Of a stretch of 64,000 nt of DNA, positions 1-64,000 are shown one piece after another (positions within the stretch are counted from its first letter, which is position 1; each line of letters starts with the position of its first letter). The notes under the pieces were generated by a model that was not told where the DNA came from, did no database searches, and saw only the letters and a program-made list of their open reading frames with translations. Both the position numbers and the translations under genes were made by a program. This DNA is from Candidatus Bathyarchaeia archaeon (GTDB lineage: Archaea > Thermoproteota > Bathyarchaeia > Bathyarchaeales > Bathycorpusculaceae), in contig JAVZNE010000004.1 in NCBI GenBank assembly GCA_038882975.1, positions 37,127-101,126 of the forward strand, written 5' to 3'.

Positions 1-3
1 AAT

Positions 4-570
4 ATGCTCGGAATCATAACTGCAACCGCCTTTTCCATAGGCTTTGTAATGATAGACATCGTGGATACTGCGCTTTGGGGTTTAAGCGGAGCCCCAGCTA
101 TAATGATAGGGCAAAGCCTAGGTGCAGAAAACCCAAAAAGAGCCAGAGAAGTAGCCTTCAAGTCAACCATCCTCATTTTCGCCCTAATGATGATAAGTGC
201 CGCCATAATATACCCAATTAGAAGAAACTTTGTAGACATCTTCGCAAACGACCCCAACATAATAAATGAGACAGACCTTTTCCTCAAAATAATGCTGCCC
301 ACGCTCCCATTCTTCGGACTTTTCGCCGTAGCCCTATCCGTCGGGAGAGGCTCTGGACACACAACATTTCCAACAAGCTTAGGAATGATGAGACTTTGGG
401 GGATGAGAATAGCTGCAGGCTATTTCATGGCCTTCATTCTCGGCATGGGCTCTATAGGCGTGTGGCTAGCCATAGCAATAAGCAACATCATAGGCGGAAT
501 AATAGCCATACTATGGATAAAATATGGGAACTGGGCAAAGGCGGTCATAAAGCAAGAAAATGGTGGATAA
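4..570 (+). CDS. MATE family efflux transporter, C-terminal part (truncated by window edge)
   Basis: Multi-TM; 'IMIGQSLGAENPKRARE', 'GRGSGHT', 'MGSIGVWLAIAISN' are MATE C-lobe motifs. Confidence 0.85.
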   Translation: MLGIITATAFSIGFVMIDIVDTALWGLSGAPAIMIGQSLGAENPKRAREVAFKSTILIFALMMISAAIIYPIRRNFVDIFANDPNIINETDLFLKIMLPTLPFFGLFAVALSVGRGSGHTTFPTSLGMMRLWGMRIAAGYFMAFILGMGSIGVWLAIAISNIIGGIIAILWIKYGNWAKAVIKQENGG

Positions 571-577
571 TTGGAGT

Positions 578-1252
578 TTAAACTTTGAAAGTTAACATAC
601 CATCTTTTAAGGTGTAGATTTCGTCAGCTGCGTCAACAATTTTTTCATCATGAGTTGCAACAATAACCGCTGTTTTCCTTTCCTTGTTCACGTCCAACAG
701 TAGGTTTATTATCTCTTTTGCGGTTTTAGAGTCCAGTTCGCCTGTAGGCTCATCTGCAATTATAATTTCTGGATTGTTTGCCAAAGCTCTAGCTATGGCC
801 ACGCGTTGCATTTCACCCATGCTTAGCTCTTTTGGTCTGTGGTGAATTCTTTTGCCTAAACCCACAGCTTCAAGGAGTTTTAGGGCGTTTTCCCGCTGCT
901 CCCTTTGACTTTTCCCAGCTAAAGCCATTGGAAGCTCAACATTTTCTAGAGCTGTCAAGGTTGGCAGCAAATTAAAAGTCTGAAAGACAAAACCCATCCT
1001 CAAAAGCCTCACCTTCCTACGTTTCACATTTGTCCAATATGAGATGTCTTCACCGTCTATGAAGATTTTGCCGCCTGTGGGCTTATCATTTAATCCTATA
1101 AGGTTTAGGAGGGTGGATTTCCCAGAACCCGAAGGTCCGGTTATTGCTATAAACTTCGCCTCGCCGATTTCAAGGTTAACGTTGTTGACGGCGATTACCT
1201 TTGAACCGCCAGCATAAAAAATTCGTGTTAGGTTAACGGTTTTGATTTCCAT
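578..1252 (-). CDS. ABC transporter ATP-binding protein, LolD/MacB-like
   Basis: Walker A GPSGSGKS, signature LSMGEMQRVAIARAL, IIADEPTGELD, ATHD. Confidence 0.95.
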   Translation of the reverse strand: MEIKTVNLTRIFYAGGSKVIAVNNVNLEIGEAKFIAITGPSGSGKSTLLNLIGLNDKPTGGKIFIDGEDISYWTNVKRRKVRLLRMGFVFQTFNLLPTLTALENVELPMALAGKSQREQRENALKLLEAVGLGKRIHHRPKELSMGEMQRVAIARALANNPEIIIADEPTGELDSKTAKEIINLLLDVNKERKTAVIVATHDEKIVDAADEIYTLKDGMLTFKV

Positions 1253-2442
1253 TAGTACTCAGCCCTTAAGACTTCGGCTATTCGCATTTTTGCAGCGTTT
1301 ACTGCCGGGAGAACTCCGCCGAGGCAGCAGACTGCAACAACCGTCACAAAGATTTGAATCATGTAGGCGGGCGTGACTATGTCAAAAAGTCCTGGAAGGA
1401 AAAGGTGTATCGGGATGTTTGTGTATAGACTTGCTAATACAACAGCTGCTATGGAACCAAGCGTTATCCCAAAGATTCCGCCCAAAACGCCTATTATGGC
1501 TGCTTCAAAAATTACTATGCGGAAAATGTAGCTTATCGGTGCGCCTAAAGCATCTAGAGTTGCAAAGTCTCGTCGTCTTTCTGAAACGCTCATGAGGTTT
1601 ACTGTCATGACGAGTATGAGGCTCATAATAAAGACAATGGATTGTATGCCGATGTTCCAGCTTTCAATTTGGGCGAAGATTGGTTGAACTACATCGTTCC
1701 TCTCATCCTCTGTTAAGGCTTTAACAGAATCCTTATAATCTACATGATTTTCAATGGCTGCCGCGAGGTCTTTCGGCTCACAGTTCTTAACAGGTTTTAT
1801 TAAAATTATGTTAGCTTTGCCTTGGTAATCGTAGATTTTTTGAGCAAGTTTCAGGGACATGACCAAAAAGCGATCTAAAACGGCTGATTTCGTGTCTAAA
1901 ACTCCAACAACTGTTACGTTGTGTCCGCCAATCTGTAGCATGTTCCCAACAGCAAAATTATATTGTTTTGCTAGGGAACCGCCTATAACCACCTCATTGC
2001 ATGTGTCATTTGCTGGGAGGCGCCCACCGCTTTTCAGCATTATGGGTCCAAGAACACTTTGCCACTTGTCAATTGGTATGCCAAGACTAAAGTTTTCAGG
2101 CACCGGGAGAAGGGTGTTTCCAAAATAAATTGAAGGCGTAACTAATAGGGCTGGAACCGCATCTTCAACTTCTGAAAAACTTTCCTTTAATTCTACAGCT
2201 AACCTTTCAGGAAGCATGCCTCGGGTTATCGGTATTGCTTGAATCACTATCGCTCCTTTGGTTACAACCATAATTTGTCCGCTGAAAAGCACATTCATAC
2301 TCTTGATTACGGTTATGTAACGCGTTGTGGTGGCGCCAACCGCAATAACAAATGCTGTTGCCAAGGCTACACCTAAAATACAAAGGATCGTTCTAAGCTT
2401 TCTTCGAAACAAGTTACGGAAACAAAACGTTAGCAATCTCAT
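1252..2442 (-). CDS. ABC transporter permease, FtsX/MacB family (start re-called at ATG 2442)
   Basis: N-term RNLFRRKLRTILCILGVA, SVSERRRDFATLDALGA, C-term AEVLRAE; shares one base with the ATPase start. Confidence 0.9.
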   Translation of the reverse strand: MRLLTFCFRNLFRRKLRTILCILGVALATAFVIAVGATTTRYITVIKSMNVLFSGQIMVVTKGAIVIQAIPITRGMLPERLAVELKESFSEVEDAVPALLVTPSIYFGNTLLPVPENFSLGIPIDKWQSVLGPIMLKSGGRLPANDTCNEVVIGGSLAKQYNFAVGNMLQIGGHNVTVVGVLDTKSAVLDRFLVMSLKLAQKIYDYQGKANIILIKPVKNCEPKDLAAAIENHVDYKDSVKALTEDERNDVVQPIFAQIESWNIGIQSIVFIMSLILVMTVNLMSVSERRRDFATLDALGAPISYIFRIVIFEAAIIGVLGGIFGITLGSIAAVVLASLYTNIPIHLFLPGLFDIVTPAYMIQIFVTVVAVCCLGGVLPAVNAAKMRIAEVLRAEY

Positions 2443-2522
2443 TTCAAAACTACTATAGCTGTTAAAATATTTATAAAACATTATACACAACATAACATCG
2501 TTTACGTTAAGGAGATATCGAA

Positions 2523-5500
2523 ATGAAAGGAAAAATATGTATTTTAACTGCTGCGATTCTTCTGCTTTTGTCGGTAACAGTCTCGCCATTGTGGATTAAT
2601 AGGACGGCAAAAGCAAGCGACGGTGCCGTATTAACTGGAAATGTATATGATTATGGCTTGGACACGGATGGAGATGGACTATACAATTATTTGGTTGCAA
2701 AACTGGAAGTAAACGTGGCTACCGCTGGAACTTATACTCTCCAAGTAAGCGGACTTGGTGATGAATATCAATATGTATGGATTGGTGTTTCCAACACAAC
2801 TTATCTCAACACGGGATCACAAAACATAAGCGTGAGATTCCTCGGTGCAGTTATACAACAATCGAAGATTAACGTGACAAAACTTGTTAATATACAACTT
2901 TACGACAAAAATTATCACTGGTGGGATTATCGCCAAGAACTAAGTCTATCAAAAACTTACAAATATTCGGAGTTTGATGAACCAGGAGCAAAATTCACAA
3001 ACGTAATCTACGATAATGGTGTGGACACTGATGGTGATGGACTTTTCAATTACCTCAACATAAGTATTAAGCTTAATGTTACAGAATTTGGGATATACGA
3101 AGTTTCTATCAAAGGGTTGTATAACGCCACTTACAATTACGTCAATGTATACGGTAATACACAAGCACTTTTATCTCCAGGAACACGTTATTTAAATGTA
3201 TTCCTCGAAGGATGGATAATTCACGGATCTCGCGTAACAAACATTGTAATGATAGATCAGTTAAGTCTCCGTGTTGTAGATGAATTAACATCTATACCAT
3301 ATGAAATTGACTCGATGTGGTATTTCCCGCTAAGCAAAACATACAATTATACGGATTTTGAGTATCTTGCAAGGCTAACTGGAAGAGTAATCGATAATGG
3401 TGTGGACACTGATGGTGATGGATTCTTCAATTACCTCAACATAAGCTTTGAAATTGATGTCGCAGAAAGCGGATTATATCAAGTTAATGTTGGGTATTTG
3501 ACTAATGCATCCTCCTACTACGTAGACGTATACAGCACCGCAAGAGCAGTTTTAGCAACAGGAACATGTTACGTAAGCGTTTCAATTTATGGACCAAGAA
3601 TTTATGCCTCTCATGTGACCAACATCACAATGATTGATTGGATACAACTCCTTTGGATAGACGAATCAACTTACAGCTATACAATTGACTACAGAAAATT
3701 TATTCCATTAAGTCGAGCATATAATTATACGGATTTTGATTATTCTGCAAGGTTCACGGGAAAAATATTAGACGAAGGTGTTGACACTGACGGCAATGAA
3801 TTATTTAACTATCTAAGAGTTGGAATTGAAGTTGAAGTTGAGAAGGAAAGCGATTATGTTATCTATGCTCATGGGCTGTCCGAAAATGGAAGAAACTTAT
3901 ACGTTTACCAAAGCACTTGGACCCACTTTGACGTTGGCACTCACACTGTTTACTTTGAATATTATGGCCCTATGTTCGCCCACTACCATTTTAGCCCTAA
4001 AAGTCTCAGCGGAATATATCTTTATGAAGCTAGCATTTGGGCACTTTTAGATCGAATTGATTTAGCTCCGCTTTCAAGAAAGTACAATTACACACTTTTC
4101 GACGCCCCTTCAGAAGACATGCAAGTTAATTTTACAGTCTATCCCAATGGCACAATAGCTCTTGACGGCTTGTTCAGTTATACGCATATGTATCCACAAA
4201 ACACTGGCCCATTGATAAATGCTTCAATAAACCTTTCAACAGCTGGAAGAACTACAATAGGCTTCCTATCCGGAGCTTTACTCCTGCCAACGGATGACAT
4301 GTTCCAGTGGCCCTTCAACTCCACAACTGCGCTCTTTAAATCAAAGATTCAGAACGGCCTATCAAACACAACACTAGCTCTTACAATGTTAATGCCACCC
4401 GCTGCCGGTGGAACCTACCCCTTCAATTCAAGCAATTTCAGGTTGACATGCGGCTACAGCAATGGTATGCTCAACTTTAACGTTTGGGGAGATACAAGAC
4501 TGCCAGCCTCATTAGGGTCGATGTTTCCATTCAACGCCACAGACATAACGGTAAAGGCAGACTTTGAAGATGGAGAATTCGCTGGAAACATAACGTTTTA
4601 CCTTATACCTTTTATTCCGGGCTTTTTGGATATCGTAGTGGACTTCGATGGAAATAGAACCGAATTGCGACTAACAGACCACATAAACATCACTTATGGC
4701 AACTATCCGCCACTAATAGGAAAGATAAACTCCACAATCCTTGAAGGCCTTCTCGTCCATTTAAACAGCACGCTTCCAGGACCAAATGGCTTGATTGCCA
4801 ACATGACAGATGGCCTACTCATATGCACACAATTAAACACAACCAAAACAGAGTGGCCGGACGGCAACGGTGCAGAAATTAGGTATAATGTCACTTTGCA
4901 TGGAAACTTCACGATGCTTTTTGCAAAACTTCTAAACCAGATGATATTTGGAGGCAACCCCCAGTCGGAACAGTTTGCATACGCCATATTAGACTCGGTC
5001 TTTTCATCCGTTGAAACCGCCTCTTTAACGTTAGACTACTATCACACGCTAAAAAGAGCTACGATAGACATGGCTGTTTTATGCAACGTTGCAGAACTGT
5101 GGGGAAACATGCTGGAGAAGGTGCCTCCAACAGTTCCACCAGAATACAGGACGCAGATTACAGCATACCTTAAAATCCTAAATGCCACAGCCTACGCCAT
5201 CAAAGACTTCCGTTTGGATACACAGTACTTCAGCGACACACAAAAGTTGACACTAAACGCTTTGTTGTTAATAAACAGCACCCAACTGGAGGGCGACATG
5301 ACCACGCTGCTGCCAGAAACAGTGCCTAATGAGCAGTTACGCCAAATATTTGAGGAATACTTGAGTGTTAAATACTGCAATTTGACAATGTACGATGCCA
5401 TAATAAACTACACAAATGGAAAAACAGACTTTGCCGCCATGTGGACCCTTGAGGGCGACTTCAAAGCCGAGCTAAACCACATAAAACGTTTCTACATAGA

Positions 5501-6374
5501 TTACTGGAACGCCACCAACCCGTGGTATATGCCATGGCAACTACGCCTGCTAAACGAGACAATAATTGACGCGAGCAACTTTTCAGCTGAGATTAGATTG
5601 GGCGAGGACTGGATGCTTCTAAGATTCAATGGCTTAATTCTCCAACCGCCAACAGACGTGGTTGACAATGTAAGGTTCAAACTGTACAGGTTCTTCAACA
5701 TGACAAGCTACGACCCATACGAGCCGCCGAGAGAATTCCAAAAACTGAAAATAACAATAACAGGTGCCTTCAATGGAACCCGCACAATCTTGTTATATGC
5801 GCCGGACACCATGCCGCAACCAGATTCGACCTCAACAGACTTCAAGACAATGGTGTGGGAAAACGTTTCAATAAGCAGCCTAAAAGATTTGGAGTTCCGC
5901 ATAGCTTACCAGCAAGTAGTAAACTACATTGGAACCCATAATGTCATAATCTTCACAAACTCCACAATGAGCAACTTCAACTTCAACCCAAACCTCCCAG
6001 GCATAAGCTTCAACGTCACCGGCGCCACGGGAACAGGCTTCTGCCAAGTGGCAATTCCAAGGACGCTTCTCTACGCAAGCCCCGCAGAATGGACTGTAAA
6101 AATTGATGGCCAACCATTAAACCCAAGCGAGTACACGGTAACAGAAAATGACGACTACGTCTTCATAACTCTAAACTATACCCACTCGAGCCACCGAATC
6201 GAAATAGTTGGAACATGGGTGGTGTCAGAATTTAGCCCAAACATTCTCCCAATTGTATTCGCCATAATAGGGCTAATTGCCGCAATATTCGCATTCCAGC
6301 AAAGAAAAAACATAGGTAAAATAAAAATGAAATGTCAAAACATAACAAGAATTTTGTTTAAAAATTCCCTATAG
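2523..6374 (+). CDS. Large secreted, membrane-anchored surface glycoprotein with four N-terminal DxGxDTDG(D/N)xLxNYL repeats and a PEF-CTERM-like tail
   Basis: Signal peptide; four ~125-aa repeats; many N-x-S/T sequons; VVSEF + TM helix + basic tail. Confidence 0.8.
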   Translation: MKGKICILTAAILLLLSVTVSPLWINRTAKASDGAVLTGNVYDYGLDTDGDGLYNYLVAKLEVNVATAGTYTLQVSGLGDEYQYVWIGVSNTTYLNTGSQNISVRFLGAVIQQSKINVTKLVNIQLYDKNYHWWDYRQELSLSKTYKYSEFDEPGAKFTNVIYDNGVDTDGDGLFNYLNISIKLNVTEFGIYEVSIKGLYNATYNYVNVYGNTQALLSPGTRYLNVFLEGWIIHGSRVTNIVMIDQLSLRVVDELTSIPYEIDSMWYFPLSKTYNYTDFEYLARLTGRVIDNGVDTDGDGFFNYLNISFEIDVAESGLYQVNVGYLTNASSYYVDVYSTARAVLATGTCYVSVSIYGPRIYASHVTNITMIDWIQLLWIDESTYSYTIDYRKFIPLSRAYNYTDFDYSARFTGKILDEGVDTDGNELFNYLRVGIEVEVEKESDYVIYAHGLSENGRNLYVYQSTWTHFDVGTHTVYFEYYGPMFAHYHFSPKSLSGIYLYEASIWALLDRIDLAPLSRKYNYTLFDAPSEDMQVNFTVYPNGTIALDGLFSYTHMYPQNTGPLINASINLSTAGRTTIGFLSGALLLPTDDMFQWPFNSTTALFKSKIQNGLSNTTLALTMLMPPAAGGTYPFNSSNFRLTCGYSNGMLNFNVWGDTRLPASLGSMFPFNATDITVKADFEDGEFAGNITFYLIPFIPGFLDIVVDFDGNRTELRLTDHINITYGNYPPLIGKINSTILEGLLVHLNSTLPGPNGLIANMTDGLLICTQLNTTKTEWPDGNGAEIRYNVTLHGNFTMLFAKLLNQMIFGGNPQSEQFAYAILDSVFSSVETASLTLDYYHTLKRATIDMAVLCNVAELWGNMLEKVPPTVPPEYRTQITAYLKILNATAYAIKDFRLDTQYFSDTQKLTLNALLLINSTQLEGDMTTLLPETVPNEQLRQIFEEYLSVKYCNLTMYDAIINYTNGKTDFAAMWTLEGDFKAELNHIKRFYIDYWNATNPWYMPWQLRLLNETIIDASNFSAEIRLGEDWMLLRFNGLILQPPTDVVDNVRFKLYRFFNMTSYDPYEPPREFQKLKITITGAFNGTRTILLYAPDTMPQPDSTSTDFKTMVWENVSISSLKDLEFRIAYQQVVNYIGTHNVIIFTNSTMSNFNFNPNLPGISFNVTGATGTGFCQVAIPRTLLYASPAEWTVKIDGQPLNPSEYTVTENDDYVFITLNYTHSSHRIEIVGTWVVSEFSPNILPIVFAIIGLIAAIFAFQQRKNIGKIKMKCQNITRILFKNSL
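3011..3445 (+). repeat. Near-identical ~54-nt direct repeat within the surface protein gene (copies at ~3011 and ~3392)
   Basis: cgataatggtgtggacactgatggtgatgga(ctt/ttc)ttcaattacctcaacataag occurs twice. Confidence 0.9.
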
Positions 6375-6435
6375 CTCCCAACCTCCTTTCTTTAAGTTAT
6401 AACCAATTTATTGAAAGTCGAGATTCGCCCAATAG

Positions 6436-6508
6436 AGCCGGGGGTGGGAGTTGAACCCACATATAGCTGCTCTGCAGGCAGCCGCCTGAACCGTTCGGCC
6501 ACCCCGGC
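6436..6508 (-). tRNA. tRNA-Cys(GCA), intronless, no encoded CCA
   Basis: Acceptor GCCGGGG/CCCCGGC, anticodon arm GCTGC-CTGCAGA-GCAGC, T arm GTGGG-TTCAACT-CCCAC, U73. Confidence 0.95.
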
Positions 6509-6551
6509 ACGCTTTCAAATAGAGTTTTGTCTGGTGGGTGTAATAAAGGTT

Positions 6552-7598
6552 TTATTGGTTTAATCCTATTTTTTGGGCTATTTCTCTGTAGATTTTTTGG
6601 GCTGCTTCTTCGTTGTCTATGTTTTTTATTAGCATGCGTCCACTGTTAAACAGTGTTATTTCGTAGTTTTTGTATGTAAAGGCTATTGCCATTGAGGATT
6701 TTACGCGTACTTTGAAGTTTTGCTTTATTTTTGTATGGATGGCTTCAAGGTTTAGTTTTGCTGGTTTTTCTGGGTTTATGTTGACTGTGTTTCTTCCGCA
6801 AAGCCAGACAAGCTTTTCCCTTGGTTTTTGGGTTGCTATTTCGCCCCGGCATGCTGGACAGTTTTCCCTCTTGTATATGTCTATTGTGGTGAAGTACATG
6901 TCGCTGAAGTCGCATATCATAAGCTTGCCCTTTAACAGTGTGCCTACTCCGGCTAGAAGCTTTATTGTTTCCACGGCTTCCATTGTTCCAATAATTCCGG
7001 GAGTCGCGCCTAAAACTCCCCTAACATCGCATGTTAGCAAGCTGCTATCTTCAAGGTTTGGCAAAACACATTCCAAACATGGAGTTTCAGGCGGAGCGAA
7101 AACGGATAGGTTGCCTTCTACTCCTATAGCGGCCCCAAAAATGTAGGGGATTTTAAGCTTTATGCAAGTACGATTAACAAGGTAGCGTGTGCGCATGTTA
7201 TCCAAACCGTCAACAACGCAGTCAACATCCTCTAGTAGTTTTTCGGCGTTGTCCACGTTTAAGTTCTCTGGAACCGCCTCAACCTTAACGAAGGGATTCA
7301 TCCCCATAAGCCTCTTTGCTGAAACCTCGGCTTTTGGATAGCGCAAATCTTGTGGCGTGTATAAGACTTGTCTGTGAAGATTGTGCAGTTCCACAGTGTC
7401 TTGGTCTATTAGGCGTAGGTAGCCAACACCCGCAAGCGTCAAATAAAGTGATGCCACTGTGCCAAGTCCGCCGAGTCCGACAACCGCAACCCTCGCCTTT
7501 GCAAGCTTCTCTTGTCCTTGGCGTCCAAGCTCTTTCATAACGAGTTGGCGTCTGTAAAATTCTTCATATGATATGCGTGGTCTTCGTGCTTTTGACAT
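6552..7598 (-). CDS. ThiF/MoeB/E1-like adenylyltransferase
   Basis: GLGGLG, DQDTVELHNLHRQ, CxxC pairs (CLEC, CPAC), catalytic-type TCDVRG, C-terminal LCGRNTV domain. Confidence 0.9.
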   Translation of the reverse strand: MSKARRPRISYEEFYRRQLVMKELGRQGQEKLAKARVAVVGLGGLGTVASLYLTLAGVGYLRLIDQDTVELHNLHRQVLYTPQDLRYPKAEVSAKRLMGMNPFVKVEAVPENLNVDNAEKLLEDVDCVVDGLDNMRTRYLVNRTCIKLKIPYIFGAAIGVEGNLSVFAPPETPCLECVLPNLEDSSLLTCDVRGVLGATPGIIGTMEAVETIKLLAGVGTLLKGKLMICDFSDMYFTTIDIYKRENCPACRGEIATQKPREKLVWLCGRNTVNINPEKPAKLNLEAIHTKIKQNFKVRVKSSMAIAFTYKNYEITLFNSGRMLIKNIDNEEAAQKIYREIAQKIGLNQ

Positions 7599-7629
7599 TT
7601 CAAATCTTCCTTATATGGGGTTAAGCATA

Positions 7630-9333
7630 TTAAATGCTGTCCCGCCGCCTTATATTACCCTTTTTCAAAAACTGTTTTTGGTAAATTTCCCTAACCCTCT
7701 GTATGGTGTCGGCCTCATCGGGAGTTTTGTCGTTCCTTATGCGGGTTATCCGCGCAAACCGCAGTGCCATGCCGCACTTGTATTTTGGACTTTTCTGAAC
7801 TTCATTGTAGGCTACCTCAACAACAATCTTTGGGGTGACATAGACTCTGCGGTACTCCTCTTTTATTGCTAGCTCTTTTAGGCGTCTCGTCATCTCGATG
7901 ATTTCGGAATCCGTTAACCCCTTGAAAGTTTTACCAATAACCAAAAATTCGCCAGTTTCAGCGTCACGAGCCGCCAGATAATAGTCTGAAAGCCATTCAC
8001 GTCTCCGCCCATAACCGTACTCTGCGGCAACGATAACCAAGTCTAATGGTTCAAGGATTGGCTTTATCTTCAACCAGTGTTTTCCACGGATTCCAGGTGC
8101 ATATTCGCTGTTCAGTCTTTTAGCTATAAGCCCCTCATGTCCGCAGTCAACGGCCTCCCTAAGGAAACGTTCGGCTTCTTCAACAATATCGGTAATTATT
8201 TGTTTTGTTAGCGGTATACCGCCAGCATTTTCCGCCAAAATTTGTCTCCGCTGAAGATAGGGCAATGTGATTAAGCTTTCACCATTTAGATATAGGATGT
8301 CAAAGAGGTAAAGCCTAACTGGGATTGTTTCAGCCACATCTTCTATTTCATGAACCCTCTTAAACCTCCGCATAAGATGCTGAAAAGGAATCGGGTGCCC
8401 TTTATTATCTATGGCTATTACCTCGCCCTCCATAATGGCTTCACGGGCTTTAACCTCCTTTTTTACAATGTCGGCTATTTCTGGCAAACTTTGGGTGACG
8501 TCTGTTAATCTACGGCTGAAAATTTGCACGTCATCGCCGCACTTATGAATTTGAACCCTAGCACCGTCAAGTTTATGCTCAAAGGCTGTTCGTCCACCAT
8601 GCTCTTTTAAAGCTTCAGCCACGTCATTAGCCATTTGAGCCAGCATAAGCTTAACAGGCCTAAAAACTTGAAAGCTAATTTTTGAAAGCGCTTCTCTCCC
8701 TTTAGTTTTAATTAACGCCGCCACAGTGCTGATATCCCCAAGCACCATTCCCGCCTTTTTAACGGCTTCAAGTGGTATCTGAAAAGCCTTTGAAACTGCT
8801 TGCTCCATCAATCCTTCATAGAAGCCCGTTCGCATTTCACCAATTAATATTTTAACCAGATATTTCGCTTCAAGCGGAGAAGCCAAACTAAGCAAAGCCT
8901 CGATTAAGCGTTCCTTTTTCTCCCTGGAACCATATCCAACGGTTTCCGCTATAGCCTCAAAACTGCGCCTAACTTCCAGTATCGTTAAAGGCCTTTCAAA
9001 AAGCACTGCTTGCCGCCTAACCTTGCAGCTTTCAAAAACAATTTTCGCAGCTGAACCCACGTCTCCGGTTTGGTTAAAGGCTTCTAGAAAAATTTTCCAC
9101 TCAACTCCAGTAATACGCCTAATAATGTCGCTTAGAGTAGCCCAACTTACGTCAAGAGTTTGCTGACTCCACTTTGGAAATGGTCTCCCCAAAATCATCG
9201 AGATCGCTGGCTCAACCTCACTTGGCTCAAGGCCTTTTAAGAAATCTGCTACAAGGTTTACAGCTGGAACACGCCTACTCATACCCTCCAGTTTCTCACA
9301 TAACTCTGCCAAAGCCTTAAACAATGTAGGCAT
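7630..9333 (-). CDS. lig: ATP-dependent DNA ligase
   Basis: Motif I EHKLDGAR, EGLIAK, WLKIK, LRFARITRIRNDK. Confidence 0.95.
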   Translation of the reverse strand: MPTLFKALAELCEKLEGMSRRVPAVNLVADFLKGLEPSEVEPAISMILGRPFPKWSQQTLDVSWATLSDIIRRITGVEWKIFLEAFNQTGDVGSAAKIVFESCKVRRQAVLFERPLTILEVRRSFEAIAETVGYGSREKKERLIEALLSLASPLEAKYLVKILIGEMRTGFYEGLMEQAVSKAFQIPLEAVKKAGMVLGDISTVAALIKTKGREALSKISFQVFRPVKLMLAQMANDVAEALKEHGGRTAFEHKLDGARVQIHKCGDDVQIFSRRLTDVTQSLPEIADIVKKEVKAREAIMEGEVIAIDNKGHPIPFQHLMRRFKRVHEIEDVAETIPVRLYLFDILYLNGESLITLPYLQRRQILAENAGGIPLTKQIITDIVEEAERFLREAVDCGHEGLIAKRLNSEYAPGIRGKHWLKIKPILEPLDLVIVAAEYGYGRRREWLSDYYLAARDAETGEFLVIGKTFKGLTDSEIIEMTRRLKELAIKEEYRRVYVTPKIVVEVAYNEVQKSPKYKCGMALRFARITRIRNDKTPDEADTIQRVREIYQKQFLKKGNIRRRDSI

Positions 9334-9430
9334 AACAACACACTTTAATTCCGCCATGCTAAAATGACGCAGCAGAAATTAAAATTGTTTATTTCAACAC
9401 AATTGGAATAAAAAGGGGGATGCAACGCTT

Positions 9431-9805
9431 TTAGAAAGACTCTTCAAGCTTTGCTTTAACCTCTTTAATCTTTTTCTCGGTCTCCGAAACCTTCTCATTT
9501 TCTTCCAGAGCCCTATAGCAGTCTCTTGCATACTCTAAGGCGCTGACACCAAATCTGTCAAAGCCCTTTTGGAAGGAGAGCTCAGCAGACTTTAGAAAAT
9601 ACTCCACAGCGCCAGCATAATCCTTCAACATGAAAGCACACTCGCCAGCCTTAAAAAGCGCATATGTAGCGTCGAAAAAGTTGTTCTTCCCCTTGTAAAG
9701 CTCAGAAGCCTTCAGAAACTTCTCTTTTGCCTCCTCATACTTACCAATCTCGTAAAGTGTATTCCCATCTTTGTGCAATTTAACAGGGTCTTCCTCTTCC
9801 GCCAT
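9431..9805 (-). CDS. TPR/SNAP-like helical repeat protein
   Basis: GNTLYEIGKYEEAKEKFLKA and similar TPR-like helices. Confidence 0.7.
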   Translation of the reverse strand: MAEEEDPVKLHKDGNTLYEIGKYEEAKEKFLKASELYKGKNNFFDATYALFKAGECAFMLKDYAGAVEYFLKSAELSFQKGFDRFGVSALEYARDCYRALEENEKVSETEKKIKEVKAKLEESF

Positions 9806-9950
9806 GACTACCAACCCATAACTTGCTATACCAGACTACAAACATAAATTTAGGTTTTCCTTAATGGAGTCCTTTGAAACATTTTAACTGTTAGGGTTAA
9901 ATAGGCGTAATGTTAAAACGCTCACACTATAAGGGCAAGGCGAGGTTAGC

Positions 9951-10628
9951 ATGTCTGTTGACGCATTAATCGTGACAAGGAGCCTAAAAGAAGTTTTACC
10001 TCAAACCATTAAAAGCCTTCAATATTATCCTTTTGAGAATATTATCATTGTCACAGGAGAAAAAGCAGACCTTAAGCGCCAAAAAGACTGGTTTGACCTC
10101 ATCGTTTATGGAGGTAAAGAACCCCTCGGACAGCAGAGGAACATAGGTTTAGACCTTGTTAAGTCAGAATTCGCCTGCATGGTCGACTCGGACATAGTTT
10201 TAACAAAGGGATACATAGAAACCCTGCTAAAACTTTTTGGAGATCCGAAAGTTGCAGTTGCCCGTGGAAGACTTTTTCCACTTCGCCCAGAAAATCTATA
10301 CTCAAACATGAAGTCACGCATAACCGAAGCATTCAACATAATGCATAGACAAGTAGGATGTGACGCCGCACTTTACAGATCCAGCATAGTAAAGAAGGTT
10401 AGGTTTAATCCCAAACTATACACTAGGGAAGACCATGACCTGAACAATAGGCTGAGGAAACTAGGATATAAGGTAATTTTTACAAAGGATGCCTACTGCT
10501 TCCACGACTTCAGAATGTCGATTAAATTAGAAATTGAGCATCACGCCAAGCGGGGAAACATATACGCATTACTATGCTCATGGGCCAGAAACATTTCAAG
10601 ACCTATATTCTTCTTTATGCCTTGGTAG
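9951..10628 (+). CDS. Glycosyltransferase family 2
   Basis: VDSD DxD motif, RN.G motif, ED.DL..RL..LGY. Confidence 0.85.
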   Translation: MSVDALIVTRSLKEVLPQTIKSLQYYPFENIIIVTGEKADLKRQKDWFDLIVYGGKEPLGQQRNIGLDLVKSEFACMVDSDIVLTKGYIETLLKLFGDPKVAVARGRLFPLRPENLYSNMKSRITEAFNIMHRQVGCDAALYRSSIVKKVRFNPKLYTREDHDLNNRLRKLGYKVIFTKDAYCFHDFRMSIKLEIEHHAKRGNIYALLCSWARNISRPIFFFMPW

Positions 10629-10639
10629 ATAACTAAAGT

Positions 10640-11389
10640 TCACTTAGTTTTTCTTTTTAGTTTTTGAGACAAGCTTCTGTATAAGACATAAACCGTGTAA
10701 AAGGCGTAGGCTGCGAAAAATTTTGGAAGCTTTCGGAAACTGCAAAAACGTAGATTTTCAATAAGTATGCGTATACTTCCCTTTACCGTCCAAACCTCTG
10801 GAGGTCTAAAGTGTATGCAGTAAGGGTTGTATGTCGCCACGAGTCTATAGCCTTTCTTCTCTATCCATTCTTTAATGAAGGCGTCTTCAAAAACGTGTAG
10901 ATTTCTTGGGATTTCCACGTCTTCAAGAACGTTGCGGCGCACAAGTAGGTCGTGGGTTCCTCCTCTCATATTGAAAATTTTCCATGTTGTCTTCAAGAAA
11001 AGCTTTAACACTATGGGGTTTTTGATGCCTTCCCAGATTTCTATACCCCAAATCCCTCCAACATCGTCCGCCACCAAGTTTTTGGCTTTTTCAAACCATT
11101 TATCACAAAGGACAACATCACTATCCACAAAGACAAACCATTCAGTTCTAACCTCCCTTATACCCTTCATCCTTGCGCTGCCACGCGTGCTATTATCCAA
11201 CAATAGAACTACATTGCCATATTTCTCCCTGAATTTTTCAACAATTTTTAATGTAGAATCAGTTGAGTAACCATCCACAATTATTAGACGGTTTACTGGG
11301 ATATTTTTGTAGATGGAGTTTAAGCATTTTTCTAAAACTCGTTCGCTATTTTTTGTAAGCACTACAACGTCCACGTTTCCGAAGGGCAC
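10640..11389 (-). CDS. Glycosyltransferase family 2
   Basis: VVLTKNSE, VDGYSTDST, FVDSD, FED. Confidence 0.9.
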   Translation of the reverse strand: MPFGNVDVVVLTKNSERVLEKCLNSIYKNIPVNRLIIVDGYSTDSTLKIVEKFREKYGNVVLLLDNSTRGSARMKGIREVRTEWFVFVDSDVVLCDKWFEKAKNLVADDVGGIWGIEIWEGIKNPIVLKLFLKTTWKIFNMRGGTHDLLVRRNVLEDVEIPRNLHVFEDAFIKEWIEKKGYRLVATYNPYCIHFRPPEVWTVKGSIRILIENLRFCSFRKLPKFFAAYAFYTVYVLYRSLSQKLKRKTK

Positions 11390-11528
11390 CCTGTCACCGT
11401 CGCTTTCACAATCGTGTTATTCGTAATGGTCGTTCGAAGGATTATAAAGATTTGTACATTTTACGTCACATATTTTTATTTGAACAGCTAGTAAACTAAA
11501 TTAAGGCGTGTCTGAACGGTGCTATTGA

Positions 11529-12563
11529 ATGTCTATTAGAAAAGCTTTGAGCATTGTTTCGCGGGTCTTGGCTCCAGATAAGCCCTATCATGTTCAATGG
11601 ATGATTACGAGGAAATGCAATTATCGCTGTAGGGGATGCAACGTTTGGCGAGAGCAAGACAGCAAAGAATTGACAACCGAAGAGATCAAACGCGGGCTGG
11701 ATATTCTTCGAAAACTTGGCGTTGTGGAAGTTTTGATATCAGGCGGCAACCCGCTTTTAAGGGCAGACATCGACGAAATAATTGAGTATGCATCACGCTA
11801 TTTCTTTGTAACAGTCTATGATAACGGCAGCTTTGCAGCCAAAAAAATCGACGCTTTACGCCGTGCAAACTTTGTTGCAATTTCAATAGACAGCCTAAAC
11901 CCAGAAAGAAATGATTACATAAGGGGCGTCAAAGGAGCATGGGAAAAAGCCATGGAGACTGTTGAAAAACTTCACATGGAAGGAATTAACGTAAGCGTAA
12001 CGCCAACGATTTCGCAAGCCAACCTTTACGAGATTGTCGATTTCACCAAATATTTCTTGGACAGAGGAATACCTGTCTGGTATTCTTTATACTCTTATGA
12101 CTCGCCAAACCATTCAAACTCGCTTTTTAAAATAGGTAAAGCGGAAGACGCCTTCTTAATAAGGGATAAAGAAGCCATGGTTAAGGTTTGCGACGCACTT
12201 CTCGAAATGAAACAAAAGAACGACAATGTTTTAATTACAACAAAGGTTTTGGAAGCTGTTAAACACCTTTATTTAAACAACAAGAGAATTTGGAAGTGCC
12301 GCGCACTGCAGAATTTCTTTGTTATAAATCACCGAGGCGAAGTCGCCGGCTGCCACCTTCACGAACCAGTTGCCTCAATTTTTGAGCTGCCAAACCTTTG
12401 GGAAAGTGAAAGATTTGAAGCCTTTAGGAAGAAGTACAGAGATTGCGAAAGATGTGCATATCTTTGTTACATTTTTTACTCGATTCACGGAAGTGTTGCT
12501 GGCAACATTGAAATAGTTAAGGATAAGTGGCGCAGTGTAAGATTCTTCTTAAAGAGACGCTAA
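11529..12563 (+). CDS. Radical SAM protein with C-terminal SPASM/twitch-like cysteines
   Basis: CNYRCRGC (CxxxCxxC), SGGNP, SIDS; C-terminal C..GC..CxxCxxxC. Confidence 0.9.
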   Translation: MSIRKALSIVSRVLAPDKPYHVQWMITRKCNYRCRGCNVWREQDSKELTTEEIKRGLDILRKLGVVEVLISGGNPLLRADIDEIIEYASRYFFVTVYDNGSFAAKKIDALRRANFVAISIDSLNPERNDYIRGVKGAWEKAMETVEKLHMEGINVSVTPTISQANLYEIVDFTKYFLDRGIPVWYSLYSYDSPNHSNSLFKIGKAEDAFLIRDKEAMVKVCDALLEMKQKNDNVLITTKVLEAVKHLYLNNKRIWKCRALQNFFVINHRGEVAGCHLHEPVASIFELPNLWESERFEAFRKKYRDCERCAYLCYIFYSIHGSVAGNIEIVKDKWRSVRFFLKRR

Positions 12564-13540
12564 CGAGCGGCATTTAATATTTCTGAAACAGCCCTTTCAA
12601 CTGCCTGGCGACTGTTCAGTTTTGGCTTCCATCCCAAGCTTTTGAGCCTATCGATTTTTAAGAGCATGACTTTTACGTCGCCCTTCCAGCCTCTTCCTCC
12701 ATCGACCCCTCCGGTAAAAACGTATTGCACATCTCTCAGTCCCATCTTTGTGCAAACAATATCTGCGATTTCCTTCACAATTATTTGGTCTTCAGAGCCA
12801 ACATTGAATATGTTTACCCTTTCATTTCCTGCGTTTAAGCCTGTTAGGATGGCATCTATACAGTCCTCAACATACAGGTAGGATTTGGTTTGAGTGCCAT
12901 CACCAAGTATCTCTAGCCTATTCGGATTTTCCCTGAGCTTTTTAATGAAATCGTATATGACTCCATGCTGCGACCTCAAACCTACAATGTTTGCCAGTCT
13001 ATAGATTATGGCTTTGAAGCCGCATGTGTTGGCGTAGGCTGATATGAGGGCTTCAGCAGCCAGCTTTGAGGCACCGTAAGTTGAGATAGGTTTTAGTGGA
13101 GCGTAATCCTCTGGGGTGGGTATTAATTCTGCATCTCCGTAAACGGTTGAGGAAGAAGTGAAAACCAAGATCTTGACCCGCCCAACTTTGCGAATCGCCT
13201 CAAGCAGGTTAAATGTTGCAAGCACATTTTGCTCATAATGAATCTTGGGGTCTTCGGAGCCAACACGAACTTCTGGGTTGGCAGCAAAATGAAAAATAAT
13301 GTCACATCCCTCTATGGATCTAACAATCTCTTTGGGAGATAGCAGGTCGCCATGTATAAATTTAAAATTAGGTGCGTTTAGCCATTCCTTTACATTTTCA
13401 ATTGTACCGGAGCTTAAGTTGTCAAATACAACAACTTTCAGGCCCATCTCGCACAGCTTATCAACTAAGTGGCTCCCTATGAAGCCAGCGCCTCCTGTTA
13501 TAAAAACTCTTTCTAAGTTTAGGCTTGGAAACATTTTCAT
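12560..13540 (-). CDS. NAD-dependent NDP-sugar epimerase/dehydratase (GalE-like)
   Basis: GGAGFIGSH, SSSTVYG, YGASK. Confidence 0.92.
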   Translation of the reverse strand: MKMFPSLNLERVFITGGAGFIGSHLVDKLCEMGLKVVVFDNLSSGTIENVKEWLNAPNFKFIHGDLLSPKEIVRSIEGCDIIFHFAANPEVRVGSEDPKIHYEQNVLATFNLLEAIRKVGRVKILVFTSSSTVYGDAELIPTPEDYAPLKPISTYGASKLAAEALISAYANTCGFKAIIYRLANIVGLRSQHGVIYDFIKKLRENPNRLEILGDGTQTKSYLYVEDCIDAILTGLNAGNERVNIFNVGSEDQIIVKEIADIVCTKMGLRDVQYVFTGGVDGGRGWKGDVKVMLLKIDRLKSLGWKPKLNSRQAVERAVSEILNAAR

Positions 13541-13586
13541 CCTTCAGCGGATTTCATATTTCAAAAAGGCTCTCGGCGTATTTATT

Positions 13587-14612
13587 TTATTGCTTCCCCC
13601 TTTTTCTTGCCAATGCCAACCATAAATGATCGCATTCTGGGCGCGGAAGACTTGTTAGGCGATTATCTCTGTGAACCATTAGACGCTTTCTCGGGTTGCT
13701 TAAAAACTCGCCAATAACAGAAGCCTCAATCTTCTCCATTTTCAATTTCTCAATGACAAGTTCTGTGCATTCCGGCTTTGCCGCAATAAGCATAGCTCCA
13801 GAACTTATCAGCTGTAACGGATCTATTACCAGAAGTCTGCAGATTTCCGCCGTTTCTTCCGCCACCGGAACTTCTTCTTCAAAAACTTTAACGCCGAGGT
13901 TTGAGGCATCTGCCATTTCATGGATGCCTCCGAGGACACCGCCTTCCGTTGGGTCGTGCATTGCTTCTACTCCACCTGTTTTAAAGGCTGTAATACCATC
14001 TTTAACAACGCTTATTCTCTCAAAAAACTTCTGTGCAGACTTTAACAGCTTATCATCGGCACCCATATTTAGAAGCAGATTATAACGTTCAGTTGCAAGT
14101 ATGGCTGTTCCTTCTATGCCAGCACTCTTTGTTAAAATGAGTTTGTCTCCCGGCTTGGCTCCACCAGCTGTGACGTAACACCCCTTATCTGTTATTCCTA
14201 GGGCGCATCCTATAACAACTGGATTGGCAAGTCCAGGCGTTACCTCGCAGTGCCCACCAGTAATTGCCATTTTCAAATCTTTTGCAGCGGCATCCATCTG
14301 AGAACAGATAACCTCTATGATTTTTCGATCAGCATTTTCTGGAAGGAGTATGCATGAAAGGAAAAACGCTGGTTCCACACCGAAAGTGGCAACATCATTC
14401 GCATTGATGTTCACCGCAAGCCAGCCAATACGCTCAACAGCTCCAGTAATGGGATCCATCGAAGCTACTAGGGATCTCTTGCCCAAATCTATGACTGCGC
14501 CGTCAAAACCAACTGAAGGCCCGAGGACAACTTCCGTCCGTTTAAATCCCAAATTTTTAAAGACAACCTCTGTAAGTATTTCGACAGGGATCTTTCCCAT
14601 GGGCAACTTCAT
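13587..14612 (-). CDS. AIR-synthase (PurM/HypE/ThiL) superfamily ATP-dependent protein, unknown substrate
   Basis: DPIT, NANDVATFG, GGHCEVT, MHDPTEGG; lacks the HypE C-terminal PRIC. Confidence 0.85.
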   Translation of the reverse strand: MKLPMGKIPVEILTEVVFKNLGFKRTEVVLGPSVGFDGAVIDLGKRSLVASMDPITGAVERIGWLAVNINANDVATFGVEPAFFLSCILLPENADRKIIEVICSQMDAAAKDLKMAITGGHCEVTPGLANPVVIGCALGITDKGCYVTAGGAKPGDKLILTKSAGIEGTAILATERYNLLLNMGADDKLLKSAQKFFERISVVKDGITAFKTGGVEAMHDPTEGGVLGGIHEMADASNLGVKVFEEEVPVAEETAEICRLLVIDPLQLISSGAMLIAAKPECTELVIEKLKMEKIEASVIGEFLSNPRKRLMVHRDNRLTSLPRPECDHLWLALARKRGKQ

Positions 14613-14635
14613 TTTTAGCCCTTTTCAAAGTTCCT

Positions 14636-15355
14636 TTAGATTTTAAATATCCTTTGTGCATTTTGCTCTAAGACCATATCAAGCTGCTTTTTTGTTAAAC
14701 CAGCAACTTCAACTTTTTTAATTTCAAAGGCAGGGTGGCCGAAAGGCATATCAGACCCGTAAATAACTCTGTTCTCACCGATTTTTAAAACAGCCTCCTT
14801 TATTTTGCTATGCATAGGCATCGCAGATGTTTCTAGTATTATGTTTTCATGTTTTTGTGCAACTTCTATGGCTCCGTTAATGTAAACTATATGCCCGTGG
14901 CCCATGTGGCCCAAAATAATTGAGACATCTGGGTACACGTCAGCTAAGTTTCCGAAGTGCCACGGCAAAGACCATGGTGGATGACCGCAATGAAAAAGAA
15001 CTGGCACCTTATATTTACGAGCTTGATCCATTATAGGGTAAATGATGTCTTGATCCGGCAAGTACGCGTTAAGTAAGGGGTGCATCTTTATTCCTCTGAA
15101 ACCCCATTTGTTAATTGCTTTGTCTACTAGTTTCACAGCATCTTCGCCGTCGTGGGGGTTGACCCAGACAAGGCCCACAAGTTTCTCTGGATATAACTTA
15201 ATTGCGTTTTGGGTCAATTGATTTGGTAAGGAAAAGACTATACACTTTTTTATGTTGCATTCATCCATAATACGCAGCATTCCTTCAACGTCTAATTCAA
15301 CGTTGAAAACGGGAAATTTGCCAAGATGAGTGTGGGAGTCTATAACCATCATCAA
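14636..15355 (-). CDS. Amidohydrolase family (TIM-barrel metallohydrolase)
   Basis: IDSHTH, KMHP, FHCG, GHMG, YGSDMP. Confidence 0.9.
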   Translation of the reverse strand: MMMVIDSHTHLGKFPVFNVELDVEGMLRIMDECNIKKCIVFSLPNQLTQNAIKLYPEKLVGLVWVNPHDGEDAVKLVDKAINKWGFRGIKMHPLLNAYLPDQDIIYPIMDQARKYKVPVLFHCGHPPWSLPWHFGNLADVYPDVSIILGHMGHGHIVYINGAIEVAQKHENIILETSAMPMHSKIKEAVLKIGENRVIYGSDMPFGHPAFEIKKVEVAGLTKKQLDMVLEQNAQRIFKI

Positions 15356-15390
15356 TCCTCCACATTTAACTCGGTTTTAGGCCACTAATT

Positions 15391-15930
15391 TTATAGCAAG
15401 TATTCTATTTTTAGTGATCGCCTTAATATTAACAAAATCGGCACCGTCACGATAATGTCTATAGCGCTTAGAGGGAAAAATGTGATTAAGTCTAAATACG
15501 CTACAGGACCAAACAAAAAGAAATCATAAAGAAAATAACCTACGTTTTTCTCGATTGCGGCGAAAACCATTGCTAGAAGTTCGGAACGTCTCGGTTGTGT
15601 TGGAAATAAGCGCCTTAAACTGCCCAGCAGAAAACCCATGAAACCGCGAATAACTATTGTTGCCGGAGCCCACTGTATAAAACTACTACCCCACAGGGGA
15701 TTCCAAACATCAAAGAGCATGGCACCAACACCACATGCGAATAATCCTACAAGAGGCCCACAGAGAATGGCCGCTATAAAAGATGCGATGTCTCCCAGAT
15801 GCCAAACCCCTAAAGGTTTTGGCATAGGAACAGATATGGCTGTCATGGCGTAAACAAGTGCTGTCATGACACCCATAGTTGCTATACCTTTTGAAGGTGA
15901 CACGTTTACACGGAATACTCTCGCGTTCAC
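15391..15930 (-). CDS. ECF transporter substrate-specific (S) component
   Basis: About 6 TM, 179 aa; HLGD..FIAAIL.GP..G....GVG..L.D pattern of HmpT/PdxU-like S components. Confidence 0.8.
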   Translation of the reverse strand: MNARVFRVNVSPSKGIATMGVMTALVYAMTAISVPMPKPLGVWHLGDIASFIAAILCGPLVGLFACGVGAMLFDVWNPLWGSSFIQWAPATIVIRGFMGFLLGSLRRLFPTQPRRSELLAMVFAAIEKNVGYFLYDFFLFGPVAYLDLITFFPLSAIDIIVTVPILLILRRSLKIEYLL

Positions 15931-15959
15931 GTTTTATCCCACATGCGTTGGGAAATTTA

Positions 15960-15998
15960 GTTAAGATATAACTTTACTATATAAAGATTTAGCTTAAC
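15960..15998. promoter_or_regulatory. Imperfect 17-5-17 inverted repeat overlapping the TATA box of the ECF S-component operon (candidate operator)
   Basis: gttaagatataacttta-ctata-taaagatttagcttaac, 14/17 arm positions complementary; minus strand TTTATATA at its centre. Confidence 0.5.
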
Positions 15999-16023
15999 CA
16001 AAAAATGAAAGTTATGAAGATTA

Positions 16024-17427
16024 TTACAACAGAAGTTTTAAGTCATCCAGTGCAGTCAAAACTTTTCTCCCACGCCTCGTTATTTTGTAGTGTTTCCTAC
16101 CGTTTTTTATGCAGCTTACCACCAATCCTCTTCGGGACAGTTCATTTAGGTGTTGGTATATGGCGGCTCTTGTCATTGTTTTTCCGAGTTTTTTCCATAA
16201 ATCGTAGCCATAGGTGTCCCTTTCACTTAAGATCCTAAGTATTTTCGCTTTTGTACTTACTTCCAATCCAATAACTGCTGTTTTCTTTTTCTTTGTTAAA
16301 GCTTGAAGGATGTCTGTTGCTTTTAGACCGCTTCCAGTTATTAAGCATACAACCTTGTCTTTTTTGTCGATAACCCGCTCGTTCATAAGTTTCTTGAACG
16401 CCGCATACGTTGCTGCGCTTGCTGGTTCGGCGAAGATGCCTTCATGTTTTGCGATTTCTTGTTCTGCTGAGAAGATTTCTTCATCTGAAACCGCTATGGC
16501 GGTTCCTTTAGATTCTTTGATGGCTTTAAGGGCCAGTTTGCCATACCATGGTTTTTTAACGAGGATGGCGAGCGCGTGAGTCGAAGGTTTTGTTTTGAGG
16601 GCTGGCTCTTGAATGTTTTGCAGGTATGCGTTTACAATTGGTGAGCATCCTTCTGCTTGAACGCCGACCATCCTTGGAATGGATTTTATTTCGCCTCTTA
16701 TTTCAAGCTCTTTATAGCCTTTCCAGACGGCATATAGTGTTCCGCCGCTTCCCATGGAGGCTATAAACCAGTCTGGAACGCCTATTTGCTCGTAAACTTC
16801 GTAAGCTATGGTTTTTAGGGCTTCCATAGATAGCGGGTTAAATTCGGCGGATCCTTGATACCAGCCCATTTCTTTGGCTAGTTTGTCTGCCCTTTTCAGC
16901 GAGTCGTCTACTATTTCCCCATATTCCTCGATTACAGCGTCGTAGATGAGCATTTGGGCAAGTTTTCCCATATCCACGTTTTTCGGCACTACAACATGGC
17001 ATGTTAATCCAGACTTTGCACAGTATGCAGCCAAAGAAGCCCCAAGATTTCCATTTGTGGCACAGACAACTGACCCATACCCTAAATCTACGGCGTTGGA
17101 AATAATTAAGGCTGCACACCTATCCCTAAAGGAATTTGTTGGGTTTCGCGTCTCATCCTTAAAATGTAGATTGCTTAGCCCAACGTTTTTGGCAAGCCTT
17201 CTCGCCTTAATGAGTGGGGTTCCCCCCTCTCCCATGGAAATAACATTTCTAACTTTTGGCAGAAGTTTCTTGTAACGCCAAAAAGTGAAGGCGCCGACAA
17301 ATCTCGCTTTTTTGAGCGTTTCATCATCGCACTTGCACTCTAGTGGACTGCCACATTCCTTACAAATATGCTGTGGAGGATAAACCTCAAATTTTGCACC
17401 GCAAACCGTACACACCAGATAAAACAT
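16024..17427 (-). CDS. Threonine-synthase-like PLP-fold protein fused to C-terminal winged helix (PadR/ArsR-like); Schiff-base Lys replaced by Arg
   Basis: Zn ribbon CxxC..CxxC, GEGGTPL, NPTNSFRDR (canonical SFKDR), EPASA, TGSGLK, then YGYDLWKKL..AAIYQHLNELSRRGLV..GRKHYKITRRG. Confidence 0.85.
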   Translation of the reverse strand: MFYLVCTVCGAKFEVYPPQHICKECGSPLECKCDDETLKKARFVGAFTFWRYKKLLPKVRNVISMGEGGTPLIKARRLAKNVGLSNLHFKDETRNPTNSFRDRCAALIISNAVDLGYGSVVCATNGNLGASLAAYCAKSGLTCHVVVPKNVDMGKLAQMLIYDAVIEEYGEIVDDSLKRADKLAKEMGWYQGSAEFNPLSMEALKTIAYEVYEQIGVPDWFIASMGSGGTLYAVWKGYKELEIRGEIKSIPRMVGVQAEGCSPIVNAYLQNIQEPALKTKPSTHALAILVKKPWYGKLALKAIKESKGTAIAVSDEEIFSAEQEIAKHEGIFAEPASAATYAAFKKLMNERVIDKKDKVVCLITGSGLKATDILQALTKKKKTAVIGLEVSTKAKILRILSERDTYGYDLWKKLGKTMTRAAIYQHLNELSRRGLVVSCIKNGRKHYKITRRGRKVLTALDDLKLLL

Positions 17428-17500
17428 TATGCAACCTCGTCTCATTTTTCTAACAGTTAGATTTAGCGATCATGTCTATGAGGCTTTCTAAATTTTAGAT

Positions 17501-17749
17501 TTAGGGCTCTAAACCTGGAAGGATGGCAATTATTTCTGCAACTCGCCTCACAATTGCCCAGTCAAATTTAACATCGCTTTCTATATTAACTAATAGACCA
17601 ATTACGTGCTCTTCATTTTCCAATTTTCTTGGACCCGCATCCTTTGGCTTTTTCAGCTCCATAATTGCTGGCAAAAGCATAATGATGATGAAGGTTATAA
17701 CTCCAAAAAACAAAATTACAGCCGACGTTAAAGCCGAATTCTGTACCAT
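17501..17749 (-). CDS. Small single-TM hypothetical protein
   Basis: N-terminal TM followed by ELKKPKDAGP; co-oriented with the GT2. Confidence 0.65.
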   Translation of the reverse strand: MVQNSALTSAVILFFGVITFIIIMLLPAIMELKKPKDAGPRKLENEEHVIGLLVNIESDVKFDWAIVRRVAEIIAILPGLEP

Positions 17750-17760
17750 TCTCTACCTTT

Positions 17761-19068
17761 CTAAAGTTTTGATACGTTCATAATATAACAGTTTCCATTG
17801 CCCGAATGCTCAGTTTTCACCCAGTAGTTGTTGTTTTTCCTTGTAATCTTTGAAATGAGAATGTCGATGAGGGCTTTTGTGCATATGGGAATGTTGTATA
17901 AAAGAATGAAGAAGAGTAGAGGAATAAGCCACTGTGCCCTCTTTCTGCCGTCGAGATAAGCCCCAACGCCAATTTCATAAAATGGGGCAAAGTTTCCAAC
18001 TGAACTGTAAAGGGCGATGGAGGATGTTGTCCAGAAGGAGGCGGTCCATTGTGAAAATTTCAGAAAGGTTAACGCCACTCCAATTAATAAAGAAAAAAGG
18101 ACGACTACGGGGAGAAAATAGACGCTGAGTAGGAGTAATCCGTCAATTTTCTCCTTAGGCCCAATTTTTTTGCTTTTTAGAACTTTTAGCCAATGTTTGA
18201 AGGCGCATTGCATATGCCCTTTAGCCCATCTGTATCGCTGCTTCCAGTAGGCTCGCCAATTTTCAACAGCCTCCTCATAGCACTCCGCGTCACCAGCATA
18301 CTTAACCTTGTAACCAGCGAGATAAACGCGGAAAGTTAAATCTGTGTCCTCTGCCAGAATGTTTTCATCCCATCCGCCGAGGGATTCTAAAAGTGTGCGC
18401 CTAAATCCTCCAACAGTTCCTCCGAACTGTGTTATTAAGCCGAGGCTGTCGCGGGCTTCTTGGTCAACACGGTATCCGCCTATCCTCTCAAGGGCAACAA
18501 GCCTTGTGACAATGTTCTGCGGCTCGTTCAACACAACAACTCTGCCCTGAACGGCTCCAACTTTCGGGTCATCAAACTCTTTCACAAGTTTCTCTACAAT
18601 GTCTCTTTGCGGGTAATAGTCAGCATCAAAGCATAGGACTATTTCGCCGTCAGCTGACTTCATTCCAGCGTTTAGAGCGGCAGCCTTCCCACGTCCACCC
18701 TCCTCTTTACTTCTCTCCACAACAATTATGTAAGGGTGCAGCTTCGAATACTTTTCCGCTATGATTCCTGTCTTATCTGTTGAAGCATCATTTATCACTA
18801 TTACTTGCAACTTATCCTTTGGGTATGTCAGCTCTGTCATTCTTTGAAGAATCCTTCCAATGACGCGTTCTTCGTTGCGGGCAGGTATTAGAATTGAAAC
18901 TTTTGGCTTGTAAGTCGTTTCCGCACTTATGGCTCTAGAACTTCCATTTTTCTTTGGTCTCTTAGCAACAGTTATAGTGAAAATGTAGTGGCGAACAAGG
19001 TATGCCGCCATTAAAGCCGTCGATAAAATGAGCAAAGCTTCCAAAATTTCTATTACCAAGCTTTCCAC
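17761..19068 (-). CDS. Processive GT2 (cellulose/PNAG synthase-like)
   Basis: D, DAD, ED and QRYRW motifs; GKAAALN; flanking TM helices. Confidence 0.92.
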   Translation of the reverse strand: MESLVIEILEALLILSTALMAAYLVRHYIFTITVAKRPKKNGSSRAISAETTYKPKVSILIPARNEERVIGRILQRMTELTYPKDKLQVIVINDASTDKTGIIAEKYSKLHPYIIVVERSKEEGGRGKAAALNAGMKSADGEIVLCFDADYYPQRDIVEKLVKEFDDPKVGAVQGRVVVLNEPQNIVTRLVALERIGGYRVDQEARDSLGLITQFGGTVGGFRRTLLESLGGWDENILAEDTDLTFRVYLAGYKVKYAGDAECYEEAVENWRAYWKQRYRWAKGHMQCAFKHWLKVLKSKKIGPKEKIDGLLLLSVYFLPVVVLFSLLIGVALTFLKFSQWTASFWTTSSIALYSSVGNFAPFYEIGVGAYLDGRKRAQWLIPLLFFILLYNIPICTKALIDILISKITRKNNNYWVKTEHSGNGNCYIMNVSKL

Positions 19069-19547
19069 CGCTTTCTTTCTTCCTTCTCAGCCAAAAAGGT
19101 TAAACTTGTGGACCAAAATGCTATAACCCACAAAGCGTTTAACAGCGGACTTAAAATAACATATAAAGCATTAAATATCCCATCCGATTGCCCAACAATC
19201 GAGTGAGCGAACAAGTAGAAGAGGATACTCCAAATTAAACTCAGGATGTTGCCTAACAAATATATTGCCACTTTTCTCGCCCAAGACCCCTTTAAGGGCA
19301 CAAGAATGAGCAGAAATAGGAGATTGTATGTGAACAATGTTTGGGCGGTTTCCCAAGTTATTGGGATAAGCCCATAAAGAATCACGAGAACGAAAGCCAT
19401 AGTGATCATAGAGCTGAAAATTAATATTTTCAAGCTCTCCAATCCCCGCGCGTACGATTTGGATTCGAATATGGATTCTAGCTCTAGAGGAATGTTATAG
19501 AAGTTTCCTTTATACTTTAAAAAATTTACCAAAGTTCTGCTCGCCAA
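19053..19547 (-). CDS. Hypothetical 4-TM membrane protein (start uncertain)
   Basis: Hydrophobic segments; overlaps both cmk and the GT2 gene. Confidence 0.65.
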   Translation of the reverse strand: MASRTLVNFLKYKGNFYNIPLELESIFESKSYARGLESLKILIFSSMITMAFVLVILYGLIPITWETAQTLFTYNLLFLLILVPLKGSWARKVAIYLLGNILSLIWSILFYLFAHSIVGQSDGIFNALYVILSPLLNALWVIAFWSTSLTFLAEKEERKRWKAW

Positions 19548-20115
19548 AAACCAGCTTGTCCAAAACCATGCTTAAGACTTGAAAAACTTCTTCGGCGGAC
19601 AAATTGTCAGTGTCCAATATTAAATGGAACGGAGTGAAATCCTCACCTAATTTGAAACCGTAAAGCTTCCTATAGATTAATTTTGTCTTCTCTTCTTTCT
19701 TTTTTAAGGCTTTTAATGCCTCTTTCACGGTTATTTTGTCTCTTTTGGCTACCCTTTCAGCCCTTTTTCTAGGCGAAGCCTCAAGCCATATCTTAAACCC
19801 TTTTTCGAGAAGCCATGGCATCGTCCAACTGTCTAGGACTACGTTTCCCTGTTTTGCAATTTCCAAAAGCTTCTGGTCTACAGCCTTGTCAAACTCTGGG
19901 TTCTTCTCCCTTTTCTCTAAGAATGATAAGCCTTCCTTGCTTTCCCACCAACCGTGCTCCGCTGGCTTATGGCCCTTTTCCAAAGCCAAAGCCTTTAAGG
20001 CATCCCCGCCGGAATAGTACTTAAGTCCATACTTTTCAGCCAGTTTTTTAGCCAGAGTGCTTTTTCCACTTCCAGCCATTCCACAAACACAAATAATTAA
20101 TGGTTCCTTTGCCAT
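19510..20115 (-). CDS. cmk: Cytidylate kinase, archaeal type
   Basis: P-loop GMAGSGKST; conserved position after L34e. Confidence 0.9.
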   Translation of the reverse strand: MAKEPLIICVCGMAGSGKSTLAKKLAEKYGLKYYSGGDALKALALEKGHKPAEHGWWESKEGLSFLEKREKNPEFDKAVDQKLLEIAKQGNVVLDSWTMPWLLEKGFKIWLEASPRKRAERVAKRDKITVKEALKALKKKEEKTKLIYRKLYGFKLGEDFTPFHLILDTDNLSAEEVFQVLSMVLDKLVFGEQNFGKFFKV

Positions 20116-20125
20116 ACTAAAAGCC

Positions 20126-20404
20126 TCATGCGGCACTAGGTGTTCGTGCCGCTTGTTTTAGGGCTGCTTTTAGGCAGTTGTGGCAAAGATGCCCGCCATA
20201 GATCCTTGAAATGCTTCTCTTTGTCTTGTTAAGTTTCCTTGCCTCGTAGGGCAGCAGACGAGGAACCCCAGCGAGAGGTTTGCCGCATCGGGCACAACCG
20301 CCACCCTTGGGAACTTCACGTTTAAAATGTACGCCAGTACGTCCTCCGGGCAACGCCTTAAAAACGCGCTTACAACTGCGAGTACGCCGAGCTGGTCTAG
20401 GCAT
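20126..20404 (-). CDS. rpl34e: 50S ribosomal protein L34e
   Basis: MPRP..RTRS, PGGR, CARC..CHNC. Confidence 0.95.
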   Translation of the reverse strand: MPRPARRTRSCKRVFKALPGGRTGVHFKREVPKGGGCARCGKPLAGVPRLLPYEARKLNKTKRSISRIYGGHLCHNCLKAALKQAARTPSAA

Positions 20405-20409
20405 ACTGA

Positions 20410-20877
20410 TCACTCCACACTTGTAAGTCCTAATAGATGGGAGAATAGCGTGCTGAAAAGGAAGGAGCATAGAAGGTACCACCAGAACAGAGGTGGAAGC
20501 CAAAGTAATTGGGGACCTATTCCTGGAAAATACGCCATTGGCGGTTTATTGATATATGTATTGTTTAAGAAGAACCAAACTATCATTAAGGGGATGAAGA
20601 AGAGGAATGACACTTTCATTGATTGCCAAGACATTTTCGCCTGCAGCTGTAGTACATACTGCTGTTTTTTCATAAGCTTCTCCATCTGCTTTTTATTCCC
20701 GCTTTTCCGGGCTTCCCGTAATTGTTCATTCCACTCGGCGATTTCCTTTCTCCAAGCCTTTGTTTTTTCGGGATCTGTTGTTAGACGATTTGCAAGGGAA
20801 ATTAGAAATGATATTGTGGCTGCGAGGAGGAAAATGAAAAACGTTGAGCCCGGAGGTTCTGTTGGTAAGAAGGACAT
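20410..20877 (-). CDS. EMC3/TMCO1 (DUF106, Oxa1 superfamily) membrane insertase
   Basis: TM + coiled coil + WWYLLCS; conserved position after secY. Confidence 0.88.
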   Translation of the reverse strand: MSFLPTEPPGSTFFIFLLAATISFLISLANRLTTDPEKTKAWRKEIAEWNEQLREARKSGNKKQMEKLMKKQQYVLQLQAKMSWQSMKVSFLFFIPLMIVWFFLNNTYINKPPMAYFPGIGPQLLWLPPLFWWYLLCSFLFSTLFSHLLGLTSVE

Positions 20878-20889
20878 AGCCTTCCTCCA

Positions 20890-22308
20890 TTATTCTCCAA
20901 ATATTCTTCTGAAGGCCGGATACATTTCAGCAGCCCTCTCCCGCACCAAAATTTCATAGTACTGGTAAATTATGCCTACGGAAAGCAGAATCCCTATTCC
21001 AGAGCCGAAAACTCCGAAAAAGTCTGATAAGCCAGCAATCAGCCCAACTATGATTCCGCCTAAAACGGTAACTGCTGGAATATAGCGTTTGAGAATCTGC
21101 TCAACAGCCTTGCTTGAACGTCTATAACCCGGAATCTGCATACCAGCATCCACAAGCTGCTTCGCCACCGTTGATGGACCTAAACCACCAACCTCAAGCC
21201 AGGTAAGCGAAAAGATTACGCAGAAGACTATAAGAATTATTAAGTATCCAACAGCTCTTAAAGGCTCATGCATCACGTTTGTAAGGTTGCCCGGCGAAGT
21301 CACAAAATATACAAGGCCTCCCGCTGGAACGTATTGCCTAGTGTTGGGATCCTGTCTATACGAACCTAAAAGTTGAACTAAGAAGTTGTCTTTACCCCAT
21401 GGTTGGCTCCATAGGAGATATGAGAAGAAGTATATGTTTGCGAAAAGTGCTGATGCAAAAATCACTGGTAGATTCGAAACGTATAATAGCTTTATTGGGT
21501 ACCGGCTTCTGAAGCCACGATAGCCAGCATAGGAAAGCGGCAACTCCACCCTAACACCCTCCATGTAGATTATCACTAGGAAAGCAGCTATTGTCGCTAT
21601 AAACCCTGTTAAGGATGGGAGGTTGCCTCTTAACCATAATCCTGCAATTGGTCTTCCATTAATTATTGCACCCGCTAACGCTGGGAAAATTCCGTGATTG
21701 TAATATTCATCCACAGCCCCGCTGATATCGAAGCATTGGAGGAATATCTGTTGTGCAACGCCTGCCATTATGAAGAGGCTTATTCCGCTGCCGAATCCCC
21801 AACCCTTTTGGATAAGCTCGTCTAAAAGTAAAACTATGAAACCAGCAGCTAGGAGTTGAAGAAAAACGATTATGGCTGTTGTACCCGGTAAGGAACCATA
21901 CATCCCGCTTATTATGTAGGCTGATGCTTGTACACCTGTAAGGATTATCGCTAATACCTTGCTCGCCGTTGTAAATAGAGCTCTGTCTTCGGGCTTTGAC
22001 ATATCACATTCTATCATGGCTGAACCAACCAGAAGCTGCAGAATTAAACCGGCGGTCACAATTGGACCTATGCCCAGCTCCATTAAGGTACCGCGGCTTG
22101 AAGCAAAAATTATTCTTAAGGGAGCAAATTCCTCTGATCTTTGAATGCCATAAAGGCTGCATGCGTTGCTGGCCATTACTAGGTATATTATGAGGGCTAT
22201 GGCTGTCCAGAAGAGTTTTTCATTAAAGCTTACTCTGCGCTCCGGAGCCTTCACCTCTGGGATAAAACGTGCAAGGGGTTTGAACATGTTTAAGAATCTT
22301 CCAGCCAT
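20890..22308 (-). CDS. secY: Preprotein translocase subunit SecY
   Basis: LMELGIGPIVTAGLILQLL, GSGISLFI, PIKLLYVSNLP, IPGYR. Confidence 0.98.
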   Translation of the reverse strand: MAGRFLNMFKPLARFIPEVKAPERRVSFNEKLFWTAIALIIYLVMASNACSLYGIQRSEEFAPLRIIFASSRGTLMELGIGPIVTAGLILQLLVGSAMIECDMSKPEDRALFTTASKVLAIILTGVQASAYIISGMYGSLPGTTAIIVFLQLLAAGFIVLLLDELIQKGWGFGSGISLFIMAGVAQQIFLQCFDISGAVDEYYNHGIFPALAGAIINGRPIAGLWLRGNLPSLTGFIATIAAFLVIIYMEGVRVELPLSYAGYRGFRSRYPIKLLYVSNLPVIFASALFANIYFFSYLLWSQPWGKDNFLVQLLGSYRQDPNTRQYVPAGGLVYFVTSPGNLTNVMHEPLRAVGYLIILIVFCVIFSLTWLEVGGLGPSTVAKQLVDAGMQIPGYRRSSKAVEQILKRYIPAVTVLGGIIVGLIAGLSDFFGVFGSGIGILLSVGIIYQYYEILVRERAAEMYPAFRRIFGE

Positions 22309-22317
22309 GGACTACAG

Positions 22318-22755
22318 CTACTCCTCGCTTTCTTTTGCTCCCGTCAGAACTTGTCCTCCAGCCTCCTCTATTTTTTCAACTGCCGATTTCGAACAGGAGG
22401 CAACCTTAACAATTAGAGGTTTCGTTACTTTTCCAGCGCCGAGAAGCTTTGTATAGCCTAAACCTTCCAAGTCTATGAGAATTTTGCCTTTCTCTGTTTT
22501 TCCGCATTTTTCGGCTATTTCTTCAAGTTCTCCAACATTTATAATTTTGACTCCCTGCCTCAAACTTTTAGATGAAGTGAAGCCCTTTTTCCCGAAGTAT
22601 TCTGGCTCGTATTTTATGACGTATGTCCAGCCGTGCTTGTGGCGTCCGGCTCTACGGTATCCCTTGGAGCCTGATTTTCTATGCTGTCCTACCCTTCCGT
22701 AGCCGCAGGTTCTTGAACCGCGTTTTTTGCGAATTTTCCTAAGCTTATGAGGCAT
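22318..22755 (-). CDS. rpl15: 50S ribosomal protein L15
   Basis: RGSRTCGYGRVGQHR, FGKKGF, KLLGAG, AVEKIEEAGG. Confidence 0.97.
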   Translation of the reverse strand: MPHKLRKIRKKRGSRTCGYGRVGQHRKSGSKGYRRAGRHKHGWTYVIKYEPEYFGKKGFTSSKSLRQGVKIINVGELEEIAEKCGKTEKGKILIDLEGLGYTKLLGAGKVTKPLIVKVASCSKSAVEKIEEAGGQVLTGAKESEE

Positions 22756-22757
22756 CT

Positions 22758-23198
22758 TTAACCAGCAACCTTGTTCAGTGGTCTCTCTTCTATGGCTTTC
22801 TTTAACTGTATTTCAAGGACTCCATTCTTATATGTTATGCGGGCTGCTTCTGGAATCACAGCGTCTGGAAGATTTAAACTTTTATAGTATCTGCGTCCTT
22901 GAGCCTTTGCCATCAAAGTTAGCTGCCGTTTTTCAGCTTGAACTTTTATGTTTTCCCTTTTAAAGCCTTTAAGCTCAGCAACAATAACTATCTTGTCCTT
23001 TTCTCTAAAAACATCTACTAGCGGCTCAGGCTCCCTCAATTTTTTAACTTTAAACGTCTTTAAACCTTTATACTTATGAGGGAGCTGCCTCCGCTGATCT
23101 CTCAAATTTTCAAACCTGAAAACTTTCTCTTCATTTTTGACAAGTCTTTTCGCGGCTCTAAACCACTTGGGACGCTTCTCGCTTCTCCGCCATCTCAC
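22758..23198 (-). CDS. Hsp20/alpha-crystallin family protein inserted in the r-protein operon
   Basis: EPLVDVF..IVAELKG..YKNGVLEI. Confidence 0.88.
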   Translation of the reverse strand: MRWRRSEKRPKWFRAAKRLVKNEEKVFRFENLRDQRRQLPHKYKGLKTFKVKKLREPEPLVDVFREKDKIVIVAELKGFKRENIKVQAEKRQLTLMAKAQGRRYYKSLNLPDAVIPEAARITYKNGVLEIQLKKAIEERPLNKVAG

Positions 23199-23275
23199 TC
23201 TGGTTTCTCCTCCCCTTTAACACAAACGCATTTCCAAACAAGTTATAAAAGGTATCGCCACAACAGAAAGGCCCT

Positions 23276-23764
23276 TTAAATCATTCTCTCCAAAAGTTCA
23301 TTTATTTTCTCACCGCGGTATCCAAGCTCGCCGCCCATATCGTAGCCCTTCTTTATCTTACCCTTAAAACCCTTCGTCGGCGGATGCAACCTAAAATACG
23401 GCTGGATATTCGGAAGCTCCCAATACTCAACCTTACAGTTGTATATTGCTTCTGCAAGCTCCTCTAAAGAGGCGTAACCGAGCTTCTTAGCGTAATCATC
23501 CGTCAATTTCTTATTACCAACAAGTCTGCCCCTCTTTTTTAACAGCGCTGTTAAGGTCTCCTTCGAAATTTCACCCCACGTTACGAAGTTTTGAGCCGTT
23601 TTTAACATCCCAAGAAAAGAGGGTCTACTATTGATTAAAATTGCATGGTTGTTCCTTTTCAAGTTTAGCATTTTTAGGGTTTCCCTAACTTGTAATGGCG
23701 CGCTTATTGTTCCGCGGACTCGTATAGCTGCGATACATTTTCGGCTTTCAGTTTCCTCCGGCAA
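23276..23764 (-). CDS. rpl30: 50S ribosomal protein L30
   Basis: IRVRG, TWGE, FRLHPP.KGF, GGELGYRG. Confidence 0.97.
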   Translation of the reverse strand: MPEETESRKCIAAIRVRGTISAPLQVRETLKMLNLKRNNHAILINSRPSFLGMLKTAQNFVTWGEISKETLTALLKKRGRLVGNKKLTDDYAKKLGYASLEELAEAIYNCKVEYWELPNIQPYFRLHPPTKGFKGKIKKGYDMGGELGYRGEKINELLERMI

Positions 23765-23765
23765 A

Positions 23766-24401
23766 TTATTTCACCCAGTCCATTGGTGTTATTAGGCTGT
23801 AGGTTTTCTTTAAGGCGTCAAAAATTGCGTATGCAAAGGATGGGACGGTTCTTGTTGAGCCGTAACTTCTCGTCCAACAATCTTTTATTCCAGCGAGTCC
23901 GAGAATAACCTTTGCAACTTCGCTGGCAACCAAGCCCAAGCCTCTCGGTCCTGGAACGATAATAACTCTTACGCTTCCACATTTTCCCTCAACTTGGAAT
24001 GGCACTGAGTGGGGCTTTCCACATCCACATTCCCAGCTGCCACATCCCCGCCTTATTGGGACAAGGTTTAATCTGGCATCCGTAGCTGCTTTCTCTATTG
24101 CCGTCCGCACTTGACTCGCTTTTCCAGCCCCAAGTCCAATGTAGCCGTCCCTATTGCCGACGGCAACTATCGCTTTAAACCTAGACTTTTCACCAGCGTC
24201 CGTCTGCTTTTGCACGAGGTTTATGTTTATAACCTCTTCTTGAAGGTCTGGAAGCAAGGCATCAACAATCTGGGGCTCCCTTATGGGCAAGCCCTCCATA
24301 AAAACCTCTTCAATAGAAGTTATTTTCCCCTCCTGAATCAGTTTTCCAAGACGGGTTTTGGGAACCCACTCTTCTAAACTTCTAGCTCTATCCACCGCCA
24401 C
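23766..24401 (-). CDS. rps5: 30S ribosomal protein S5
   Basis: [27 protein letters not shown]. Confidence 0.97.
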
Positions 24402-25005
24402 GACTTTTACCCCCACTCTTAAAAGCGGCAACTACAGCCTTTTTAACCTCTGCAAAATGTTCGGGAAGACCTTCCGGAGAAACCTTATTCTTAAGATATT
24501 CTGAAAACGCAACCGTATACTTTTCAGTGTTTGTCGAAAGCATTTTCGCATATTTAGCTATATGCATGCCTTGGATTCTTTCCTCGTCTGGCAGCTTCTC
24601 CTCCCCATATGGAACATTTAAGCCAGCATCCAAAACGCCTTTAAGGACGGCAAAGACTCTCCCACCCTTTGTTGGAGAATGCAATCCAATATCAAGAACC
24701 GCCTCTTCTATGCCTTTTGCCTTGGCTTTCAAACCACATAAAAGCCCTGTTAAATAAGCTGCTGGAAGATTACCCCTTGGAGCTTTCCAACCATAATTTT
24801 TTAGAAGTTCCCTACTGTGGGCTGAAACCAAAACTTCGTCGCCGTGGGGTTTGGCGGCAACTATTTGGACAATAATGTTTTTGAGCGTGCCGCGAACCAC
24901 AAGCCTAGGCTTTCTGGAAAGGATTAAGGCTTTTCTTTTATGATAATCTGTTTTGCCTTCTCTTCTTCGCCGGTATGGCACACTGTAACGGGAGCTCTTT
25001 GCCAT
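24388..25005 (-). CDS. rpl18: 50S ribosomal protein L18
   Basis: [24 protein letters not shown]. Confidence 0.97.
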
Positions 25006-25460
25006 CAACGTTTCCTCCATAGGTCATGAGCTTTCAGAAACCTCTCCATATCGGCGACAGATGTGAACCGCCCGCTTTTGACCATCGTGTAAAGTTTTCT
25101 GTAAGTGCTTTCGGTGATTGTTTTATTAGCCTTTAGCTCGCGAAGCCTCTTCCTTTGAGCGCGAACCTTGTCCATCCAAGCCTCCTTTTTAGAAATTTTA
25201 GCTCTCGCTGCGCCACTCCTGCTCCCGGCTCCCCGCCTCAAGCCCTTCTTCTTTTTCTGGTGGATAATTCTCGCTCTCGCCCTGCTGACGCCTTTCTCCT
25301 TTAAAGGTTTAATCACACCCTCGTGGATAAGTTTCCTAATCTCTTCGCGGGTTATGGCGGCTTCAACATCCTCAATTCTATTAGGGTCTATCCACACCCT
25401 ATCCTGCCCAACCTTTAAGATTTGGGCTGCTAGGCGCCTCTGGCTTTTCAGACTTGTCAA
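25005..25460 (-). CDS. rpl19e: 50S ribosomal protein L19e
   Basis: [20 protein letters not shown]. Confidence 0.97.
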
Positions 25461-26014
25461 TGTTCTTTCTCTCCTCCTTCGCTTTTCTTTGCCCTTTTCC
25501 GTTTGGGTTTCGGTTTCAGTTCAACTGGCTTTTCTTTTTCTTCCTCCTCAGCCTCTTTTCCAGTCTCTTTCTCTCTTTCAGCTTCGGCTCTCTCCACTTC
25601 CTTCTTCTTTTCCTCTTCCTTAACTCCCACGTTCAAAACTGTTATTTTCTTCTTCCTTGCCTCCGCAAGAATTTGTAATCTGGTTCTTCTACCAACGGTG
25701 TGGGCAATCCGCACGGCTTGAGTTTTAGGGTTCACCTTCTTAAGTTCATCAACATTATGCACTAAAACCTCTTCATAACCTGATGGATGGAGCCCCCTAG
25801 CAGCTTTCGGTCCTCTGTATCCAACATTTACAGTGGCGGGCCACCCCTTAATTTTTCTCCGCATTTTGTTGTCTATGCCTTTTGGTCTGCGCCAGTTCTC
25901 CTTTAACCTATCGTAACGCCAGCTTTCCTGTCGCACAAAGTCAGGCTTTTTCTTTTTCAGTTTAGTCCTTATCTTCAGGGCTTTTTCTACAGTGGCGACG
26001 TTCTGCTCTTTCAT
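25457..26014 (-). CDS. rpl32e: 50S ribosomal protein L32e with charged C-terminal extension
   Basis: [16 protein letters not shown]. Confidence 0.95.
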
Positions 26015-26559
26015 GCTTCCATCCCCTCACTTTTCTCGTATAGGTATATGCCGTCCAAGAAGACGCGGGGGTCTTTCCTCCGCACTTTTGTGGCTTGTTC
26101 AATGTTTGCGGCTGTTTGGCTTACTTCTTCAAGATTTATTCCTTGAACAATTACGTCGTCGCCGGAGACTTTCACCTTTGCGTTGCCGACGATTTTCGCT
26201 TTCCTCGGATTTCTTTCGCCAGTAAAGTTTTCGATAAGCACCATTCTGTCTTGGACCTTAACAGAAATTGGAAAGTGGGAAAAAACTATCTTCAACTTGT
26301 ATGTGAAGCCTTTCTTAACCCCGGTAATCATGTTATTTATGTGAGCACAAATTGTGCCAACCAAGGCGCTCTCCTTTTTGCGGGGCCAATTAGCCCAAAT
26401 ACGGAGACTTTTGCCTTGTAGCTCCATTGAAACTGGAGCGTACGAAAAGTCTCTGGTTAAGGTTCCTTTGGCGCCTTCAACTGTCACCTTTTTGCCTTCG
26501 AGGGTTAATTCCACGTCGTCTGGAATTTGAACGACCTTTGAGACTTCAACAGCCCGCAT
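26011..26559 (-). CDS. rpl6: 50S ribosomal protein L6
   Basis: [19 protein letters not shown]. Confidence 0.97.
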
Positions 26560-26573
26560 TTGCTAAATCCCTC

Positions 26574-26960
26574 TTAATAGACGTAGGCTAAGAGTCTGCC
26601 TCCAATGCCCTTTTCTTTAGCCTCCCTGTGGGATAGCACCCCTCTTGAAGTTGAAATTATTAAAAGTCCCACCTCTCTTGAGGGCAGAAACTTCTTCTCC
26701 CAATTCTCAATCTCGTCAACTTTAACGGCGAAGCGCGGTCTTATGGCGCCGCACTTATTTATCCGGCCCAAAAGTTGGACCTTGAACTTTCCGGAGCGCC
26801 CATCATCTATGAATTCAAATTCACCGATGTAGCCGTTTAACTGCATAACCCTCAAAACCTTGCCCAAAAGTTTAGAGGCTGGGCTAACAACGCATTCGCG
26901 TTTATTGCGCATCTCGTTGTTCAAGATTGTTGTCAAGCCGTTTGACAACACGTCCATCAT
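26574..26960 (-). CDS. rps8: 30S ribosomal protein S8
   Basis: [24 protein letters not shown]. Confidence 0.97.
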
Positions 26961-26970
26961 GCTTTCCTCA

Positions 26971-27135
26971 TCACTCATATTTTTGGAACCCAAGTTTTTT
27001 GGCTACTTCCCTAAAACAATGCCTACACAAATATAAATTATAACGCCGAATAACGGGCCCATATGAGCCGCATCTTACACATGGCCTGGCACCCTTGCCG
27101 TACTTTCTTTCCTTTTTAGGCTTCTTTTTACCCAT
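26971..27135 (-). CDS. rps14: 30S ribosomal protein S14 (54 aa, absent from ORF track)
   Basis: Hand translation: [54 protein letters not shown]. Confidence 0.95.
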
Positions 27136-27149
27136 AAAAATCCCTCTAC

Positions 27150-27689
27150 CTAAACTATTTCAACCCCCAAAGCGTCCTTAACAAAAACCATAGCCTCCTC
27201 TGGTGTTAAGACATGGTTTGAACCTATTTTCGCTTTGCCTCTGCGTCTATTTTTAACACGCCATCCCGGTCGGCTTAACGAAACACATATGTCCATGCCG
27301 AATATTCCTATTTCCGGGTCATATTTGACCCCTGGAATTTCAATGTGTTCTTTTATTCCAAAGGCGAAATTTCCATAATTGTCAAAACAGCTTTTGGGAA
27401 TCTTGTAATCAACCACATGTAAAACTTTTTTTAAGAATTCTATGGCTTTCTGCTTTCTAAGCGTGACGATGCAAGCCATTGGCTCGCCCCTTCTTATTCC
27501 AAAATCCCTAATGGTTTTCTTTGCCTTCCTTTTGCACGGCGTCTGTCCGGTTAAATCTTTCAGCACTTTTGAGGCTTTCTCAAGGGGCTCTCCGGATTTT
27601 CCAACACTTATGTTAACAACAACTTTGTCTATCCTTGGTTTAAGCATTGGATTTTCTTCCCACTTTTTCCTGATTTCATCCTCAAACAC
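27150..27689 (-). CDS. rpl5: 50S ribosomal protein L5
   Basis: [25 protein letters not shown]. Confidence 0.97.
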
Positions 27690-27690
27690 T

Positions 27691-28449
27691 CTATGAAACC
27701 TCCGGCAAGGATATTAGTGGTTTTATTTCGCCAATTGCAAAAACGAACTCCATCACTGTTTGGTAACGGTTGCCCTTCTCGTCTTCCACTGTTACTATGG
27801 CGTCTTTGCGTTTTTTGCCCTTAACTTTCTCAATCTCGATAACTCTGCCATATCTTCCCATGTTTTTGCCGCCGGTTATTATCACGTAATCGTTCTCTTT
27901 CATCTTGATGTGTTCGAGAAGTTGCCTATCCGGAAGGCTAACTTTAATTGTGTCAAAGGTGCTGTAAACATCTTCCTGCGGGTTTTTTGGGTCGGCAACC
28001 TTAACAAGCACGTTTGAGCCGTCATGGAGATTTAACTGTATATGCCCATTCTTCACTATAGTCTTGTTCTCTATTCTGCAGAGCTTGAAGCCAGCTTCTT
28101 CTTTGCTTATTGGATGAAGGATTAAACCCTTATGAGAGGGCAAAATGCGGAAGTGCCTATCCATGTCTGGAAGCGAGACGACATCCATAATCCCCGTTGG
28201 AAACTTGTCGTCCCGCCTAACTTTTCCGTCAACATAAACTTTCCCGTGAGCGGCTATTATTTTTGCTTCCTTTCTTGTCTTTGCAACGCCCAGAATGTCG
28301 CGTAAAAGCAGGGTTATGGGTAGACAGCTCTCCAGAGAATGGGGACCAGGAGTTGGCTTTACAACCCACAAATACTCCTTCCTATGTATTGGCCAGATTT
28401 TAGGCGCTGGCTTACGTTTAAGAGTTGTTGAGCCGCCTTTCCTACCCAA
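27691..28449 (-). CDS. rps4e: 30S ribosomal protein S4e
   Basis: LKR..AP..W, PGPH, VDGKVRRD, LHDGSN. Confidence 0.97.
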   Translation of the reverse strand: MGRKGGSTTLKRKPAPKIWPIHRKEYLWVVKPTPGPHSLESCLPITLLLRDILGVAKTRKEAKIIAAHGKVYVDGKVRRDDKFPTGIMDVVSLPDMDRHFRILPSHKGLILHPISKEEAGFKLCRIENKTIVKNGHIQLNLHDGSNVLVKVADPKNPQEDVYSTFDTIKVSLPDRQLLEHIKMKENDYVIITGGKNMGRYGRVIEIEKVKGKKRKDAIVTVEDEKGNRYQTVMEFVFAIGEIKPLISLPEVS

Positions 28450-29047
28450 GTTTGGATTCCTCCGCTTTCCTGCGCTTTTTTCCGGCTTTTTTCTTTTTCT
28501 CTTGTGCCTTTTCCTCTGCTTTTTCTTCTTCCTTTTTCTTCGGCTTCTTTGCAGCTTTTTTTCTCCTCACCGGCTTTTTCTCTTTTGGCGGTAGCTCTTC
28601 TACGGCGGGAGGCTTTTCCTCAACAACCCTTATTTCTTCTGGAGGTTTCTCCACAATTTTTTCTGCAACTTCTTTGGCTTCCTTCCGCCTTTGCAGAATT
28701 TTCTTTCGCCACTTATCATCGAGGTTAAGTTTTGTTAGCATGACCTTTGATGGATGTATTGGAACAAAGACTGTTGAGCCGTCAACCTTTTCGCGGGTTA
28801 AGCCTTCAACGTAAATCCTAAACTTTTTCCTATCTACGCGGGCAACTTTCCCCTCGAACCCTTTATGGTCTCCCCTCAAGACGCGAACGGTGTCGCCGCT
28901 TCGCACAGGAAGGCTCCTAGTTCCATAAGATTTTCTTAGCTCCGGCGCTAGAGGAGCCGCAAAATGTTTGTAGCGTATATGGTCTGATGCTTGGAACAGC
29001 ATTTTCCTCTGCTTCGAGGGTTTTGATGCTTGGGTTATTGTCTGCAT
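28442..29047 (-). CDS. rpl24: 50S ribosomal protein L24 with long Lys/Glu-rich tail
   Basis: PSKQRK, GDTVRVLRGD, PIHPSKV. Confidence 0.95.
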   Translation of the reverse strand: MQTITQASKPSKQRKMLFQASDHIRYKHFAAPLAPELRKSYGTRSLPVRSGDTVRVLRGDHKGFEGKVARVDRKKFRIYVEGLTREKVDGSTVFVPIHPSKVMLTKLNLDDKWRKKILQRRKEAKEVAEKIVEKPPEEIRVVEEKPPAVEELPPKEKKPVRRKKAAKKPKKKEEEKAEEKAQEKKKKAGKKRRKAEESKLG

Positions 29048-29062
29048 ATAAATTTCACCATG

Positions 29063-29503
29063 CTATATTATGATGCTGGCAGCACTTGCTATTCTTGGCC
29101 ACCTTTCAGCCGCCTCCTTAGCCACTGGTCCGCGAATTTCAGAGCCTTTCATCTCGCCTTCCGGCGTTATTATCACTGCCGCATTATCCTCAAATTGAAC
29201 CCAGACGCCGTCAGCCCTTCGAAAGGGCATCCTTTGCCTAATAACAACTGCTTGGAAGATTTTCTTCCGCATGTCTGGCGTGCCATGTTTAACTGAAACG
29301 GTTATGCGGTCGCCCACAGCAGCAGAGGGCGCACGCCTAAGTCTACCCTTATAACCCATAACTTGTATTAGGCGCAGTTCCCTGGCTCCGGTATTATCTG
29401 CACATCTCAGAATTGAGCCGGCTGGCAACCCTCTTGAAATTTTTGGTCTTTGACCAATTACTCCCTTTGCAACTAAGCCTCTTGTTTTTGCCTTTGCCGC
29501 CAT
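29063..29503 (-). CDS. rpl14: 50S ribosomal protein L14
   Basis: [26 protein letters not shown]. Confidence 0.97.
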
Positions 29504-29504
29504 C

Positions 29505-29825
29505 TTATTTCGCCTCCTCCTTCTTTTCCACAATCACAAAGGAGACGGTCTTGCTTATCGGTCGACATTCGGCTATTACGACACGGTCGCCTTCCTTCGC
29601 GTCTATGCATGGGGGGTTATGGGACGGAATACGACTGCGCCGCCTTTCATAACGCATAAACTTTGGAACATACTTCAGATAGTCGTGACGCACTATCACG
29701 GTTTTATCCATCTTCGCGCTTACAACCACGCCCTCTAATATGCGGCCTCTTATTGGAAGGCTTCCATGAAATGGGCAGTTCCGGTCATTACAGGTTTTCT
29801 TAGGTTTTTTAAAGGTTAATGCCAT
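29505..29825 (-). CDS. rps17: 30S ribosomal protein S17
   Basis: [13 protein letters not shown]. Confidence 0.97.
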
Positions 29826-30106
29826 CACCAAAGCCTCCTAACACGTTTTTTGAGGCGGTCTTCGGGTCTTCCAACAAGAAGCTTACCATCAATTTCAACA
29901 ACTGTCCCATCTGAAAACTTGAAATGAAAAATAGAGGATTCTTTTACAACAACTTTTCTTTCACCATTGTGGAGCAGGGTAAACGTGTTCCGTGTCTCAT
30001 CAATTATCTTGCCGCGTAAACCAACATAACCCCGATGGGTGCTCCGGGCAACCATCGCCTCGGTTCCAATAAACTCATAGCGTATTATGTCCGGCGTCAC
30101 CTTCAC
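29825..30106 (-). CDS. rnp1: Ribonuclease P protein component 1 (Rpp29)
   Basis: EFIG, G.IIDETRNT, GRPEDRL; conserved position. Confidence 0.93.
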   Translation of the reverse strand: MKVTPDIIRYEFIGTEAMVARSTHRGYVGLRGKIIDETRNTFTLLHNGERKVVVKESSIFHFKFSDGTVVEIDGKLLVGRPEDRLKKRVRRLW

Positions 30107-30342
30107 TTGCCCGTCCTCCCCTTGCCTTCCGCTGTTTTAGCCTCCAGTTTTTGCTCGTTCTCTATTGTCAATATTCTAGCAATTGCCCTCCGCAGCTCCT
30201 TTATCCTCGCAGGGTTTTCTACTGTGCCACCAGCCTTAACCATAGTTTTAAGCCTAAGAAGTTCTGTTCTAAACTCGCTAAGCTTTTTACGCCGCTCTTC
30301 TGGTGGCATTTCCCTTATTTCTTTAACCCTAATTATGGGCAT
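30103..30342 (-). CDS. rpl29: 50S ribosomal protein L29
   Basis: NPARIKELRRAIARILT. Confidence 0.95.
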   Translation of the reverse strand: MPIIRVKEIREMPPEERRKKLSEFRTELLRLKTMVKAGGTVENPARIKELRRAIARILTIENEQKLEAKTAEGKGRTGK

Positions 30343-31004
30343 TAATCAGCTGCCTCCTCCTCTCCACCGCTTGCCTCTTCAGCACTCTCGAGCGTTTTCT
30401 CCTCTGGCGGAGCCTCAACTATTTGGATTTTGTCTGGAAACTTGGCATCTGAAGGCATTATCCTGACCTTGACGCCGTAAATGCCCGGCTTAAGCTGGAC
30501 GTGAACTTCGGCTTTACGCATATACTTTAAGGCTGGATCTCCACACTTTGGCAAGTAACCACTCCTAAACTTCTCATATCTAGCACGTTCGGTTCGCAGT
30601 TTTCCACTGATGATTATTTCTACTCCTAAGGCTCCAGCCTCCATAACTTGATTTAAAGCCCAAAAACCTGCACGTCTGAAGTGTACGCCTCTCTGCAAAG
30701 CGGAGGCTATGCGTGTGGCAACAATGTATGGGTTCAACTCCGGAACCTCAATTTCAGAAACTGAGATTTGAGGGTTTGAAACATTGAATTTTTCTTCTAA
30801 TATTTTGGCGAGTTCCCTTATGGTTTCGCCGCTTCTACCTATCACGAGTCCGGGGCGCATGGCATAAATAACAACATGAGTACCAAGAGGAGTTTCTGAA
30901 ATGTTTACCCCGCCATAACCGGCCTTTTCGAGTTTTCTCTGCAGAAACTCGTCAATTTCCGCCCTCTTTCTGGACTTTGAGATAAAATGTTTTACAACAG
31001 CCAT
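30342..31004 (-). CDS. rps3: 30S ribosomal protein S3
   Basis: KH domain RPGLVIGRSG, GALGVEIIISGK. Confidence 0.97.
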   Translation of the reverse strand: MAVVKHFISKSRKRAEIDEFLQRKLEKAGYGGVNISETPLGTHVVIYAMRPGLVIGRSGETIRELAKILEEKFNVSNPQISVSEIEVPELNPYIVATRIASALQRGVHFRRAGFWALNQVMEAGALGVEIIISGKLRTERARYEKFRSGYLPKCGDPALKYMRKAEVHVQLKPGIYGVKVRIMPSDAKFPDKIQIVEAPPEEKTLESAEEASGGEEEAAD

Positions 31005-31495
31005 CAGGCTTCCTCCGCGACTGCTTCGGGCTGCTCTTCCAAGGCTAATTCAATATGGGTTAGGGTTTCAAATTTTGGCGTGGCTCTGCCAAAAGCCCTT
31101 GGTATATAACGCTTAATCTTCATCCCAGGATAGGCTGAGGCATGAATTATTTTGAGTCTTTCCGTGTCTAATCCCTTGTTTTCAGCGTTGGCTTCGGCGC
31201 CCTCGAGAATCTTTAGAATCTGTTTTGCCGCCTTCACGGGATATTTGCCAGCATAAGCCTTTTCCAGTCCATGGCGGTGAGCAGCCTTTTTCTTGAACCT
31301 TGTGAAGGGAACAGCCTTCTTCTTGGCCATAACATCCCTCAAAAACTTTTTGGCTTCTGTAAGCATCATGCCCTTTATTGCACTGCAAACTTCGCGGGCC
31401 GATTTATGGGATACCCTAACCTCTCGCCCGCTCGCCTTAACCGTTTTTTCAGGGTCTAATGCCTCTTCTGGTATGGAGTATCCCCATTTTGGCAC
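31004..31495 (-). CDS. rpl22: 50S ribosomal protein L22
   Basis: GKYPVKAA, ANAENKGL, PRAFGRA. Confidence 0.96.
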   Translation of the reverse strand: MPKWGYSIPEEALDPEKTVKASGREVRVSHKSAREVCSAIKGMMLTEAKKFLRDVMAKKKAVPFTRFKKKAAHRHGLEKAYAGKYPVKAAKQILKILEGAEANAENKGLDTERLKIIHASAYPGMKIKRYIPRAFGRATPKFETLTHIELALEEQPEAVAEEA

Positions 31496-31719
31496 TCAAT
31501 AGACTCTCCAACTGTGCAATTGAACAGCTACATGGCGGTTTATATGGTTTTCCATAAACCGGTACATTCTAAAGTTAGCTAAACACAAACAAAACCCGTA
31601 TCTGCCTTCACATTTTAGCGAACTCAAACGGTAAATGTGCGCCAAAAGTATCCTCGCAAATTCTTCGATGCATTTATGTTTAACCAAAGGCTTTATTGAA
31701 ACCAAGCTGGTGAACCACC

Positions 31720-32790
31720 GTGAAAAAGAACAAACATATAACAATGCTACATGGCGCTGGCGGAACAGTCATGCATGACCTCGTCAAAAACTACATTCTA
31801 AAATATTTTGGCAGCGCTGAAAGCACAAGTTTTGAAGTGCCTCTCGAGGCTTTAGATGACGCTGCAGTTGTTGGCAACATTGTTTTGAAGAGCGACTCCC
31901 ATGCCGTAAAGCCCATCTTTTTCCCAGGCGGGGACATTGGACGCTTGGCTGTTTCCGGCACTGTTAATGATATTGCTGTTTTAGGAGCAGAACCACATGC
32001 TCTGGCGTGCGGCTTTATCTTAGAGGAGGGCTTGCCAATAAAAGATTTTGAAAGAATTCTTGTCAGCATGCAGCAGACGTGCCAAGAAGCAAACGTGAGC
32101 ATTGTTACAGGCGACACAAAAGTCGTTGAAAAGGGAAGCCTAGGCGGTTGCGTAGTAAACGTTTCTGGAATTGGCGGAAGAACAGAAGCCTTGGAAAAAA
32201 ATTTGGCTGTTGTTAAACGATTTAGAGATGACTTCAAAGCACGCTGGATTCTTGATTCAAACCTTAAACCGGGAGACAAAATAATATTGTCCGGCACAAT
32301 AGGCGACCATGGCTTGGCAGTTTTATCAGCCCAGGAAGGGTTAAGCTTTGTAAGCGAAATAAAATCTGATGTTAAACCCTTGAACCACCTAATCCAGAGC
32401 TTATTAGGTGATGTTGGTGGCATAGTTACCATGAAAGACCCAACACGCGGCGGGCTGGCAGACGCCCTAAACGAGTTCAGCGAAAAATCAAAAGTAGGTA
32501 TATTAATTCACGAAGAAAGAATCCCTATAAAGGAGAATGTGAGGGCAGCATGCGAAATGCTGGGCATAGACCCGCTTGAGGTCGGCAACGAAGGAAAAAT
32601 AGTTATAGGCGTTGTAATGGAGAAAGCAGAAGAAATTTTAAAATTTCTAAAAGCTACGAAGGAAGGCAGAGATGCCGAGATTATAGGAGAAGCTGTTAAA
32701 GAGTTCGACGGGGTGGCAATGCAAACAGTGGTAGGCGGAAAAAGAATAATAGCAAGACCTATCGGCGACCCTGTTCCAAGAATATGTTAG
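31720..32790 (+). CDS. hypE: Hydrogenase maturation carbamoyl dehydratase HypE
   Basis: HGAGG, FFPGGDIG, TGDTKVV, DPTRGG, C-terminal PRIC. Confidence 0.97.
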   Translation: MKKNKHITMLHGAGGTVMHDLVKNYILKYFGSAESTSFEVPLEALDDAAVVGNIVLKSDSHAVKPIFFPGGDIGRLAVSGTVNDIAVLGAEPHALACGFILEEGLPIKDFERILVSMQQTCQEANVSIVTGDTKVVEKGSLGGCVVNVSGIGGRTEALEKNLAVVKRFRDDFKARWILDSNLKPGDKIILSGTIGDHGLAVLSAQEGLSFVSEIKSDVKPLNHLIQSLLGDVGGIVTMKDPTRGGLADALNEFSEKSKVGILIHEERIPIKENVRAACEMLGIDPLEVGNEGKIVIGVVMEKAEEILKFLKATKEGRDAEIIGEAVKEFDGVAMQTVVGGKRIIARPIGDPVPRIC

Positions 32791-32820
32791 ACGATTTTTG
32801 CTATAGCAATTTCATAATTT

Positions 32821-33459
32821 TTACCGAAGTCTATTTTTAATGAAATGCACCATTGTTATTACCAGCAAGAGCAGCAGAAGAATAAAGAGGTGCCAGACCA
32901 CACTTAACATTATGGGTATGCTTAGCAGCCAGTAGAACAAATGAAAATCATTGCCCACAATTGATTTAATGCCAATAAACAAGAGGGCGGCGATAAGCAT
33001 GTTTACTCCCATAGCTTTAGTATCAAACCATGAATCTTTAGCGTTTAAATCCGCATTTTTTGGCTGAATCCTTCTTAATAATGGAATTTTGCCCTTAAAA
33101 AGGAAAAGCGAAAGTGTGTATACCAAAAAAGGTGTTAGGGACAAGCCGAAAAGGATTCCCGTGAAAAGTCTTAAATCGTTGTTACTGGTCCAAAATCCAA
33201 AAAGCTGTCCAAAAGAGTCCACATATAAGGGTGCCGACATAACCAGTGTTAAAAGCAAGTTTGGGGGGCCATTAGCTTCTTTATTTCTGATGAATAATAG
33301 CGTTACATAGCCTATATCGATTCCTATAAATGCGCCCGTATCTCTCGCGCAAACCGGAAGAGGGTAACCACCCACCACTAAGGTTCTTTCCGGCTTTTGG
33401 TGGCAAACTAAACTCCCAATAAAATTGAAGAAAATGATTATATCTTCTCCCCACGACAT
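32821..33459 (-). CDS. DUF2085-like membrane protein
   Basis: CHQKPERT..PVCARDTG, SNNDLR..TG. Confidence 0.8.
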   Translation of the reverse strand: MSWGEDIIIFFNFIGSLVCHQKPERTLVVGGYPLPVCARDTGAFIGIDIGYVTLLFIRNKEANGPPNLLLTLVMSAPLYVDSFGQLFGFWTSNNDLRLFTGILFGLSLTPFLVYTLSLFLFKGKIPLLRRIQPKNADLNAKDSWFDTKAMGVNMLIAALLFIGIKSIVGNDFHLFYWLLSIPIMLSVVWHLFILLLLLLVITMVHFIKNRLR

Positions 33460-33494
33460 TTGAAACGCGCCATCCAGTAAATTTGTGAAAACTT

Positions 33495-33737
33495 TTATGA
33501 TGGCGGTGGCGGCGGTGGTGCAGGTCGGCTTGGTTTTTCCTCCTTCCTGACAATCAAGTATACTATAAGCCCAAGTAAGCCAGCAAGAAGCACGATAATG
33601 AGCCATAAGGCGCCATTCATCCCCCGTGATTCTGCATCCCTATAGACCCAAATGCATAATATTATTGCAACAACAAACCAAATTATTGGTAGCATACAAG
33701 CCCAGCCGACCAGCAGCCATCCTTGTGCGACGGCCAT
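33495..33737 (-). CDS. Small 2-TM protein (PLDc_N-like) with poly-Pro tail
   Basis: WVYRDAESRGMNGALW..GLIVYLIVR + PPPPPPS. Confidence 0.8.
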   Translation of the reverse strand: MAVAQGWLLVGWACMLPIIWFVVAIILCIWVYRDAESRGMNGALWLIIVLLAGLLGLIVYLIVRKEEKPSRPAPPPPPPS

Positions 33738-33919
33738 ATTATCCCCTTTTAGCTTTTGTTGTGACTCACAATCTTTATAAAACTTATGTATATGCGGAAA
33801 TGCCTTACCAATAAGCAATGCTGCGACGCGGATTTTTATAGACTAACAGTGGATTGACTAAAGGATAACTGTAGCATGTTAGTAGTTAATTTAATATATA
33901 AGTAGCTTGAACCTATAGT

Positions 33920-34333
33920 TTGGTGAAAATCTTGGGAGAAAAACCAACAGCGGCGTTTGCACTATCTCTTGTTGGGGCCATCTTTATGATCTTGGGCGGT
34001 CTGGTTTCTGCCATCCTAGCAAGCATCGCCGGCGGTTTCCTCAGCATAGTTCCCGGTATGGAATGGCTAGGCGGCGCACTACTAATATTTGGCATACTGG
34101 GTCTTATATTTGGCATACTTGTACTAGTCGGCGCTGTAATGATAAATTCAGGCGAAAGAGACAAAGTTAGAACTGGGTCAATAATTGTATTAATATTTTC
34201 CATCTTGAACTTGATCTTTGGAAGCGGTGGCTTTTTCATAGGCTTTATTCTAGGGTTGATCGGCGGAATCCTTGGCTTAATATGGAAGCCTGGAGCACGT
34301 GCTGAGGCCCCACCACCGCCCCCGCCAACGTAG
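33920..34333 (+). CDS. Gly-rich 4-TM membrane protein with poly-Pro tail
   Basis: EKPTAAFALSLVG, GGFFIGFILGLIGG, PPPPPPT. Confidence 0.8.
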   Translation: MVKILGEKPTAAFALSLVGAIFMILGGLVSAILASIAGGFLSIVPGMEWLGGALLIFGILGLIFGILVLVGAVMINSGERDKVRTGSIIVLIFSILNLIFGSGGFFIGFILGLIGGILGLIWKPGARAEAPPPPPPT

Positions 34334-34352
34334 GGGGCCCTCTTTATTTTTG

Positions 34353-34499
34353 TTATTTTCTTGAGAGATACTCAAACAACTGGCGGGAGTAATTGCTGAG
34401 CGACTCAACGCGTTTGCTAAGCTCTGTCAATTGAATTTCTAGGCGTATTACCCTTTCCTTTAATTCAGCTATATCTCTGTCATAGGATTTTTCAGACAT
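34353..34499 (-). CDS. 48-aa coiled-coil small protein (absent from ORF track)
   Basis: MSEKSYDRDIAELKERVIRLEIQLTELSKRVESLSNYSRQLFEYLSRK; SD GAGGTGA upstream; heptad leucines. Confidence 0.7.
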   Translation of the reverse strand: MSEKSYDRDIAELKERVIRLEIQLTELSKRVESLSNYSRQLFEYLSRK

Positions 34500-34577
34500 C
34501 TTCTTCACCTCGTCATATATCCTCCTTCAGCCTTACTTATTTACCGCCCTTTTAATATTTAATTCTTGCCATGTCCT

Positions 34578-35663
34578 TTATTTTGTGGGCGCGTGTGCCC
34601 ATATGCGGCATGTTCCTTCCATACTTACCATACAGGCGCCTATTGGATTTTGAGGGGAACACACCTTCATAAACAGCGGGCACTCTGTTGGTTTTATCTT
34701 GCCTATAATTACTAGGTGGCATTGGCAGCCGGGCAGTAAATCTTTGCCATGTCCAATCCTAACATTGAACCTTTCCCGCGCATCGTAATCTGCGTATTTA
34801 TCTCGCAGTTTTAGAGTAGAGTTGGGAAGTCTTCCTAGGCCACGCCAGTTTCCCCCGACAACCTCAAAAACTTCATTCATAATTTGCTGCGCTTTCATGT
34901 TTCCCTCATATGTTACCGCGCGAGTGTACTCGTTTTCCAAGCTCGGCTTCCCCTCATTCAATTGCTTAAGGATCATGTAGATAGCAAGCAGGACATCTAA
35001 CGGCTCAAATCCGGCTACCACTGTTGGCATGCGGTAGGCTTTTGGAAAAATTTCATAAGCTTTTAAGCCGATAATGGTGCTTACGTGTCCCGGCGCTATG
35101 AAACCGTCTATGTGGAGGTCTCCTATCCCCAGAAGGAGCTCCATTGCTGGCGGAATCAAACGGTGGGAAACCAAGAAGCTCAGGTTTTTCGGCGGCTTTT
35201 TCAAGATTTCCATGGCAGTTGACGGGGCTGTTGTTTCAAAGCCTATAGCGAAGAAGGCGAACTCTTTGTTCGGCTCTTTTTCAGCCATTTTGCCCGCGTC
35301 TAATGTGCTGTAAACAACCCTGACATCGGCTCCTTCAGCTTTAGCATTTAACAACGATTTTCCAGAACCAGGAACGCGGAGGGCGTCTCCAAAGCATGTA
35401 ACAACAACCCCTTTTATGGCAAGTTGCACAGCCTCGTCTATTTCAGAGGCTGGTATTATGCACACCGGGCATCCTGGACCAGCTATAACCTCAACATTTT
35501 GGGGCAGGAGGCTTCTCAGACCAAAATGGGTTATCGTCCACTCATGAGTACCACAGACATGGCATATTTTTACAACATCGCGTTTCGGGGCAATTCCATG
35601 AATTTTTTCAACTATACGTTTCGCTAAGTTTGGATCTCTAAATTTTTTAAAATGTTCAAGCAT
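34578..35663 (-). CDS. hypD: Hydrogenase maturation protein HypD
   Basis: CGTH, GPGCPVC, GFETT, PGHVS, GACMVS.EG.C. Confidence 0.97.
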   Translation of the reverse strand: MLEHFKKFRDPNLAKRIVEKIHGIAPKRDVVKICHVCGTHEWTITHFGLRSLLPQNVEVIAGPGCPVCIIPASEIDEAVQLAIKGVVVTCFGDALRVPGSGKSLLNAKAEGADVRVVYSTLDAGKMAEKEPNKEFAFFAIGFETTAPSTAMEILKKPPKNLSFLVSHRLIPPAMELLLGIGDLHIDGFIAPGHVSTIIGLKAYEIFPKAYRMPTVVAGFEPLDVLLAIYMILKQLNEGKPSLENEYTRAVTYEGNMKAQQIMNEVFEVVGGNWRGLGRLPNSTLKLRDKYADYDARERFNVRIGHGKDLLPGCQCHLVIIGKIKPTECPLFMKVCSPQNPIGACMVSMEGTCRIWAHAPTK

Positions 35664-35669
35664 TTCAAC

Positions 35670-35915
35670 TCATCGCAAATTCTTTCGTTCAAGTTTTTCT
35701 TCAACTTCTAAAATTTCGCTCCACAAGCGCAGTGTTTCTTCTGCTTCTTCATTGCTTAGCACTTGGATGGCGTACCCTGCATGGACAAGCACGTAATCGT
35801 CAACTTTCACGTCCACGAGGCTTACATCAACCTCTTTTATTAGGCCTCCTCCAAAATCCACTTTGGCAATGTTGCCTTTAACGCTTACAACTTTTGCGGG
35901 GATAGCCAAACACAT
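35670..35915 (-). CDS. hypC: Hydrogenase assembly chaperone HypC
   Basis: MCLAIPA, VLVHAGYAI. Confidence 0.97.
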   Translation of the reverse strand: MCLAIPAKVVSVKGNIAKVDFGGGLIKEVDVSLVDVKVDDYVLVHAGYAIQVLSNEEAEETLRLWSEILEVEEKLERKNLR

Positions 35916-35962
35916 TGTTATCTGCGAAATAGCAAAACAAACTGAGATAAATCGTTTATGGC

Positions 35963-38269
35963 TTAAGATTGCGAGAACCCAGCGGCAAAGACTTGGCCAA
36001 ACGATAAGCCGCCATCACCCGGCGGAATAGCCTCGTGAAAGAGAAATTTTAAGCCAGCCGCCTCGACGGTTTCCTGCATAATTTTGGCTAATATTTCGTT
36101 ACATGCAGCCCCACCAGAAAAACCGACGACTTTCACACCATTTTCTAAAGCTTTTTCAATGGCTAATTCTGCTAAGCCTCGGGCTAGGTATACATGGGCG
36201 GAAAAAGCCAAATCATGTATGGGGCGTCTTTCTCTGTTTTCAAATATCTCCAGTAGCAGTTCTGTAGTGTTTAGGGTTTCACCCTCAATTATTGGCTTCA
36301 AATTTAGCGTGTCTTTTCCTTTCATGGCTGTTGATTCCAGCTTCATGGCAGGCTCGCCCTCGTATGTTCGTTCAAAACAAACACCTAAAACAGCTGCTAC
36401 AGCATCTAAAATCCTTCCACAACTTGTCGTTTTAACTGTGCCATGTCCCCTTCTAAGTTGCTGAAGAATCAGCTGAACCTCGTTTTCGCCGTAAGGGAAA
36501 TACCTCCTATTTCGCATGAGCCAGTCTTCCACATCCACCTTTTTGTATAATATTCCAGCAGCTATTCTAAGCGGGTAACGGGTGGCCAAATCTATGCCAA
36601 TCATTGGCTGTTTTTCAAGGTGGGCCAGGCGTTTAAATTCCATTGAATCTTTCAATCCTAGTATTATTTCGCCTCCCCACGCTTCGCCGTCAGCGCCGTA
36701 CCCGTAGCCGTCACAGCAGACGCCGATAATTTCGGATACGCCGTGCTCAGCCATTAAGGCTGCAACGTGCGCGTAGTGGTGTTGAATTTGGAAAAGCTGC
36801 CAGCCGTTCTCCTCAGCTAAATCTTTGGCGAGCTTTGTTGTTGTGAATTTTGGATGCAAATCGCATGCAACGGCGCTCACTTTACTGTTTGTTAGACGAA
36901 TTAAGTGTTTGGCGGCGCTTTCCAAGAAATCCCGCGTTTCTATGTTTTCCACATCGCCTATATGTTGAGATATAAAGGCTTTGTTGCCAAGCAAAACGCA
37001 AGCAGTGTTGTTCAGTTCTCCCCCCAAAGCCAAGACACATTTTTTGGCTTTTTCCCTCAAAATTACCGGCGCTGGTGCATAACCCCTTGAACGTCTAATA
37101 AAAACCAGTTTTTCGCCGTGCACCCGCACAACCGAGTCGTCGCATCTGTGGGCTATCCGCCTATTGTGAAAGAGGAAGTAATCAACAATATCGCCCAACT
37201 TTTTTAGGGCTTCCTCGTCGTCTTTAACTATGGGCTGGTTGGGCGGATTGGCGCTGGTCATGACAAAGGCCGGCTCTTCTATATTGTCAAACAACATGTA
37301 GTGCAAGCCTGTATAAGGAAGCATAACGCCAACATTATGCAAGCCAGGAGCAATTAAATCTGAAAGGTGGTATTTGCTGCTTTTTTTCAGGAGCACTATT
37401 GGGCGTGTATAGGAGGTTAAAAGCTCTGCTTCTTTTGGGCTTACTTCGGCGAAGGACCGCACAGCCTCAAGGCTTCGCGCCATAATAGCGAAGGGCTTCT
37501 GCATCCTATGCTTAGCCTTTCTAAGCCTTATTAGAGGCTTATCCTTTGTAGTTGCTGTCGCCACATGAAAGCCACCATACCCTTTGATTGCGACGATAAA
37601 GCCTTCTGCAAGCAGTTTACCCGCCTCTCTTATCGGGTCGTTGGAGGAAACCAGTTCGCCTTTGCATGTGGTTAAGTAAACCTTAGGGCCACATTTTGGA
37701 CAAGCCACCGTTTGCGCGTGGAAACGCCTATTCATAGGGTCTTTGTACTCTTTTTGGCAGAAACTGCACATGGGAAAGTCCCGCATTGTGGTGTTTTCCC
37801 GGTCGTAGGGAATTCTCTCAATAATCGTGTATCTTGGACCGCAGTCAGTGCAGGTTATGAAAAAGTATTCGTATCTGGGGTTGCCTTTCTCCCTTAATTC
37901 CTTTAGGCACTCGTCACATATGGCAACATCTGGCGGAATAACAGAGCCGGAAAGCTCAGACTCCTCAGAGCTTTTCTCGATTGTAAAGCTTGTATATTGG
38001 TTTTCGCCCTCAAGTTTTAATGTAATAATTTCGTGAATATGCGCCAGTGGCGGCTTCTTTTCTTTCAAATCCCTTAGGAAACTATGGATGGCTTTTTCTT
38101 CGCCTTCTAGGAGGATTTCAACTCCCGCGTCACCCATATTTCTAACATAGCCTTTCAAGCCGTTTTTTACGGCTATGCGGTATATGAAAGGGCGAAATCC
38201 AACACCTTGAATTATGCCAGTGACTCTAACTTTGACTCGCACTGTGTCCATCTCTTGAAGCTTAATCAC
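35963..38269 (-). CDS. hypF: Carbamoyltransferase HypF
   Basis: Acylphosphatase GIIQGVGFRPF, Zn fingers, QHHYAH, PPGDGGLSFGQ. Confidence 0.97.
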   Translation of the reverse strand: MIKLQEMDTVRVKVRVTGIIQGVGFRPFIYRIAVKNGLKGYVRNMGDAGVEILLEGEEKAIHSFLRDLKEKKPPLAHIHEIITLKLEGENQYTSFTIEKSSEESELSGSVIPPDVAICDECLKELREKGNPRYEYFFITCTDCGPRYTIIERIPYDRENTTMRDFPMCSFCQKEYKDPMNRRFHAQTVACPKCGPKVYLTTCKGELVSSNDPIREAGKLLAEGFIVAIKGYGGFHVATATTKDKPLIRLRKAKHRMQKPFAIMARSLEAVRSFAEVSPKEAELLTSYTRPIVLLKKSSKYHLSDLIAPGLHNVGVMLPYTGLHYMLFDNIEEPAFVMTSANPPNQPIVKDDEEALKKLGDIVDYFLFHNRRIAHRCDDSVVRVHGEKLVFIRRSRGYAPAPVILREKAKKCVLALGGELNNTACVLLGNKAFISQHIGDVENIETRDFLESAAKHLIRLTNSKVSAVACDLHPKFTTTKLAKDLAEENGWQLFQIQHHYAHVAALMAEHGVSEIIGVCCDGYGYGADGEAWGGEIILGLKDSMEFKRLAHLEKQPMIGIDLATRYPLRIAAGILYKKVDVEDWLMRNRRYFPYGENEVQLILQQLRRGHGTVKTTSCGRILDAVAAVLGVCFERTYEGEPAMKLESTAMKGKDTLNLKPIIEGETLNTTELLLEIFENRERRPIHDLAFSAHVYLARGLAELAIEKALENGVKVVGFSGGAACNEILAKIMQETVEAAGLKFLFHEAIPPGDGGLSFGQVFAAGFSQS

Positions 38270-38292
38270 ATTTAAAACGTTGGTTTAAAGTT

Positions 38293-39036
38293 TCACTCTT
38301 CTGGCTCTTTCCACAAATAGTTGAAGTAGTCTTTGGCTAGCGCCGCCAAGCCTGGATGGTCAGACCATATGGCGCTTATCTCGCCCCTTTCGTCGCTGAA
38401 AAGCAGTAAAACTTCGCTGCTGTCTGATATGGCTCCACCGCCAAACATTTTTTCTCGACATTTCACCTCGCCGATTTTTGAAAGCATCCCATACACGTTT
38501 TCGCTTAATCCTTTCAACATCATGAAGCGAACCAGCACCTTTTCGCCGATAAAAGAGTGGAGCAACTGGTAGAAATCCAGCAGAAACTCTTCTTTGGTGA
38601 ATGGTAGGGCTATGAGCATCTCCTGCCTACATTTTTTAGCCATTTCCTTAAACTTTGAAATTATGTTTAATGCGCCTCTCAGAAGCCAAACATCATACTT
38701 CTCTTTGGTTTTCAGCCTCTCATAAATGGGGAGCAGCTCGTCGGTTACTGTTTTCTCGATTTGCAGCCACTCATTCTCAAAGGCTGACTTAGCCTTCTTT
38801 AGGGCTATTTCAGGTGATTTTGGAAAGTATCTGCTTGGTCTTTTTCTTGTTGCCTCTATCCACCCCTTCTTTTCTAGGCTGTTTAGGACTTGGTAAACTT
38901 TGGAGTAGGGTATTTGTGCTCCGTAGCTTATTTGTTTGGCTGCTAGCGCGCCCTTCTCCATGAGCAGTAGGTATGCATCCGCCTCATAGTCTGTCAGTCC
39001 AGCTCGTTTAAGCGTGGTCTTTATTTTTGCGCTCAT
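38293..39036 (-). CDS. TrmB family transcriptional regulator
   Basis: GLTDYEADAY..IPYSKVYQVLNSLEKKGWI..RPSRY plus C-terminal effector domain. Confidence 0.9.
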   Translation of the reverse strand: MSAKIKTTLKRAGLTDYEADAYLLLMEKGALAAKQISYGAQIPYSKVYQVLNSLEKKGWIEATRKRPSRYFPKSPEIALKKAKSAFENEWLQIEKTVTDELLPIYERLKTKEKYDVWLLRGALNIISKFKEMAKKCRQEMLIALPFTKEEFLLDFYQLLHSFIGEKVLVRFMMLKGLSENVYGMLSKIGEVKCREKMFGGGAISDSSEVLLLFSDERGEISAIWSDHPGLAALAKDYFNYLWKEPEE

Positions 39037-39060
39037 GAAAGAGAATAATACTTTTCACCC

Positions 39061-39085
39061 TATTAAAATTATGGAAATTTTAATA
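39061..39085. promoter_or_regulatory. Perfect 10-5-10 inverted repeat in the trmB/tes divergent promoter
   Basis: tattaaaatt-atgga-aattttaata. Confidence 0.5.
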
Positions 39086-39115
39086 TAGCCACAAGCCAAG
39101 ACCTTAAACCATAAC

Positions 39116-40654
39116 ATGGCGATTGGCATGCAAAAACAAGAAGAGGCAAGGTTTGAAACTTACTCAACAAGCCTATGTCCAGAATGCCTAAACAGGGTTC
39201 CCATGAGAATCTATGAGGAACACGGCGTAATATACCTTGAGAAAACATGCCCAGAACATGGAAAGTTTGAAGATGTTTACTGGGGGGACGCTGAGCTTTT
39301 CAAATGGATTTACAGAGAATGGTACAACGCTAAATACATCGGAAGTGGATTAGAGAACCCCCACACAAAAACCGTTAAAGGGTGTCCCTACGACTGTGGC
39401 TTATGCACCCAACACAAGTCCTACACGGTTTTAGGCATAATAGACGTCACAAATCGGTGCAATATGGCTTGCCCCGTCTGCTTCGCCTATGCCGGGGCGG
39501 TCAACTATGTCTATGAACCAACATACGAACAGATTGTAGACATGATCAAACTGCTTAGAAACAATAAGCCATGGGCTTGCAATGCGCTTCAGTTCAGCGG
39601 GGGCGAACCAACAATAAGAAATGATCTGCCACAACTGGTCGCGGAGGCGAAAAAGGCGGGTGTGGAGCACGTGGAAGTGAACACTAATGGCTTGCGCCTT
39701 GCAGAAGACATCGACTACTTCAAAAAGCTTTTAGACGCCGGCATGAGCACACTTTACCTTCAATTTGACGGTTTAAGGGAAGAAATCTACAAGAAAACAA
39801 GGGGCAGAACAGACCTCGTAAAAATCAAGCATAAGGTTTTGGAAAACGCTAGAAAAATAGGCTTAGACTCGATAGTTTTAGTCGTAACCCTTGCAAGAGG
39901 TGTAAACGACAAAGACCTCGGCGACATAGTACGCTATGCAGTTGAAAACCACGATGTTGTTAGATGCATAAACATTCAACCCATTTCCATGGCTGGGAGA
40001 GCCCGAAGTGACGAGATGCGGAAAATGCGCATAACAGTGCCAGACACCATTAAACTGATAGAGGAACAGACAAACGGAATTGTCACGCGTTGGGACTGGC
40101 GTCCCGTCAATTGGCCTGTTCCAATTTCCAAGGGCATGAGCATTGTAAAGAATAGGGTTTATCCAGAATTCACAATGCATCCCATGTGTGGAGCGGCAAC
40201 CTTCCTTGTTGTTGAAAAGGACGGTTCATACAAGCCCATTACGCAGTATGTGGATGTTGACCGTTTCGCCGAAATCTTCTGGAACATCTACTATTCTGGC
40301 GTTAAGGGCAAGAGGACAACAGCGAAAATGAAGATGTTGGAACTATTGCCATTAGTGAAGTCGCCGCTTGTTAGAGGCTTGCTTAAAGATGTTATAACGA
40401 AGGGAAGTTATGAAGCGCTTGGAAACTTCATGCGCAGGATAGTCATGATTGGGATAATGCACTTTATGGACGTCTGGAACTTTGACCTAGACCGCGTCCA
40501 AAGATGCGTTATACACTATGCAACGCCCGACGGCAAAGTTAGACCTTTCTGCACATACAACAGCCTCCACAGAAACAATGTGGAGAAACAGTTCGCCATT
40601 TCGGTAGACGAATGGACTAAAAAGTTTGGAAAGAGGCTAAGCGAGCCGGTTTAA
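39116..40654 (+). CDS. tes: Tetraether lipid synthase (Tes/GDGT-MAS, MJ0619 family radical SAM)
   Basis: N-terminal CPEC..CPEH, CPYDCGLC, CNMACPVC, HPMCG, MHFMD..NFD..R..RC.IHY..PDG...PFC.YN. Confidence 0.88.
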   Translation: MAIGMQKQEEARFETYSTSLCPECLNRVPMRIYEEHGVIYLEKTCPEHGKFEDVYWGDAELFKWIYREWYNAKYIGSGLENPHTKTVKGCPYDCGLCTQHKSYTVLGIIDVTNRCNMACPVCFAYAGAVNYVYEPTYEQIVDMIKLLRNNKPWACNALQFSGGEPTIRNDLPQLVAEAKKAGVEHVEVNTNGLRLAEDIDYFKKLLDAGMSTLYLQFDGLREEIYKKTRGRTDLVKIKHKVLENARKIGLDSIVLVVTLARGVNDKDLGDIVRYAVENHDVVRCINIQPISMAGRARSDEMRKMRITVPDTIKLIEEQTNGIVTRWDWRPVNWPVPISKGMSIVKNRVYPEFTMHPMCGAATFLVVEKDGSYKPITQYVDVDRFAEIFWNIYYSGVKGKRTTAKMKMLELLPLVKSPLVRGLLKDVITKGSYEALGNFMRRIVMIGIMHFMDVWNFDLDRVQRCVIHYATPDGKVRPFCTYNSLHRNNVEKQFAISVDEWTKKFGKRLSEPV

Positions 40655-40684
40655 GAGAAGCTGTCAATAAAGAAATAGGGAAAG

Positions 40685-42418
40685 CTAGGTTTTAGCAGCC
40701 AGTTTTTTAAGTTCTTCTTCTCTTAAAACTCTGCGGAGAACCTTGCCAACAGCACTTAGCGGAAGTTCCTTGCGGATCTCCAACTCCCTAATCGCCTTGT
40801 AGGGTGCAACCTTCTCGTTCACAAACTTCATAAGCTCTTCTTCGGTGGCGGTCATCCCCTCCTTCAGCACGACGAAAGCCTTTGGTATTTCACCGGCAAT
40901 TGGGTCTGGTTTGCCGATAACCCCGCAGAGTTTCACGGCGGGATGCTCGTATAAGACGTCTTCAAGCTCCCTCGGATAGACGCTGTAACCCTTATACTTG
41001 ATTAGGTCTTTCTTCCGGTCTGTTATGTAGAAGTAGCCGTCCTCATCCATTTTACCAATGTCGCCAGTGTAAAGCCAGCCGTTTCTTAAGACTTCGGCTG
41101 TTTCCTCCGGCATTTTCCAGTAGCCCTTCATCACCTGCGGCCCCTTAACTATCAGTTCGCCGATTTCTCCCGGCGGAAGCTCTTTTTCGCCAGTTTCTAT
41201 ATCAACTATTTTAGCGTCGGTGTCAGGCCACGGAATCCCAATTGAGCCTATTTTCACGGTTTTCATGGTTTTATCAAGCGGGTTAGCATGTGTCACGGGT
41301 GATGACTCTGTAAGTCCATAACCCTCGACTAAAACGCCGCCGGTTACCTCCATAAACTTCTTTTGAACTTCTGGTGGGAGTGGAGCCGCACCAGATACGC
41401 AGAATTTTATTGATGTGAGGTCGTATTTTTTGAGGTCTGGGTGGGCTATGAGCATGGCGTACATTGTTGGTGCTCCACAGAATACTGTCACTCTATATTT
41501 GTGGATGGCTTCCAGGACGGCTACTGGGTCGAAGCGGGGCAGCATAACCATTGTTCCGGCGAAGAATATTGGGGCGTTCATGCTTGTTGTCATGCCGTAA
41601 ATGTGAAAGAGTGGAAGAACCGTTAAAACAACTTCTTCCCCCTCGTTGGCTTGAAGCCATTCTCTGCACATAACGGCGTTTGAAACAAGATTCATGTGAG
41701 TAAGCATGGCTCCTTTAGAGATGCCGGTGGTTCCGCCTGTATATTGGAGGGCAGCCAAATCCTCCCGCGGATTTATTTCAACTTTTGGCGGTTTGGCCTC
41801 GTATCTTGCCATGAGTTCCGTGAAGAAGTAGACGTTCGCCCTGCGCTCTACCTTGCGGGATGGAATCTTTTTCAACAGAGAACCAAGAACCGCCTTAAAA
41901 GTTGGCATGTAATCCTTTAGGCCTCCCACTATAACATTTCGAAGCTTTGTTTTCTCCCAAACCTTCTCAACAATTGGATAAAGCATGTCTAAAACAGCTA
42001 TTGTTTCAGCTTCAGAATCATTTAATTGGTGCTCAACCTCTCGTTCCTTGTAGAGTGGACTTATCGCTGTTACAATCGCCCCAGCCTTCAAAACACCATA
42101 ATACGAAATTACAAACTGCGGAATGTTTGGAAGAAATATGGCAACTTTGTCTCCTTTTTTCACTCCCAAATCCACTAGGGCTGTTGCGAACTTGTCAGAA
42201 AGCAGATCCAGCTCTCTAAAGGTTATCTTTCTGTCAAAGTAGATAATTGCAGTTTTATCTGGATATTTTCTGGCAGAATCCCTCAAAAACTCGAAGAGGG
42301 GCACCTCTGGATAGTCTATGTGTTTTCTAACGCCTGGAGGCCAAAACTTGTACCATGGCTTTTCCGGTGGCTTTTCAATTTTCTCCTCTTCAACCTTCTT
42401 TTTCCTTTTCGCTGGCAT
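40685..42418 (-). CDS. fadD: Long-chain fatty acid-CoA ligase
   Basis: YTGGTTGISKG, EGYGLTE, TGDIG, SAVGKVLRR. Confidence 0.92.
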   Translation of the reverse strand: MPAKRKKKVEEEKIEKPPEKPWYKFWPPGVRKHIDYPEVPLFEFLRDSARKYPDKTAIIYFDRKITFRELDLLSDKFATALVDLGVKKGDKVAIFLPNIPQFVISYYGVLKAGAIVTAISPLYKEREVEHQLNDSEAETIAVLDMLYPIVEKVWEKTKLRNVIVGGLKDYMPTFKAVLGSLLKKIPSRKVERRANVYFFTELMARYEAKPPKVEINPREDLAALQYTGGTTGISKGAMLTHMNLVSNAVMCREWLQANEGEEVVLTVLPLFHIYGMTTSMNAPIFFAGTMVMLPRFDPVAVLEAIHKYRVTVFCGAPTMYAMLIAHPDLKKYDLTSIKFCVSGAAPLPPEVQKKFMEVTGGVLVEGYGLTESSPVTHANPLDKTMKTVKIGSIGIPWPDTDAKIVDIETGEKELPPGEIGELIVKGPQVMKGYWKMPEETAEVLRNGWLYTGDIGKMDEDGYFYITDRKKDLIKYKGYSVYPRELEDVLYEHPAVKLCGVIGKPDPIAGEIPKAFVVLKEGMTATEEELMKFVNEKVAPYKAIRELEIRKELPLSAVGKVLRRVLREEELKKLAAKT

Positions 42419-42473
42419 ATTAAACCCTATTAGAGATATTTGCGGTTTTTGGAGTAATAATACTTTCCATGAT

Positions 42474-42905
42474 TTATTCTGGTCGGGTGAACTCGTATGT
42501 TGGACGTCCTTCGGGTGTCAGCTTTGCCACAAGTTTGGCTTTCATTCCCACTTTAACCTCTGAAAGCTTAAAGCCCGTAAGCCACGCAAGCACCTTAACG
42601 CCTTCCTTCAGTCTGCCGATGGCGATGGTGTAGGGCTTCTCCTGCTGGAAGGATGTTGGTCTAACAACTACATGCGTGAAAGTTTCAATTGTCGCCTCGT
42701 TGCTGAGTTCAACCCAATTCATGTCCGAGAATAAGCAGTCTGAGCAGTCAGCAACTGGCGGAAAATACAGTTTTCCACATTTTCTGCACTTTGTGGCTAG
42801 GATTTTCCCCTGTTTAAGGGCTTCCCAAAACTGAAGCGTCTTGCTTACAGGAATATCCTGTACAATTTTTACTTCTCTTGATTTTATGGAGGGCATAACA
42901 GCCAT
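42474..42905 (-). CDS. DUF35 Zn-ribbon/OB-fold thiolase partner
   Basis: CRKCG..FPP..DC..C plus OB fold; adjacent to the thiolase. Confidence 0.92.
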   Translation of the reverse strand: MAVMPSIKSREVKIVQDIPVSKTLQFWEALKQGKILATKCRKCGKLYFPPVADCSDCLFSDMNWVELSNEATIETFTHVVVRPTSFQQEKPYTIAIGRLKEGVKVLAWLTGFKLSEVKVGMKAKLVAKLTPEGRPTYEFTRPE

Positions 42906-42909
42906 CTTC

Positions 42910-44082
42910 TCATCTCCTTAAAATTGTCACGTAACAGTAGTGTCCGGTTCCGCCCACATTGTGGGCCAGGGCTACGTAATTTTTCATTGGAGCTTGCCTG
43001 CTCTTCTCAACAGCCTCTTCTCTCAGCTGTTTTGTCAACTCGTATATCATTGAGCAGCCGGTTGTGCCAATCGGGTGACCTTTGGCTTTTAAGCCGCCGT
43101 CGACATTCACCGGGATTTTTCCGCCTATTTCAGTTTGTCCCTCTCTGATTAGTTTGGCGCCTTCGCCCTTCTTGCAGAAGCCTAAATCTTCGTATGCCAT
43201 TATTTCAGCTATGGTGAAGCAGTCGTGGACCACTGCAACGTCAAGCTGGTCCGGTGTTACATTCGCCATTTTGTAGGCTTTTTGGGCTGCTGCCACGCTG
43301 GCTTCCAATCCCACATAGTCAAGCCTCTTACTCATGTTAGCTGTTCCAGAGGCGTATCCGATGCTTGCAACCCAAACTGGCGTGTCAACCTTAAGCTCCT
43401 TAACCTTCTTTTCAGAGGCTAGGATTACTGAGGCAGCACCGTCAGAAACTGGGCAGCAGTCGAAGAGTTTTAGTGGAGCGGCAATAACCATGGAAGATAA
43501 CACGTCGTCAACTGTTATTCTGTTTTGGAGATGCGCTATAGGGTTCATTGAAGCGTACTTGTGGTTTTTAACAGCAACTAAAGCCAAATCCTCTTCTGTT
43601 GTGCCGAACCTTGCCATGTGGGCGGTTGCATACAAAGCATAATAAGCCGGGAAAGTCAAGCCGAAGTTGTGGAACTCCCATAGGTAGTATCCAGCTCTAC
43701 CAATCCACTCCATCATTGTGGGAGTATCAATCTCCCGCATCTTCTCAACACCCAAAGCCGCTGCAATTTCGGCTTGCCCGCTTGCCACAGCCCAGTAGGC
43801 TGTAGCGAAGGCGGCACTTCCACTTGCACATGCGGCTTCACAGCGCACAAGCCCAGCCCCGGTTAAACCACAATACTCGGCTGAAACCACGGCTGGGAGA
43901 AGCTCTTCATACCATGCTCCGGCTCCTGTTGAGCCGACGGCGACAAATTCTATGTCTTTTGGCGTTATCCCAGCATCCTCAATTGAAGGCTTGAAAGCTT
44001 CAAAGGCAAGTTCCGCCACATTAACATCGTTTCTAACTCCAAACTTGGAGCTCCCAACACCAATGATTGCAACTTTCCTCAT
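42910..44082 (-). CDS. Archaeal-type thiolase (acetyl-CoA acyltransferase)
   Basis: EAACASG, HDCFT, KGHPIG, HNVGG. Confidence 0.94.
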   Translation of the reverse strand: MRKVAIIGVGSSKFGVRNDVNVAELAFEAFKPSIEDAGITPKDIEFVAVGSTGAGAWYEELLPAVVSAEYCGLTGAGLVRCEAACASGSAAFATAYWAVASGQAEIAAALGVEKMREIDTPTMMEWIGRAGYYLWEFHNFGLTFPAYYALYATAHMARFGTTEEDLALVAVKNHKYASMNPIAHLQNRITVDDVLSSMVIAAPLKLFDCCPVSDGAASVILASEKKVKELKVDTPVWVASIGYASGTANMSKRLDYVGLEASVAAAQKAYKMANVTPDQLDVAVVHDCFTIAEIMAYEDLGFCKKGEGAKLIREGQTEIGGKIPVNVDGGLKAKGHPIGTTGCSMIYELTKQLREEAVEKSRQAPMKNYVALAHNVGGTGHYCYVTILRR

Positions 44083-44149
44083 ATCACCACTCTTCCATTC
44101 GCCATTCAAATTTTGAACAATTAAAAATGTGGGGAATGTGGGAGTGTTT

Positions 44150-44938
44150 TTACTTTCCTTTAAACTCGGCCTTCCGCCTCGACATGAAGGCTTCTACACC
44201 CTCTTTCAAGTCTTCTGTTGAGAAGGTTAGACCCATAAGAGCTGATTCTATGCGTAAGCCTGCATCCAGCGGCACTTGTGTTCCAAAGTTTATGGCGAAT
44301 TTCGCATACTTCAGCGCTATTGGTGGTCCCTCGCTTAGTTTTTTGGCTAAATCGCGAACCTCGTCCCTAAGCTTCTCGTAATGCACAACTTTGTGAACCA
44401 AGCCAATTTTTAGGGCTTCTTCAGCCTTAAGCCTTGTTCCAAGCATAACCATCTCCTTAGCCTTTGCCAAGCCAACAATCCTCACAAGCCTTTGGGTTCC
44501 ACCCCATCCGGGAATAAGCCCTAAGTTTACTTCTGGGCTTCCCAGCTCCGCATGTTCTGCGGCTATTCTAAAGTCGCAGGCCAACGCCAGTTCTAAACCT
44601 CCGCCTAAGGCAAAGCCATTAATTGCCGCTATAACCGGCTTTGACATTTCCTCAATTTTACTGAAAACCTTCTGTCCCAGCCTAGAAAACTCCTCAGCCT
44701 TAACGGGTGTTGCCTTTGGAAACATTGTCACGTCTGCACCAGCACTGAAGGACCTATCACCTTCGCCAGTTATCACAACGCATCTAACGGATGGGTCTCT
44801 GTCAGCTGTGTCTAGGGCGTCTGCAAGCTCCTCCATTAAAACATCGTTGAAGGCGTTCAACCTATGCGGTCTGTTTAGGATTATCCATAGAACACTGTCT
44901 TCCCTCTCAATTTTTATGGTTTCATACGCTTTGCTCAT
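44150..44938 (-). CDS. Enoyl-CoA hydratase (crotonase)
   Basis: FSAGAD, GGGLELALACD, PE..LG..PGWGGTQRL. Confidence 0.95.
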   Translation of the reverse strand: MSKAYETIKIEREDSVLWIILNRPHRLNAFNDVLMEELADALDTADRDPSVRCVVITGEGDRSFSAGADVTMFPKATPVKAEEFSRLGQKVFSKIEEMSKPVIAAINGFALGGGLELALACDFRIAAEHAELGSPEVNLGLIPGWGGTQRLVRIVGLAKAKEMVMLGTRLKAEEALKIGLVHKVVHYEKLRDEVRDLAKKLSEGPPIALKYAKFAINFGTQVPLDAGLRIESALMGLTFSTEDLKEGVEAFMSRRKAEFKGK

Positions 44939-44989
44939 GATTTCACCAAACCATGTTTTGTGGAATAGCCTATATTACTTTTGGGAGAT

Positions 44990-46144
44990 TTAGAACTTTC
45001 TTAGGAGATACTTGAGCACTGTAAGCTTTTGGATTTCGCTGGTGCCTTCGTAAATCTCGGTTATTTTTGCGTCTCTGTGGTATCTTTCAACACGGTACTC
45101 GCCCAAATAACCATAACCACCCAATGTTTGGATAGCGAAGTCTGTAGCTTCCATTGCCACGCGGCTTGCGTACTGTTTTGCCATGGCCGTCGCCATGGGG
45201 TCCATTTTTCCAACATCTATGAGCCAAGCAGCCTTGTAGGTTAGGAGCCTCGCAGCCTCTATTTTTGTGGCTAACTCCGCCAACGTACAGCCTATGGCTT
45301 CATGCTGGATTATTGGCTGTCCGAAGGCTTCCCTCTGCTTTGAATATTTAAAGGCTATTTCCCACGCTCCTTGAGCCATGCCAACGGCTTGGGCTGCCAC
45401 ACCAACCCTTGTTTTGTCGAAGAACTCCATGGAGTAATAGAAGCCTCTGTTAAGCTCGCCCACAATATGCCAGTCTGTAACCTTAACATTGTCAAAGCGC
45501 ACCTCACCAGTTACGGAACACCGTATTCCCATCTTGTTATGAAGCTTTGTTGTTTCCAGCCCAGGCGTTCCTTTATCGACGACAAAGAGGGTTTCGCCGC
45601 GATATGTTGGTCTAACCTTTGTATCTGTTTGGGTTAAGACGACAATGAAGTCTGCTATTGTAGCGTTTGTTATGAAGGTTTTTGTGCCATTTATCCACCA
45701 TTCGTTTCCATATTTTGTGGCCGTTGTTTCCATGCGGGTTATGTCACTTCCGCTGATATTTGGCTCTGTAAAGGCTGCCGCTGATGTAAAATCACCTCTA
45801 CAAATTGGCGGTAGATACTTTTCCTTCTGCTCTTTACTCCCATAAGCCAATATCAGTTCGCTGCCGAAATTTCCGCTTGAAATAGCCACACCAAGCGAGG
45901 AATCTGCTCTACACATTTCCTCGATCACAAGGCATGTTTCCAGAAGCCCATATCCTTGCCCTCCATACTCCTGTGGGATGAACATGCTTGTAAAGCCCAG
46001 TTTGGCGGCTTTCCTGTAAAGCTCCATGGGGAATTCTTCTTTTCTATCAAGTTCCAAAGCTAATTCCGGTTTGAACTCCTTTTCGCAGAACTCCCTCACA
46101 GCGTTTATTATCCCAATCTGCTCTTCTGTCAATTCAAATTTCAT
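44990..46144 (-). CDS. Acyl-CoA dehydrogenase
   Basis: FTEP..GSD, NGTKTFITN, GGYGY, IYEGTSEIQ. Confidence 0.95.
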   Translation of the reverse strand: MKFELTEEQIGIINAVREFCEKEFKPELALELDRKEEFPMELYRKAAKLGFTSMFIPQEYGGQGYGLLETCLVIEEMCRADSSLGVAISSGNFGSELILAYGSKEQKEKYLPPICRGDFTSAAAFTEPNISGSDITRMETTATKYGNEWWINGTKTFITNATIADFIVVLTQTDTKVRPTYRGETLFVVDKGTPGLETTKLHNKMGIRCSVTGEVRFDNVKVTDWHIVGELNRGFYYSMEFFDKTRVGVAAQAVGMAQGAWEIAFKYSKQREAFGQPIIQHEAIGCTLAELATKIEAARLLTYKAAWLIDVGKMDPMATAMAKQYASRVAMEATDFAIQTLGGYGYLGEYRVERYHRDAKITEIYEGTSEIQKLTVLKYLLRKF

Positions 46145-47329
46145 TTAATAGAACCCCCTTCCAGTTTTCTTACCAAGCCAGCCTTTGCTAACATACTCTT
46201 CCAGCAACGGGCACGGCTTATACAGTTCCATGTTGTATTTGGCGTAAAGCTCCTTCAACTTTTTGACAACAACGTCTATGCCGGTTCTATCCGCATACTC
46301 GCATGGACCAGACGGCCAATAAGTGCCAAGCTTCATTCCGGTATCTATATCTGCTGGGCTTGCTGCGCCTTCGTGTATTAGCCATGCAGCCTCGTTTACA
46401 GCTACAGCCCAAGACCTTTCAACATCATATTCCTCCATCAAATTGAAAGGTATCCTCGGCCTACCTTTAGTCCAGTCGTAAAAGCCGACGCCCCCTTTCT
46501 GTCCAAGCTTTTTCTCCTTTACCAGTGGTTCTATGACTTCTGCACACGGTTTGAAACGGTCGCCATAAGTTTCATAAAGGATTCTTCCGATCTCATAAGC
46601 CAAGTCTAATCCCACAAAGTCAGCTAGTTCGAACCATCCCATTGGAAAGCCGCCACTGTATTTAACAGAGGCGTCGATTCCTTCTTTTGTTGCTTCTCCA
46701 CGATGGTAAGCCCAAAAAGCTTCTATCAATACTGCAGCAAGAATTCTATTAACTATGAAGCCCCGCACATCTTTTTTGACGACCACAGGTGTTTTCCCAA
46801 GTTTCTTGGCTAGCTCAACAAGGGTGTCTATCGTTTCTTGGCTTGTTTTTTCGCCTTTAATAACTTCTACTAGAGCCATCATTTGCGGCGGGTTAAAGAA
46901 ATGCATTCCAGCCACTTTTTCTGGACGTTTTGTGGCGTTTCCCATCTCCGTTATGCTCAAGGTTGAGGTGTTAGAAGCAATTATTGTTTGCGACGGTGCA
47001 ATGCTGTCAAGTTTCGCGAAAACTTGCTTTTTTATTTCCATGTTCTCTGGGACTGCTTCTATGGCTATGTCTATGTCTTTGGCTGCCGTCTCATAGCTTG
47101 TCGTGGTTTTTATCCTTGAAAGCGCGGCGTCTGCATCTTCCTGCCTAATCCTTCTCTTTTCGACAAACTTGCCTAAGCTCCATCTGATTTTCTCCAAACC
47201 CTTTTGCAACAGTTCGTCGCTGATATCCACCATCGCCACTTCTAGACCGCTCATTGCTAAAAGCTGCGTTATTCCGTGTCCCATCGCTCCAGAACCAATT
47301 ACAGCGGCTTTCTTTAATTTTTCAGCCAA
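46145..47329 (-). CDS. 3-hydroxyacyl-CoA dehydrogenase (duplicated C-terminal domain)
   Basis: GSGAMGHG, ASNTS, HFFNP, GFIVNR, GKKTGRGFY. Confidence 0.95.
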   Translation of the reverse strand: MAEKLKKAAVIGSGAMGHGITQLLAMSGLEVAMVDISDELLQKGLEKIRWSLGKFVEKRRIRQEDADAALSRIKTTTSYETAAKDIDIAIEAVPENMEIKKQVFAKLDSIAPSQTIIASNTSTLSITEMGNATKRPEKVAGMHFFNPPQMMALVEVIKGEKTSQETIDTLVELAKKLGKTPVVVKKDVRGFIVNRILAAVLIEAFWAYHRGEATKEGIDASVKYSGGFPMGWFELADFVGLDLAYEIGRILYETYGDRFKPCAEVIEPLVKEKKLGQKGGVGFYDWTKGRPRIPFNLMEEYDVERSWAVAVNEAAWLIHEGAASPADIDTGMKLGTYWPSGPCEYADRTGIDVVVKKLKELYAKYNMELYKPCPLLEEYVSKGWLGKKTGRGFY

Positions 47330-47431
47330 ACAAATCCTCTCCCAATATAGAGTAGAATGAATAGATGGCATGTGTAATAAAACTTTTGAGAATCAGCCAA
47401 CAACTGTCAAGAAAAATAGGGAGAGAAACGG

Positions 47432-48580
47432 CTATTTCATTAAGAAGTTGATGATGGTTAGCTTTTGGATTTCGCTTGTGCCTTCGTAAATTTCAGTTAT
47501 TTTTGCGCATCTATGGAAGCGTTCCACGTGATAGTCTGCCAAATAGCCATAACCACCAAATATTTGGATGGCATCATCTGTGACTTCCATGGCTACGCGG
47601 CTTGCATAAGCCTTAGCCATCGATGTTGCCGCTGGGCTTGGCTTTTCATGGTCGTATATCCAAGCCGCCTTATACGTAAGCAGGCGGGCGGTTTCAATTT
47701 TCATAGCCATCTCAGCCAACTTGAAGGAGACGCCTTGAAAATTGATTATTGGCTGTCCAAACTGTTTACGGGTTTTGGCGTAGTTTAGGGCTTTTTCAAA
47801 GGCTCCTTGGGCTATGCCGACGGCTTGGGCAGCCACGGTTATTCGGGTTCCATCAAAAAGCTCAAGCGCATAATAGAAGCCTCTGTTCAGTTCGCCCACA
47901 AGATTGTTTGCGGGCACGCGGAGGTCGCTTAACGCTAAAGAGCCAGTGACGCATGGTCTTATGCCCATCTTGCCGTGAAGTTTTGTTGCTTCCAAACCTG
48001 GCATGCCCTTCTCTGCTAAGAAAAGGCTTTGTCCGCGGTGGGGTGGGGTTGCGTTGGGGTCTGTTTGGCATAGGATTATGAAGGTGTCGGCTATTGGAGC
48101 GTTGGTTATGAACTGTTTTGAGCCGTTAATAACCCATTCGTCGCCCACTCTGACGGCTGTTGTGTCCATTTTGGTTATGTCGCTTCCGTGCTCTGGCTCT
48201 GTGAAGGCTGCAGCGGCGATTTTATCGCCCCTAGCCAGTGGTGGAATATACTTTTCCTTCTGCTCTTCCGTGCCATGTCTGAGCAAGACGCCCGGGACCA
48301 TTAGGTTTCCGAGGGAGACAGCTACTCCCAATCCTGGGTCAACGCGGCAGAACTCTTCAACGACTAAGCATTCTTCTAGTACGCCGTATCCTTGCCCATC
48401 ATACTCTTGTGGTATACGCATGCCCGTGAAGCCCAGTTTGGCGGCTTTCCTGTAAAGCTCCATCGGAAACTCTTCTTTCTGGTCGTATTCTAAGGCTAGT
48501 TCTGGTGTGAACTCCTTTTCGGCGAACTCGCGGGCAGCCCGTTTAATCTCCATTTGCTCCTCGGTCAGCTTAAAGTCCAT
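47432..48580 (-). CDS. Acyl-CoA dehydrogenase (paralogue)
   Basis: FTEPEHGSD, GGYGY, IYEGTSEIQ. Confidence 0.95.
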   Translation of the reverse strand: MDFKLTEEQMEIKRAAREFAEKEFTPELALEYDQKEEFPMELYRKAAKLGFTGMRIPQEYDGQGYGVLEECLVVEEFCRVDPGLGVAVSLGNLMVPGVLLRHGTEEQKEKYIPPLARGDKIAAAAFTEPEHGSDITKMDTTAVRVGDEWVINGSKQFITNAPIADTFIILCQTDPNATPPHRGQSLFLAEKGMPGLEATKLHGKMGIRPCVTGSLALSDLRVPANNLVGELNRGFYYALELFDGTRITVAAQAVGIAQGAFEKALNYAKTRKQFGQPIINFQGVSFKLAEMAMKIETARLLTYKAAWIYDHEKPSPAATSMAKAYASRVAMEVTDDAIQIFGGYGYLADYHVERFHRCAKITEIYEGTSEIQKLTIINFLMK

Positions 48581-48601
48581 ACAGACTCCTCCATTGCTAG
48601 G

Positions 48602-49591
48602 CTATGCTTTTTGAGCTTTTAACTCGCTGATTTTGTTTTTCAGCACTGGCACAACCTTGAACAAGTCTTCAACAACGCCATAGTCTGAAAAGCTGAATAT
48701 CGGAGCCTTCGGGTCTTTGTTCACAGCAATTATCAAATCAGAGTTTTTCATTCCGAGGACATGTTGGAAGGCTCCGCTTATGCCTAAGGCTATGTAGAGC
48801 TTTGGCTTAACAGTTTTTCCAGAAGTTCCCACCTGCCGGTCACTTGGAAGCCAACCCTTATCAACAATTGGACGCGAACACGCCAGCACTCCACCCAGCA
48901 TTTTCGCCAACTCTTCCACCATTGGTATGTTGCCCTGGTCTTTAATGCCTCTTCCAATGCCAACAAGCACTTCTGCGGCTGTTATGTCAACGCCTCCCGG
49001 CGGTGGCAAAACATATTCCAAGAACCGTTTAGTGGTTATTTCCTCTGTTAGGGGTGATGGAACTTCAACTATTTGCCCGTTTAATGGTGTGGGTGGTTTT
49101 TGAGCTTGGAAGGCTGCCTGGCGCACCGTGACCATGTAGCTTTCAGCCTTGCGGAGCATCGCCTTAACATTTACTTTCCCACCATACATCTGCCTCGTAA
49201 CAGTGAATGCGTCGCCTTCAAAAGCTAGTTCTATGCAGTCCGTCGCTAACGGAATGTTTAGGGCTACCGCAAGTCTAGGAGCAAGTTCAACACCATAAGA
49301 TGTGTGCCCAATAATTGTCAGAAGGGGCTTATGCTCCTTGATTAGATGAGAAAGAACCTTTTGGTAGGCTTCGGAGTTAAAGTTTTCGAGCTTTTCATCC
49401 TCAACAAGCAGAACTTTTTTGGCATGCTCAGCCAAGTTTTTGGCGTGTTCACCAACATTCTTGCCCAAAATAACAGCTACCGGTTCAGCGTTTGTTTTCT
49501 CAGCTAGTTCTCTGGCTTTCGTCAGCATTTCAAAAGTTATATCTCTTAATTGTCCTTGCCTATGCTCAGCTAACACAAAAATTTCAGTCAT
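48602..49591 (-). CDS. etfA: Electron transfer flavoprotein alpha subunit
   Basis: GRGI, QVGTSGKTV.PKLY, GISGAFQH, NKDPKAPIF. Confidence 0.96.
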   Translation of the reverse strand: MTEIFVLAEHRQGQLRDITFEMLTKARELAEKTNAEPVAVILGKNVGEHAKNLAEHAKKVLLVEDEKLENFNSEAYQKVLSHLIKEHKPLLTIIGHTSYGVELAPRLAVALNIPLATDCIELAFEGDAFTVTRQMYGGKVNVKAMLRKAESYMVTVRQAAFQAQKPPTPLNGQIVEVPSPLTEEITTKRFLEYVLPPPGGVDITAAEVLVGIGRGIKDQGNIPMVEELAKMLGGVLACSRPIVDKGWLPSDRQVGTSGKTVKPKLYIALGISGAFQHVLGMKNSDLIIAVNKDPKAPIFSFSDYGVVEDLFKVVPVLKNKISELKAQKA

Positions 49592-49594
49592 ATC

Positions 49595-50389
49595 CTAAAT
49601 CAGCCCCCTAGACTTTAAGATTTCAACAATCTTCGTGGCTATTTCGTCCGGGCTTCCCTTGAGGAACTCCGCCTGCTTCTCCACTGGTGGAACATAGAGT
49701 CTTTCTATTCTAAGCCATGAGCCAGCCTCACCAACGTCGTTTTCGCTCAAGCCTATATCCGCCAACCCCATAACTTTAACCTCTTTCTGCATAGCCTTGC
49801 GAATTCCCATAATGGAGACGTAACGTGGCTCATTAATGCCCGTCTGAACAGCGAAAAGCGCTGGCAACTTAACTTCTAAACGTTCTTCTAAGCCGCCCTC
49901 CAACTCGCGATTAACGATGGCTTTTCCATCGCTGAACTCAATCTTCTTAACCATGGTGGCGTGGGGGATGCCAAGCAACTCGGCTAAGACGGGACCAACA
50001 ACAGCACTACCATCGTCGCCAGCCTGTGCCCCCGTGAGAATAAGATCAAAATGGAGGTTTTTGATTACGCTGTAAAGGATTTCTGCGGTTACATAGGCGT
50101 CTGAGCCGGCAAATTTTGGGTCTGTTAGGCGTATTGCCTTGTCGGCGCCTCGAGCAAGACACTTGCGTAGTGTGCTTTCTGAGTCTTCTGGTCCAACGGT
50201 TATGGCTATGACTGTTCCGCCGAACTTTTCCTTTATACGCACAGCCTCTTCCAAGGCGTAGTCGTCCCATTCGTTAATGTCAAAGACCAAACCAGCCTTT
50301 TCTATGCCTTTACCGCTTGCATCGATTTTGAGTTCCGCTTCTGCTGTCTCTGGAACATGTTTAACACAAACAATAATGTCCAACGACAT
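49595..50389 (-). CDS. etfB: Electron transfer flavoprotein beta subunit
   Basis: VCVKHVP, NEWDDYALE, NEPRY. Confidence 0.96.
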   Translation of the reverse strand: MSLDIIVCVKHVPETAEAELKIDASGKGIEKAGLVFDINEWDDYALEEAVRIKEKFGGTVIAITVGPEDSESTLRKCLARGADKAIRLTDPKFAGSDAYVTAEILYSVIKNLHFDLILTGAQAGDDGSAVVGPVLAELLGIPHATMVKKIEFSDGKAIVNRELEGGLEERLEVKLPALFAVQTGINEPRYVSIMGIRKAMQKEVKVMGLADIGLSENDVGEAGSWLRIERLYVPPVEKQAEFLKGSPDEIATKIVEILKSRGLI

Positions 50390-50532
50390 TCTCTCCTAAT
50401 TGGTTTGATTTGTGTTGTTACAACTGTTTTCATATATTTTTTACCCAAACCACTGTACCAATTTAATGTTAAAATAAGGTCTATCCAGCAAAGTCTTTAT
50501 CAAACGAAAACTGTAATGGAAACAGAGAAAAC

Positions 50533-51363
50533 ATGAAAAAAGAGATTGACTGGCTGACTGTACTAATCCATTGCAGAGACAACGTGAAAAGGCGAATAAC
50601 CCCGCTTTTGGAAGCTGCGCGCGGACAACAGCAGCCAAGCCTCGGCATAGGGGCTGGTGGCGACCCTATAAAACAGATCGACATAGAAGCTGAAAAAGCC
50701 ATTGTGGAAACCCTTGTTAGGCAGGGCATATCATTCACCTTGATAAGTGAGGAGTCTGGCATAAGGGAATACGGAGAAAATCCAGACGAAAATTATGTGA
50801 CAGCAGACCCAATAGATGGGACAACAAACCTAACAAGGGGCATACCATTCTACGCAACTTCCATAGCAGTGTCCACAGAGCCAAAGCTAGACACGATTCA
50901 CACGGCATTGGTGGCAGACCTCTTCCACGGCACAACATACACGGCGGAAAAGGGGAAAGGGGCATACCGCAACGATGAGAAAATAACTCCTTCAAAACAG
51001 GTAAGCTTGGAGGATGCGGTGATAGGCATAGACCTAAACACTTACAAGGCGCGTGAAGTTGCACCGCGTCTAACAAGCATCATTGAGAAGACAAAGCACA
51101 TACGCCACCTAGGAGCCAACGCCCTAGAGCTATGCTATGTGGCTGATGGAACAACAGACGCCTTCATCGACATCCGCGGAAAACTTAGAACAACAGACAC
51201 GGCAGCCGCGTGGCTAATAATAAGGGAGGCTGGAGCGCTAATCACAACACCAGACGGAAAGCCTTTAAACGCCAAACTACATCCAAAGGAAAAGCTGACT
51301 TTCGTGGCTTCCGCCAACCAGCAAATTCACGAGAAAATTTTAAGCCTAATTAAAAAGGGTTGA
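50533..51363 (+). CDS. Inositol monophosphatase / FBPase (bifunctional archaeal type)
   Basis: SEESG, DPIDGT.N, D.AA..LI..EAG. Confidence 0.9.
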   Translation: MKKEIDWLTVLIHCRDNVKRRITPLLEAARGQQQPSLGIGAGGDPIKQIDIEAEKAIVETLVRQGISFTLISEESGIREYGENPDENYVTADPIDGTTNLTRGIPFYATSIAVSTEPKLDTIHTALVADLFHGTTYTAEKGKGAYRNDEKITPSKQVSLEDAVIGIDLNTYKAREVAPRLTSIIEKTKHIRHLGANALELCYVADGTTDAFIDIRGKLRTTDTAAAWLIIREAGALITTPDGKPLNAKLHPKEKLTFVASANQQIHEKILSLIKKG

Positions 51364-51373
51364 AAAGTAGCCG

Positions 51374-52219
51374 ATGATAACGCCTTTAATGCCCCACCCC
51401 GCAGCCCTCGTAAAGACAAAGGATACAAGGGTTTTAATCGTGGCGGATTTACACATAGGGTGGGAAATAGCCCTATCAGAAAAGGGCATACATGTACCAA
51501 CACAAATGCCAAAACTTCTTCAAAGGCTAAAATCTCTTATAGGTCTGTATAGACCGGAAAAACTCCTAATAATAGGTGATGTTAAACACACGGTGGCAAC
51601 AGCAGAAATAGGCGAATGGCACGACGTCCCTGACTTTTTCACGGAACTGAAAGCGCACGTCCGAGAAATACAAGTAATCCGGGGAAACCACGATGGAAAC
51701 CTTGAACCACTGCTTCCAGAGGACATAAAAACCCTCCCATCATCAGGAACAATCATAGGTGATGTGGGCTTTTTTCATGGTCACCGTTGGCCATCGCCAA
51801 CGCTTTTAAAGTGCAAAACCCTTGTGATGGGGCACGTGCATCCAGTTGTAGGGTTCCGCGACCCCGCCGGTTTCAGAATAACGAGGCAAGTTTGGGTTAA
51901 GGCAAACTGCGACAAGGAACAGTTGACAAGGATTTTGCTGGAAAAGAATAAAATAAAAATTGACAACAGCCCACAAGAGACATTGCTTAAACATTATGGT
52001 ATTAAGCCTAAAACCTCCCAGTTTTTTATAATGCCATCCTTTAACGAGTATTTGGGAGGAAAACCATTAAATGAGAAAGACGCTGGCGAAGGAGTAAAAA
52101 GCGAAAAAGTTGTTGGACCAATATTAAGAACGAGAGCTGTTGACTTGGAAAATGCGGAAATCTATCTCCTAGACGGAACCTTTCTCGGAGCTTTAAGCCA
52201 GCTTAGAGCGTTACAGTAG
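51374..52219 (+). CDS. Calcineurin-like metallophosphoesterase
   Basis: ADLHIG, GD, GNHD, HGH, GHVHP. Confidence 0.9.
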   Translation: MITPLMPHPAALVKTKDTRVLIVADLHIGWEIALSEKGIHVPTQMPKLLQRLKSLIGLYRPEKLLIIGDVKHTVATAEIGEWHDVPDFFTELKAHVREIQVIRGNHDGNLEPLLPEDIKTLPSSGTIIGDVGFFHGHRWPSPTLLKCKTLVMGHVHPVVGFRDPAGFRITRQVWVKANCDKEQLTRILLEKNKIKIDNSPQETLLKHYGIKPKTSQFFIMPSFNEYLGGKPLNEKDAGEGVKSEKVVGPILRTRAVDLENAEIYLLDGTFLGALSQLRALQ

Positions 52220-52267
52220 CGCAAAATTTTATAGAGTGAAAATTCCCACACTAAACTAGGTGGAAAA

Positions 52268-52864
52268 ATGCCTTCTGAAGAGGATTTTCCAGAATGGTTT
52301 AGAAGAAGACGCTTCCCATTCTTAGGAGGCTGGTTCTTCGAAGACATAGACAGAATGTTTCGGGAAATGGAGAAATGGATGGAGGAGGAGTTCAAAGAGT
52401 TCACAGCGAGAATTCCAAAGGACTATGTTAGGGAACGTAAACTACCCGACGGCTCAACAATAAAGGAGTGGGGACCCTTCGTTTACGGATACAGCATAAA
52501 GATTGGACCGGACGGCAAGCCGGAAATCCAAGAGTTTGGAAATGTCAAACCAACCCGTCTCGGACCAAAAGTTAAAGAGGAACGCGAACCACTGGTGGAC
52601 ATAGTTGAAACAAATAACGAAATCCACGTTGTGGCTGAACTGCCCGGCGTTGAGAAAGAGGATATTAAGCTTCACGGCACAGAAGACACACTAACAATAA
52701 GCGTTGACACACCCCAACGCAAATATTACAAAGAGTTGACACTCCCAGCGAAGGTCAACGTGAAAGAGGCACAAACCCAATACAAAAACGGGGTTTTAGA
52801 AGTTAAACTTCCAAAGATAAAGGAAGAAAAGAAACCGAAAGGCGAGCCAATAAAAATCGAATAA
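52268..52864 (+). CDS. hsp20: Archaeal small heat shock protein Hsp20
   Basis: GPFVYGYS..IGPDGKP..EFGN, EREPLVD, AELPGV, YKNGVLEV. Confidence 0.95.
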   Translation: MPSEEDFPEWFRRRRFPFLGGWFFEDIDRMFREMEKWMEEEFKEFTARIPKDYVRERKLPDGSTIKEWGPFVYGYSIKIGPDGKPEIQEFGNVKPTRLGPKVKEEREPLVDIVETNNEIHVVAELPGVEKEDIKLHGTEDTLTISVDTPQRKYYKELTLPAKVNVKEAQTQYKNGVLEVKLPKIKEEKKPKGEPIKIE

Positions 52865-52902
52865 TAACAAAACAATGAGCAAAACCTAAAGCTTGTGCTT
52901 TC

Positions 52903-53313
52903 ATGAGCATCGATTCCGAAAGTGATATTTTAAATGCTGTATGCAAAGAGGTTAAGGCAGAGGGCAAACTGACAGGGAAGAATCTCACAAGGCTTTATGA
53001 GGTGTTTGGACAGCGATTCACAAAGGCATTTGAAGCCCTAAAAGAAAATAGAGTGAAAAAGTACACTTTCAAGCCTAGTGGAAGAGTTGTTTGGGTAGTT
53101 GTTGGCAAAGAACGTGACTACCTAATAATGCCGGATGCCGAGTTCTGCTCGTGTGATGACTTTTACTTCCGAGTTCTGGACAGAAAAATCCACCTATGCT
53201 ATCATTTAATAGCCCAAAAAATAGCCAACATCCTAGAATGGTACGAGAAAATAGAAGAACATGACGAACTATACGAGCCATTAATGATGGAATGGAGGAA
53301 ACCAACTCCTTAA
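52903..53313 (+). CDS. SWIM zinc-finger protein
   Basis: CSCDDF..CYH (CxC..CxH). Confidence 0.8.
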   Translation: MSIDSESDILNAVCKEVKAEGKLTGKNLTRLYEVFGQRFTKAFEALKENRVKKYTFKPSGRVVWVVVGKERDYLIMPDAEFCSCDDFYFRVLDRKIHLCYHLIAQKIANILEWYEKIEEHDELYEPLMMEWRKPTP

Positions 53314-53357
53314 ATACCACAATTTAGAACTAGAAAAGCATGTAAAAGGGATTCGCC

Positions 53358-53480
53358 ATGGCCTTAGATATTGGAGTATACTTTGAAATCCTCAAATACG
53401 TTCTAATGACGGCAACATTCGTCGTCCTAGTCCTAATATTTCTGTACATATTCTACGGCAGAGAAGAGAAGAAAAGCTAA
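53358..53480 (+). CDS. 40-aa single-TM small protein (absent from ORF track)
   Basis: MALDIGVYFEILKYVLMTATFVVLVLIFLYIFYGREEKKS fills the gap up to the next convergent gene. Confidence 0.55.
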   Translation: MALDIGVYFEILKYVLMTATFVVLVLIFLYIFYGREEKKS

Positions 53481-53481
53481 T

Positions 53482-53790
53482 TCACAGACAGTTTTTCTTA
53501 ACCCTTCTACGCAATAATATAAAGAAAAATGTAACGCTTAAAATTCCAAGGATTATAGCGAACAAGGCAAGCCATGTGGCTTCTGGACCAGTGCCAAAAA
53601 CTATAGGGAAAGGCCCAATAAGTATGAAGCCACCAACACTTCCTGTACCTTCACCAAAAAGAAGCGCGGCAGCCACCATTATCATTATGCCTGTTAAGAT
53701 TATGAAAAAACCTACAAAAAACAGCATTATAAAAAGTCTAATCCACCCGATTTCTGCAAGTTCTCTGCTTTCGCCTTCTTCAGATGTCAC
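53482..53790 (-). CDS. DUF131 (TIGR00304-like) membrane protein
   Basis: GGFILIGPFPIVFG. Confidence 0.85.
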   Translation of the reverse strand: MTSEEGESRELAEIGWIRLFIMLFFVGFFIILTGIMIMVAAALLFGEGTGSVGGFILIGPFPIVFGTGPEATWLALFAIILGILSVTFFFILLRRRVKKNCL

Positions 53791-53796
53791 CTCTTT

Positions 53797-54069
53797 TCAC
53801 CTACCTAAAAAATGAAGCATCATGAAAACTATGAAGAGAAGCGCTGTAAGTGCCATCGAAAGCCATAAAACAGTTTTGACGGATTCTCTGTCGCTGCCAA
53901 AAACTATAGGGAAAGGCCCAATAATTAATACCCCACCACCTCGCACTCTTCCACTTTTTATACTTGAGAGGAAAAGTAGAACAAAAGCTGTAATGACGAC
54001 TATAACGCCTATAAAAATTATGATTATGCCCAACTCGTAAAGCAAACCATCGTCCAGCGGCAAAGTCAT
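53797..54069 (-). CDS. DUF131 (TIGR00304-like) membrane protein, tandem paralogue
   Basis: GGGVLIIGPFPIVFGSD. Confidence 0.85.
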   Translation of the reverse strand: MTLPLDDGLLYELGIIIIFIGVIVVITAFVLLFLSSIKSGRVRGGGVLIIGPFPIVFGSDRESVKTVLWLSMALTALLFIVFMMLHFLGR

Positions 54070-54111
54070 TCTTATCCAATTCAGCTTAACACTGCAAACT
54101 TTTAAGCATTT

Positions 54112-55383
54112 TTAAATGGAAAAAGGCAGAAAATAGACCAGTAAAGCTGTTGCAAAAGTCGGTATAAATGATGGAATCACATACTTGTAAACTTTGCCCA
54201 AAGGGCTTTTGAAATAGTCAGCCGTAAACGTGAAACAAAGGTGAGTAGGTGAAATAGTATATCCAAGATAAGCACTAATATACAGAAGCGCAGCGATTTT
54301 AGGCGAAAAAGTTAGAATCCCCGTTAAAACTGGCACACTTATGGCTATTGCTCCATGTGGGGAGCCTGTGAGAAAACCCAAAACTGCGGGTATAACTGTC
54401 AACAGTATTACAGTGTTTACGTTTCTGCTAGTAACAAACTGTTTGAAAACCTCAGAAACGCCAGCAACAACAATCACATTGCGAAGTAGAAAAGCTCCAT
54501 AAACGGCAAAGGTCACCCCGTAAATTCCCCAACTTCTAAGCGGCTTCACCAGCGCCTTGCAGTTCAGTCTAGAAATTATGGCTAAAACCACCAATCCCGC
54601 AAAAGTTGCTATTAGAACATCAAAGCCTTGCCTGGACAAGCTATGACTTAAAGCGCCTATAAAAACGGCCACAACAATAGTTGCTGTTATAGGAGAGAAC
54701 GATATAAAGAAACGTTTAAACTCCAAACTGACCTTGCCTTTTGACGCTCCAGATGTTTCTTCACTTTTTACGCTTGGAATTTTCCAGAAACCCGCCAAGA
54801 AACCAACAATAATCATCACTGTAACTGTTGGAATTTGAAGCAAGATAATTGAAAATAATGCCACCCCAGTTAAGGCAGACGTCACTATAAGTACTTGGCT
54901 TAATGGATAAACAGGAAAAATTGTGTGCCTAAACCACAAATTCACATAAGCTTTTCTCTCCGCCTTCAATTTCAACTTTTCAGCCTCCCAATCCACTATA
55001 GGAGCCGACATCAAAGCCCCACCAGCCACTTGAAGAAAACCTATCACTGCTGGAAGCACGCTTAAAACAATCTTTGGATTCTTAACCAGCCGGCTTAGGC
55101 TATCACTTAATTTGGTGATTTCCCCCGTCTCTTTGTATAGTTGGCTTAACCACATTATGCCGAAAGTCGCAAAAATAACTGATATCGCCAAAAGCCCCTC
55201 CCTCTTCAAAGGGTCAACGGTTGCATAAACTACGCTGGGAATGCCCCACCAATCCAGCGAAAGCAAAGCCAAAAGAAGGGCGGTTGCGTTTAGGGTTATC
55301 CCCAAATTAACACGCTTGTAAAGCAACGAGCCAAGAAAGCAAAAAGAAATCACCACAGCAGTCAAAGGATCAAGCAATCCCAA
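54112..55383 (-). CDS. DUF401 family membrane transporter
   Basis: GGALMSAP, NLWFRH, SPTHLC. Confidence 0.85.
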   Translation of the reverse strand: MGLLDPLTAVVISFCFLGSLLYKRVNLGITLNATALLLALLSLDWWGIPSVVYATVDPLKREGLLAISVIFATFGIMWLSQLYKETGEITKLSDSLSRLVKNPKIVLSVLPAVIGFLQVAGGALMSAPIVDWEAEKLKLKAERKAYVNLWFRHTIFPVYPLSQVLIVTSALTGVALFSIILLQIPTVTVMIIVGFLAGFWKIPSVKSEETSGASKGKVSLEFKRFFISFSPITATIVVAVFIGALSHSLSRQGFDVLIATFAGLVVLAIISRLNCKALVKPLRSWGIYGVTFAVYGAFLLRNVIVVAGVSEVFKQFVTSRNVNTVILLTVIPAVLGFLTGSPHGAIAISVPVLTGILTFSPKIAALLYISAYLGYTISPTHLCFTFTADYFKSPLGKVYKYVIPSFIPTFATALLVYFLPFSI

Positions 55384-55472
55384 ACCAAGGCATCCCTTTC
55401 AAACATTGAAAACCAAAATATACACCCAACACTTAATCCTTTCCATAAAAACATCACTAAAGGCGCAACCAC

Positions 55473-55801
55473 ATGAAAGGAAAGCCTTCATCTCCGGACC
55501 AATCCAAGGCATGGAAACAAAACAATCATGCATAGAAACTATACGAAAATTTGCATCCGCCATGGATATGAGCCAATTGACCCATGGCAACGCGAAAAAA
55601 TCTACAGAAGCACAGAGCCGGGTTGGTGGATAAAGTTCCAGCGCAAACTTCATAAAAAGGGATTTAGAAGACATAGAAAAAGGCGACATTTTAATCGCCT
55701 ACATGCCAAAACTTTTCTACGCAAAAATGAAAAACAAAAAGACCATAAGTATATGTCAACTCAAAAACCCAAGTCCATGGATAGTGGCGCACTCAAAATA
55801 A
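55473..55801 (+). pseudogene. Frameshifted nucleoside 2-deoxyribosyltransferase-like gene
   Basis: Pieces in different frames: KAFISGPIQGME / GYEPIDPWQRE / FIKRDLEDIEKGDILIAYMPKL-FYAK..NPSPWI. Confidence 0.7.
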
Positions 55802-55805
55802 AACC

Positions 55806-56684
55806 TTAAATTTTTACGGCGGCCCTTAACTTCGCTGATCTGGCTCTAGGATTTTCCGCAACTTCGTCTTTAGGAGGCTTGACAGGCTTTTTCGTTAAAA
55901 TTTTAACAGCACCCTCTTTGGCCTTTTTCCTTAGAAAACTTTTGACAATGCGGTCTTCTAGGGAATGAAAAGAAATAACCACAAGCCTACCCCCCTCATC
56001 CATTACGTCAAGGGCTTGAGGCAAAGCCTTTGCCAAATTCTCCAACTCATTGTTCACAGCTATCCTCAAAGCTTGAAAAGTCCTAGTCGCAAAGTGAATC
56101 CGCCCTCTATGATACCATGATGGTGTCGCCCTCTCAACAGCCATAACCAAATCCACAGTTGTCCTCAAAGGCCTAGACCGCACAATTTCTTCGGTAATCC
56201 TCCGCGCAAACCTCTCCTGCCCATAAACCCTCAAAATCCGCTCAATATCCTTTGCGCTCCAAAAATTCACTATAGCCTCAGCAGTTAATGGATTTTTTGG
56301 GTTATATCGCATATCAAGCGGCTCATTCCGGAGAAAAGAAAACCCCCGACCACTCTTCTTCAAGTGCCAACTTGACAAACCCAAATCAAACAAAACCCCG
56401 GAGACACGCCTAAAAGCGTATCTCTCAACTATTTCGCCCAAATCAGCAAAGTTACCACACGCAAGAACCAAACGCCTCCCATAATCAGTATCCTCAACCT
56501 TCCGCCTAAGCCTCTCTAGAATCACAGGGTCAGCATCCACCCCCAAAACCCTCCCAAAAGGACCAGTCCGCTCCAAAACAGCCAAAGCATGACCACCCAA
56601 ACCCACAGTACAATCAACAAAATCCTCACCAGATTCGGGATCAAGAAAACTGATAACCTCATCCCTCATAACTGGCAAATGCAA
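55806..56684 (-). CDS. rsmH: 16S rRNA m4C1402 methyltransferase RsmH (MraW), bacterial type
   Basis: HLPVM, DCTVGLGGH, DLGLSS, RGFSF..EPLDMR, TRTFQALRIAVNNEL, ISFHSLEDRIVK, NPRARSAKLR. Confidence 0.95.
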   Translation of the reverse strand: MHLPVMRDEVISFLDPESGEDFVDCTVGLGGHALAVLERTGPFGRVLGVDADPVILERLRRKVEDTDYGRRLVLACGNFADLGEIVERYAFRRVSGVLFDLGLSSWHLKKSGRGFSFLRNEPLDMRYNPKNPLTAEAIVNFWSAKDIERILRVYGQERFARRITEEIVRSRPLRTTVDLVMAVERATPSWYHRGRIHFATRTFQALRIAVNNELENLAKALPQALDVMDEGGRLVVISFHSLEDRIVKSFLRKKAKEGAVKILTKKPVKPPKDEVAENPRARSAKLRAAVKI

Positions 56685-56779
56685 ACCAGACACCACAAAC
56701 CTCAATAAATTTGAAGCACAACTCATTTTAATGTTTATTTCTAACTCACTTACAAATAATGCTATACACAACTTAAAAG

Positions 56780-56852
56780 TGCGGCCGCCGGGATTCGAAC
56801 CCGGGTCGCCGGCTCGGGAGGCCGAAGTCCTACCAGGCTAGACTACGGCCGC
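56780..56852 (-). tRNA. tRNA-Gly(CCC), intronless
   Basis: GCGGCCG acceptor, anticodon arm TCGGC-CTCCCGA-GCCGG, T arm CCGGG-TTCGAAT-CCCGG, A73. Confidence 0.95.
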
Positions 56853-56951
56853 AATAAAATATACTTAAATCTTCTCTTTTCCATCTTCTCAATTTTGTAA
56901 AGTAAGCATGTATTAAAACCTTCGCCGAAAAACAATTTTAATGATTTAGGG

Positions 56952-58595
56952 TCATGATGCATGCTTTTTTGATTCAGAAACTTTTTCATGCGCTTTCTTT
57001 GAGAAGTAAATAGTTGTTAAGATGAAAATGGCTGTTGTTGCAGCGAAGATATACATCAAACCTCTGAAATTTTGCGTTTGAGCCTGATACAATGAGTCCA
57101 TGACATTGAATTCATTTTGAAGTTCACTGTAATCTCTTAAAATATTATCAAGCGTCGCATTCAACGTGTTAAGCTTTTCAATAAGCGCATTAATGGTTGC
57201 ATTAAATTCTTGGAAGCTTGCACTTAGTTCCAAAAGCTCCGAATACGATTCGTTCAAGACATGATACTTACTGAGCAACTCTGAATAATCAGAAAGCAGC
57301 TGACTATATCCGTCCAAAAGCACGGAGTATGATTCGTTTAAACTGCGATACCTATTAAGCAACTCTGAATAGGACTCATTCAAGACATGATACTTTTCAA
57401 GCAACTGATAATACCAGTCTAGGAGTTCCGAATACACTATTTTGATAGAACAGCCACTCGAATGCTCAATATACAAGTAGAAATGTTCCATATCTTCAAC
57501 ATTAAGCAAAGTTACATTAACCTCTTCCTCATTAACAAGCACTGCATGTATGCTTTTCATTAATGCTTTAGGAATGACAACCCTACTAAAACTTGCAGAA
57601 CCACCGTCACCGCTAGCATTAAAAAGTATAACTCTAGCTTTCGTTTCAGCCATCATTTTAAATGTAAAATCAAGAATCGTTGAATTAGATATTATAACGA
57701 CATAATTAATGTTTCCGCTAAAAAGCGCAATAAATTTGTGAAACATTCCCATCAAAGGATAATAATCGATGTTTCCTTCGGCAATGTTGTAGGGAAGATC
57801 ACCTATACCGTCTTTGTTTAAATCTTTCCCATTATAGTCATCCCAATAATTGCCCTCACCATCGACGCTCCACGTATTAGTTGTCTGCTCGGCATAAACG
57901 TTGTAATTGTTATTGATGAAATTGTTGTGGTAAAAAACGTTGTTGTCACTATTCCAAATATATATGCCCCAATCATTACTGGAGAATGTATTTTCATAAA
58001 TCGTGTTGTTGAAAGAATAGTAATAAATGTCGATTCCATCAGAATTGTCCTTAAAATCATTTCTACATATTGTGTTGCCGCTTGAATAAATAAGTTGAAT
58101 GCCAAAATAGTTTTTTGATATCGTGTTTCCACATATTTGATTCTGACTTGAAAATGTTATTTGAATCCCTATGTTATTGCTTTCTACTTTATTGTTGCTT
58201 ATCACGATGTTTCTAACGCGGTCCGCATATATCCCGCAACCTACATGGGGATCACTGTTCCGTATGGTAAAACCGCTGATGTTAACGTTTGAAGCTTGTA
58301 TTGAAATTACGTTTCCTACGCCGCCTCCATCTATAATTGTGTTTTCTCGGTTTTCTCCTATTAGTGTAATACTTTTATTGATAAGAATATTTTCTGGGTA
58401 TGTTCCTGAACGTACGTAGATTATGGCTCCTTGACTTGCATTATTAATGGCGTCTTGAATACTGTCAAAATCGTCGGGGACTATTAAAGTTGTTGAACTG
58501 GCATTTGTGAGCAATTTGTCGCTTTTGAGGATTGCAGTTGCGTACAGGCACAATATTAGTGGGATTAAGCTTGTTTTAAGTAGGTTTTTCTTCGT
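56952..58595 (-). CDS. Secreted NosD/CASH parallel beta-helix protein with coiled-coil stalk and C-terminal TM anchor (start extended to ACG 58595)
   Basis: VPDDFDSIQDAIN, GTYPEN, PbH1 repeats, GNYWDDY.G.D.N.DGIGD.PY, heptad repeats, terminal TM. Confidence 0.85.
   Translation of the reverse strand, partial: TKKNLLKTSLIPLILCLYATAILKSDKLLTNASSTTLIVPDDFDSIQDAINNASQGAIIYVRSGTYPENILINKSITLIGENRENTIIDGGGVGNVISIQASNVNISGFTIRNSDPHVGCGIYADRVRNIVISNNKVESNNIGIQITFSSQNQICGNTISKNYFGIQLIYSSGNTICRNDFKDNSDGIDIYYYSFNNTIYENTFSSNDWGIYIWNSDNNVFYHNNFINNNYNVYAEQTTNTWSVDGEGNYWDDYNGKDLNKDGIGDLPYNIAEGNIDYYPLMGMFHKFIALFSGNINYVVIISNSTILDFTFKMMAETKARVILFNASGDGGSASFSRVVIPKALMKSIHAVLVNEEEVNVTLLNVEDMEHFYLYIEHSSGCSIKIVYSELLDWYYQLLEKYHVLNESYSELLNRYRSLNESYSVLLDGYSQLLSDYSELLSKYHVLNESYSELLELSASFQEFNATINALIEKLNTLNATLDNILRDYSELQNEFNVMDSLYQAQTQNFRGLMYIFAATTAIFILTTIYFSKKAHEKVSESKKHAS
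57230..57440 (-). repeat. Heptad/14-aa coiled-coil tandem repeats (KYHVLNESYSELL)
   Basis: KYHVLNESYSELL twice plus variants; DNA ttcaagacatgatactt at ~57253 and ~57379. Confidence 0.85.
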
Positions 58596-58628
58596 TTCCT
58601 GACACCTCCATAAATGTTTGTTATTCGT

Positions 58629-59240
58629 TTAATCTTGCGATAGTGCTCTTCCGAGAGTAATAGAGCACAAAATGGCTATTGAAAATGATCCTACAACAAT
58701 AATCGGGTCGATAATGGGTTGTAGTAAATTCCAAACAAGGATAGCGTGAGAAAGGGCTATTATGAAAGCCAATATGTAGGCTTTTGGTTTTAGAAGTCTT
58801 GTAGGATATTTTGTTATTTTATGTTGGTTGAGAATTGCCTTTAATTTTTCTTTTGCTTGCTGTATTTGTTCGTCTGTTACAAGGGATACATGGTTTTTGT
58901 CGCTGTCGATGAATTTTAGGCTTAGAAGAGCGTACCGCTGTAGTTCCCACGGCTTAGTTTTTGGCAGGATTTTTATTACTCCGCTTTTCTCTAATTTTTT
59001 GAGGATTGTTTGGGTTTTGCGGATGAGTTGAACGTCGTTTACTTTTTCTTCGCCGTGAAGTCTTTTAACTAGTTCTTTGACATCTGGGAAATTTAGTTCT
59101 AACTGAAAGTTTGCTATGACTTTTGAGAGTTCATATTGATACTCGCCTTCTCTTAGGCGAATGCTGGCAACTTTATAATCTGAGCTTAATGCTTCTTCTA
59201 AAAAGCGTATTTCATTAGATGTTAGTTTATGTTCCGACAT
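58629..59240 (-). CDS. Hypothetical protein: wHTH-like soluble region plus two C-terminal TM helices
   Basis: RKTQTILKKLEKSGVIKILPK..PWELQRY; hydrophobic C-terminus. Confidence 0.7.
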   Translation of the reverse strand: MSEHKLTSNEIRFLEEALSSDYKVASIRLREGEYQYELSKVIANFQLELNFPDVKELVKRLHGEEKVNDVQLIRKTQTILKKLEKSGVIKILPKTKPWELQRYALLSLKFIDSDKNHVSLVTDEQIQQAKEKLKAILNQHKITKYPTRLLKPKAYILAFIIALSHAILVWNLLQPIIDPIIVVGSFSIAILCSITLGRALSQD

Positions 59241-59407
59241 AATTCGATTACCCTTTCAACAGTTTCAATTGAAATAATATAAAGGCGAGCGTATATAACT
59301 ATTTTTAACTTTCAACGGTTGCAGTCATAATTGTGTTTTTATTCAATGGTTTCTATGGAAAAAATCCATTTTCCTTTAAAGCCTTAGAAATATGTTAGGT
59401 TATCGGA

Positions 59408-59806
59408 ATGGGGGTTGTTTTAGAAAAGTTTCCGTTGATTAGCAAGGAGCGCGTTTTCGGTAAGAGGTATCGGAGTTCCTTTGAGATTATAGCGTCTATT
59501 CTTGAGATTGCTGTTAAGGGGGTGAGTCGTTTTGTTATTGCGAATCGCCTAAATACTAATTACGCGCAGCTTCGAAGGTACTTAAGCTATCTTGTTAGGA
59601 TGGGTTTTATTGATGCTGAGGCTGATGGGAGGAAGATCTTATATAAGACTAGCGGGAAAGGTTTGGAGTTTTTAAGGTTATACTACGCGTTATTAGAGAT
59701 GTTTCTGGAGGATGCTGAAGCAGAAGCATATACTAGTGTTATTCGCGAATGTGCTGGTAGGCAAATGATAGCGAAGGGGAGAGGCAGGCGGAGTTTCGGC
59801 TTATGA
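59408..59806 (+). CDS. Winged-helix transcriptional regulator (archaeal HTH_45-like)
   Basis: RSSFEIIASIL..NTNYAQLRRYLSYL..GFI..YKTSGKGLEFL. Confidence 0.85.
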   Translation: MGVVLEKFPLISKERVFGKRYRSSFEIIASILEIAVKGVSRFVIANRLNTNYAQLRRYLSYLVRMGFIDAEADGRKILYKTSGKGLEFLRLYYALLEMFLEDAEAEAYTSVIRECAGRQMIAKGRGRRSFGL

Positions 59807-59933
59807 TTTTCTCCCTTCTCCTTTCGGCGTGAGGTTCGAATCCGCCTGCCCCCAAAAACCTTTGTTGATTTCTTTTGGTGAATCTTTAAAAGGCGCTTTT
59901 TGTAGATTGGTGTAGTTGTGCGGGGGTTGTTGT

Positions 59934-61016
59934 TTGTCCAGCGAGTTTACTTATGCTGGTGCTGGTGTTGATAGGGGGTTGAGGGTTAGGGCTAAGGGTG
60001 CTTTGCGCTTTCTGCGGAGGACTTATGGTTTTAGTCGTTATGGTGGGGTTTTGCAGCTTCCTTATGGGGTGATTTTTCCTTTTCGCGATGGCGTTTATTT
60101 GGATCTTGTTGTGGAGGGTGTTGGCACTAAGGTTTTGGTGGCTCAGTTAGCCGATAAGTACGATACTATTGGTGTTGATGGTGTTGCTATGGCTGTTAAT
60201 GATGTTATTCGTTCCGGCGCTAAACCTTTAGCCGTTGTTGATAATATTCATGCTCAAGTTTCCAACCCAAGTTTGGTTAGAGAGTGGATGAAGGGCATAG
60301 TGAAGGGGGCTGTTGAGGCTGAGTGTGTTGTTCCGGGCGGCGAGATTGGTGATGTTGCTGAGTTGATTAAGGGTTTGGTGGAGGGGAAGGGTTTTGACAT
60401 GGTTTTTGCTTCTGTTGGTGAAGTTTCTAAGGACAAAATTATTTATGGGAGGGATGTTAAGCCTGGTGATGTTGTTGTTGGTTTGCGGAGTTCTGGAATT
60501 CACAGTAATGGTGTGACATTGGCGCGGAGGGTTTTGTTTAAGTGTTGGGGTGGCATATACGACCCGTTTGACGTTCCTGAACCTCTTGAAAGAGAACTGG
60601 TTTATGAGGTTTTAGAGCCTACTAGGATTTATGTTAAGCCTTTCCTGCGGGTTGCAGACGAGGTGAGGGTTAAGGCTGCTGTGCATATTACTGGTGATGC
60701 CTATTTGAAGTTTGACCGTTTAATGCTTTTCTCGAAGGGGATAGGCTTCGAGTTTAACAATTTTAAGCCCCAGCCCATTTTTGAGGTGATTCAGAGGGCT
60801 GCTTCTGAGCTTGGCGGCAAAATATCGGATGAAGAGATGTTTAAGACTTTTAATATGGGCTGGGGCTTCGCGGTAGTGGTTGACAAGCAAGATGTGGATA
60901 GGGTTGTTGACGTTTTGGAAAGGTCTGGGGTGCATGCCGAAGCTATAGGATGTGTGACAAGCACTGGTGGAATCCGAATATTCTATAAAGGCAAGAGTAT
61001 GCTTTTGAAAAGGTAG
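59934..61016 (+). CDS. purM: Phosphoribosylformylglycinamidine cyclo-ligase
   Basis: YAGAGVD, EGVGTK, SSGIHSNG, HITG, TFNMGWG. Confidence 0.95.
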   Translation: MSSEFTYAGAGVDRGLRVRAKGALRFLRRTYGFSRYGGVLQLPYGVIFPFRDGVYLDLVVEGVGTKVLVAQLADKYDTIGVDGVAMAVNDVIRSGAKPLAVVDNIHAQVSNPSLVREWMKGIVKGAVEAECVVPGGEIGDVAELIKGLVEGKGFDMVFASVGEVSKDKIIYGRDVKPGDVVVGLRSSGIHSNGVTLARRVLFKCWGGIYDPFDVPEPLERELVYEVLEPTRIYVKPFLRVADEVRVKAAVHITGDAYLKFDRLMLFSKGIGFEFNNFKPQPIFEVIQRAASELGGKISDEEMFKTFNMGWGFAVVVDKQDVDRVVDVLERSGVHAEAIGCVTSTGGIRIFYKGKSMLLKR

Positions 61017-61070
61017 GTTTGCCTTCTCTGTGGTGAAAGTGTTTAAATCGGCTTACGTGAAATTTAGCCT

Positions 61071-61322
61071 ATGAAATATCGTTTGAAAATTGAGGTTGGC
61101 TTGAAGCCAGGGCATAGCGACCCTGAAGGCGAGACCACAGCCCATTTGCTTAGGGAGCTGGGCTATAAAGTTGAGAAGGTTAGCGTCAGCAAGGTTTACA
61201 GTGTTGTTGTTCTGGCTGATTCTAGGGATGAAGCCTTGGCGAAGGCTGAGGAGATGTGTAAGAGGCTTTTGGCTAACCCCACAAAGGATAATTACGCTAT
61301 TCTGGTTGAGGAGGAGAAATGA
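61071..61322 (+). CDS. purS: FGAM synthase subunit PurS
   Basis: DPEG, MCKRLLANP. Confidence 0.95.
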   Translation: MKYRLKIEVGLKPGHSDPEGETTAHLLRELGYKVEKVSVSKVYSVVVLADSRDEALAKAEEMCKRLLANPTKDNYAILVEEEK

Positions 61323-63712
61323 GCGGAAGCCTCTACATTCGCGGGGAGACGCCTTTCCCGCTTTTCGAAATAGTTTTGGCGTCTGCCTCTGACCAGCAGT
61401 TGTTGGATGTTAGCCGTGAACTTGGTTTAGGTTTAAGCCTAGAGGAGATGCGGGCTGTTCAGAAATATTTTAGGGAGAAAGGTAGAAACCCAACGGATGT
61501 TGAGCTTCAAACTCTTGGACAGACCTGGTCTGAGCATTGTTTCCACAAAACCTTTAAGGGCATGATAAGGTTTAATGGGAAAGAAATTGATAGCCTCTTC
61601 AAAACTTATATTGCGAGAGTGACAAGGGAGCTTAATTCCCGATGGTGTTTTTCTGTTTTTGAGGATAATGCTGGCATAATTCGGTTTGAAAATGGTTATG
61701 GCATAGCCGTGAAGGTTGAGACTCATAATCATCCGTCGGCTATTGAGCCTTTTGGTGGGGCGGCCACTGGTGTGGGCGGTGTTATACGTGATATTTTGGG
61801 GGTTTGGGCTGACCCTATTGCGTGTACGGATGTTTTGGGCTTTGGCCCATTGGATTATCCTTATGAGAGGCTTCCGCCCGGTGTTAAGCATCCAAAATAC
61901 CTGTATATGGGTGTGGTCGCGGGCATTGGAAGTTATGGTAACAATATGGGGATACCGACGGTTAATGGCGCCATATGCTTTGATGAGAGCTATGTAGGCA
62001 ACGTGGTCGTTTATTGTGGATGTGTTGGGATTCTGCCACTGAAAAAGTTTAAGAGGAATGCAAAACCCGGTGATTTTATTGTTTTGGCTGGAGGAAAAAC
62101 TGGGAGGGACGGCATCCACGGGGTTACTTTTGCTTCTGCGGAGTTGACAGAAAAGTCCGAGGAGGTTTCTAGACCAGCCGTTCAAATTGCCAATCCTATT
62201 GAGGAGGAGAAGCTTAAGAGGGCGATAATTGCCATCAGAGACCTTGAGTTGGCTTCAGCCATAACAGACCTAGGCGGGGGCGGATTATCTTCTGCTGTTG
62301 GCGAAACAGCCAAACGTTTCGGATGCGGCGCTGTCGTAGAGCTTGACAAGGTGCCGCTGAAATATCCTGGTTTGGCTCCTTGGGAAATTTACATTTCCGA
62401 ATCTCAAGAGAGGATGCTTTTGGCTGTTCCGCCAGAAAACTTGGCACAGGTTTTGGAAATTTTTGAGGGGGAAGATGTTGAAGCCACTGCCATTGGGCGG
62501 TACACTGATGACAAGATTTTGCGCATTTATTATGACGAGGTAAAGGTGGCTGAACTGGACATCCCATTCCTTTTTGAACCGCCCAGAACTATTAGAACAG
62601 CCGAGCACAAGCCGCCGGCTTTTACGGAGCCAGTTTTTCCAGAGCCAAAAGACTTGACCAGCACTGTTTTGAGGCTGCTTTCTTCGCCGAACATTGCAAG
62701 CAAAGAAAGCGTCATTAGAACTTACGACCATGAGGTTAAGGGAAACACCGTCCTAAAACCTTTGCACGGGGAGTTTGGCGGTCCAAACGATGCAGCTGTT
62801 CTTAAGCCTTTAAAAGATTCTTGGAGGGGTTTGGTGATTTCTTGTGGCATAAACCCCCAGTATGGGAAAGTAGACCCCTACTGGATGGCAGCCTCAGCCA
62901 TAGACGAAGCCATAAGGAATAATGTGGCGGTGGGCGGCAGAAGAATAGCCCTTCTAGACAATTTTACTTGGGGAAACCCGGAAAAACCCGATAGGCTTGG
63001 AAGCCTAGTAAGGGCTTGCGAGGCATGCTACGATTTCGCCAAAGCCTTTGGAACACCTTTCATTTCTGGGAAGGACAGCCTCTACAACGAGTCGCCTCTT
63101 GGGCCAGTTACGCCGACGCTTTTGATAACGGCTGTTGGGATAATTCCAGACATTCGCGTGGCAGTTTCGTTGGATGTTAAGGAGCCCGGCAGCTCCATCT
63201 ACATTGTTGGCAAAACCTACCATGAGCTTGGCGGTTCAGAATATTATAGGCTGATGGGTTTTATCGGGAAAACAGTGCCGAAGGTGCGTGCCAGCCAAGC
63301 CAGAAAGACGTTTAAGGCGTTGACTAGGGCTATTGACCATGGTTTAGTTAATGCGTGCCACGATTTGTCGGAGGGTGGTTTGGCTGTTGCGGCGGCGGAG
63401 ATGGCTTTTTCCGGTGGCTATGGCATGGAACTGGATTTGCGGCTTGTCCCAACAGAGGGATTGAACAGAAACGACTCTATTCTTTTTGCTGAGTCTAACA
63501 GTCGCTTTCTCGTGGAAGTTCCGGAAAAATGTGAGAGGGATTTTGAGGCTGTTATGCGGGGGTGCACTTTCGCCAGAATTGGTAAGGTGACGGCTACGCC
63601 GAAACTGCGGGTTTATGGCTTGGATGGAAATATCGTAGTGGATGCGCCCTTAAGTGAGTTGTTGGCTTGGTGGAAACGCACCCTAAGCGGCAGTAGCAGT
63701 GGTGAAGCCTAA
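61319..63712 (+). CDS. purL: FGAM synthase subunit PurL
   Basis: WSEHCFHK, KVETHNHPSA, SESQERM, SGKDSLYN, HDLSEGG. Confidence 0.97.
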   Translation: MSGSLYIRGETPFPLFEIVLASASDQQLLDVSRELGLGLSLEEMRAVQKYFREKGRNPTDVELQTLGQTWSEHCFHKTFKGMIRFNGKEIDSLFKTYIARVTRELNSRWCFSVFEDNAGIIRFENGYGIAVKVETHNHPSAIEPFGGAATGVGGVIRDILGVWADPIACTDVLGFGPLDYPYERLPPGVKHPKYLYMGVVAGIGSYGNNMGIPTVNGAICFDESYVGNVVVYCGCVGILPLKKFKRNAKPGDFIVLAGGKTGRDGIHGVTFASAELTEKSEEVSRPAVQIANPIEEEKLKRAIIAIRDLELASAITDLGGGGLSSAVGETAKRFGCGAVVELDKVPLKYPGLAPWEIYISESQERMLLAVPPENLAQVLEIFEGEDVEATAIGRYTDDKILRIYYDEVKVAELDIPFLFEPPRTIRTAEHKPPAFTEPVFPEPKDLTSTVLRLLSSPNIASKESVIRTYDHEVKGNTVLKPLHGEFGGPNDAAVLKPLKDSWRGLVISCGINPQYGKVDPYWMAASAIDEAIRNNVAVGGRRIALLDNFTWGNPEKPDRLGSLVRACEACYDFAKAFGTPFISGKDSLYNESPLGPVTPTLLITAVGIIPDIRVAVSLDVKEPGSSIYIVGKTYHELGGSEYYRLMGFIGKTVPKVRASQARKTFKALTRAIDHGLVNACHDLSEGGLAVAAAEMAFSGGYGMELDLRLVPTEGLNRNDSILFAESNSRFLVEVPEKCERDFEAVMRGCTFARIGKVTATPKLRVYGLDGNIVVDAPLSELLAWWKRTLSGSSSGEA

Positions 63713-63713
63713 C

Positions 63714-64000
63714 ATGAAACGTGAAGAAATTAAGGTTTGCATTCTGCGTGTGGGCGGAACCAACTGTGACGCTGAAACAAAAACAGCCCTTGAAGATTTA
63801 GGGGTTCAAGCCCAAATCCTCCATGTGAATGAGGTGGTTAAGCGGCGAAACCTTATGGATTACCATGCTCTGGTTTTTCCCGGCGGCTTCTCTTATGGGG
63901 ATTATGTGCGTGCTGGCGCAATTTGGGCGAAGTGGATGCTTGCTAAGATGGGAAATGAGTTGAAGGCTTTTGTTGGTGAGGGACGCCCAATTCTTGGAAT
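63714..64000 (+). CDS. purQ: FGAM synthase glutaminase subunit PurQ (runs off window)
   Basis: MKREEIKVCILRVGGTNCDAE..PGGFSYGDY.RAG..RPILG. Confidence 0.93.
   Translation, partial: MKREEIKVCILRVGGTNCDAETKTALEDLGVQAQILHVNEVVKRRNLMDYHALVFPGGFSYGDYVRAGAIWAKWMLAKMGNELKAFVGEGRPILG

Follow-up and report, generated by a model that had tools for sequence, protein, structure and literature searches.

The window analyzed in this study is a 64,000-nt stretch of DNA from a Candidatus Bathyarchaeia archaeon, the genome of which measures 1.42 Mb and is 94.7% complete. Within the window, three minus-strand genes encode an ECF S component (hereafter S*), an amidohydrolase and a PurM-fold protein, directly 3' of a gene encoding a fusion of a threonine synthase (ThrC) fold with a winged helix-turn-helix domain (wHTH). 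The first-pass annotation, made from the sequence alone, described this layout correctly: the minus-strand open reading frames give gaps of 35 and 23 nt between the three genes, the fusion gene lies 93 nt upstream of the S* gene, and the Pfam matches agree with the three protein assignments (Table 1). The assigned start codons (GTG/TTG) of the S* and amidohydrolase genes may be off by a few codons; homologs start slightly later.

Table 1. Features of the locus and related genes, numbered from the first nucleotide of the window.
Feature	Position	Strand	Basis or remark
ThrC-fold/PadR-wHTH gene	16024..17445	-	PALP 259 bits and PadR 46 bits
TATA-box-like element	15978..15985	-	2-nt overlap with operator; by eye from sequence
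Palindromic operator, putative, 22 bp	15958..15979	.	Matrix search; 4 mismatches against family consensus
ECF S component (S*), 179 aa	15391..15930	-	PF07155, 72 bits
Amidohydrolase, 239 aa	14636..15355	-	PF04909 (Amidohydro_2), 91 bits
PurM-fold protein, 341 aa	13587..14612	-	AIRS and AIRS_C domains (Pfam)
hypE (in window)	31720-32790		Above NCBIfam cut-off
purM (in window)	59916-61016		Above NCBIfam cut-off

The short gaps predict co-transcription of the three genes as an operon, and because the 93-nt gap contains both a TATA box and an operator, the unit probably has a promoter of its own. The TATA-like element was matched by eye to the archaeal promoter consensus; a scan for bacterial promoters and terminators returned nothing above shuffled sequences. 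The epimerase gene downstream (12560-13540) was considered as a further member of the unit and rejected: one of the 29 relatives has it behind the PurM-fold gene.

Conservation of the gene neighborhood

The triple recurs in other genomes, but not as one fixed unit. On the basis of gene order, it combines, by fusion, an S*-amidohydrolase pair and an older locus of regulator, S and PurM-fold genes. The metagenome set comprised 80 amidohydrolase loci, 75 of which are close orthologs and many of which are near-copies; S* accompanies the amidohydrolase in 71 of the 72 loci with enough upstream DNA, and the PurM-fold gene comes next in 19 of the 63 loci with enough downstream DNA (9 co-oriented, 10 convergent). 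Similarly, 20 genomes carry an S gene with 50% or more identity to S*; all 20 have the amidohydrolase directly behind it and, by hand comparison, 2 have the PurM-fold gene next. A related pair (S' and an amidohydrolase, 41-47%) shows the same pattern in 8/8 loci of the class and also at L071 and L245, and at L071 it sits before a PurM-fold gene.

An amidohydrolase ortholog is present in 35 of the 201 sampled class genomes and in 0/27 of the other genomes of the host family. The PurM-fold gene has a match in 178/201 at E<=1e-30, a threshold that can include a paralog. Among the 29 closest PurM-fold loci, the S gene is directly upstream in 23, one gene off in 1, divergent in 1 and not seen in 4; the S genes at these loci are only about 30-40% identical to S*.

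The S* importer and the amidohydrolase

The S component scored 72 bits against the PF07155 cut-off of 26.7, and its only PDB match was 4HZU_S (E 1.5e-5), which is HmpT/PdxU2 of Lactobacillus brevis. The pyridoxamine pocket of HmpT is formed by six residues, E41, H84, Q87, Y120, N140 and Q143 (PMC4860826). When these positions were mapped through the 4HZU match, and by eye beyond that alignment, they corresponded to D47, R95, M98, Y132, F151 and L154 of S*. Two of the six are therefore kept (the acidic Glu41 position and the Tyr120 position), one has changed conservatively and three are lost, the changes being His84 to Arg, Gln87 to Met, Asn140 to Phe and Gln143 to Leu. The same pattern holds across 66 S* sequences, in which the first position is acidic in 59/66, the Tyr is kept and the other positions are occupied by Arg, Met, Phe/Leu and, in most sequences, Leu; Arg95 and Lys128 are invariant in 66/66, and His44 is an additional invariant residue. 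In 39 canonical S sequences, all six pocket positions have the same residues or close equivalents. S* belongs to the PF07155 (PdxU/HmpT) group as a separate subfamily whose ligand pocket differs from that of HmpT. Because three of the six pocket residues are lost, the ligand of S* is probably a modified B6 vitamer; the pocket suggests a different ligand from that of HmpT, perhaps anionic or C4'-modified, and it may not be a B6 compound at all. Energy for import would come from an unlinked, shared EcfAA'T module, as in group II ECF transporters; the host genome encodes CbiQ/EcfT and two ATPase ORFs on contig C1. Three weaker S-like genes occur elsewhere in the genome in other contexts.

For the amidohydrolase, H8, H10, K90, H92, H122 and D202 are invariant and H150 is present in at least 90% of 84 sequences. 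The HxH motif, the strand 5/6 histidines and the strand 8 aspartate on a TIM barrel place it in the amidohydrolase superfamily with a complete metal site. Its closest structures are CAC3332 (3CJP; Z 27.1, rmsd 2.0, 221 aligned) and BB4693 (3IRS; Z 26.5), both uncharacterized, followed by ACMSD/LigW decarboxylases and lactonases at Z 22-24. These proteins share the fold at 29% identity or less, so no function was transferred, and plasmid homologs are at 30% or less. No conserved pocket arginine was seen in the amidohydrolase; the corresponding arginines of ACMSD/LigW presumably bind substrate. The enzyme is reasonably likely to act on a B6 derivative, and any one named substrate has a low probability. 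Deacylation or ring opening of a pyridoxamine or pyridoxal conjugate is a tentative candidate, lactone/acid interconversion of 4-pyridoxate a slightly more doubtful one and phosphoester hydrolysis an unlikely one, with some other or non-B6 reaction taking the remaining probability.

B6 synthesis in the host and its class

The host archaeon appears to lack de novo synthesis of PLP. By profile search and tblastn, pdxS was below cut-off or not found in the host genome, and pdxJ, PNPOx (PdxH) and a TIGR00687 (PdxK/Y) kinase were not found in it. Across the class, pdxS exceeds the cut-off in only 29 of the 201 sampled genomes and a TIGR00687 kinase in none, and the source of PLP in this class is therefore a pathway hole. 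The sole strong PF08543 match in the host genome is ThiDN, encoded in the thiC operon. In principle it could phosphorylate pyridoxal, as some ThiD-family enzymes do (PMC9997740). The same source (section 13) considers that an uncharacterized B6 kinase may exist and counts 848 genomes without a predicted route.

Putative regulator, operator and the link to pdxS

The ThrC-fold protein lacks the Schiff-base lysine expected of a threonine synthase: in alignment with 2ZSJ and 2D1F, the Lys of their SFKDR motif is replaced by Arg107. Its orthologs at other loci also have Arg at this position, and a second clade has Ile, Leu or Met. The regions upstream of the S genes have a 22-bp palindrome in common. 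A matrix was trained on 32 sites drawn from 115 such regions, with the window's own loci left out, and the operator of Table 1 was then the strongest and the sole strong site in the host genome (21.8 bits; next site, 14.0). This copy is degenerate, and its score was reached by 1 of 50 permuted matrices, so that the score taken alone is modest evidence.

The link to B6 emerged from a held-out test on pdxS. Of 28 pdxS loci, four have a site (17-27 bits) at a distance of 39-91 nt ahead of pdxS, these four being all of the pdxS-bearing genomes sampled from the host order; the other 24 scored 8.8 or less. The second lysine-less ThrC-wHTH clade flanks pdxST at 6 of the 28 loci, all without the operator site. 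At one locus (L207), pdxS, pdxT, S* and the amidohydrolase form one co-oriented run beside a second-clade regulator. The operator also precedes S' at L245 and L342 and is absent at 7 other S' loci; for the S'-amidohydrolase pair, a 15-bit site is absent at 7/8 loci.

Combined, these results narrow the cofactor salvage proposed for the locus to B6, and of the two candidates named at the outset (B6 and a thiamine precursor) the second loses ground, because the operator precedes pdxS, because S* and the amidohydrolase follow pdxST at L207 and because thiC, thiDN and thiL (the last scoring 266 on TIGR01379) are all encoded in the genome. On this comparative evidence, the three genes very likely belong to a B6 regulon. 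The suggestion that the neighboring pseudoenzyme controls them also gained support, and we infer that the ThrC-wHTH protein is a PLP-sensing repressor of the operon.

Identity and fold of the PurM-fold protein

The PurM-fold protein passed none of the 16 NCBIfam models that it matched. Its scores were below the cut-offs for HypE (TIGR02124; 114 vs. 251.6 bits), ThiL (TIGR01379; 84 vs. 184), SelD (TIGR00476; 73 vs. 125, with no Cys before Lys7) and the sll0787/COG2144 family (TIGR04049; 40 vs. 321), and as an AIRS/AIRS_C protein it is separate from the ribokinase-fold PdxK/PdxY family (PF08543/TIGR00687). It shares the fold and the acidic metal/ATP residues with ThiL, SelD and HypE. As had been observed from the sequence, it lacks the C-terminal PRIC in which the HypE of the window ends, and true versions of HypE, PurM and ThiL are encoded elsewhere in the host genome, the first two within the window. 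The predicted structure (pLDDT 96.8) has HypE as its best match (Z 38.4, rmsd 2.0, 318 aligned), with SelD and ThiL at Z about 30, and HypE is also the closest match by sequence. The invariant residues of the family are K7, D37, D53, D73, G120-H121 and H219-D220; in alignment with the SelD profile, K7 falls close to Lys20, a residue with a role in SelD.

CblS also has a PurM-type domain; no CblS model was among the 16 NCBIfam matches, in a library that may hold none, and no cobamide genes recur as neighbors. For COG2144, the supplement of PMC5320631 gives a YrdX-regulon cluster of DsrE, nitrilase, radical SAM and GNAT genes, which is not the gene context in the window. The family carries no annotation beyond 'AIR synthase family protein', with 795 representatives at E<=1e-30 and members in 105/151 Anaerolineae. 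Matches in the ESM Atlas bore generic names only.

The PurM-fold protein as a candidate B6 kinase

Several gene contexts connect the family with B6. The PurM-fold gene is directly upstream of pdxST in one genome (G007). At an Anaerolineae locus (L100), it is upstream of a PdxR-type regulator, which exceeds the NCBIfam PdxR cut-off (370 vs. 320), and of an ECF S-AA-T module, in a genome in which pdxS was not found. In Haloferax volcanii, the gene is divergent from an aminotransferase gene. The product matches the pyridoxamine-pyruvate transaminase family best, but with a score of 232 against a cut-off of 600, and in the PDB it ties with alanine-glyoxylate aminotransferase. The class V aminotransferases of the host and of L090 were considered for the same function and rejected, having no counterpart of a glutamate of the H. 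volcanii and G445 proteins; the meaning of this glutamate and the identity of 2Z9U are assumptions of ours. Other contexts speak against such a link, as most of the bacterial homologs lack a B6 neighbor. An ECF S neighbor is present at only 6 of 80 mostly bacterial homolog loci, five of which are one close clade, and a B6-type neighbor lies within 1.5 kb at 2 of 30 Anaerolineae loci. No B6 link was seen in the Acaryochloris, Acetoanaerobium and Halobacterium contexts, and the Firmicutes context consists of one locus without a B6 neighbor, with Clostridia outside the sample.

The phyletic profiles point in the same direction, in genomes that are incomplete and related by descent. Among 151 Anaerolineae, the PurM-fold gene is present in 57/63 pdxS-less and 48/88 pdxS-bearing genomes, and 6 genomes have neither gene where 19 would be expected (Fisher p 2e-6, overstated as kin are not independent). 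None of the 151 has a TIGR00687 kinase, in a search that ThiD2-type PdxK falls outside. In the host class, a hand count of good genomes gave 98/102 pdxS-less against 15/19 pdxS-bearing genomes with the gene (p 0.02), with three of the four pdxS-bearing exceptions coming from one family and with a threshold (E<=1e-30) that can include a paralog.

That sister paralog (33% identity) was found in 30 of the 81 genomes from the host order, though not in the host itself, and adjoins ThiT in 24/24 loci fetched. A Haloarcula homolog beside a thiamine-binding protein groups with it (tree support 0.93); monophyly of the B6-linked branch is unsupported in the same tree. Because of the ThiT neighborhood and the grouping of the thiamine-linked homolog there, the family seems to behave as vitamin-activating enzymes paired with their own S components. 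From context, profile and fold, the PurM-fold enzyme is likely a B6-vitamer (pyridoxal/pyridoxamine) kinase and is the best candidate for that role.

Proposed mechanism and alternatives

In the scheme that these results suggest, low PLP would cause the lysine-less ThrC-wHTH protein to leave the operator beside the TATA box. S* with the shared EcfAA'T module would then import a modified B6 compound, probably C4'-altered and possibly anionic, the amidohydrolase would convert it into a usable vitamer, and the PurM-fold enzyme, standing in for PdxK/PdxY without being their ortholog, would use ATP to phosphorylate the 5'-hydroxyl. The product of the amidohydrolase should be pyridoxal or pyridoxamine because no PdxH is present. 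The import-process-activate salvage originally envisaged for the operon is thus supported as B6 salvage; the passing of the amidohydrolase product to the PurM-fold enzyme is a step that we infer. That the locus is a real regulated B6 salvage unit has high probability, and the whole scheme of import, trimming, phosphorylation and PLP-responsive control is probable.

A more specific form of this scheme concerns 4-pyridoxate or 4-pyridoxolactone, described in a 2026 preprint as non-salvageable waste for most bacteria (10.64898/2026.01.20.700305). Import via S*, lactone/acid interconversion by the amidohydrolase, reduction to pyridoxal by an aldehyde:ferredoxin oxidoreductase-family enzyme (the host genome encodes four) and PLP formation by the PurM-fold enzyme is conceivable and rather unlikely. 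If true, spent B6 would be returned to the cofactor by a new kinase family with two branches serving B6 and thiamine.

It is unlikely that the fusion arose by chance, with an S*-amidohydrolase pair whose compound has nothing to do with B6 or with the PurM-fold enzyme replacing the ancestral S gene and only the regulator and the PurM-fold gene being related to B6. Such an origin would fit the altered S* pocket, the lack of an amidohydrolase ortholog in the rest of the host family and the many pairs without a PurM-fold gene; however, the pair keeps the operator where the PurM-fold gene is away, follows pdxST at L207 and, at L179, L183 and L185, shares the operator with a coexisting canonical S gene. 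Additionally, a canonical S query matches S* alone in the host genome, and a 46% homolog in G445 is two genes from a pyridoxamine-pyruvate-transaminase-like gene.

S* could instead import PLP or PMP, with the amidohydrolase as a phosphoester hydrolase or editor and the kinase serving free vitamers only. We hold this to be improbable: S* has lost precisely the residues modeled near the pyridoxamine amine (PMC4860826), the amidohydrolase has no conserved pocket Arg, and there would be no point in importing a phosphate to remove it unless some other reason applied, even though the invariant Arg95 and Lys128, the usual separation of the pair from the kinase gene and a possible bimetal site with Lys90 in the amidohydrolase would suit a phosphorylated ligand. 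Activation of a carboxylate or amide such as 4-pyridoxate by the PurM-fold enzyme with ATP, in the manner of HypE or PurM and with ThiDN as the kinase, is also a reading of small probability. The closest fold and sequence match, HypE, is not a kinase, and ThiDN is present in the genome, but the S partners of the PurM-fold gene are canonical, HmpT-like and have the pyridoxamine pocket preserved, and the partner of its sister is ThiT, a setting in which salvage calls for a simple kinase step.

Thiamine-precursor salvage, by import of HMP or N-formyl-aminomethylpyrimidine, deformylation and phosphorylation, is highly unlikely. HmpT was first assigned to hydroxymethylpyrimidine (PMC4860826) and a homolog is beside a thiamine-binding protein in Haloarcula, but the thiamine-linked homologs are the sister clade that the host lacks, thiC, thiDN and thiL are present, and the operator that precedes pdxS is absent at the host thiC-thiDN operon (one genome site only). 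Alpha-ribazole salvage of the CblT/CblS type (10.1101/342006), which has the same logic of an ECF S component and a salvage kinase, has a nearly negligible probability, with no cobamide gene among the recurrent neighbors, cobA/cbiA-type genes downstream in H. volcanii only and a regulon that points to pdxS.

Comparison with known systems and implications

The logic of the locus is known from CblT/CblS and from PdxR-PdxKU of Firmicutes (PMC11619246, PMC5320631), which likewise combines a PLP-sensing regulator, a PF07155 S component and a vitamer kinase. In contrast to PdxR/MocR proteins, the regulator in the window is not a GntR-aminotransferase fusion but a lysine-less threonine-synthase fold (PALP) with a C-terminal PadR-type wHTH, which by analogy may work like PdxR; the candidate kinase has the PurM fold in place of the ribokinase fold, and the amidohydrolase is extra. 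Regulator and kinase thus appear to be non-orthologous to their counterparts, with an amidohydrolase added. A literature search, mostly of open-access work, found no link of the PurM-fold family or the ThrC-wHTH regulator to B6; the available main text of PMC9997740 mentions neither AIR synthase nor PurM, and a keyword search of the available supplements of PMC5320631 and PMC9997740 gave the unrelated COG2144 cluster only.

The PurM-fold protein is a good candidate for a missing B6 kinase, in a family for which the literature searched gives no connection with B6. If the scheme is correct, the widespread 'AIR synthase family protein' family would gain a function, and its sister clade a function in thiamine salvage. 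The archaea would gain a PLP-sensing regulator derived from an enzyme that has lost its catalytic lysine, and the pair of S* and amidohydrolase suggests that B6 exists in the environment in a form not yet known to be salvaged.

PurM-fold paralog and neighboring genes

The sister paralog of the PurM-fold gene is adjoined by ThiT in all 24 loci recovered (L316-L339), and is considered a candidate thiamine-activating kinase. In many of these loci, a gene encoding a KaiC-like ATPase was also found between the paralog and ThiT or close by, with the cluster present in 18 of the 24.

The PurM-fold enzyme itself occurs fused or adjacent to a HAD phosphatase, possibly forming a kinase/phosphatase pair for vitamer homeostasis. 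In an Anaerolineales genome, a tandem pair of related amidohydrolase genes is oriented divergently to the PurM-fold gene, and a similar tandem lies beside an LLM oxidoreductase in sampled genome G103. The cluster in genome G445, whose pyridoxamine-pyruvate-transaminase-like gene scored 372 bits, possibly serves B6 conversion or catabolism.

Features identified in the window and in fetched loci (L)
Feature	Location	Details
PurM-fold sister paralog	~1500-2500 of each locus, L316-L339
PurM-fold enzyme with HAD phosphatase	P0067 (protein representative); L076:6614-7363; L109:1960-2664	fused or adjacent
Tandem related amidohydrolases	L096:3089-4590; L347:3625-5201
G445 cluster	L359:3246-8131	LLM-class oxidoreductase, amidohydrolase homologue (46%), CrtO-like FAD enzyme, pyridoxamine-pyruvate-transaminase-like gene
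Canonical S components	L002:747-1487; L018; L024	~250 aa
ECF S-like gene, GHMP-kinase-like gene	L361:1492-3189	archaeal genome, contig C9
Inverted repeat	window 15937-15953	short
Second lysine-less ThrC-wHTH clade	L201:2819-4288; L207:659-2215; L263; L266-L269	Lys to Ile/Leu/Met

ECF S components and ThrC-fold proteins

The canonical S components of L002, L018 and L024 carry a C-terminal membrane extension past PF07155. A further ECF S-like gene in the archaeal genome lies immediately 5' of the GHMP-kinase-like gene, which by eye resembles pantoate kinase. The inverted repeat between the operator and the S start showed no excess over chance when a bacterial promoter/terminator scan was compared with shuffles.

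A second ThrC-wHTH clade, lacking the Schiff-base lysine, adjoins pdxST or the S*-amidohydrolase pair (S*, the window's S subfamily), and several of its promoters appear by eye to contain a different short palindrome. The whole archaeal genome yielded only four PALP matches (L254-L257), with no lysine-bearing threonine synthase apparent among them; therefore, the gene in this genome that is annotated thrC would fill the threonine-synthase step wrongly.

What the first reader, a model, noticed from the sequence alone, without database searches (positions are those of the whole stretch)
16024..17427. Threonine-synthase pseudoenzyme fused to a winged-helix domain: candidate PLP/metabolite-sensing transcription factor
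Seen: a full ThrC-like fold-type II domain whose motif reads NPTNSFRDR (codon AGG at 17125-17127), followed in frame by a ~80-aa PadR/ArsR-like wHTH. Established: in threonine synthases the Lys of SFKDR forms the PLP Schiff base and is required for catalysis. Other motifs are retained or slightly altered (ATNGN, SMGSGG, EPASA, TGSGLK). Inference: the enzyme domain has been repurposed as a ligand-binding sensor (PLP, another B6 vitamer or phosphohomoserine). That would be a fold-type II counterpart to the fold-type I MocR/GabR regulators. I know of no characterised regulator with this architecture.
Basis: partly seen in the sequence, partly recalled or inferred. Interest (0 to 1): 0.85.

Follow-up and report, generated by a model that had tools for sequence, protein, structure and literature searches.

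The report
Lysine-less threonine-synthase-like vitamin B6 regulator
This archaeal gene is annotated as threonine synthase but has lost the catalytic lysine and carries a DNA-binding domain, and comparative genomics suggests it is a widespread, undescribed regulator of vitamin B6 synthesis and uptake genes.

Summary
ORF 16024-17445 (-) encodes a zinc ribbon, a full ThrC-like fold-type II PLP domain reading NPTNSFRDR (Arg107, AGG 17125-17127), a disordered linker and a C-terminal PadR-type winged helix.

The Arg is a family trait, not an error. It occurs in 116 of the 120 closest homologues, in 27 of 27 readable orthologues in relatives, and in named Desulfurococcaceae and Thermococcus proteins. 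Paralogues without the winged helix keep Lys (19 of 19 fetched). NCBIfam NF004170, named "threonine synthase", is this Arg-type fusion.

The own genome shows no other thrC, no homoserine dehydrogenase and no pdxS.

The fusion gene lies beside a PF07155 ECF S-component gene (the PdxU/HmpT vitamin B6 transporter family) in 35 of 51 loci. A conserved palindrome (core AGTT-N2-4-AACT) sits at that gene's promoter and is the best hit in the whole own genome.

The same palindrome precedes pdxS and unlinked PF07155 genes in Thermococcaceae that have the fusion (pdxS 6 of 6). It is missing where the fusion is missing (pdxS 0 of 4).

Best reading: a dimeric, PLP/B6-responsive repressor that works like bacterial PdxR but is built from non-homologous parts. 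Ligand binding and DNA binding are inferred, not shown. I found no description of it in print.

The parts
16024..17445 (-). Gene for the ThrC-like/winged-helix fusion protein (473 aa; probable true start Met7 at 17427, giving 467 aa as in homologues)
   Evidence: ORF list. 119 homologues of mostly 467 aa. AlphaFold2 model with mean pLDDT 90.3 and pTM 0.79.
17353..17412 (-). N-terminal four-cysteine zinc-ribbon-like motif (Cys12, Cys15, Cys28, Cys31)
   Evidence: Sequence. These four Cys are invariant or at least 90% conserved in alignment A1. The motif is also present in canonical relatives.
16333..17241 (-). Fold-type II PLP-enzyme (PALP, ThrC-like) domain, residues 69-371
   Evidence: Pfam PF00291, E 7.6e-77. 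Foldseek top hits are threonine synthases, e.g. 1v7c_A with rmsd 2.0 over 334 columns.
17125..17127 (-). AGG codon for Arg107, at the position of the Schiff-base Lys of SFKDR
   Evidence: Arg in 131 of 193 fusion proteins, another non-Lys residue in 60, Lys in 2.
16261..16329 (-). Flexible linker between the two domains (residues about 373-395)
   Evidence: pLDDT below 50 for residues 367-389 of the 467-aa model.
16054..16242 (-). C-terminal PadR-type winged helix-turn-helix (residues 402-464)
   Evidence: Pfam PF03551, E 5.3e-12. Model shows three helices, a beta hairpin and a final helix. Best solved sequence relatives are AphA (1yg2, E 2.7e-4) and PadR-family regulators.
15957..15980 (.). 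24-bp imperfect palindrome (core AGTT-N2-4-AACT); predicted operator of the fusion protein at the promoter of the S-component gene
   Evidence: Best hit in the whole 1.42-Mb genome (score 24.3; next 17.5; reversed-genome control maximum 10.8) for a matrix built from 22 relatives' sites with the own site left out. A site is present in 32 of 35 fusion loci with an adjacent S gene.
15978..15985 (-). TATA-like box (TTTATATA) overlapping the 5' edge of the palindrome
   Evidence: Read by eye. The same arrangement is visible in the relatives' spacers. Not tested.
15391..15930 (-). ECF-transporter S component of family PF07155 (PdxU/HmpT family); predicted regulated target and candidate B6-vitamer importer
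   Evidence: Pfam E 6.4e-20. The only meaningful solved sequence relative is 4hzu_S, E 1.5e-5. 4HZU is HmpT (PMC4860826, passage). PF07155 is the PdxU and PdxU2/HmpT family (PMC9997740, passage).
14636..15355 (-). Amidohydrolase_2 gene downstream on the same strand; possibly co-transcribed; not at this position in relatives
   Evidence: Pfam PF04909, E 1.2e-25. Its family is not among the ten largest neighbour-gene families of the 27 relatives' loci compared.
13587..14612 (-). AIR-synthase-like (PurM/ThiL/HypE/SelD superfamily) gene that travels with the S gene
   Evidence: Pfam AIRS and AIRS_C. Below every NCBIfam cut-off. Adjacent in 20 of 51 fusion loci.

Best explanation
The gene encodes a transcription factor, not a threonine synthase. 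A ThrC-type PLP-fold domain has lost the Schiff-base lysine (Arg107) but keeps the cofactor-contacting loops. It serves as the sensor and dimerisation module, joined by a flexible linker to a PadR-type winged helix.

As a dimer the protein is predicted to bind a palindromic operator (core AGTT-N2-4-AACT) that overlaps the TATA box and transcription start. In this genome the target is the neighbouring PF07155 ECF S-component gene, a PdxU/HmpT-family vitamin B6 importer. In relatives that have it, the PLP synthase gene pdxS is a second target.

The most likely logic is feedback repression. Free PLP, or a closely related B6 vitamer phosphate, binds non-covalently in the former active site and favours DNA binding. 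Uptake and synthesis are then shut off when B6 is plentiful. Functionally this is an archaeal analogue of bacterial PdxR, made of non-homologous parts.

What is shown and what is inferred:
- Shown here: the architecture, the family-wide loss of Lys, coexistence with a Lys-type ThrC, the gene linkage, the operator-like palindrome, and its co-occurrence with the fusion gene.
- Inferred: DNA binding, repressor direction, ligand identity, dimerisation, and lack of catalysis.
For: (1) Architecture.

(2) Loss of Lys goes with the winged helix.
- Closest 120 homologues: 116 Arg, 0 Lys.
- 150 representatives at 50% clustering: 73 of 79 rows readable at the Lys column with C-terminal coverage are non-Lys. 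Four of the six Lys rows are 610-633-aa proteins with a different extension. 67 of 69 rows without it are Lys.
- A tree of the ThrC part alone needs 3 changes for either trait among 153 rows.

(3) It is a paralogue of a working enzyme. 27 of 27 readable orthologues in 41 relatives have Arg, and 19 of 19 fetched non-fusion paralogues from 16 of those genomes have Lys.

(4) It is not in a threonine pathway here. There is no second thrC, no homoserine dehydrogenase and no thrB over its cut-off in a 94.7% complete genome.

(5) Cofactor loops are under selection in 131 Arg-type proteins: G-N of the Asn loop 100%, G-S-G-G-T 85-100%, E-P-A-S 91-100%, T-G-S-G-L-K 88-100%.

(6) Linkage. A PF07155 gene is adjacent in 35 of 51 non-redundant Arg-type loci from several families of the phylum, and in 10 of 15 loci of the sister subfamily with a hydrophobic residue at the Lys position.

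(7) Operator.
- Top genome-wide hit at 15957-15980.
- 32 of 35 loci with an adjacent S gene have a site, against 0 of 16 without one.
- The site stays with the S gene where about 670 bp are inserted (L025, L078).
- 0 of 11 loci around the best PF07155 gene of relatives that lack the fusion have a site.

(8) B6 regulon in Bathyarchaeia. The only 2 of 41 relatives with pdxS carry the operator in front of pdxS (scores 29.0 and 25.3; these sites were not in the model).

(9) B6 regulon in Thermococcaceae.
- Genome-wide search in 5 genomes: all 6 exact and both 1-mismatch matches to the 18-mer pattern lie upstream of pdxS or PF07155.
- pdxS carries the site or a close variant in 6 of 6 fusion-bearing genomes and 0 of 4 fusion-lacking genomes.
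- PF07155 genes carry the strict core in 8 of 12 against 0 of 2. Background is 3 hits in 42,844 nt.

(10) Need for uptake: pdxS was not found in 39 of 41 relatives, including the own genome.

(11) Precedent: bacterial PdxR regulons hold pdxST, pdxK and pdxU (PMC5320631, passage).
Against: - No experiment and no RNA data. No RNA run holds the stretch.
- The operator could belong to another factor that co-occurs with the fusion. Co-occurrence counts are small for the negative sets (11, 4 and 2) and the genomes are related.
- The S gene is not adjacent in 16 of 51 Arg-type loci, nor in 0 of 15 full-length Thermococcus loci and 0 of 4 Desulfurococcales/Thermoprotei loci fetched with them.
- 4 of 12 Thermococcaceae PF07155 genes, and 3 of 6 pdxS genes, show only variants of the core.
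- The own operator is weaker than those of relatives (24.3 against 29-40), and the own S gene is a different paralogue (about 37% identity to those of same-genus relatives).
- The substrate of this S component is unknown. The lineage also lacks riboflavin synthesis.
- Two fusion proteins keep Lys (P0121, P0128).
- Pfam names PF07155 a riboflavin transporter family.
- No site was found upstream of the fusion gene itself.
Confidence: 0.72

Rival explanations
1. It is a transcription factor of the same build, but the sensed ligand is not a B6 vitamer. It could be an amino acid or pathway intermediate (threonine, O-phosphohomoserine, serine) or a PLP-amino-acid aldimine formed in the pocket.
For: The domain descends from ThrC. 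A canonical Lys-type thrC lies divergently next to the fusion gene in G034, G139 and G232. GabR-type regulators respond to a PLP-amino-acid adduct (recalled, from no call).
Against: The predicted regulon is pdxS plus a PdxU/HmpT-family transporter, not threonine genes. In the alignments to 2zsj and 2d1f, the Arg of their N-P-x-R-x-E-G motif is Ser here and the S-T-G-N-T loop reads T-N-G-N-L. That this Arg binds the substrate phosphate is recalled. The own genome has no threonine pathway to regulate.
Confidence: 0.13
2. It is bifunctional like RbkR or BirA. It still catalyses a reaction, by a mechanism that does not need the internal aldimine or on a different substrate, and also regulates transcription.
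For: Active-site loops are strongly conserved. The archaeal riboflavin regulator RbkR keeps its kinase activity (PMC5397151, abstract).
Against: The Schiff-base Lys is required in threonine synthases (established knowledge, recalled). The position accepts Arg, Leu, Ile, Val, Met, Thr, Phe, Ser, Tyr, Ala, Asn and His across the fusion family. That range is hard to fit with a catalytic role for the residue.
Confidence: 0.08
3. The palindrome belongs to another regulator (for example RbkR or an unlinked factor), and the adjacency of the fusion gene to the S gene has another reason. The fusion protein's targets would then be unknown.
For: RbkR controls ECF riboflavin S-component genes in Thermococci, and its Thermoproteales motif (AAACT-N2-AGTTT) has a similar composition (PMC5397151, passages). 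The lineage lacks DMRL synthase in 40 of 41 genomes.
Against: An RbkR-like gene is present in 40 of 41 relatives whether or not they have the fusion. The palindrome is found only where the fusion is. The RbkR half-sites are in the opposite order. RibU in that paper is COG3601, not the COG4720/PF07155 family (passages of PMC5397151 and PMC9997740). In the own genome another PF07155 paralogue, 8.6 kb from rbkR, carries a different palindrome. pdxS is not a riboflavin gene.
Confidence: 0.05
4. It is an ordinary threonine synthase, as annotated, or the AGG is a sequencing error or a private mutation in a decaying gene.
For: It scores above the TIGR00260 cut-off (209 against 167 bits). It is the only ThrC-like gene in this genome.
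Against: Arg is conserved from 35% to 100% identity and in two phyla. The frame is intact in all of these. Lys-type paralogues coexist in relatives. No hom or thrB was found here.
Confidence: 0.02

Closest known systems
PdxR and other MocR/GabR-type regulators of Bacteria (GntR winged helix plus fold-type I aminotransferase-like PLP domain)
   Same: A PLP-enzyme-like domain is used as sensor and dimer module on a winged-helix DNA-binding domain. The PdxR regulon holds pdxST, pdxK and the transporter pdxU (PMC5320631, passage). This matches the regulon predicted here: pdxS plus a PF07155 gene.
   Different: The sensor is fold type II (ThrC) rather than fold type I. The DNA-binding domain is PadR-type and C-terminal rather than GntR-type and N-terminal. 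The Schiff-base Lys is absent, whereas MocR proteins keep it (recalled). The taxa are archaeal. It is not homologous as a whole, so it works like a PdxR but is not a member.
Threonine synthase ThrC (TIGR00260; solved structures 2zsj, 2d1f, 1v7c, 6nmx)
   Same: Same fold and clear homology: 34-39% identity and rmsd 2.0-3.2 Å in the better superpositions. It shares the N-terminal Cys4 motif of the archaeal subfamily and the glycine-rich phosphate loop.
   Different: Lys is replaced by Arg, the substrate loop is altered, an extra linker and winged helix are present, it coexists with a true ThrC in relatives, and here it has no pathway context.
NCBIfam NF004170 (PRK05638), an equivalog model named 'threonine synthase'
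   Same: The 442-position profile covers residues 11-466, including the winged helix. All 6 genome matches over its cut-off, and 29 of the 30 best loci, carry Arg at the Lys position (the 30th could not be read).
   Different: The window's protein scores 409.1 bits, just under the 421 cut-off. The family's name asserts an enzyme function that its own members lack the key residue for.
RbkR, the archaeal riboflavin kinase/winged-helix regulator (PMC5397151)
   Same: An archaeal vitamin regulator made of a vitamin-metabolism enzyme fold fused to a winged helix. It has palindromic operators at biosynthesis and ECF S-component genes and was predicted by the same comparative approach.
   Different: RbkR is an active kinase, with an N-terminal MarR-like HTH and a different vitamin. 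Here the enzyme fold has lost its catalytic residue.
PadR-family regulators (AphA 1yg2; PadR 4esb, 9qbc)
   Same: The winged helix matches Pfam PadR over its cut-off, and these are the best solved sequence relatives.
   Different: PadR proteins carry the winged helix at the N-terminus followed by a dimerisation helix or domain (recalled). Here it is a C-terminal appendage on a 390-residue enzyme fold.

Membership tests
Threonine synthase (EC 4.2.3.1; TIGR00260) | Fold-type II PALP domain homologous to ThrC | tested here: met
   PF00291 E 7.6e-77. TIGR00260 scores 209.3 bits against a cut-off of 167.1. Foldseek top hits are all ThrC.
Threonine synthase (EC 4.2.3.1; TIGR00260) | Lys of the SFKDR motif that forms the PLP Schiff base | tested here: not met
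   Arg107 aligns with that Lys in 2zsj and 2d1f. Arg is conserved in 116 of 120 close homologues.
Threonine synthase (EC 4.2.3.1; TIGR00260) | Substrate-binding residues (S-T-G-N-T loop; Arg of N-P-x-R-x-E-G) | tested here: not met
   These read T-N-G-N-L and N-P-L-S-M-E-A in the pairwise alignments. The roles of these residues are recalled, not from a call.
Threonine synthase (EC 4.2.3.1; TIGR00260) | Works in a threonine pathway (hom, thrB present; sole thrC) | tested here: not met
   No PF00742 match and no thrB over its cut-off in the own genome at 94.7% completeness. Relatives have a separate Lys-type thrC.
Threonine synthase (EC 4.2.3.1; TIGR00260) | Converts O-phosphohomoserine to threonine | not testable with these tools
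   Needs an enzyme assay or complementation.
NCBIfam NF004170 (PRK05638) | Whole-protein score over the curated cut-off | tested here: not met
   409.1 bits against 421. Relatives G033 and G139 also fall just under.
NCBIfam NF004170 (PRK05638) | Same architecture (Cys4 motif, PALP, winged helix) and Arg at the Lys position | tested here: met
   The profile is matched over positions 3-441 of 442. All 6 members over the cut-off have Arg and a C-terminal winged-helix tail.
PadR-family winged-helix regulators | Match to Pfam PF03551 over its cut-off, with a winged-helix fold | tested here: met
   46 bits against 27. The model shows H-H-H, a beta hairpin and a helix, with pLDDT about 87-96. PadR-family hits in the PDB.
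PadR-family winged-helix regulators | N-terminal winged helix followed by a C-terminal dimerisation helix or domain | tested here: not met
   The winged helix is at residues 402-464 of 473, after the enzyme fold. The family's usual layout is recalled.
PadR-family winged-helix regulators | Sequence-specific DNA binding | not testable with these tools
   Indirect support only: a conserved palindrome that co-occurs with the gene.
MocR/GabR/PdxR regulators | GntR-type N-terminal winged helix | tested here: not met
   No GntR match. The domain is PadR-type and C-terminal.
MocR/GabR/PdxR regulators | Fold-type I (aminotransferase-like) PLP domain with its Lys | tested here: not met
   The domain is fold type II (PALP/ThrC) and lacks the Lys.
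MocR/GabR/PdxR regulators | Controls B6 genes (pdxST, pdxU) through repeated or palindromic operators | tested here: inconclusive
   The predicted regulon is pdxS plus PF07155 by comparative genomics. Binding is not shown. This bears on 'works like', not on membership.

The most novel reading that the evidence does not exclude
The whole ThrC-winged-helix superfamily would be the missing vitamin B6 regulatory system of Archaea. It includes the Arg-type (NF004170) and the sister clade with Leu, Ile, Val, Met or Thr at the Lys position.

A PLP enzyme fold would have been disarmed by removing the Schiff-base lysine, so that it reads the free PLP pool reversibly and represses pdxS and PdxU-type importers. 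The subfamilies would read different B6 vitamers or related heteroaromatic phosphates.

The AIR-synthase-like gene that travels with the importer would be the missing B6 salvage kinase of pdxS-less, pdxK-less Bathyarchaeia.
Probability: 0.3. Interest if true: 0.9.

Novelty: new variant of a known kind. Interest (0 to 1): 0.8.

Why it matters
How Archaea control vitamin B6 synthesis and uptake is not described in the papers I could search. The known PLP-responsive regulators (MocR/PdxR) are treated there as bacterial.

- **An independent invention.** This family would be a second route to a PLP-fold transcription factor, from a different fold type, with a different DNA-binding domain and with a removed catalytic lysine. 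It is a clean natural example of a pseudoenzyme turned sensor.
- **Annotation.** NCBI's equivalog model NF004170 and the source records name these proteins "threonine synthase" or "pyridoxal-phosphate dependent enzyme". Metabolic reconstructions of Bathyarchaeia, Desulfurococcaceae and Thermococcus may therefore credit threonine synthesis to genomes that lack it, as in this genome.
- **Transporter function.** It gives a testable substrate assignment (B6) to an archaeal ECF S component. It also points to widespread B6 auxotrophy in this hot-spring Bathyarchaeia order.
- **Testability.** The family occurs in cultured Thermococcus species, so the prediction can be tested directly.

Tried and rejected
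**Considered and set aside**
- Sequencing error or private SNP: rejected by conservation.
- HMP/thiamine as the transported and sensed compound. HmpT was first thought to carry HMP, and the AIRS-like neighbour is distantly ThiL-like. But ThiC is present in the own genome next to a ThiD-like gene, and its presence (16 of 41 relatives) does not follow the fusion. pdxS is in the regulon.
- Riboflavin: the lineage lacks DMRL synthase, so this was a serious rival. See the RbkR rival explanation for why I rank it low.
- Riboswitch or known RNA in the spacer: no Rfam match at E up to 1 in 15300-17800.

**Searches that added little**
- Other genome-wide matrix hits: the second-best (C1:15634, score 17.5) lies inside a small AbrB-like ORF, and the rest are at control level.
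- Autoregulation: no site upstream of the fusion gene in 51 loci.
- Expression: no RNA holder is listed for the stretch. The contigs laid only show that the stretch and diverged relatives occur in hot-spring metagenome runs of four studies. No row for 17125-17127 is among the 40 differences shown, and 446 more were not shown.
- Thermococcus gene neighbourhood: no S gene within 4 kb in 15 full-length loci. The link there came only from the operator.

**Literature**
- Eight full-text searches; six looked for a ThrC/winged-helix or fold-type II regulator, or for B6 dependence in these archaea. They found no description of a ThrC/winged-helix or fold-type II PLP regulator.
- Subscription-only papers are not searched, and supplements were closed. 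The supplementary tables of PMC9997740 and PMC5320631 may list these genes.
- I saw only abstracts and 'find' passages of PMC9997740, PMC4860826, PMC5320631 and PMC5397151. PMC5882156 held none of my terms.

**Not obtained**
- No dimer or complex prediction.
- No separate fold search of the C-terminal domain.
- No coordinates of the model, so the pocket could not be inspected.
Full report
**What is there**

The minus strand of 16024-17445 carries one intact ORF of 473 codons.

Reading the DNA gives TCC TTT AGG GAT AGG, so the motif is NPTNSFRDR, with Arg107 encoded by AGG at 17127-17125. HMMER alignments to the solved threonine synthases of Aquifex (2zsj) and Mycobacterium (2d1f) place this Arg opposite the Lys of their SFKDR motif.

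Pfam finds a complete PALP domain (residues 69-371, E 7.6e-77) and a PadR winged helix (402-464, E 5.3e-12). An AlphaFold2 model built on a 50-sequence alignment has mean pLDDT 90.3. It shows a ThrC-like body, a disordered linker (residues 367-389 of the 467-aa form) and a three-helix, beta-hairpin, one-helix domain at the end. Foldseek ranks threonine synthases first (1v7c_A: rmsd 2.0 over 334 columns). The last 84 residues alone find AphA and PadR-family regulators among solved structures.

**The Arg is a trait of a large family, tied to the winged helix**

- Among the 120 best database matches (65-100% identity; those with a source name are from Bathyarchaeia), 116 have Arg at this position, 2 Ser, 1 Met, 1 had no readable motif, and none has Lys.
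- Among 150 representatives of clusters at 50% identity, 81 rows had at least 50 residues aligned under the winged helix. Of these, 73 have a non-Lys residue (Leu 20, Arg 16, Ile 14, Val 6, Thr 5, Met 4, Phe 3 and five singletons), 6 have Lys and 2 have a gap there. Four of the six Lys rows are 610-633-residue proteins with some other extension.
- Of the 69 rows without that region, 67 have Lys, 1 is a 247-residue Arg fragment and 1 has Val.
- Pooling all 270 proteins gives 131 Arg-type fusions, 60 fusions with another non-Lys residue, 2 Lys fusions (P0121, P0128) and 67 Lys proteins without the domain.
- A FastTree tree of the ThrC part alone used 153 rows. Fragments under 340 aa and rows gapped at the Lys column were left out. 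It puts all Lys proteins without the winged helix on one side of a well-supported branch (70 rows) and the hydrophobic-type fusions in one supported clade (51 rows). It needs three changes for either trait. The root is not known, so I cannot say whether the two Lys fusions are survivors or reversions.

**It is a paralogue of the real enzyme, and here it has no pathway**

In 41 relatives' genomes, the full-length orthologue (58-84% identical) is present in 27 (the own genome included), and one more holds a truncated copy. All 27 copies read from relatives carry Arg. Nineteen of the nineteen fetched ThrC-like genes without a winged helix, from sixteen of these genomes, carry Lys. A twentieth fetched gene is a second fusion, with Ile.

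The window's own genome (1.42 Mb, 94.7% complete) has no second ThrC by profile or tblastn. It has no homoserine dehydrogenase and no homoserine kinase over its cut-off. The gene therefore cannot be explained as this organism's threonine synthase.

NCBIfam's equivalog model NF004170 (PRK05638, "threonine synthase") spans the winged helix. In a sample of 201 genomes of the phylum, all six matches over its cut-off have Arg, as do 29 of the 30 best loci; the thirtieth could not be read. The window's protein scores 409 bits against a cut-off of 421.

A second database search, starting from a Desulfurococcaceae member, showed the Arg form in named cultured archaea: Thermogladius sp., Thermosphaera chiliense and many Thermococcus species, including T. 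onnurineus NA1. These are annotated "threonine synthase" or "pyridoxal-phosphate dependent enzyme". Of the 107 new proteins, 94 showed the Arg motif. The other 13 did not match my pattern and were not examined. In a sample of 41 Thermococcaceae genomes, 34 have a full-length copy, 3 have a split or fragmentary one and 4 have none.

**What is kept and what is lost in the pocket**

In the 131 Arg-type proteins the cofactor-contacting elements are nearly invariant:
- Phe before the Arg: 99%.
- D-R after it: 100%.
- G-N of the asparagine loop: 100%.
- The glycine-rich loop G-S-G-G-T: 85-100%.
- E-P-A-S: 91-100%.
- T-G-S-G-L-K: 88-100%.

In the pairwise alignments, the loop that reads S-T-G-N-T in 2zsj/2d1f reads T-N-G-N-L here. 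The Arg of their N-P-x-R-x-E-G motif is Ser here. From recalled structural work on Thermus ThrC, those are substrate contacts. This pattern is what one expects if the cofactor site is still used but catalysis on phosphohomoserine is not. It is an inference from sequence, not a demonstration of binding.

**Neighbours**

Immediately downstream on the same strand lies a 179-codon membrane protein (15391-15930) of Pfam family PF07155 (E 6.4e-20). Its only meaningful relative among solved structures is chain S of 4hzu (E 1.5e-5).

A passage of PMC9997740 states that the only known ECF S components for B6 vitamers, PdxU and PdxU2/HmpT, are COG4720/PF07155. PMC4860826 identifies 4HZU as HmpT and reports pyridoxamine as its substrate.

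A PF07155 gene is adjacent to the fusion gene in 35 of 51 non-redundant Arg-type loci. In 34 of these it is downstream on the same strand. The loci include the distant Desulfurococcaceae-like members that define NF004170. An AIR-synthase-like gene follows in 20 of 51. In the sister subfamily with a hydrophobic residue at the Lys position, a PF07155 gene lies next to the fusion gene in 10 of 15 loci, mostly divergently.

**A conserved palindrome at the S-gene promoter**

The short spacers between the fusion gene and the S gene contain a 24-bp palindrome with the core AGTT-N2-4-AACT. It directly follows or overlaps a TATA-like box. I built a position matrix from 22 relatives' sites, with the own locus left out.

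- In the own genome the single best hit in 1.42 Mb falls at window 15957-15980 (score 24.3). The next hit scores 17.5 and lies inside a small ORF. The reversed genome gives at most 10.8.
- 32 of 51 fusion loci have a site scoring 14 or more. All are in front of the S gene: 32 of the 35 loci with an adjacent S gene and 0 of the 16 without. Nine of these 32 sites were not used to build the matrix.
- In two loci where about 670 bp are inserted between the genes, the site stays with the S gene. It therefore belongs to that promoter rather than to the end of the fusion gene.
- None of 11 loci around the best PF07155 gene of relatives that lack the fusion has a site above 8.

**The link to vitamin B6**

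pdxS, the PLP synthase subunit, was not found in the own genome or in 39 of the 41 genomes. The two relatives that have it (G017 and G018, both with the fusion) carry the operator just upstream of pdxS, after a TATA-like box. The scores are 29.0 and 25.3, and these sites were not in the matrix.

In Thermococcaceae the fusion gene is not next to an S gene (0 of 15 full-length loci). The evidence there comes from the operator:
- In five genomes, all six PF07155 genes have a palindrome of the same core, or a degenerate form of it, behind a TATA-like box.
- A genome-wide search of five genomes for the pattern TTCAAGTT-NN-AACTTGAA found six exact and two one-mismatch sites. Every one lies upstream of either pdxS or a PF07155 gene. 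Two-mismatch hits are as frequent as for the reversed control pattern.
- The pdxS promoter carries the site in 6 of 6 fusion-bearing genomes examined: the strict core in G236, G237 and G256, and close variants in G247, G277 and G260. It carries it in 0 of 4 genomes that lack the fusion.
- For PF07155 genes the strict core is present in 8 of 12 from fusion-bearing genomes and 0 of 2 from fusion-lacking genomes. Background is 3 hits in 42,844 nt elsewhere in those loci.

The genomes are related and the negative sets are small. These are consistent observations in two phyla, not a statistical proof.

**Mechanism proposed**

Steps shown:
- A Lys-less ThrC fold fused to a PadR-type winged helix.
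- Conservation of the cofactor loops.
- A palindromic element at the promoters of pdxS and PF07155 genes that occurs where, and only where, the fusion gene occurs in the genomes examined.

Steps inferred:
- The protein dimerises through the ThrC-like body. ThrC enzymes are dimers (recalled).
- The two winged helices read the two half-sites.
- Because the site overlaps the TATA box and the likely start point, binding blocks initiation.
- PLP or a close vitamer phosphate occupies the old cofactor site without forming a Schiff base and acts as corepressor. This makes occupancy reversible and responsive to the free pool.

In this pdxS-less organism the only target would be the importer operon: the S gene, perhaps with the amidohydrolase and AIRS-like genes.

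This is the logic of bacterial PdxR, whose reconstructed regulons hold pdxST, pdxK and pdxU (PMC5320631, passage). It also echoes the archaeal riboflavin regulator RbkR (PMC5397151). The parts are not homologous to either.

**Rivals**

- A riboflavin role was the most serious, because this lineage also lacks DMRL synthase (1 of 41) and RbkR is known to control ECF riboflavin importers. However, RbkR-like genes are present in 40 of 41 relatives regardless of the fusion. A different PF07155 paralogue lies within 10 kb of rbkR in 13 of 40 genomes (my tally), and in the own genome it has a different palindrome. pdxS is also in the regulon.
- An amino-acid or aldimine ligand, residual catalysis, or a different protein binding the palindrome cannot be excluded without experiments. 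They are scored in the rival list.

**Novelty and limits**

Six full-text searches aimed at such a regulator or at B6 dependence in these archaea found no paper describing a ThrC-type or fold-type II PLP-domain transcription factor.

I rate this a new variant of a known kind (PLP-fold or vitamin-enzyme-fold winged-helix regulators). It is widespread in Archaea, systematically misannotated, and directly testable in cultured Thermococcus.

Noticed in passing
window 15391-15930 and 14636-15355; compare L010-L019: The S gene here is a 179-aa PF07155 paralogue only about 37% identical (over about 95 residues) to the roughly 250-aa S genes of same-genus relatives, whose fusion proteins are 80-84% identical. 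An amidohydrolase_2 gene is inserted before the AIRS-like gene. The operator's distal half is also weaker. This looks like a local replacement of the target gene that kept the regulatory site.
   Followed up: partly
window 13587-14612: An AIR-synthase-like gene (below all NCBIfam cut-offs for HypE, ThiL, SelD and PurM) follows the S gene in 20 of 51 fusion loci. The genome's only Phos_pyr_kin gene sits next to ThiC and looks like ThiD. This ATP-grasping PurM-fold protein is therefore a candidate for the missing B6 salvage kinase. This is pure speculation.
   Followed up: no
L103-L117 (genomes G025, G107, G151 and others): A sister subfamily of ThrC-winged-helix fusions has Leu, Ile, Val, Met or Thr at the Lys position. 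It lies divergently next to PF07155 genes in 10 of 15 loci. The short shared spacer holds a different AT-rich palindrome just before the fusion gene's start.
   Followed up: partly
own genome G000 C9:5101-5469 and C9:14043: An RbkR-like gene (CTP-dependent riboflavin kinase in a 239-codon frame) lies 8.6 kb from a second PF07155 paralogue. That paralogue's upstream region has a perfect 16-bp palindrome unlike the one at 15957-15980. It is probably the riboflavin importer under RbkR.
   Followed up: partly
own genome G000, whole: No thrC, hom or thrB (over cut-off), no pdxS and no DMRL synthase were found in a 94.7% complete 1.42-Mb genome, while ThiC is present. This suggests several amino-acid and vitamin auxotrophies in a hot-spring Bathyarchaeia lineage.
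   Followed up: partly
L035/L074 (G034), L067 (G139), G232 C17:22567-24884: In one family of the order, the canonical Lys-type thrC is transcribed divergently from the Arg-type fusion gene, or lies within a few kb of it.
   Followed up: no
L118-L132 (Thermococcus): The fusion gene sits downstream of a proteasome subunit gene and a roughly 650-aa gene in 15 of 15 loci. It is followed by a small membrane protein and a ribose-5-phosphate-isomerase-like gene in 13 of 15. Gene names are judged by eye from the translations.
   Followed up: no
G255 C1:1996261-1997561; L153: In one Thermococcaceae genome the fusion gene is split by a TAA stop, yet the palindrome in front of its PF07155 gene is intact (9 of 10 pairs).
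   Followed up: no
L151, L152 (G268, G252): In fusion-lacking Thermococcaceae, the PF07155 upstream region shows what look like decayed remnants of one half-site at the same position behind the promoter.
   Followed up: no
P0219, P0240, P0253, P0270: Four Lys-containing ThrC relatives of 610-633 aa carry a different, unexamined C-terminal extension.
   Followed up: no
own genome G000 C1:15634: The second-best matrix hit lies inside a small ORF with an AbrB/SpoVT-like motif, in a region of short, possibly mobile genes. I take it for a chance match.
   Followed up: partly

Follow-up and report, generated by a model that had tools for sequence, protein, structure and literature searches.

The rsmH locus and its neighbours

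The 64,000-nt stretch of a Bathyarchaeia genome analysed here (the window, from whose first letter all positions are counted) carries a coding sequence at 55806..56693 (-), stop included, which encodes 295 aa from a GTG at 56693. The frame itself is open over 55806..56771 (-), from the stop upstream through an ATG at 56726 to a TTG at 56771 (321 aa). Its product scores 306.2 bits against the Pfam family PF01795 (MraW methylase; cut-off 27) and 287.4 bits against the NCBIfam equivalog TIGR00006 (RsmH), above the cut-off of 154.3. Moreover, it aligns over its full length with the T. maritima MraW structure 1m6y (265 bits), residues 13-306 of the window RsmH matching residues 7-296 of 1m6y with large gaps absent, and thus has the two-domain architecture. 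Weaker alignments were obtained with the Thermus protein (204 bits), E. coli RsmH (189) and mitochondrial METTL15 (164-166). Taking as conserved any column with one residue in 90% or more of the 150 best-matching representatives of the family, the window RsmH keeps 48 of 49 such positions, including the GxGGH and DLGxSS motifs, the exception being a leucine replaced by methionine. The kept positions span both domains, and no clade-specific insertion or domain loss was seen in the protein. The window gene is an intact bacterial-type RsmH in an archaeal lineage, so that the sequence-only reading, which had claimed an intact enzyme from its hallmark motifs, is confirmed by the profile scores, the structural alignment and the conserved positions. 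The protein itself is an ordinary RsmH: this is a new host domain for a well-known family and not a new type of system, and the NCBI pipeline already annotates RsmH by name in related genomes.

Directly upstream of rsmH, on the same strand, ARAGORN finds a tRNA-Gly(CCC) gene at 56779..56852 (-), the sole CCC isoacceptor that it finds in the genome. The spacer from the tRNA 3' end to rsmH measures 85 nt if counted to the GTG at 56693, or 52 nt to the ATG at 56726; the adjacency claimed from the sequence therefore stands, while the distance of about 95 nt given with it has to be shortened to 85 nt. The GTG is the start used in public protein records, and an alignment of 11 upstream regions shows the GTGGTGT at this start to be kept in relatives. 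The same alignment reveals a conserved A/T box, AAACATTAAAATG, at 56724..56736 (-) between tRNA and rsmH, within which the ATG at 56726 falls. Read by eye, this box is possibly a candidate archaeal BRE/TATA promoter element.

On its other side, rsmH is followed by the remains of a nucleoside 2-deoxyribosyltransferase-family gene, at about 55472..55800 (+) and convergent with it, and then by a DUF401/TIGR00529-family membrane protein gene at 54112..55383 (-), which is conserved and serves as the downstream synteny anchor. The former has at least two frameshifts, is split over three frames and falls short of the copies in relatives by about 110 nt; the gene is intact (about 138 aa) in 10 related loci, and one such 138-aa orthologue (L026:4897-5313) scores 38.2 bits against PF05014 (cut-off 28.8). 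Upstream of the tRNA lies a variable block, represented in the window by a NosD-like beta-helix protein gene at 56952..58553 (-). In congeners this protein is 48-93% identical or missing (L009, L010, L030), and in some congeners without it purM abuts the tRNA. Further neighbours of rsmH are a 203-aa ORF of unknown family, a winged-helix protein and purM/purL.

In bacteria, rsmH usually, though not by definition, follows mraZ at the start of the dcw cluster. A search of this genome, which is 94.7% complete, found no MraZ, and no dcw genes occur among the nine ORFs scanned around the locus. The host contig is archaeal, because it carries SecY and the tetraether lipid synthase Tes and because intron-bearing tRNAs are among those of the genome (ARAGORN). 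Thus, several of the features noted from the sequence, namely the archaeal flanks, the missing mraZ/ftsL context and the adjacent pseudogene, are borne out.

Distribution of rsmH in archaea

The host is a Bathyarchaeia MAG with an estimated contamination of 2.9%, and its nearest public genomes, judged by title, are Bathyarchaeia from hot-spring assemblies. In whole-genome searches with TIGR00006, which matched 10 of 10 bacterial and none of four archaeal control genomes, rsmH was found in 13 of the 14 genomes of the genus (12 of 13 without the present one) and in 29 of 151 genomes of the family, distributed over 14 of 70 genera. None of the 16 genomes from other families of the order has it. 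Within a sample of the class, 6/301 genomes exceeded the cut-off, all of them from the host family; eight matches of 20-28 bits in another family were rejected as unrelated methyltransferases. The sequence-only reading had held out, as the contrary outcome, a broad and vertically inherited archaeal RsmH clade; what the phylum sample contains is three positive genomes among 401, again all in the host family. In a large protein collection, the best 120 matches are 67-100% identical to the window RsmH, and all 29 organism-bearing names among them read Bathyarchaeia, Bathyarchaeota, Bathyarchaeales or Nitrososphaerota archaeon.

Our literature search found no publication covering both Bathyarchaeia and RsmH. 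In the accessible part of Kimura and Suzuki 2010, neither rsmH nor rsmI is found in archaea and COG holds no archaeal rsmH.

Vertical descent at one syntenic locus

To follow the gene within the family we used a SecY tree (FastTree) of 90 of the 147 family genomes with a SecY match, one to several per genus, plus five outgroups; as a single marker, SecY is only a proxy for the species tree. A core clade of 26 genomes from 11 genera (support 100) contains 23 rsmH-positive members. The three negative ones, with completeness values of 91, 62 and 76%, all belong to genera with positive members. The RsmH proteins of the core clade likewise form one clade (100/99 in the careful tree described below). 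Across genera the same order recurs: rsmH, the deoxyribosyltransferase-like gene, DUF401, two small membrane genes, orf136, hsp20 and a phosphoesterase. Within the genus, the pairwise dN/dS of rsmH has a median of 0.094 (range 0.066-0.154; 36 pairs from nine sequences); for DUF401 next to it the value is higher, 0.127. Because one SecY clade, one RsmH clade, one locus and purifying selection coincide, rsmH is an old, fixed acquisition, under purifying selection and inherited vertically at one syntenic locus in 11 genera.

One genome in the SecY comparison, G748, has two SecY matches, one of them 95% identical to that of the window although the genome is filed in another genus; it may be contaminated.

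tRNA genes as recombination points

We scanned 24 archaeal loci, some of which are the same genome twice, and found a tRNA-Gly directly upstream of rsmH in 14. The isoacceptor is CCC in the window and most congeners and GCC in three loci, while tRNA-Gly(TCC) takes this place in other genera, in one case with an intron, and tRNA-Glu(CTC) or tRNA-Leu(TAA) in two further genomes. The GCC loci can be traced to a rearrangement. In this genome, tRNA-Gly(GCC) lies 62 kb from tRNA-Gly(CCC), inverted, 5.5 kb before the start of the window, and the two genes have identical 3' halves. In two of the GCC loci (L026 and L034), the sequence on the upstream side of the tRNA runs collinear with that just upstream of this genome's tRNA-Gly(GCC), and in L026, for which this was checked, the downstream DNA matches the rsmH side. 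Because of these collinear flanks, we read the exchange of CCC for GCC as a 62-kb inversion with its ends in the two tRNA-Gly genes. In two relatives that have no rsmH, tRNA-Gly(GCC) adjoins DUF401 in the opposite orientation. Recombination here occurs at tRNA genes, and rsmH has kept its place after one of them.

Bacterial origin and probable donor

The best named non-archaeal matches in species-representative genomes come from a Saccharibacteria genome (L036) and an unclassified bacterium, both at 53% identity. Among 1.8 billion cluster representatives, the best non-archaeal matches are 55-58% identical to the window RsmH; the ten best score 298-366 bits, compared with the 265, 204 and 189 bits of Thermotoga, Thermus and E. 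coli, and those with an organism name are all CPR. We then relied on a careful IQ-TREE analysis of 74 rows, which leaves out 15 of 38 distant representatives and uses a subset of the 120 archaeal matches. Rooted on E. coli RsmH, it places all archaeal copies within a 63-row clade supported at 99/96, in which the bacteria named to phylum are Saccharibacteria, Gribaldobacteria, Pacebacteria and 'Patescibacteria group', that is, CPR in four cases of four. With this root, archaeal RsmH is nested several supported nodes deep in bacterial diversity. The next node inside is a 60-row polytomy (87/78, with the bootstrap unconverged).

A second line of evidence comes from the organism names among the 120 proteins nearest to each of two profiles. 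A profile built from the nine closest representatives retrieves three CPR names, one 'bacterium' and one 'Hodarchaeales archaeon', while none of the 11 names retrieved with a profile of ten representatives from outside the 63-row clade is CPR; the latter are Poribacteria, Auribacterota, Bipolaricaulota, Chloroflexota, Armatimonadota, Deltaproteobacteria and Aquificae. In the Saccharibacteria genome, the homologue has the canonical bacterial setting, mraZ-rsmH-small gene-ftsI-mur. From this context in CPR and the near-universal distribution of the gene in bacteria, we infer that the transfer ran from bacterium to archaeon. The cross-domain origin suggested from the sequence is thus supported by the 99/96 clade with its exclusively CPR names. 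The resemblance to CPR RsmH that the sequence-only reading had put forward holds with moderate strength: the best named match is from Saccharibacteria (53%), the 99/96 clade is shared, and no CPR name appears among the 11 retrieved with representatives from outside it. On these sequence comparisons, we assign the donor to a CPR/Patescibacteria type with moderate confidence.

As a separate lead only, a look-alike search in a protein atlas gave Minisyncoccota as the nearest cluster other than its own, a name that its source, as far as available, gives as the validly published one for CPR.

The opportunity for such a transfer is plausible by analogy. CPR are now known to include parasites of archaea. 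A cross-domain symbiosis between CPR and an archaeon is documented in the accessible text of PMC12281837, and such contact could provide the physical opportunity, with no such symbiont linked to Bathyarchaeia here.

The history within the family is more complex than the core clade suggests. Three rsmH-positive genera (g36, g42 and g263) stand elsewhere in the SecY tree among negative genera, giving seven state changes in all; their rsmH genes have different neighbourhoods, on contigs with intron-bearing tRNAs. The careful tree groups the RsmH of g36 with that of g42 in a second clade (100/99) and leaves the g263 copy on its own. From these placements it follows that extra transfers or many losses have occurred. 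A quick IQ-TREE run had split the archaeal copies three ways, with G684 in a CPR group at 95; we did not retain this split, as constraining the 30 archaeal rows to monophyly scored higher (delta lnL +30.5 over the quick free tree, p-AU 0.88) and the careful tree has a polytomy there. These trees are compatible with one entry followed by spread and loss inside the family as well as with several entries.

Other accounts of how the gene came to lie here have to be weighed against an old acquisition from bacteria. That assembly or binning wrongly attached a piece of bacterial DNA to an archaeal contig might be suspected here, the genome being a MAG with some estimated contamination, and the sequence-only reading had pointed to chimeric junctions as the danger. 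We regard this as extremely improbable: archaeal SecY and Tes lie on the same contig, the GC content of rsmH (0.462) is at the genome mean, and an exact 503-nt contig (55652-56154) from a public hot-spring run spans the rsmH 3' end and its junction. This piece comes from a set of four such runs, whose contigs are short and strain-mixed, and none of the exact pieces listed from them bridges the tRNA-rsmH junction. More than 10 genomes from separate assemblies, however, share the order tRNA-rsmH-DUF401 and its junctions, and for this reason we rule out a chimera. Very improbable, too, is an ancient archaeal RsmH that goes back to the shared ancestor of both domains and has disappeared from nearly all other archaea. 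The monophyly of all sampled archaeal copies, which is not rejected, would fit such a history, but the scarcity of the gene (three of 401 genomes in the phylum, none of the four archaeal controls), the nesting of the archaeal copies inside bacterial diversity under the E. coli root, and the absence of archaeal rsmH from COG in what is available of Kimura and Suzuki 2010 all speak against it.

Transfer at a tRNA hotspot was the account favoured by the sequence-only reading. Taken as a recent insertion of foreign DNA beside tRNA-Gly in this very genome, it appeals to the start of rsmH only 85 nt past the tRNA 3' end, to a tRNA directly upstream in most relatives and to the variable block on the far side of the tRNA. 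We nevertheless consider it improbable, and the claim of a local event is not supported: the locus and its synteny are common to 11 genera, with matching gene and species trees; the GC content does not depart from the genome mean; no integrase family occurs among the nine ORFs scanned around the locus; and the 3' 26-mer of the tRNA has no second copy in the 64-kb window at up to three mismatches. Moreover, the tRNA partner varies between genomes, one of the swaps is an inversion between tRNA-Gly genes, and the two relatives without rsmH have their tRNA-Gly beside DUF401 in reverse. An ancient tRNA-targeted integration is possible, one that has left no trace in the sequence.

Strand skew of rsmH and of genes beside tRNAs

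The coding strand of rsmH is very G/T-rich, as had been remarked from the sequence: its GC skew of 0.355 is at the 99.7th percentile of 790 long ORFs and its AT skew of -0.143 at the 3rd. The skew is concentrated in third codon positions (GC skew3 0.58, AT skew3 -0.47), and on a combined skew index rsmH ranks 3rd of 1185 ORFs, with purM in first place. An orthologue from the genus is skewed in the same way, while CPR homologues and the g36 copy are not.

Genes beside other tRNAs provide a lead. With rsmH itself excluded, and using stop-to-stop frames rather than curated genes from this one genome, the 16 co-directional genes directly downstream of a tRNA have a median index of +0.14, against -0.11 for the rest (p = 9e-5). 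The corresponding medians are -0.60 for the 19 co-directional genes directly upstream of a tRNA, +0.11 for neighbours divergent from a tRNA (n=14) and -0.24 for convergent ones (n=14). A single pattern fits the four classes: the tRNA-sense strand is rich in C and A before the tRNA and in G and T after it. Because CPR homologues are without the skew and native tRNA-adjacent genes have it, we take the G/T skew to be imposed by the host and not to be a signature of the donor.

Two other causes were tried and rejected. Against replication-strand bias, the skew follows the coding strand of genes on either strand, and genes with a high index are dispersed over contigs and strands; against an effect of being the first gene of an operon, the first and last genes of same-strand runs away from tRNAs have similar median values (-0.06 vs -0.13). 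A possible cause, in a thermophile, is that cytosines near very active tRNA promoters are deaminated in connection with transcription. If this holds, the skew hints that rsmH lies within the transcriptional reach of its tRNA.

Proposed function in the archaeal ribosome

The cytosine at position 1402 (E. coli numbering) is universally conserved and lies at the P-site of the decoding centre. In bacteria, RsmI adds a 2'-O-methyl group there, which together with the action of RsmH gives m4Cm. No 16S gene is assembled in this genome, and the target site was taken from relatives: two rsmH-positive congeners (G005 and G013) and two rsmH-negative relatives all carry the same sequence there, GCACACACCGCCCGTCG, in their 16S genes. 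With the target the same whether or not rsmH is present, nothing in these sequences marks a co-adapted substrate. The accessible portion of a Haloferax modomics table has no entry for a modification at the equivalent position of 16S rRNA.

We propose the following course of events. The ancestor of a sub-clade of one Bathyarchaeia family would have gained rsmH from a CPR/Patescibacteria-type bacterium and retained this gene alone, without mraZ or the flanking cell-division genes of its bacterial relatives. The gene would then have been fixed, adopted the base composition of its host and descended vertically in the arrangement tRNA - rsmH - deoxyribosyltransferase-like gene - DUF401. Its product is predicted to bind the assembled archaeal small subunit and, with SAM as methyl donor, to methylate N4 of the C1402-equivalent at the P-site. 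The resulting nucleotide would be m4C, as in mitochondria, and not m4Cm, because RsmI (TIGR00096) has no match in this 94.7%-complete genome and a crude pattern search found no C/D-box guide for the C1402-equivalent (12-nt guide with up to two mismatches; 10-nt core with up to one). This search, which placed the C1402-equivalent five bases from the D box, is not evidence of absence. Taken as a whole, a CPR-type acquisition that was fixed and that still methylates the C1402-equivalent of archaeal 16S rRNA is the account we hold to be probable, and we infer both the target and the expression of the gene from sequence and conservation.

The main rival keeps RsmH functional and gives it another target, a different cytosine in archaeal rRNA or tRNA. 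Purifying selection, after all, proves that there is a function and not which one, no RsmI partner was found, and archaeal small subunits differ from bacterial ones; indeed, the archaeal 30S has different proteins around the decoding centre. A further N4-cytidine methylase of archaea uses another 16S site on assembled ribosomes, according to the accessible text of PMC11551388. Retargeting nevertheless appears unlikely to us, since the enzyme keeps 48/49 conserved positions across both domains, with neither a clade-specific insertion nor a domain loss to be seen, and the ancestral target sequence is intact in relatives. We thus retain the C1402-equivalent as the probable target.

It is tempting to speculate further, and here we are tentative and somewhat doubtful, that function and locus are connected: in a clade of hot-spring Bathyarchaeia, the archaeal P-site would have been re-tooled with a bacterial or mitochondrial type of m4C by an enzyme captured from CPR, with rsmH kept behind tRNA genes by dependence on, or shaping by, their transcription, and the G/T skew shared with other tRNA-adjacent genes would be the mutational footprint of this transcription. 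If this joint reading were true, archaea would for the first time be seen with a decoding-centre modification that came from bacteria, and the clade would serve as a natural experiment on whether an rRNA modification enzyme can cross domains.

The distribution itself contradicts the textbook one, as RsmH has so far been seen as bacterial or organellar and as absent from archaea (Kimura and Suzuki 2010, in its accessible part). Our surprise is moderate, since the protein is an ordinary RsmH that NCBI's pipeline had already named. As selection has maintained rsmH in at least 11 genera of one archaeal lineage, cross-domain substrate recognition by a decoding-centre methylase becomes directly testable, and so does the effect of m4C in such a ribosome. 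Moreover, the find adds a gene of the informational machinery to the short list of CPR-to-archaea exchanges.

Comparison with known systems

Bacterial RsmH/MraW, the m4C1402 methyltransferase of 16S rRNA (TIGR00006, PF01795; structures 1m6y, 1wg8 and 3tka), has the same family, length and two-domain layout as the window protein. In contrast to it, the window copy resides in an archaeon, without the mraZ/ftsL/ftsI context and without an RsmI partner; it follows a tRNA gene and an A/T box of archaeal appearance, and its activity is a prediction. The closest named relatives are the CPR proteins, with L036 at 53% identity and the shared 99/96 clade. A DLG-SS-WH form of the motif is common to CPR RsmH and the window RsmH, although this likeness is anecdotal, as a DLGxSS regular expression missed 47/181 rows. 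The CPR gene lies in an mraZ-rsmH-ftsI-mur cluster and is free of the third-position G/T skew; the window gene is the opposite on both counts.

METTL15, the m4C methyltransferase of mitochondrial 12S rRNA, is a homologue and offers a precedent for RsmH-type m4C without RsmI. It is much more distant from the window RsmH in sequence, and the ribosome on which it acts is of bacterial descent, whereas here the ribosome is archaeal. TK2045, the m4,4C synthase of Thermococcus kodakarensis, is likewise, in the accessible text of PMC11551388, an N4-cytidine methylase from a thermophile that works on assembled archaeal ribosomes; it differs from RsmH in belonging to another family, in acting at another site (C918, helix 31) and in being native to archaea.

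Rearrangement and gene content around the tRNA-Gly genes

A ~62-kb segment that takes in almost all of the window is inverted in the host genome (G000) with respect to the congeneric loci L026 and L034, and the ends of this inversion fall within two tRNA-Gly genes. These are tRNA-Gly(GCC), on the forward strand of contig C4 (31559-31634), 5.5 kb ahead of the window start, and tRNA-Gly(CCC), on the reverse strand of the window (56779-56852); they lie in opposite orientation and their 3' halves are identical. The window also carries the genes for the tetraether lipid synthase Tes (39116-40654, forward strand; NF045702, 623 bits) and HypF (35963-38269, reverse strand), both ordinary archaeal genes, which confirms the host domain.

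Upstream (5') of tRNA-Gly(CCC) there is a variable block, at 56952-59806, made up of a NosD-like beta-helix gene, an unknown 203-aa ORF and a winged-helix gene. The NosD-like proteins of congeners share just 48-93% identity, and the three loci L009, L010 and L030 lack the block altogether, purM directly adjoining the tRNA there. At 55472-55800, on the forward strand, lies a frameshifted and shortened pseudogene of the nucleoside 2-deoxyribosyltransferase family (PF05014); this gene is intact in ten related loci and is also disrupted in L029, L003 and L032.

Third-position skew around tRNA genes

Across contigs C1-C15 of this one genome, G/T skew at third codon positions reverses sign across tRNA genes. 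The median skew index was +0.14 in co-directional genes directly 3' of a tRNA (n=16; p=9e-5 versus the rest) and -0.60 in those directly 5' (n=19), with +0.11 in divergent and -0.24 in convergent neighbours (n=14 each). In all four neighbour classes the tRNA-sense strand is C/A-rich upstream of the tRNA and G/T-rich downstream. Away from tRNAs, this index differed little between the genes that open a same-strand run and those that close it. It is possible that a transcription-linked mutational footprint causes this tRNA-centred pattern in this genome. Genes of the window that show the skew are rsmH (55806-56693) and purM (59916-61016). The variable block has a third-position skew unlike that of its neighbouring genes.

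RsmH in other archaeal genomes

Beyond the core clade, RsmH is borne by three more Bathyarchaeia genera, g263 (G684), g42 (G723 and G324) and g36 (G296, G195 and G754). Their loci (L050, L051 and L150-L152) are unrelated ones that lack the tRNA-Gly/DUF401 context, and two of the three genera, g36 and g42, have in common a second RsmH clade.

In the RsmH tree, a protein labelled 'Candidatus Hodarchaeales archaeon' clusters with Patescibacteria (CPR)-type sequences and is almost identical to one labelled 'bacterium' (the pair P0382 and P0370, with branch lengths of 0.012 and 0.019). This represents either a mis-binned bacterial contig or a further archaeal acquisition. Separately, genome G748 (locus L056), filed in genus g269, has two SecY matches, one of which is 95% identical to the window SecY and falls within genus g1; contamination or mixed binning is the likely source of this double SecY.
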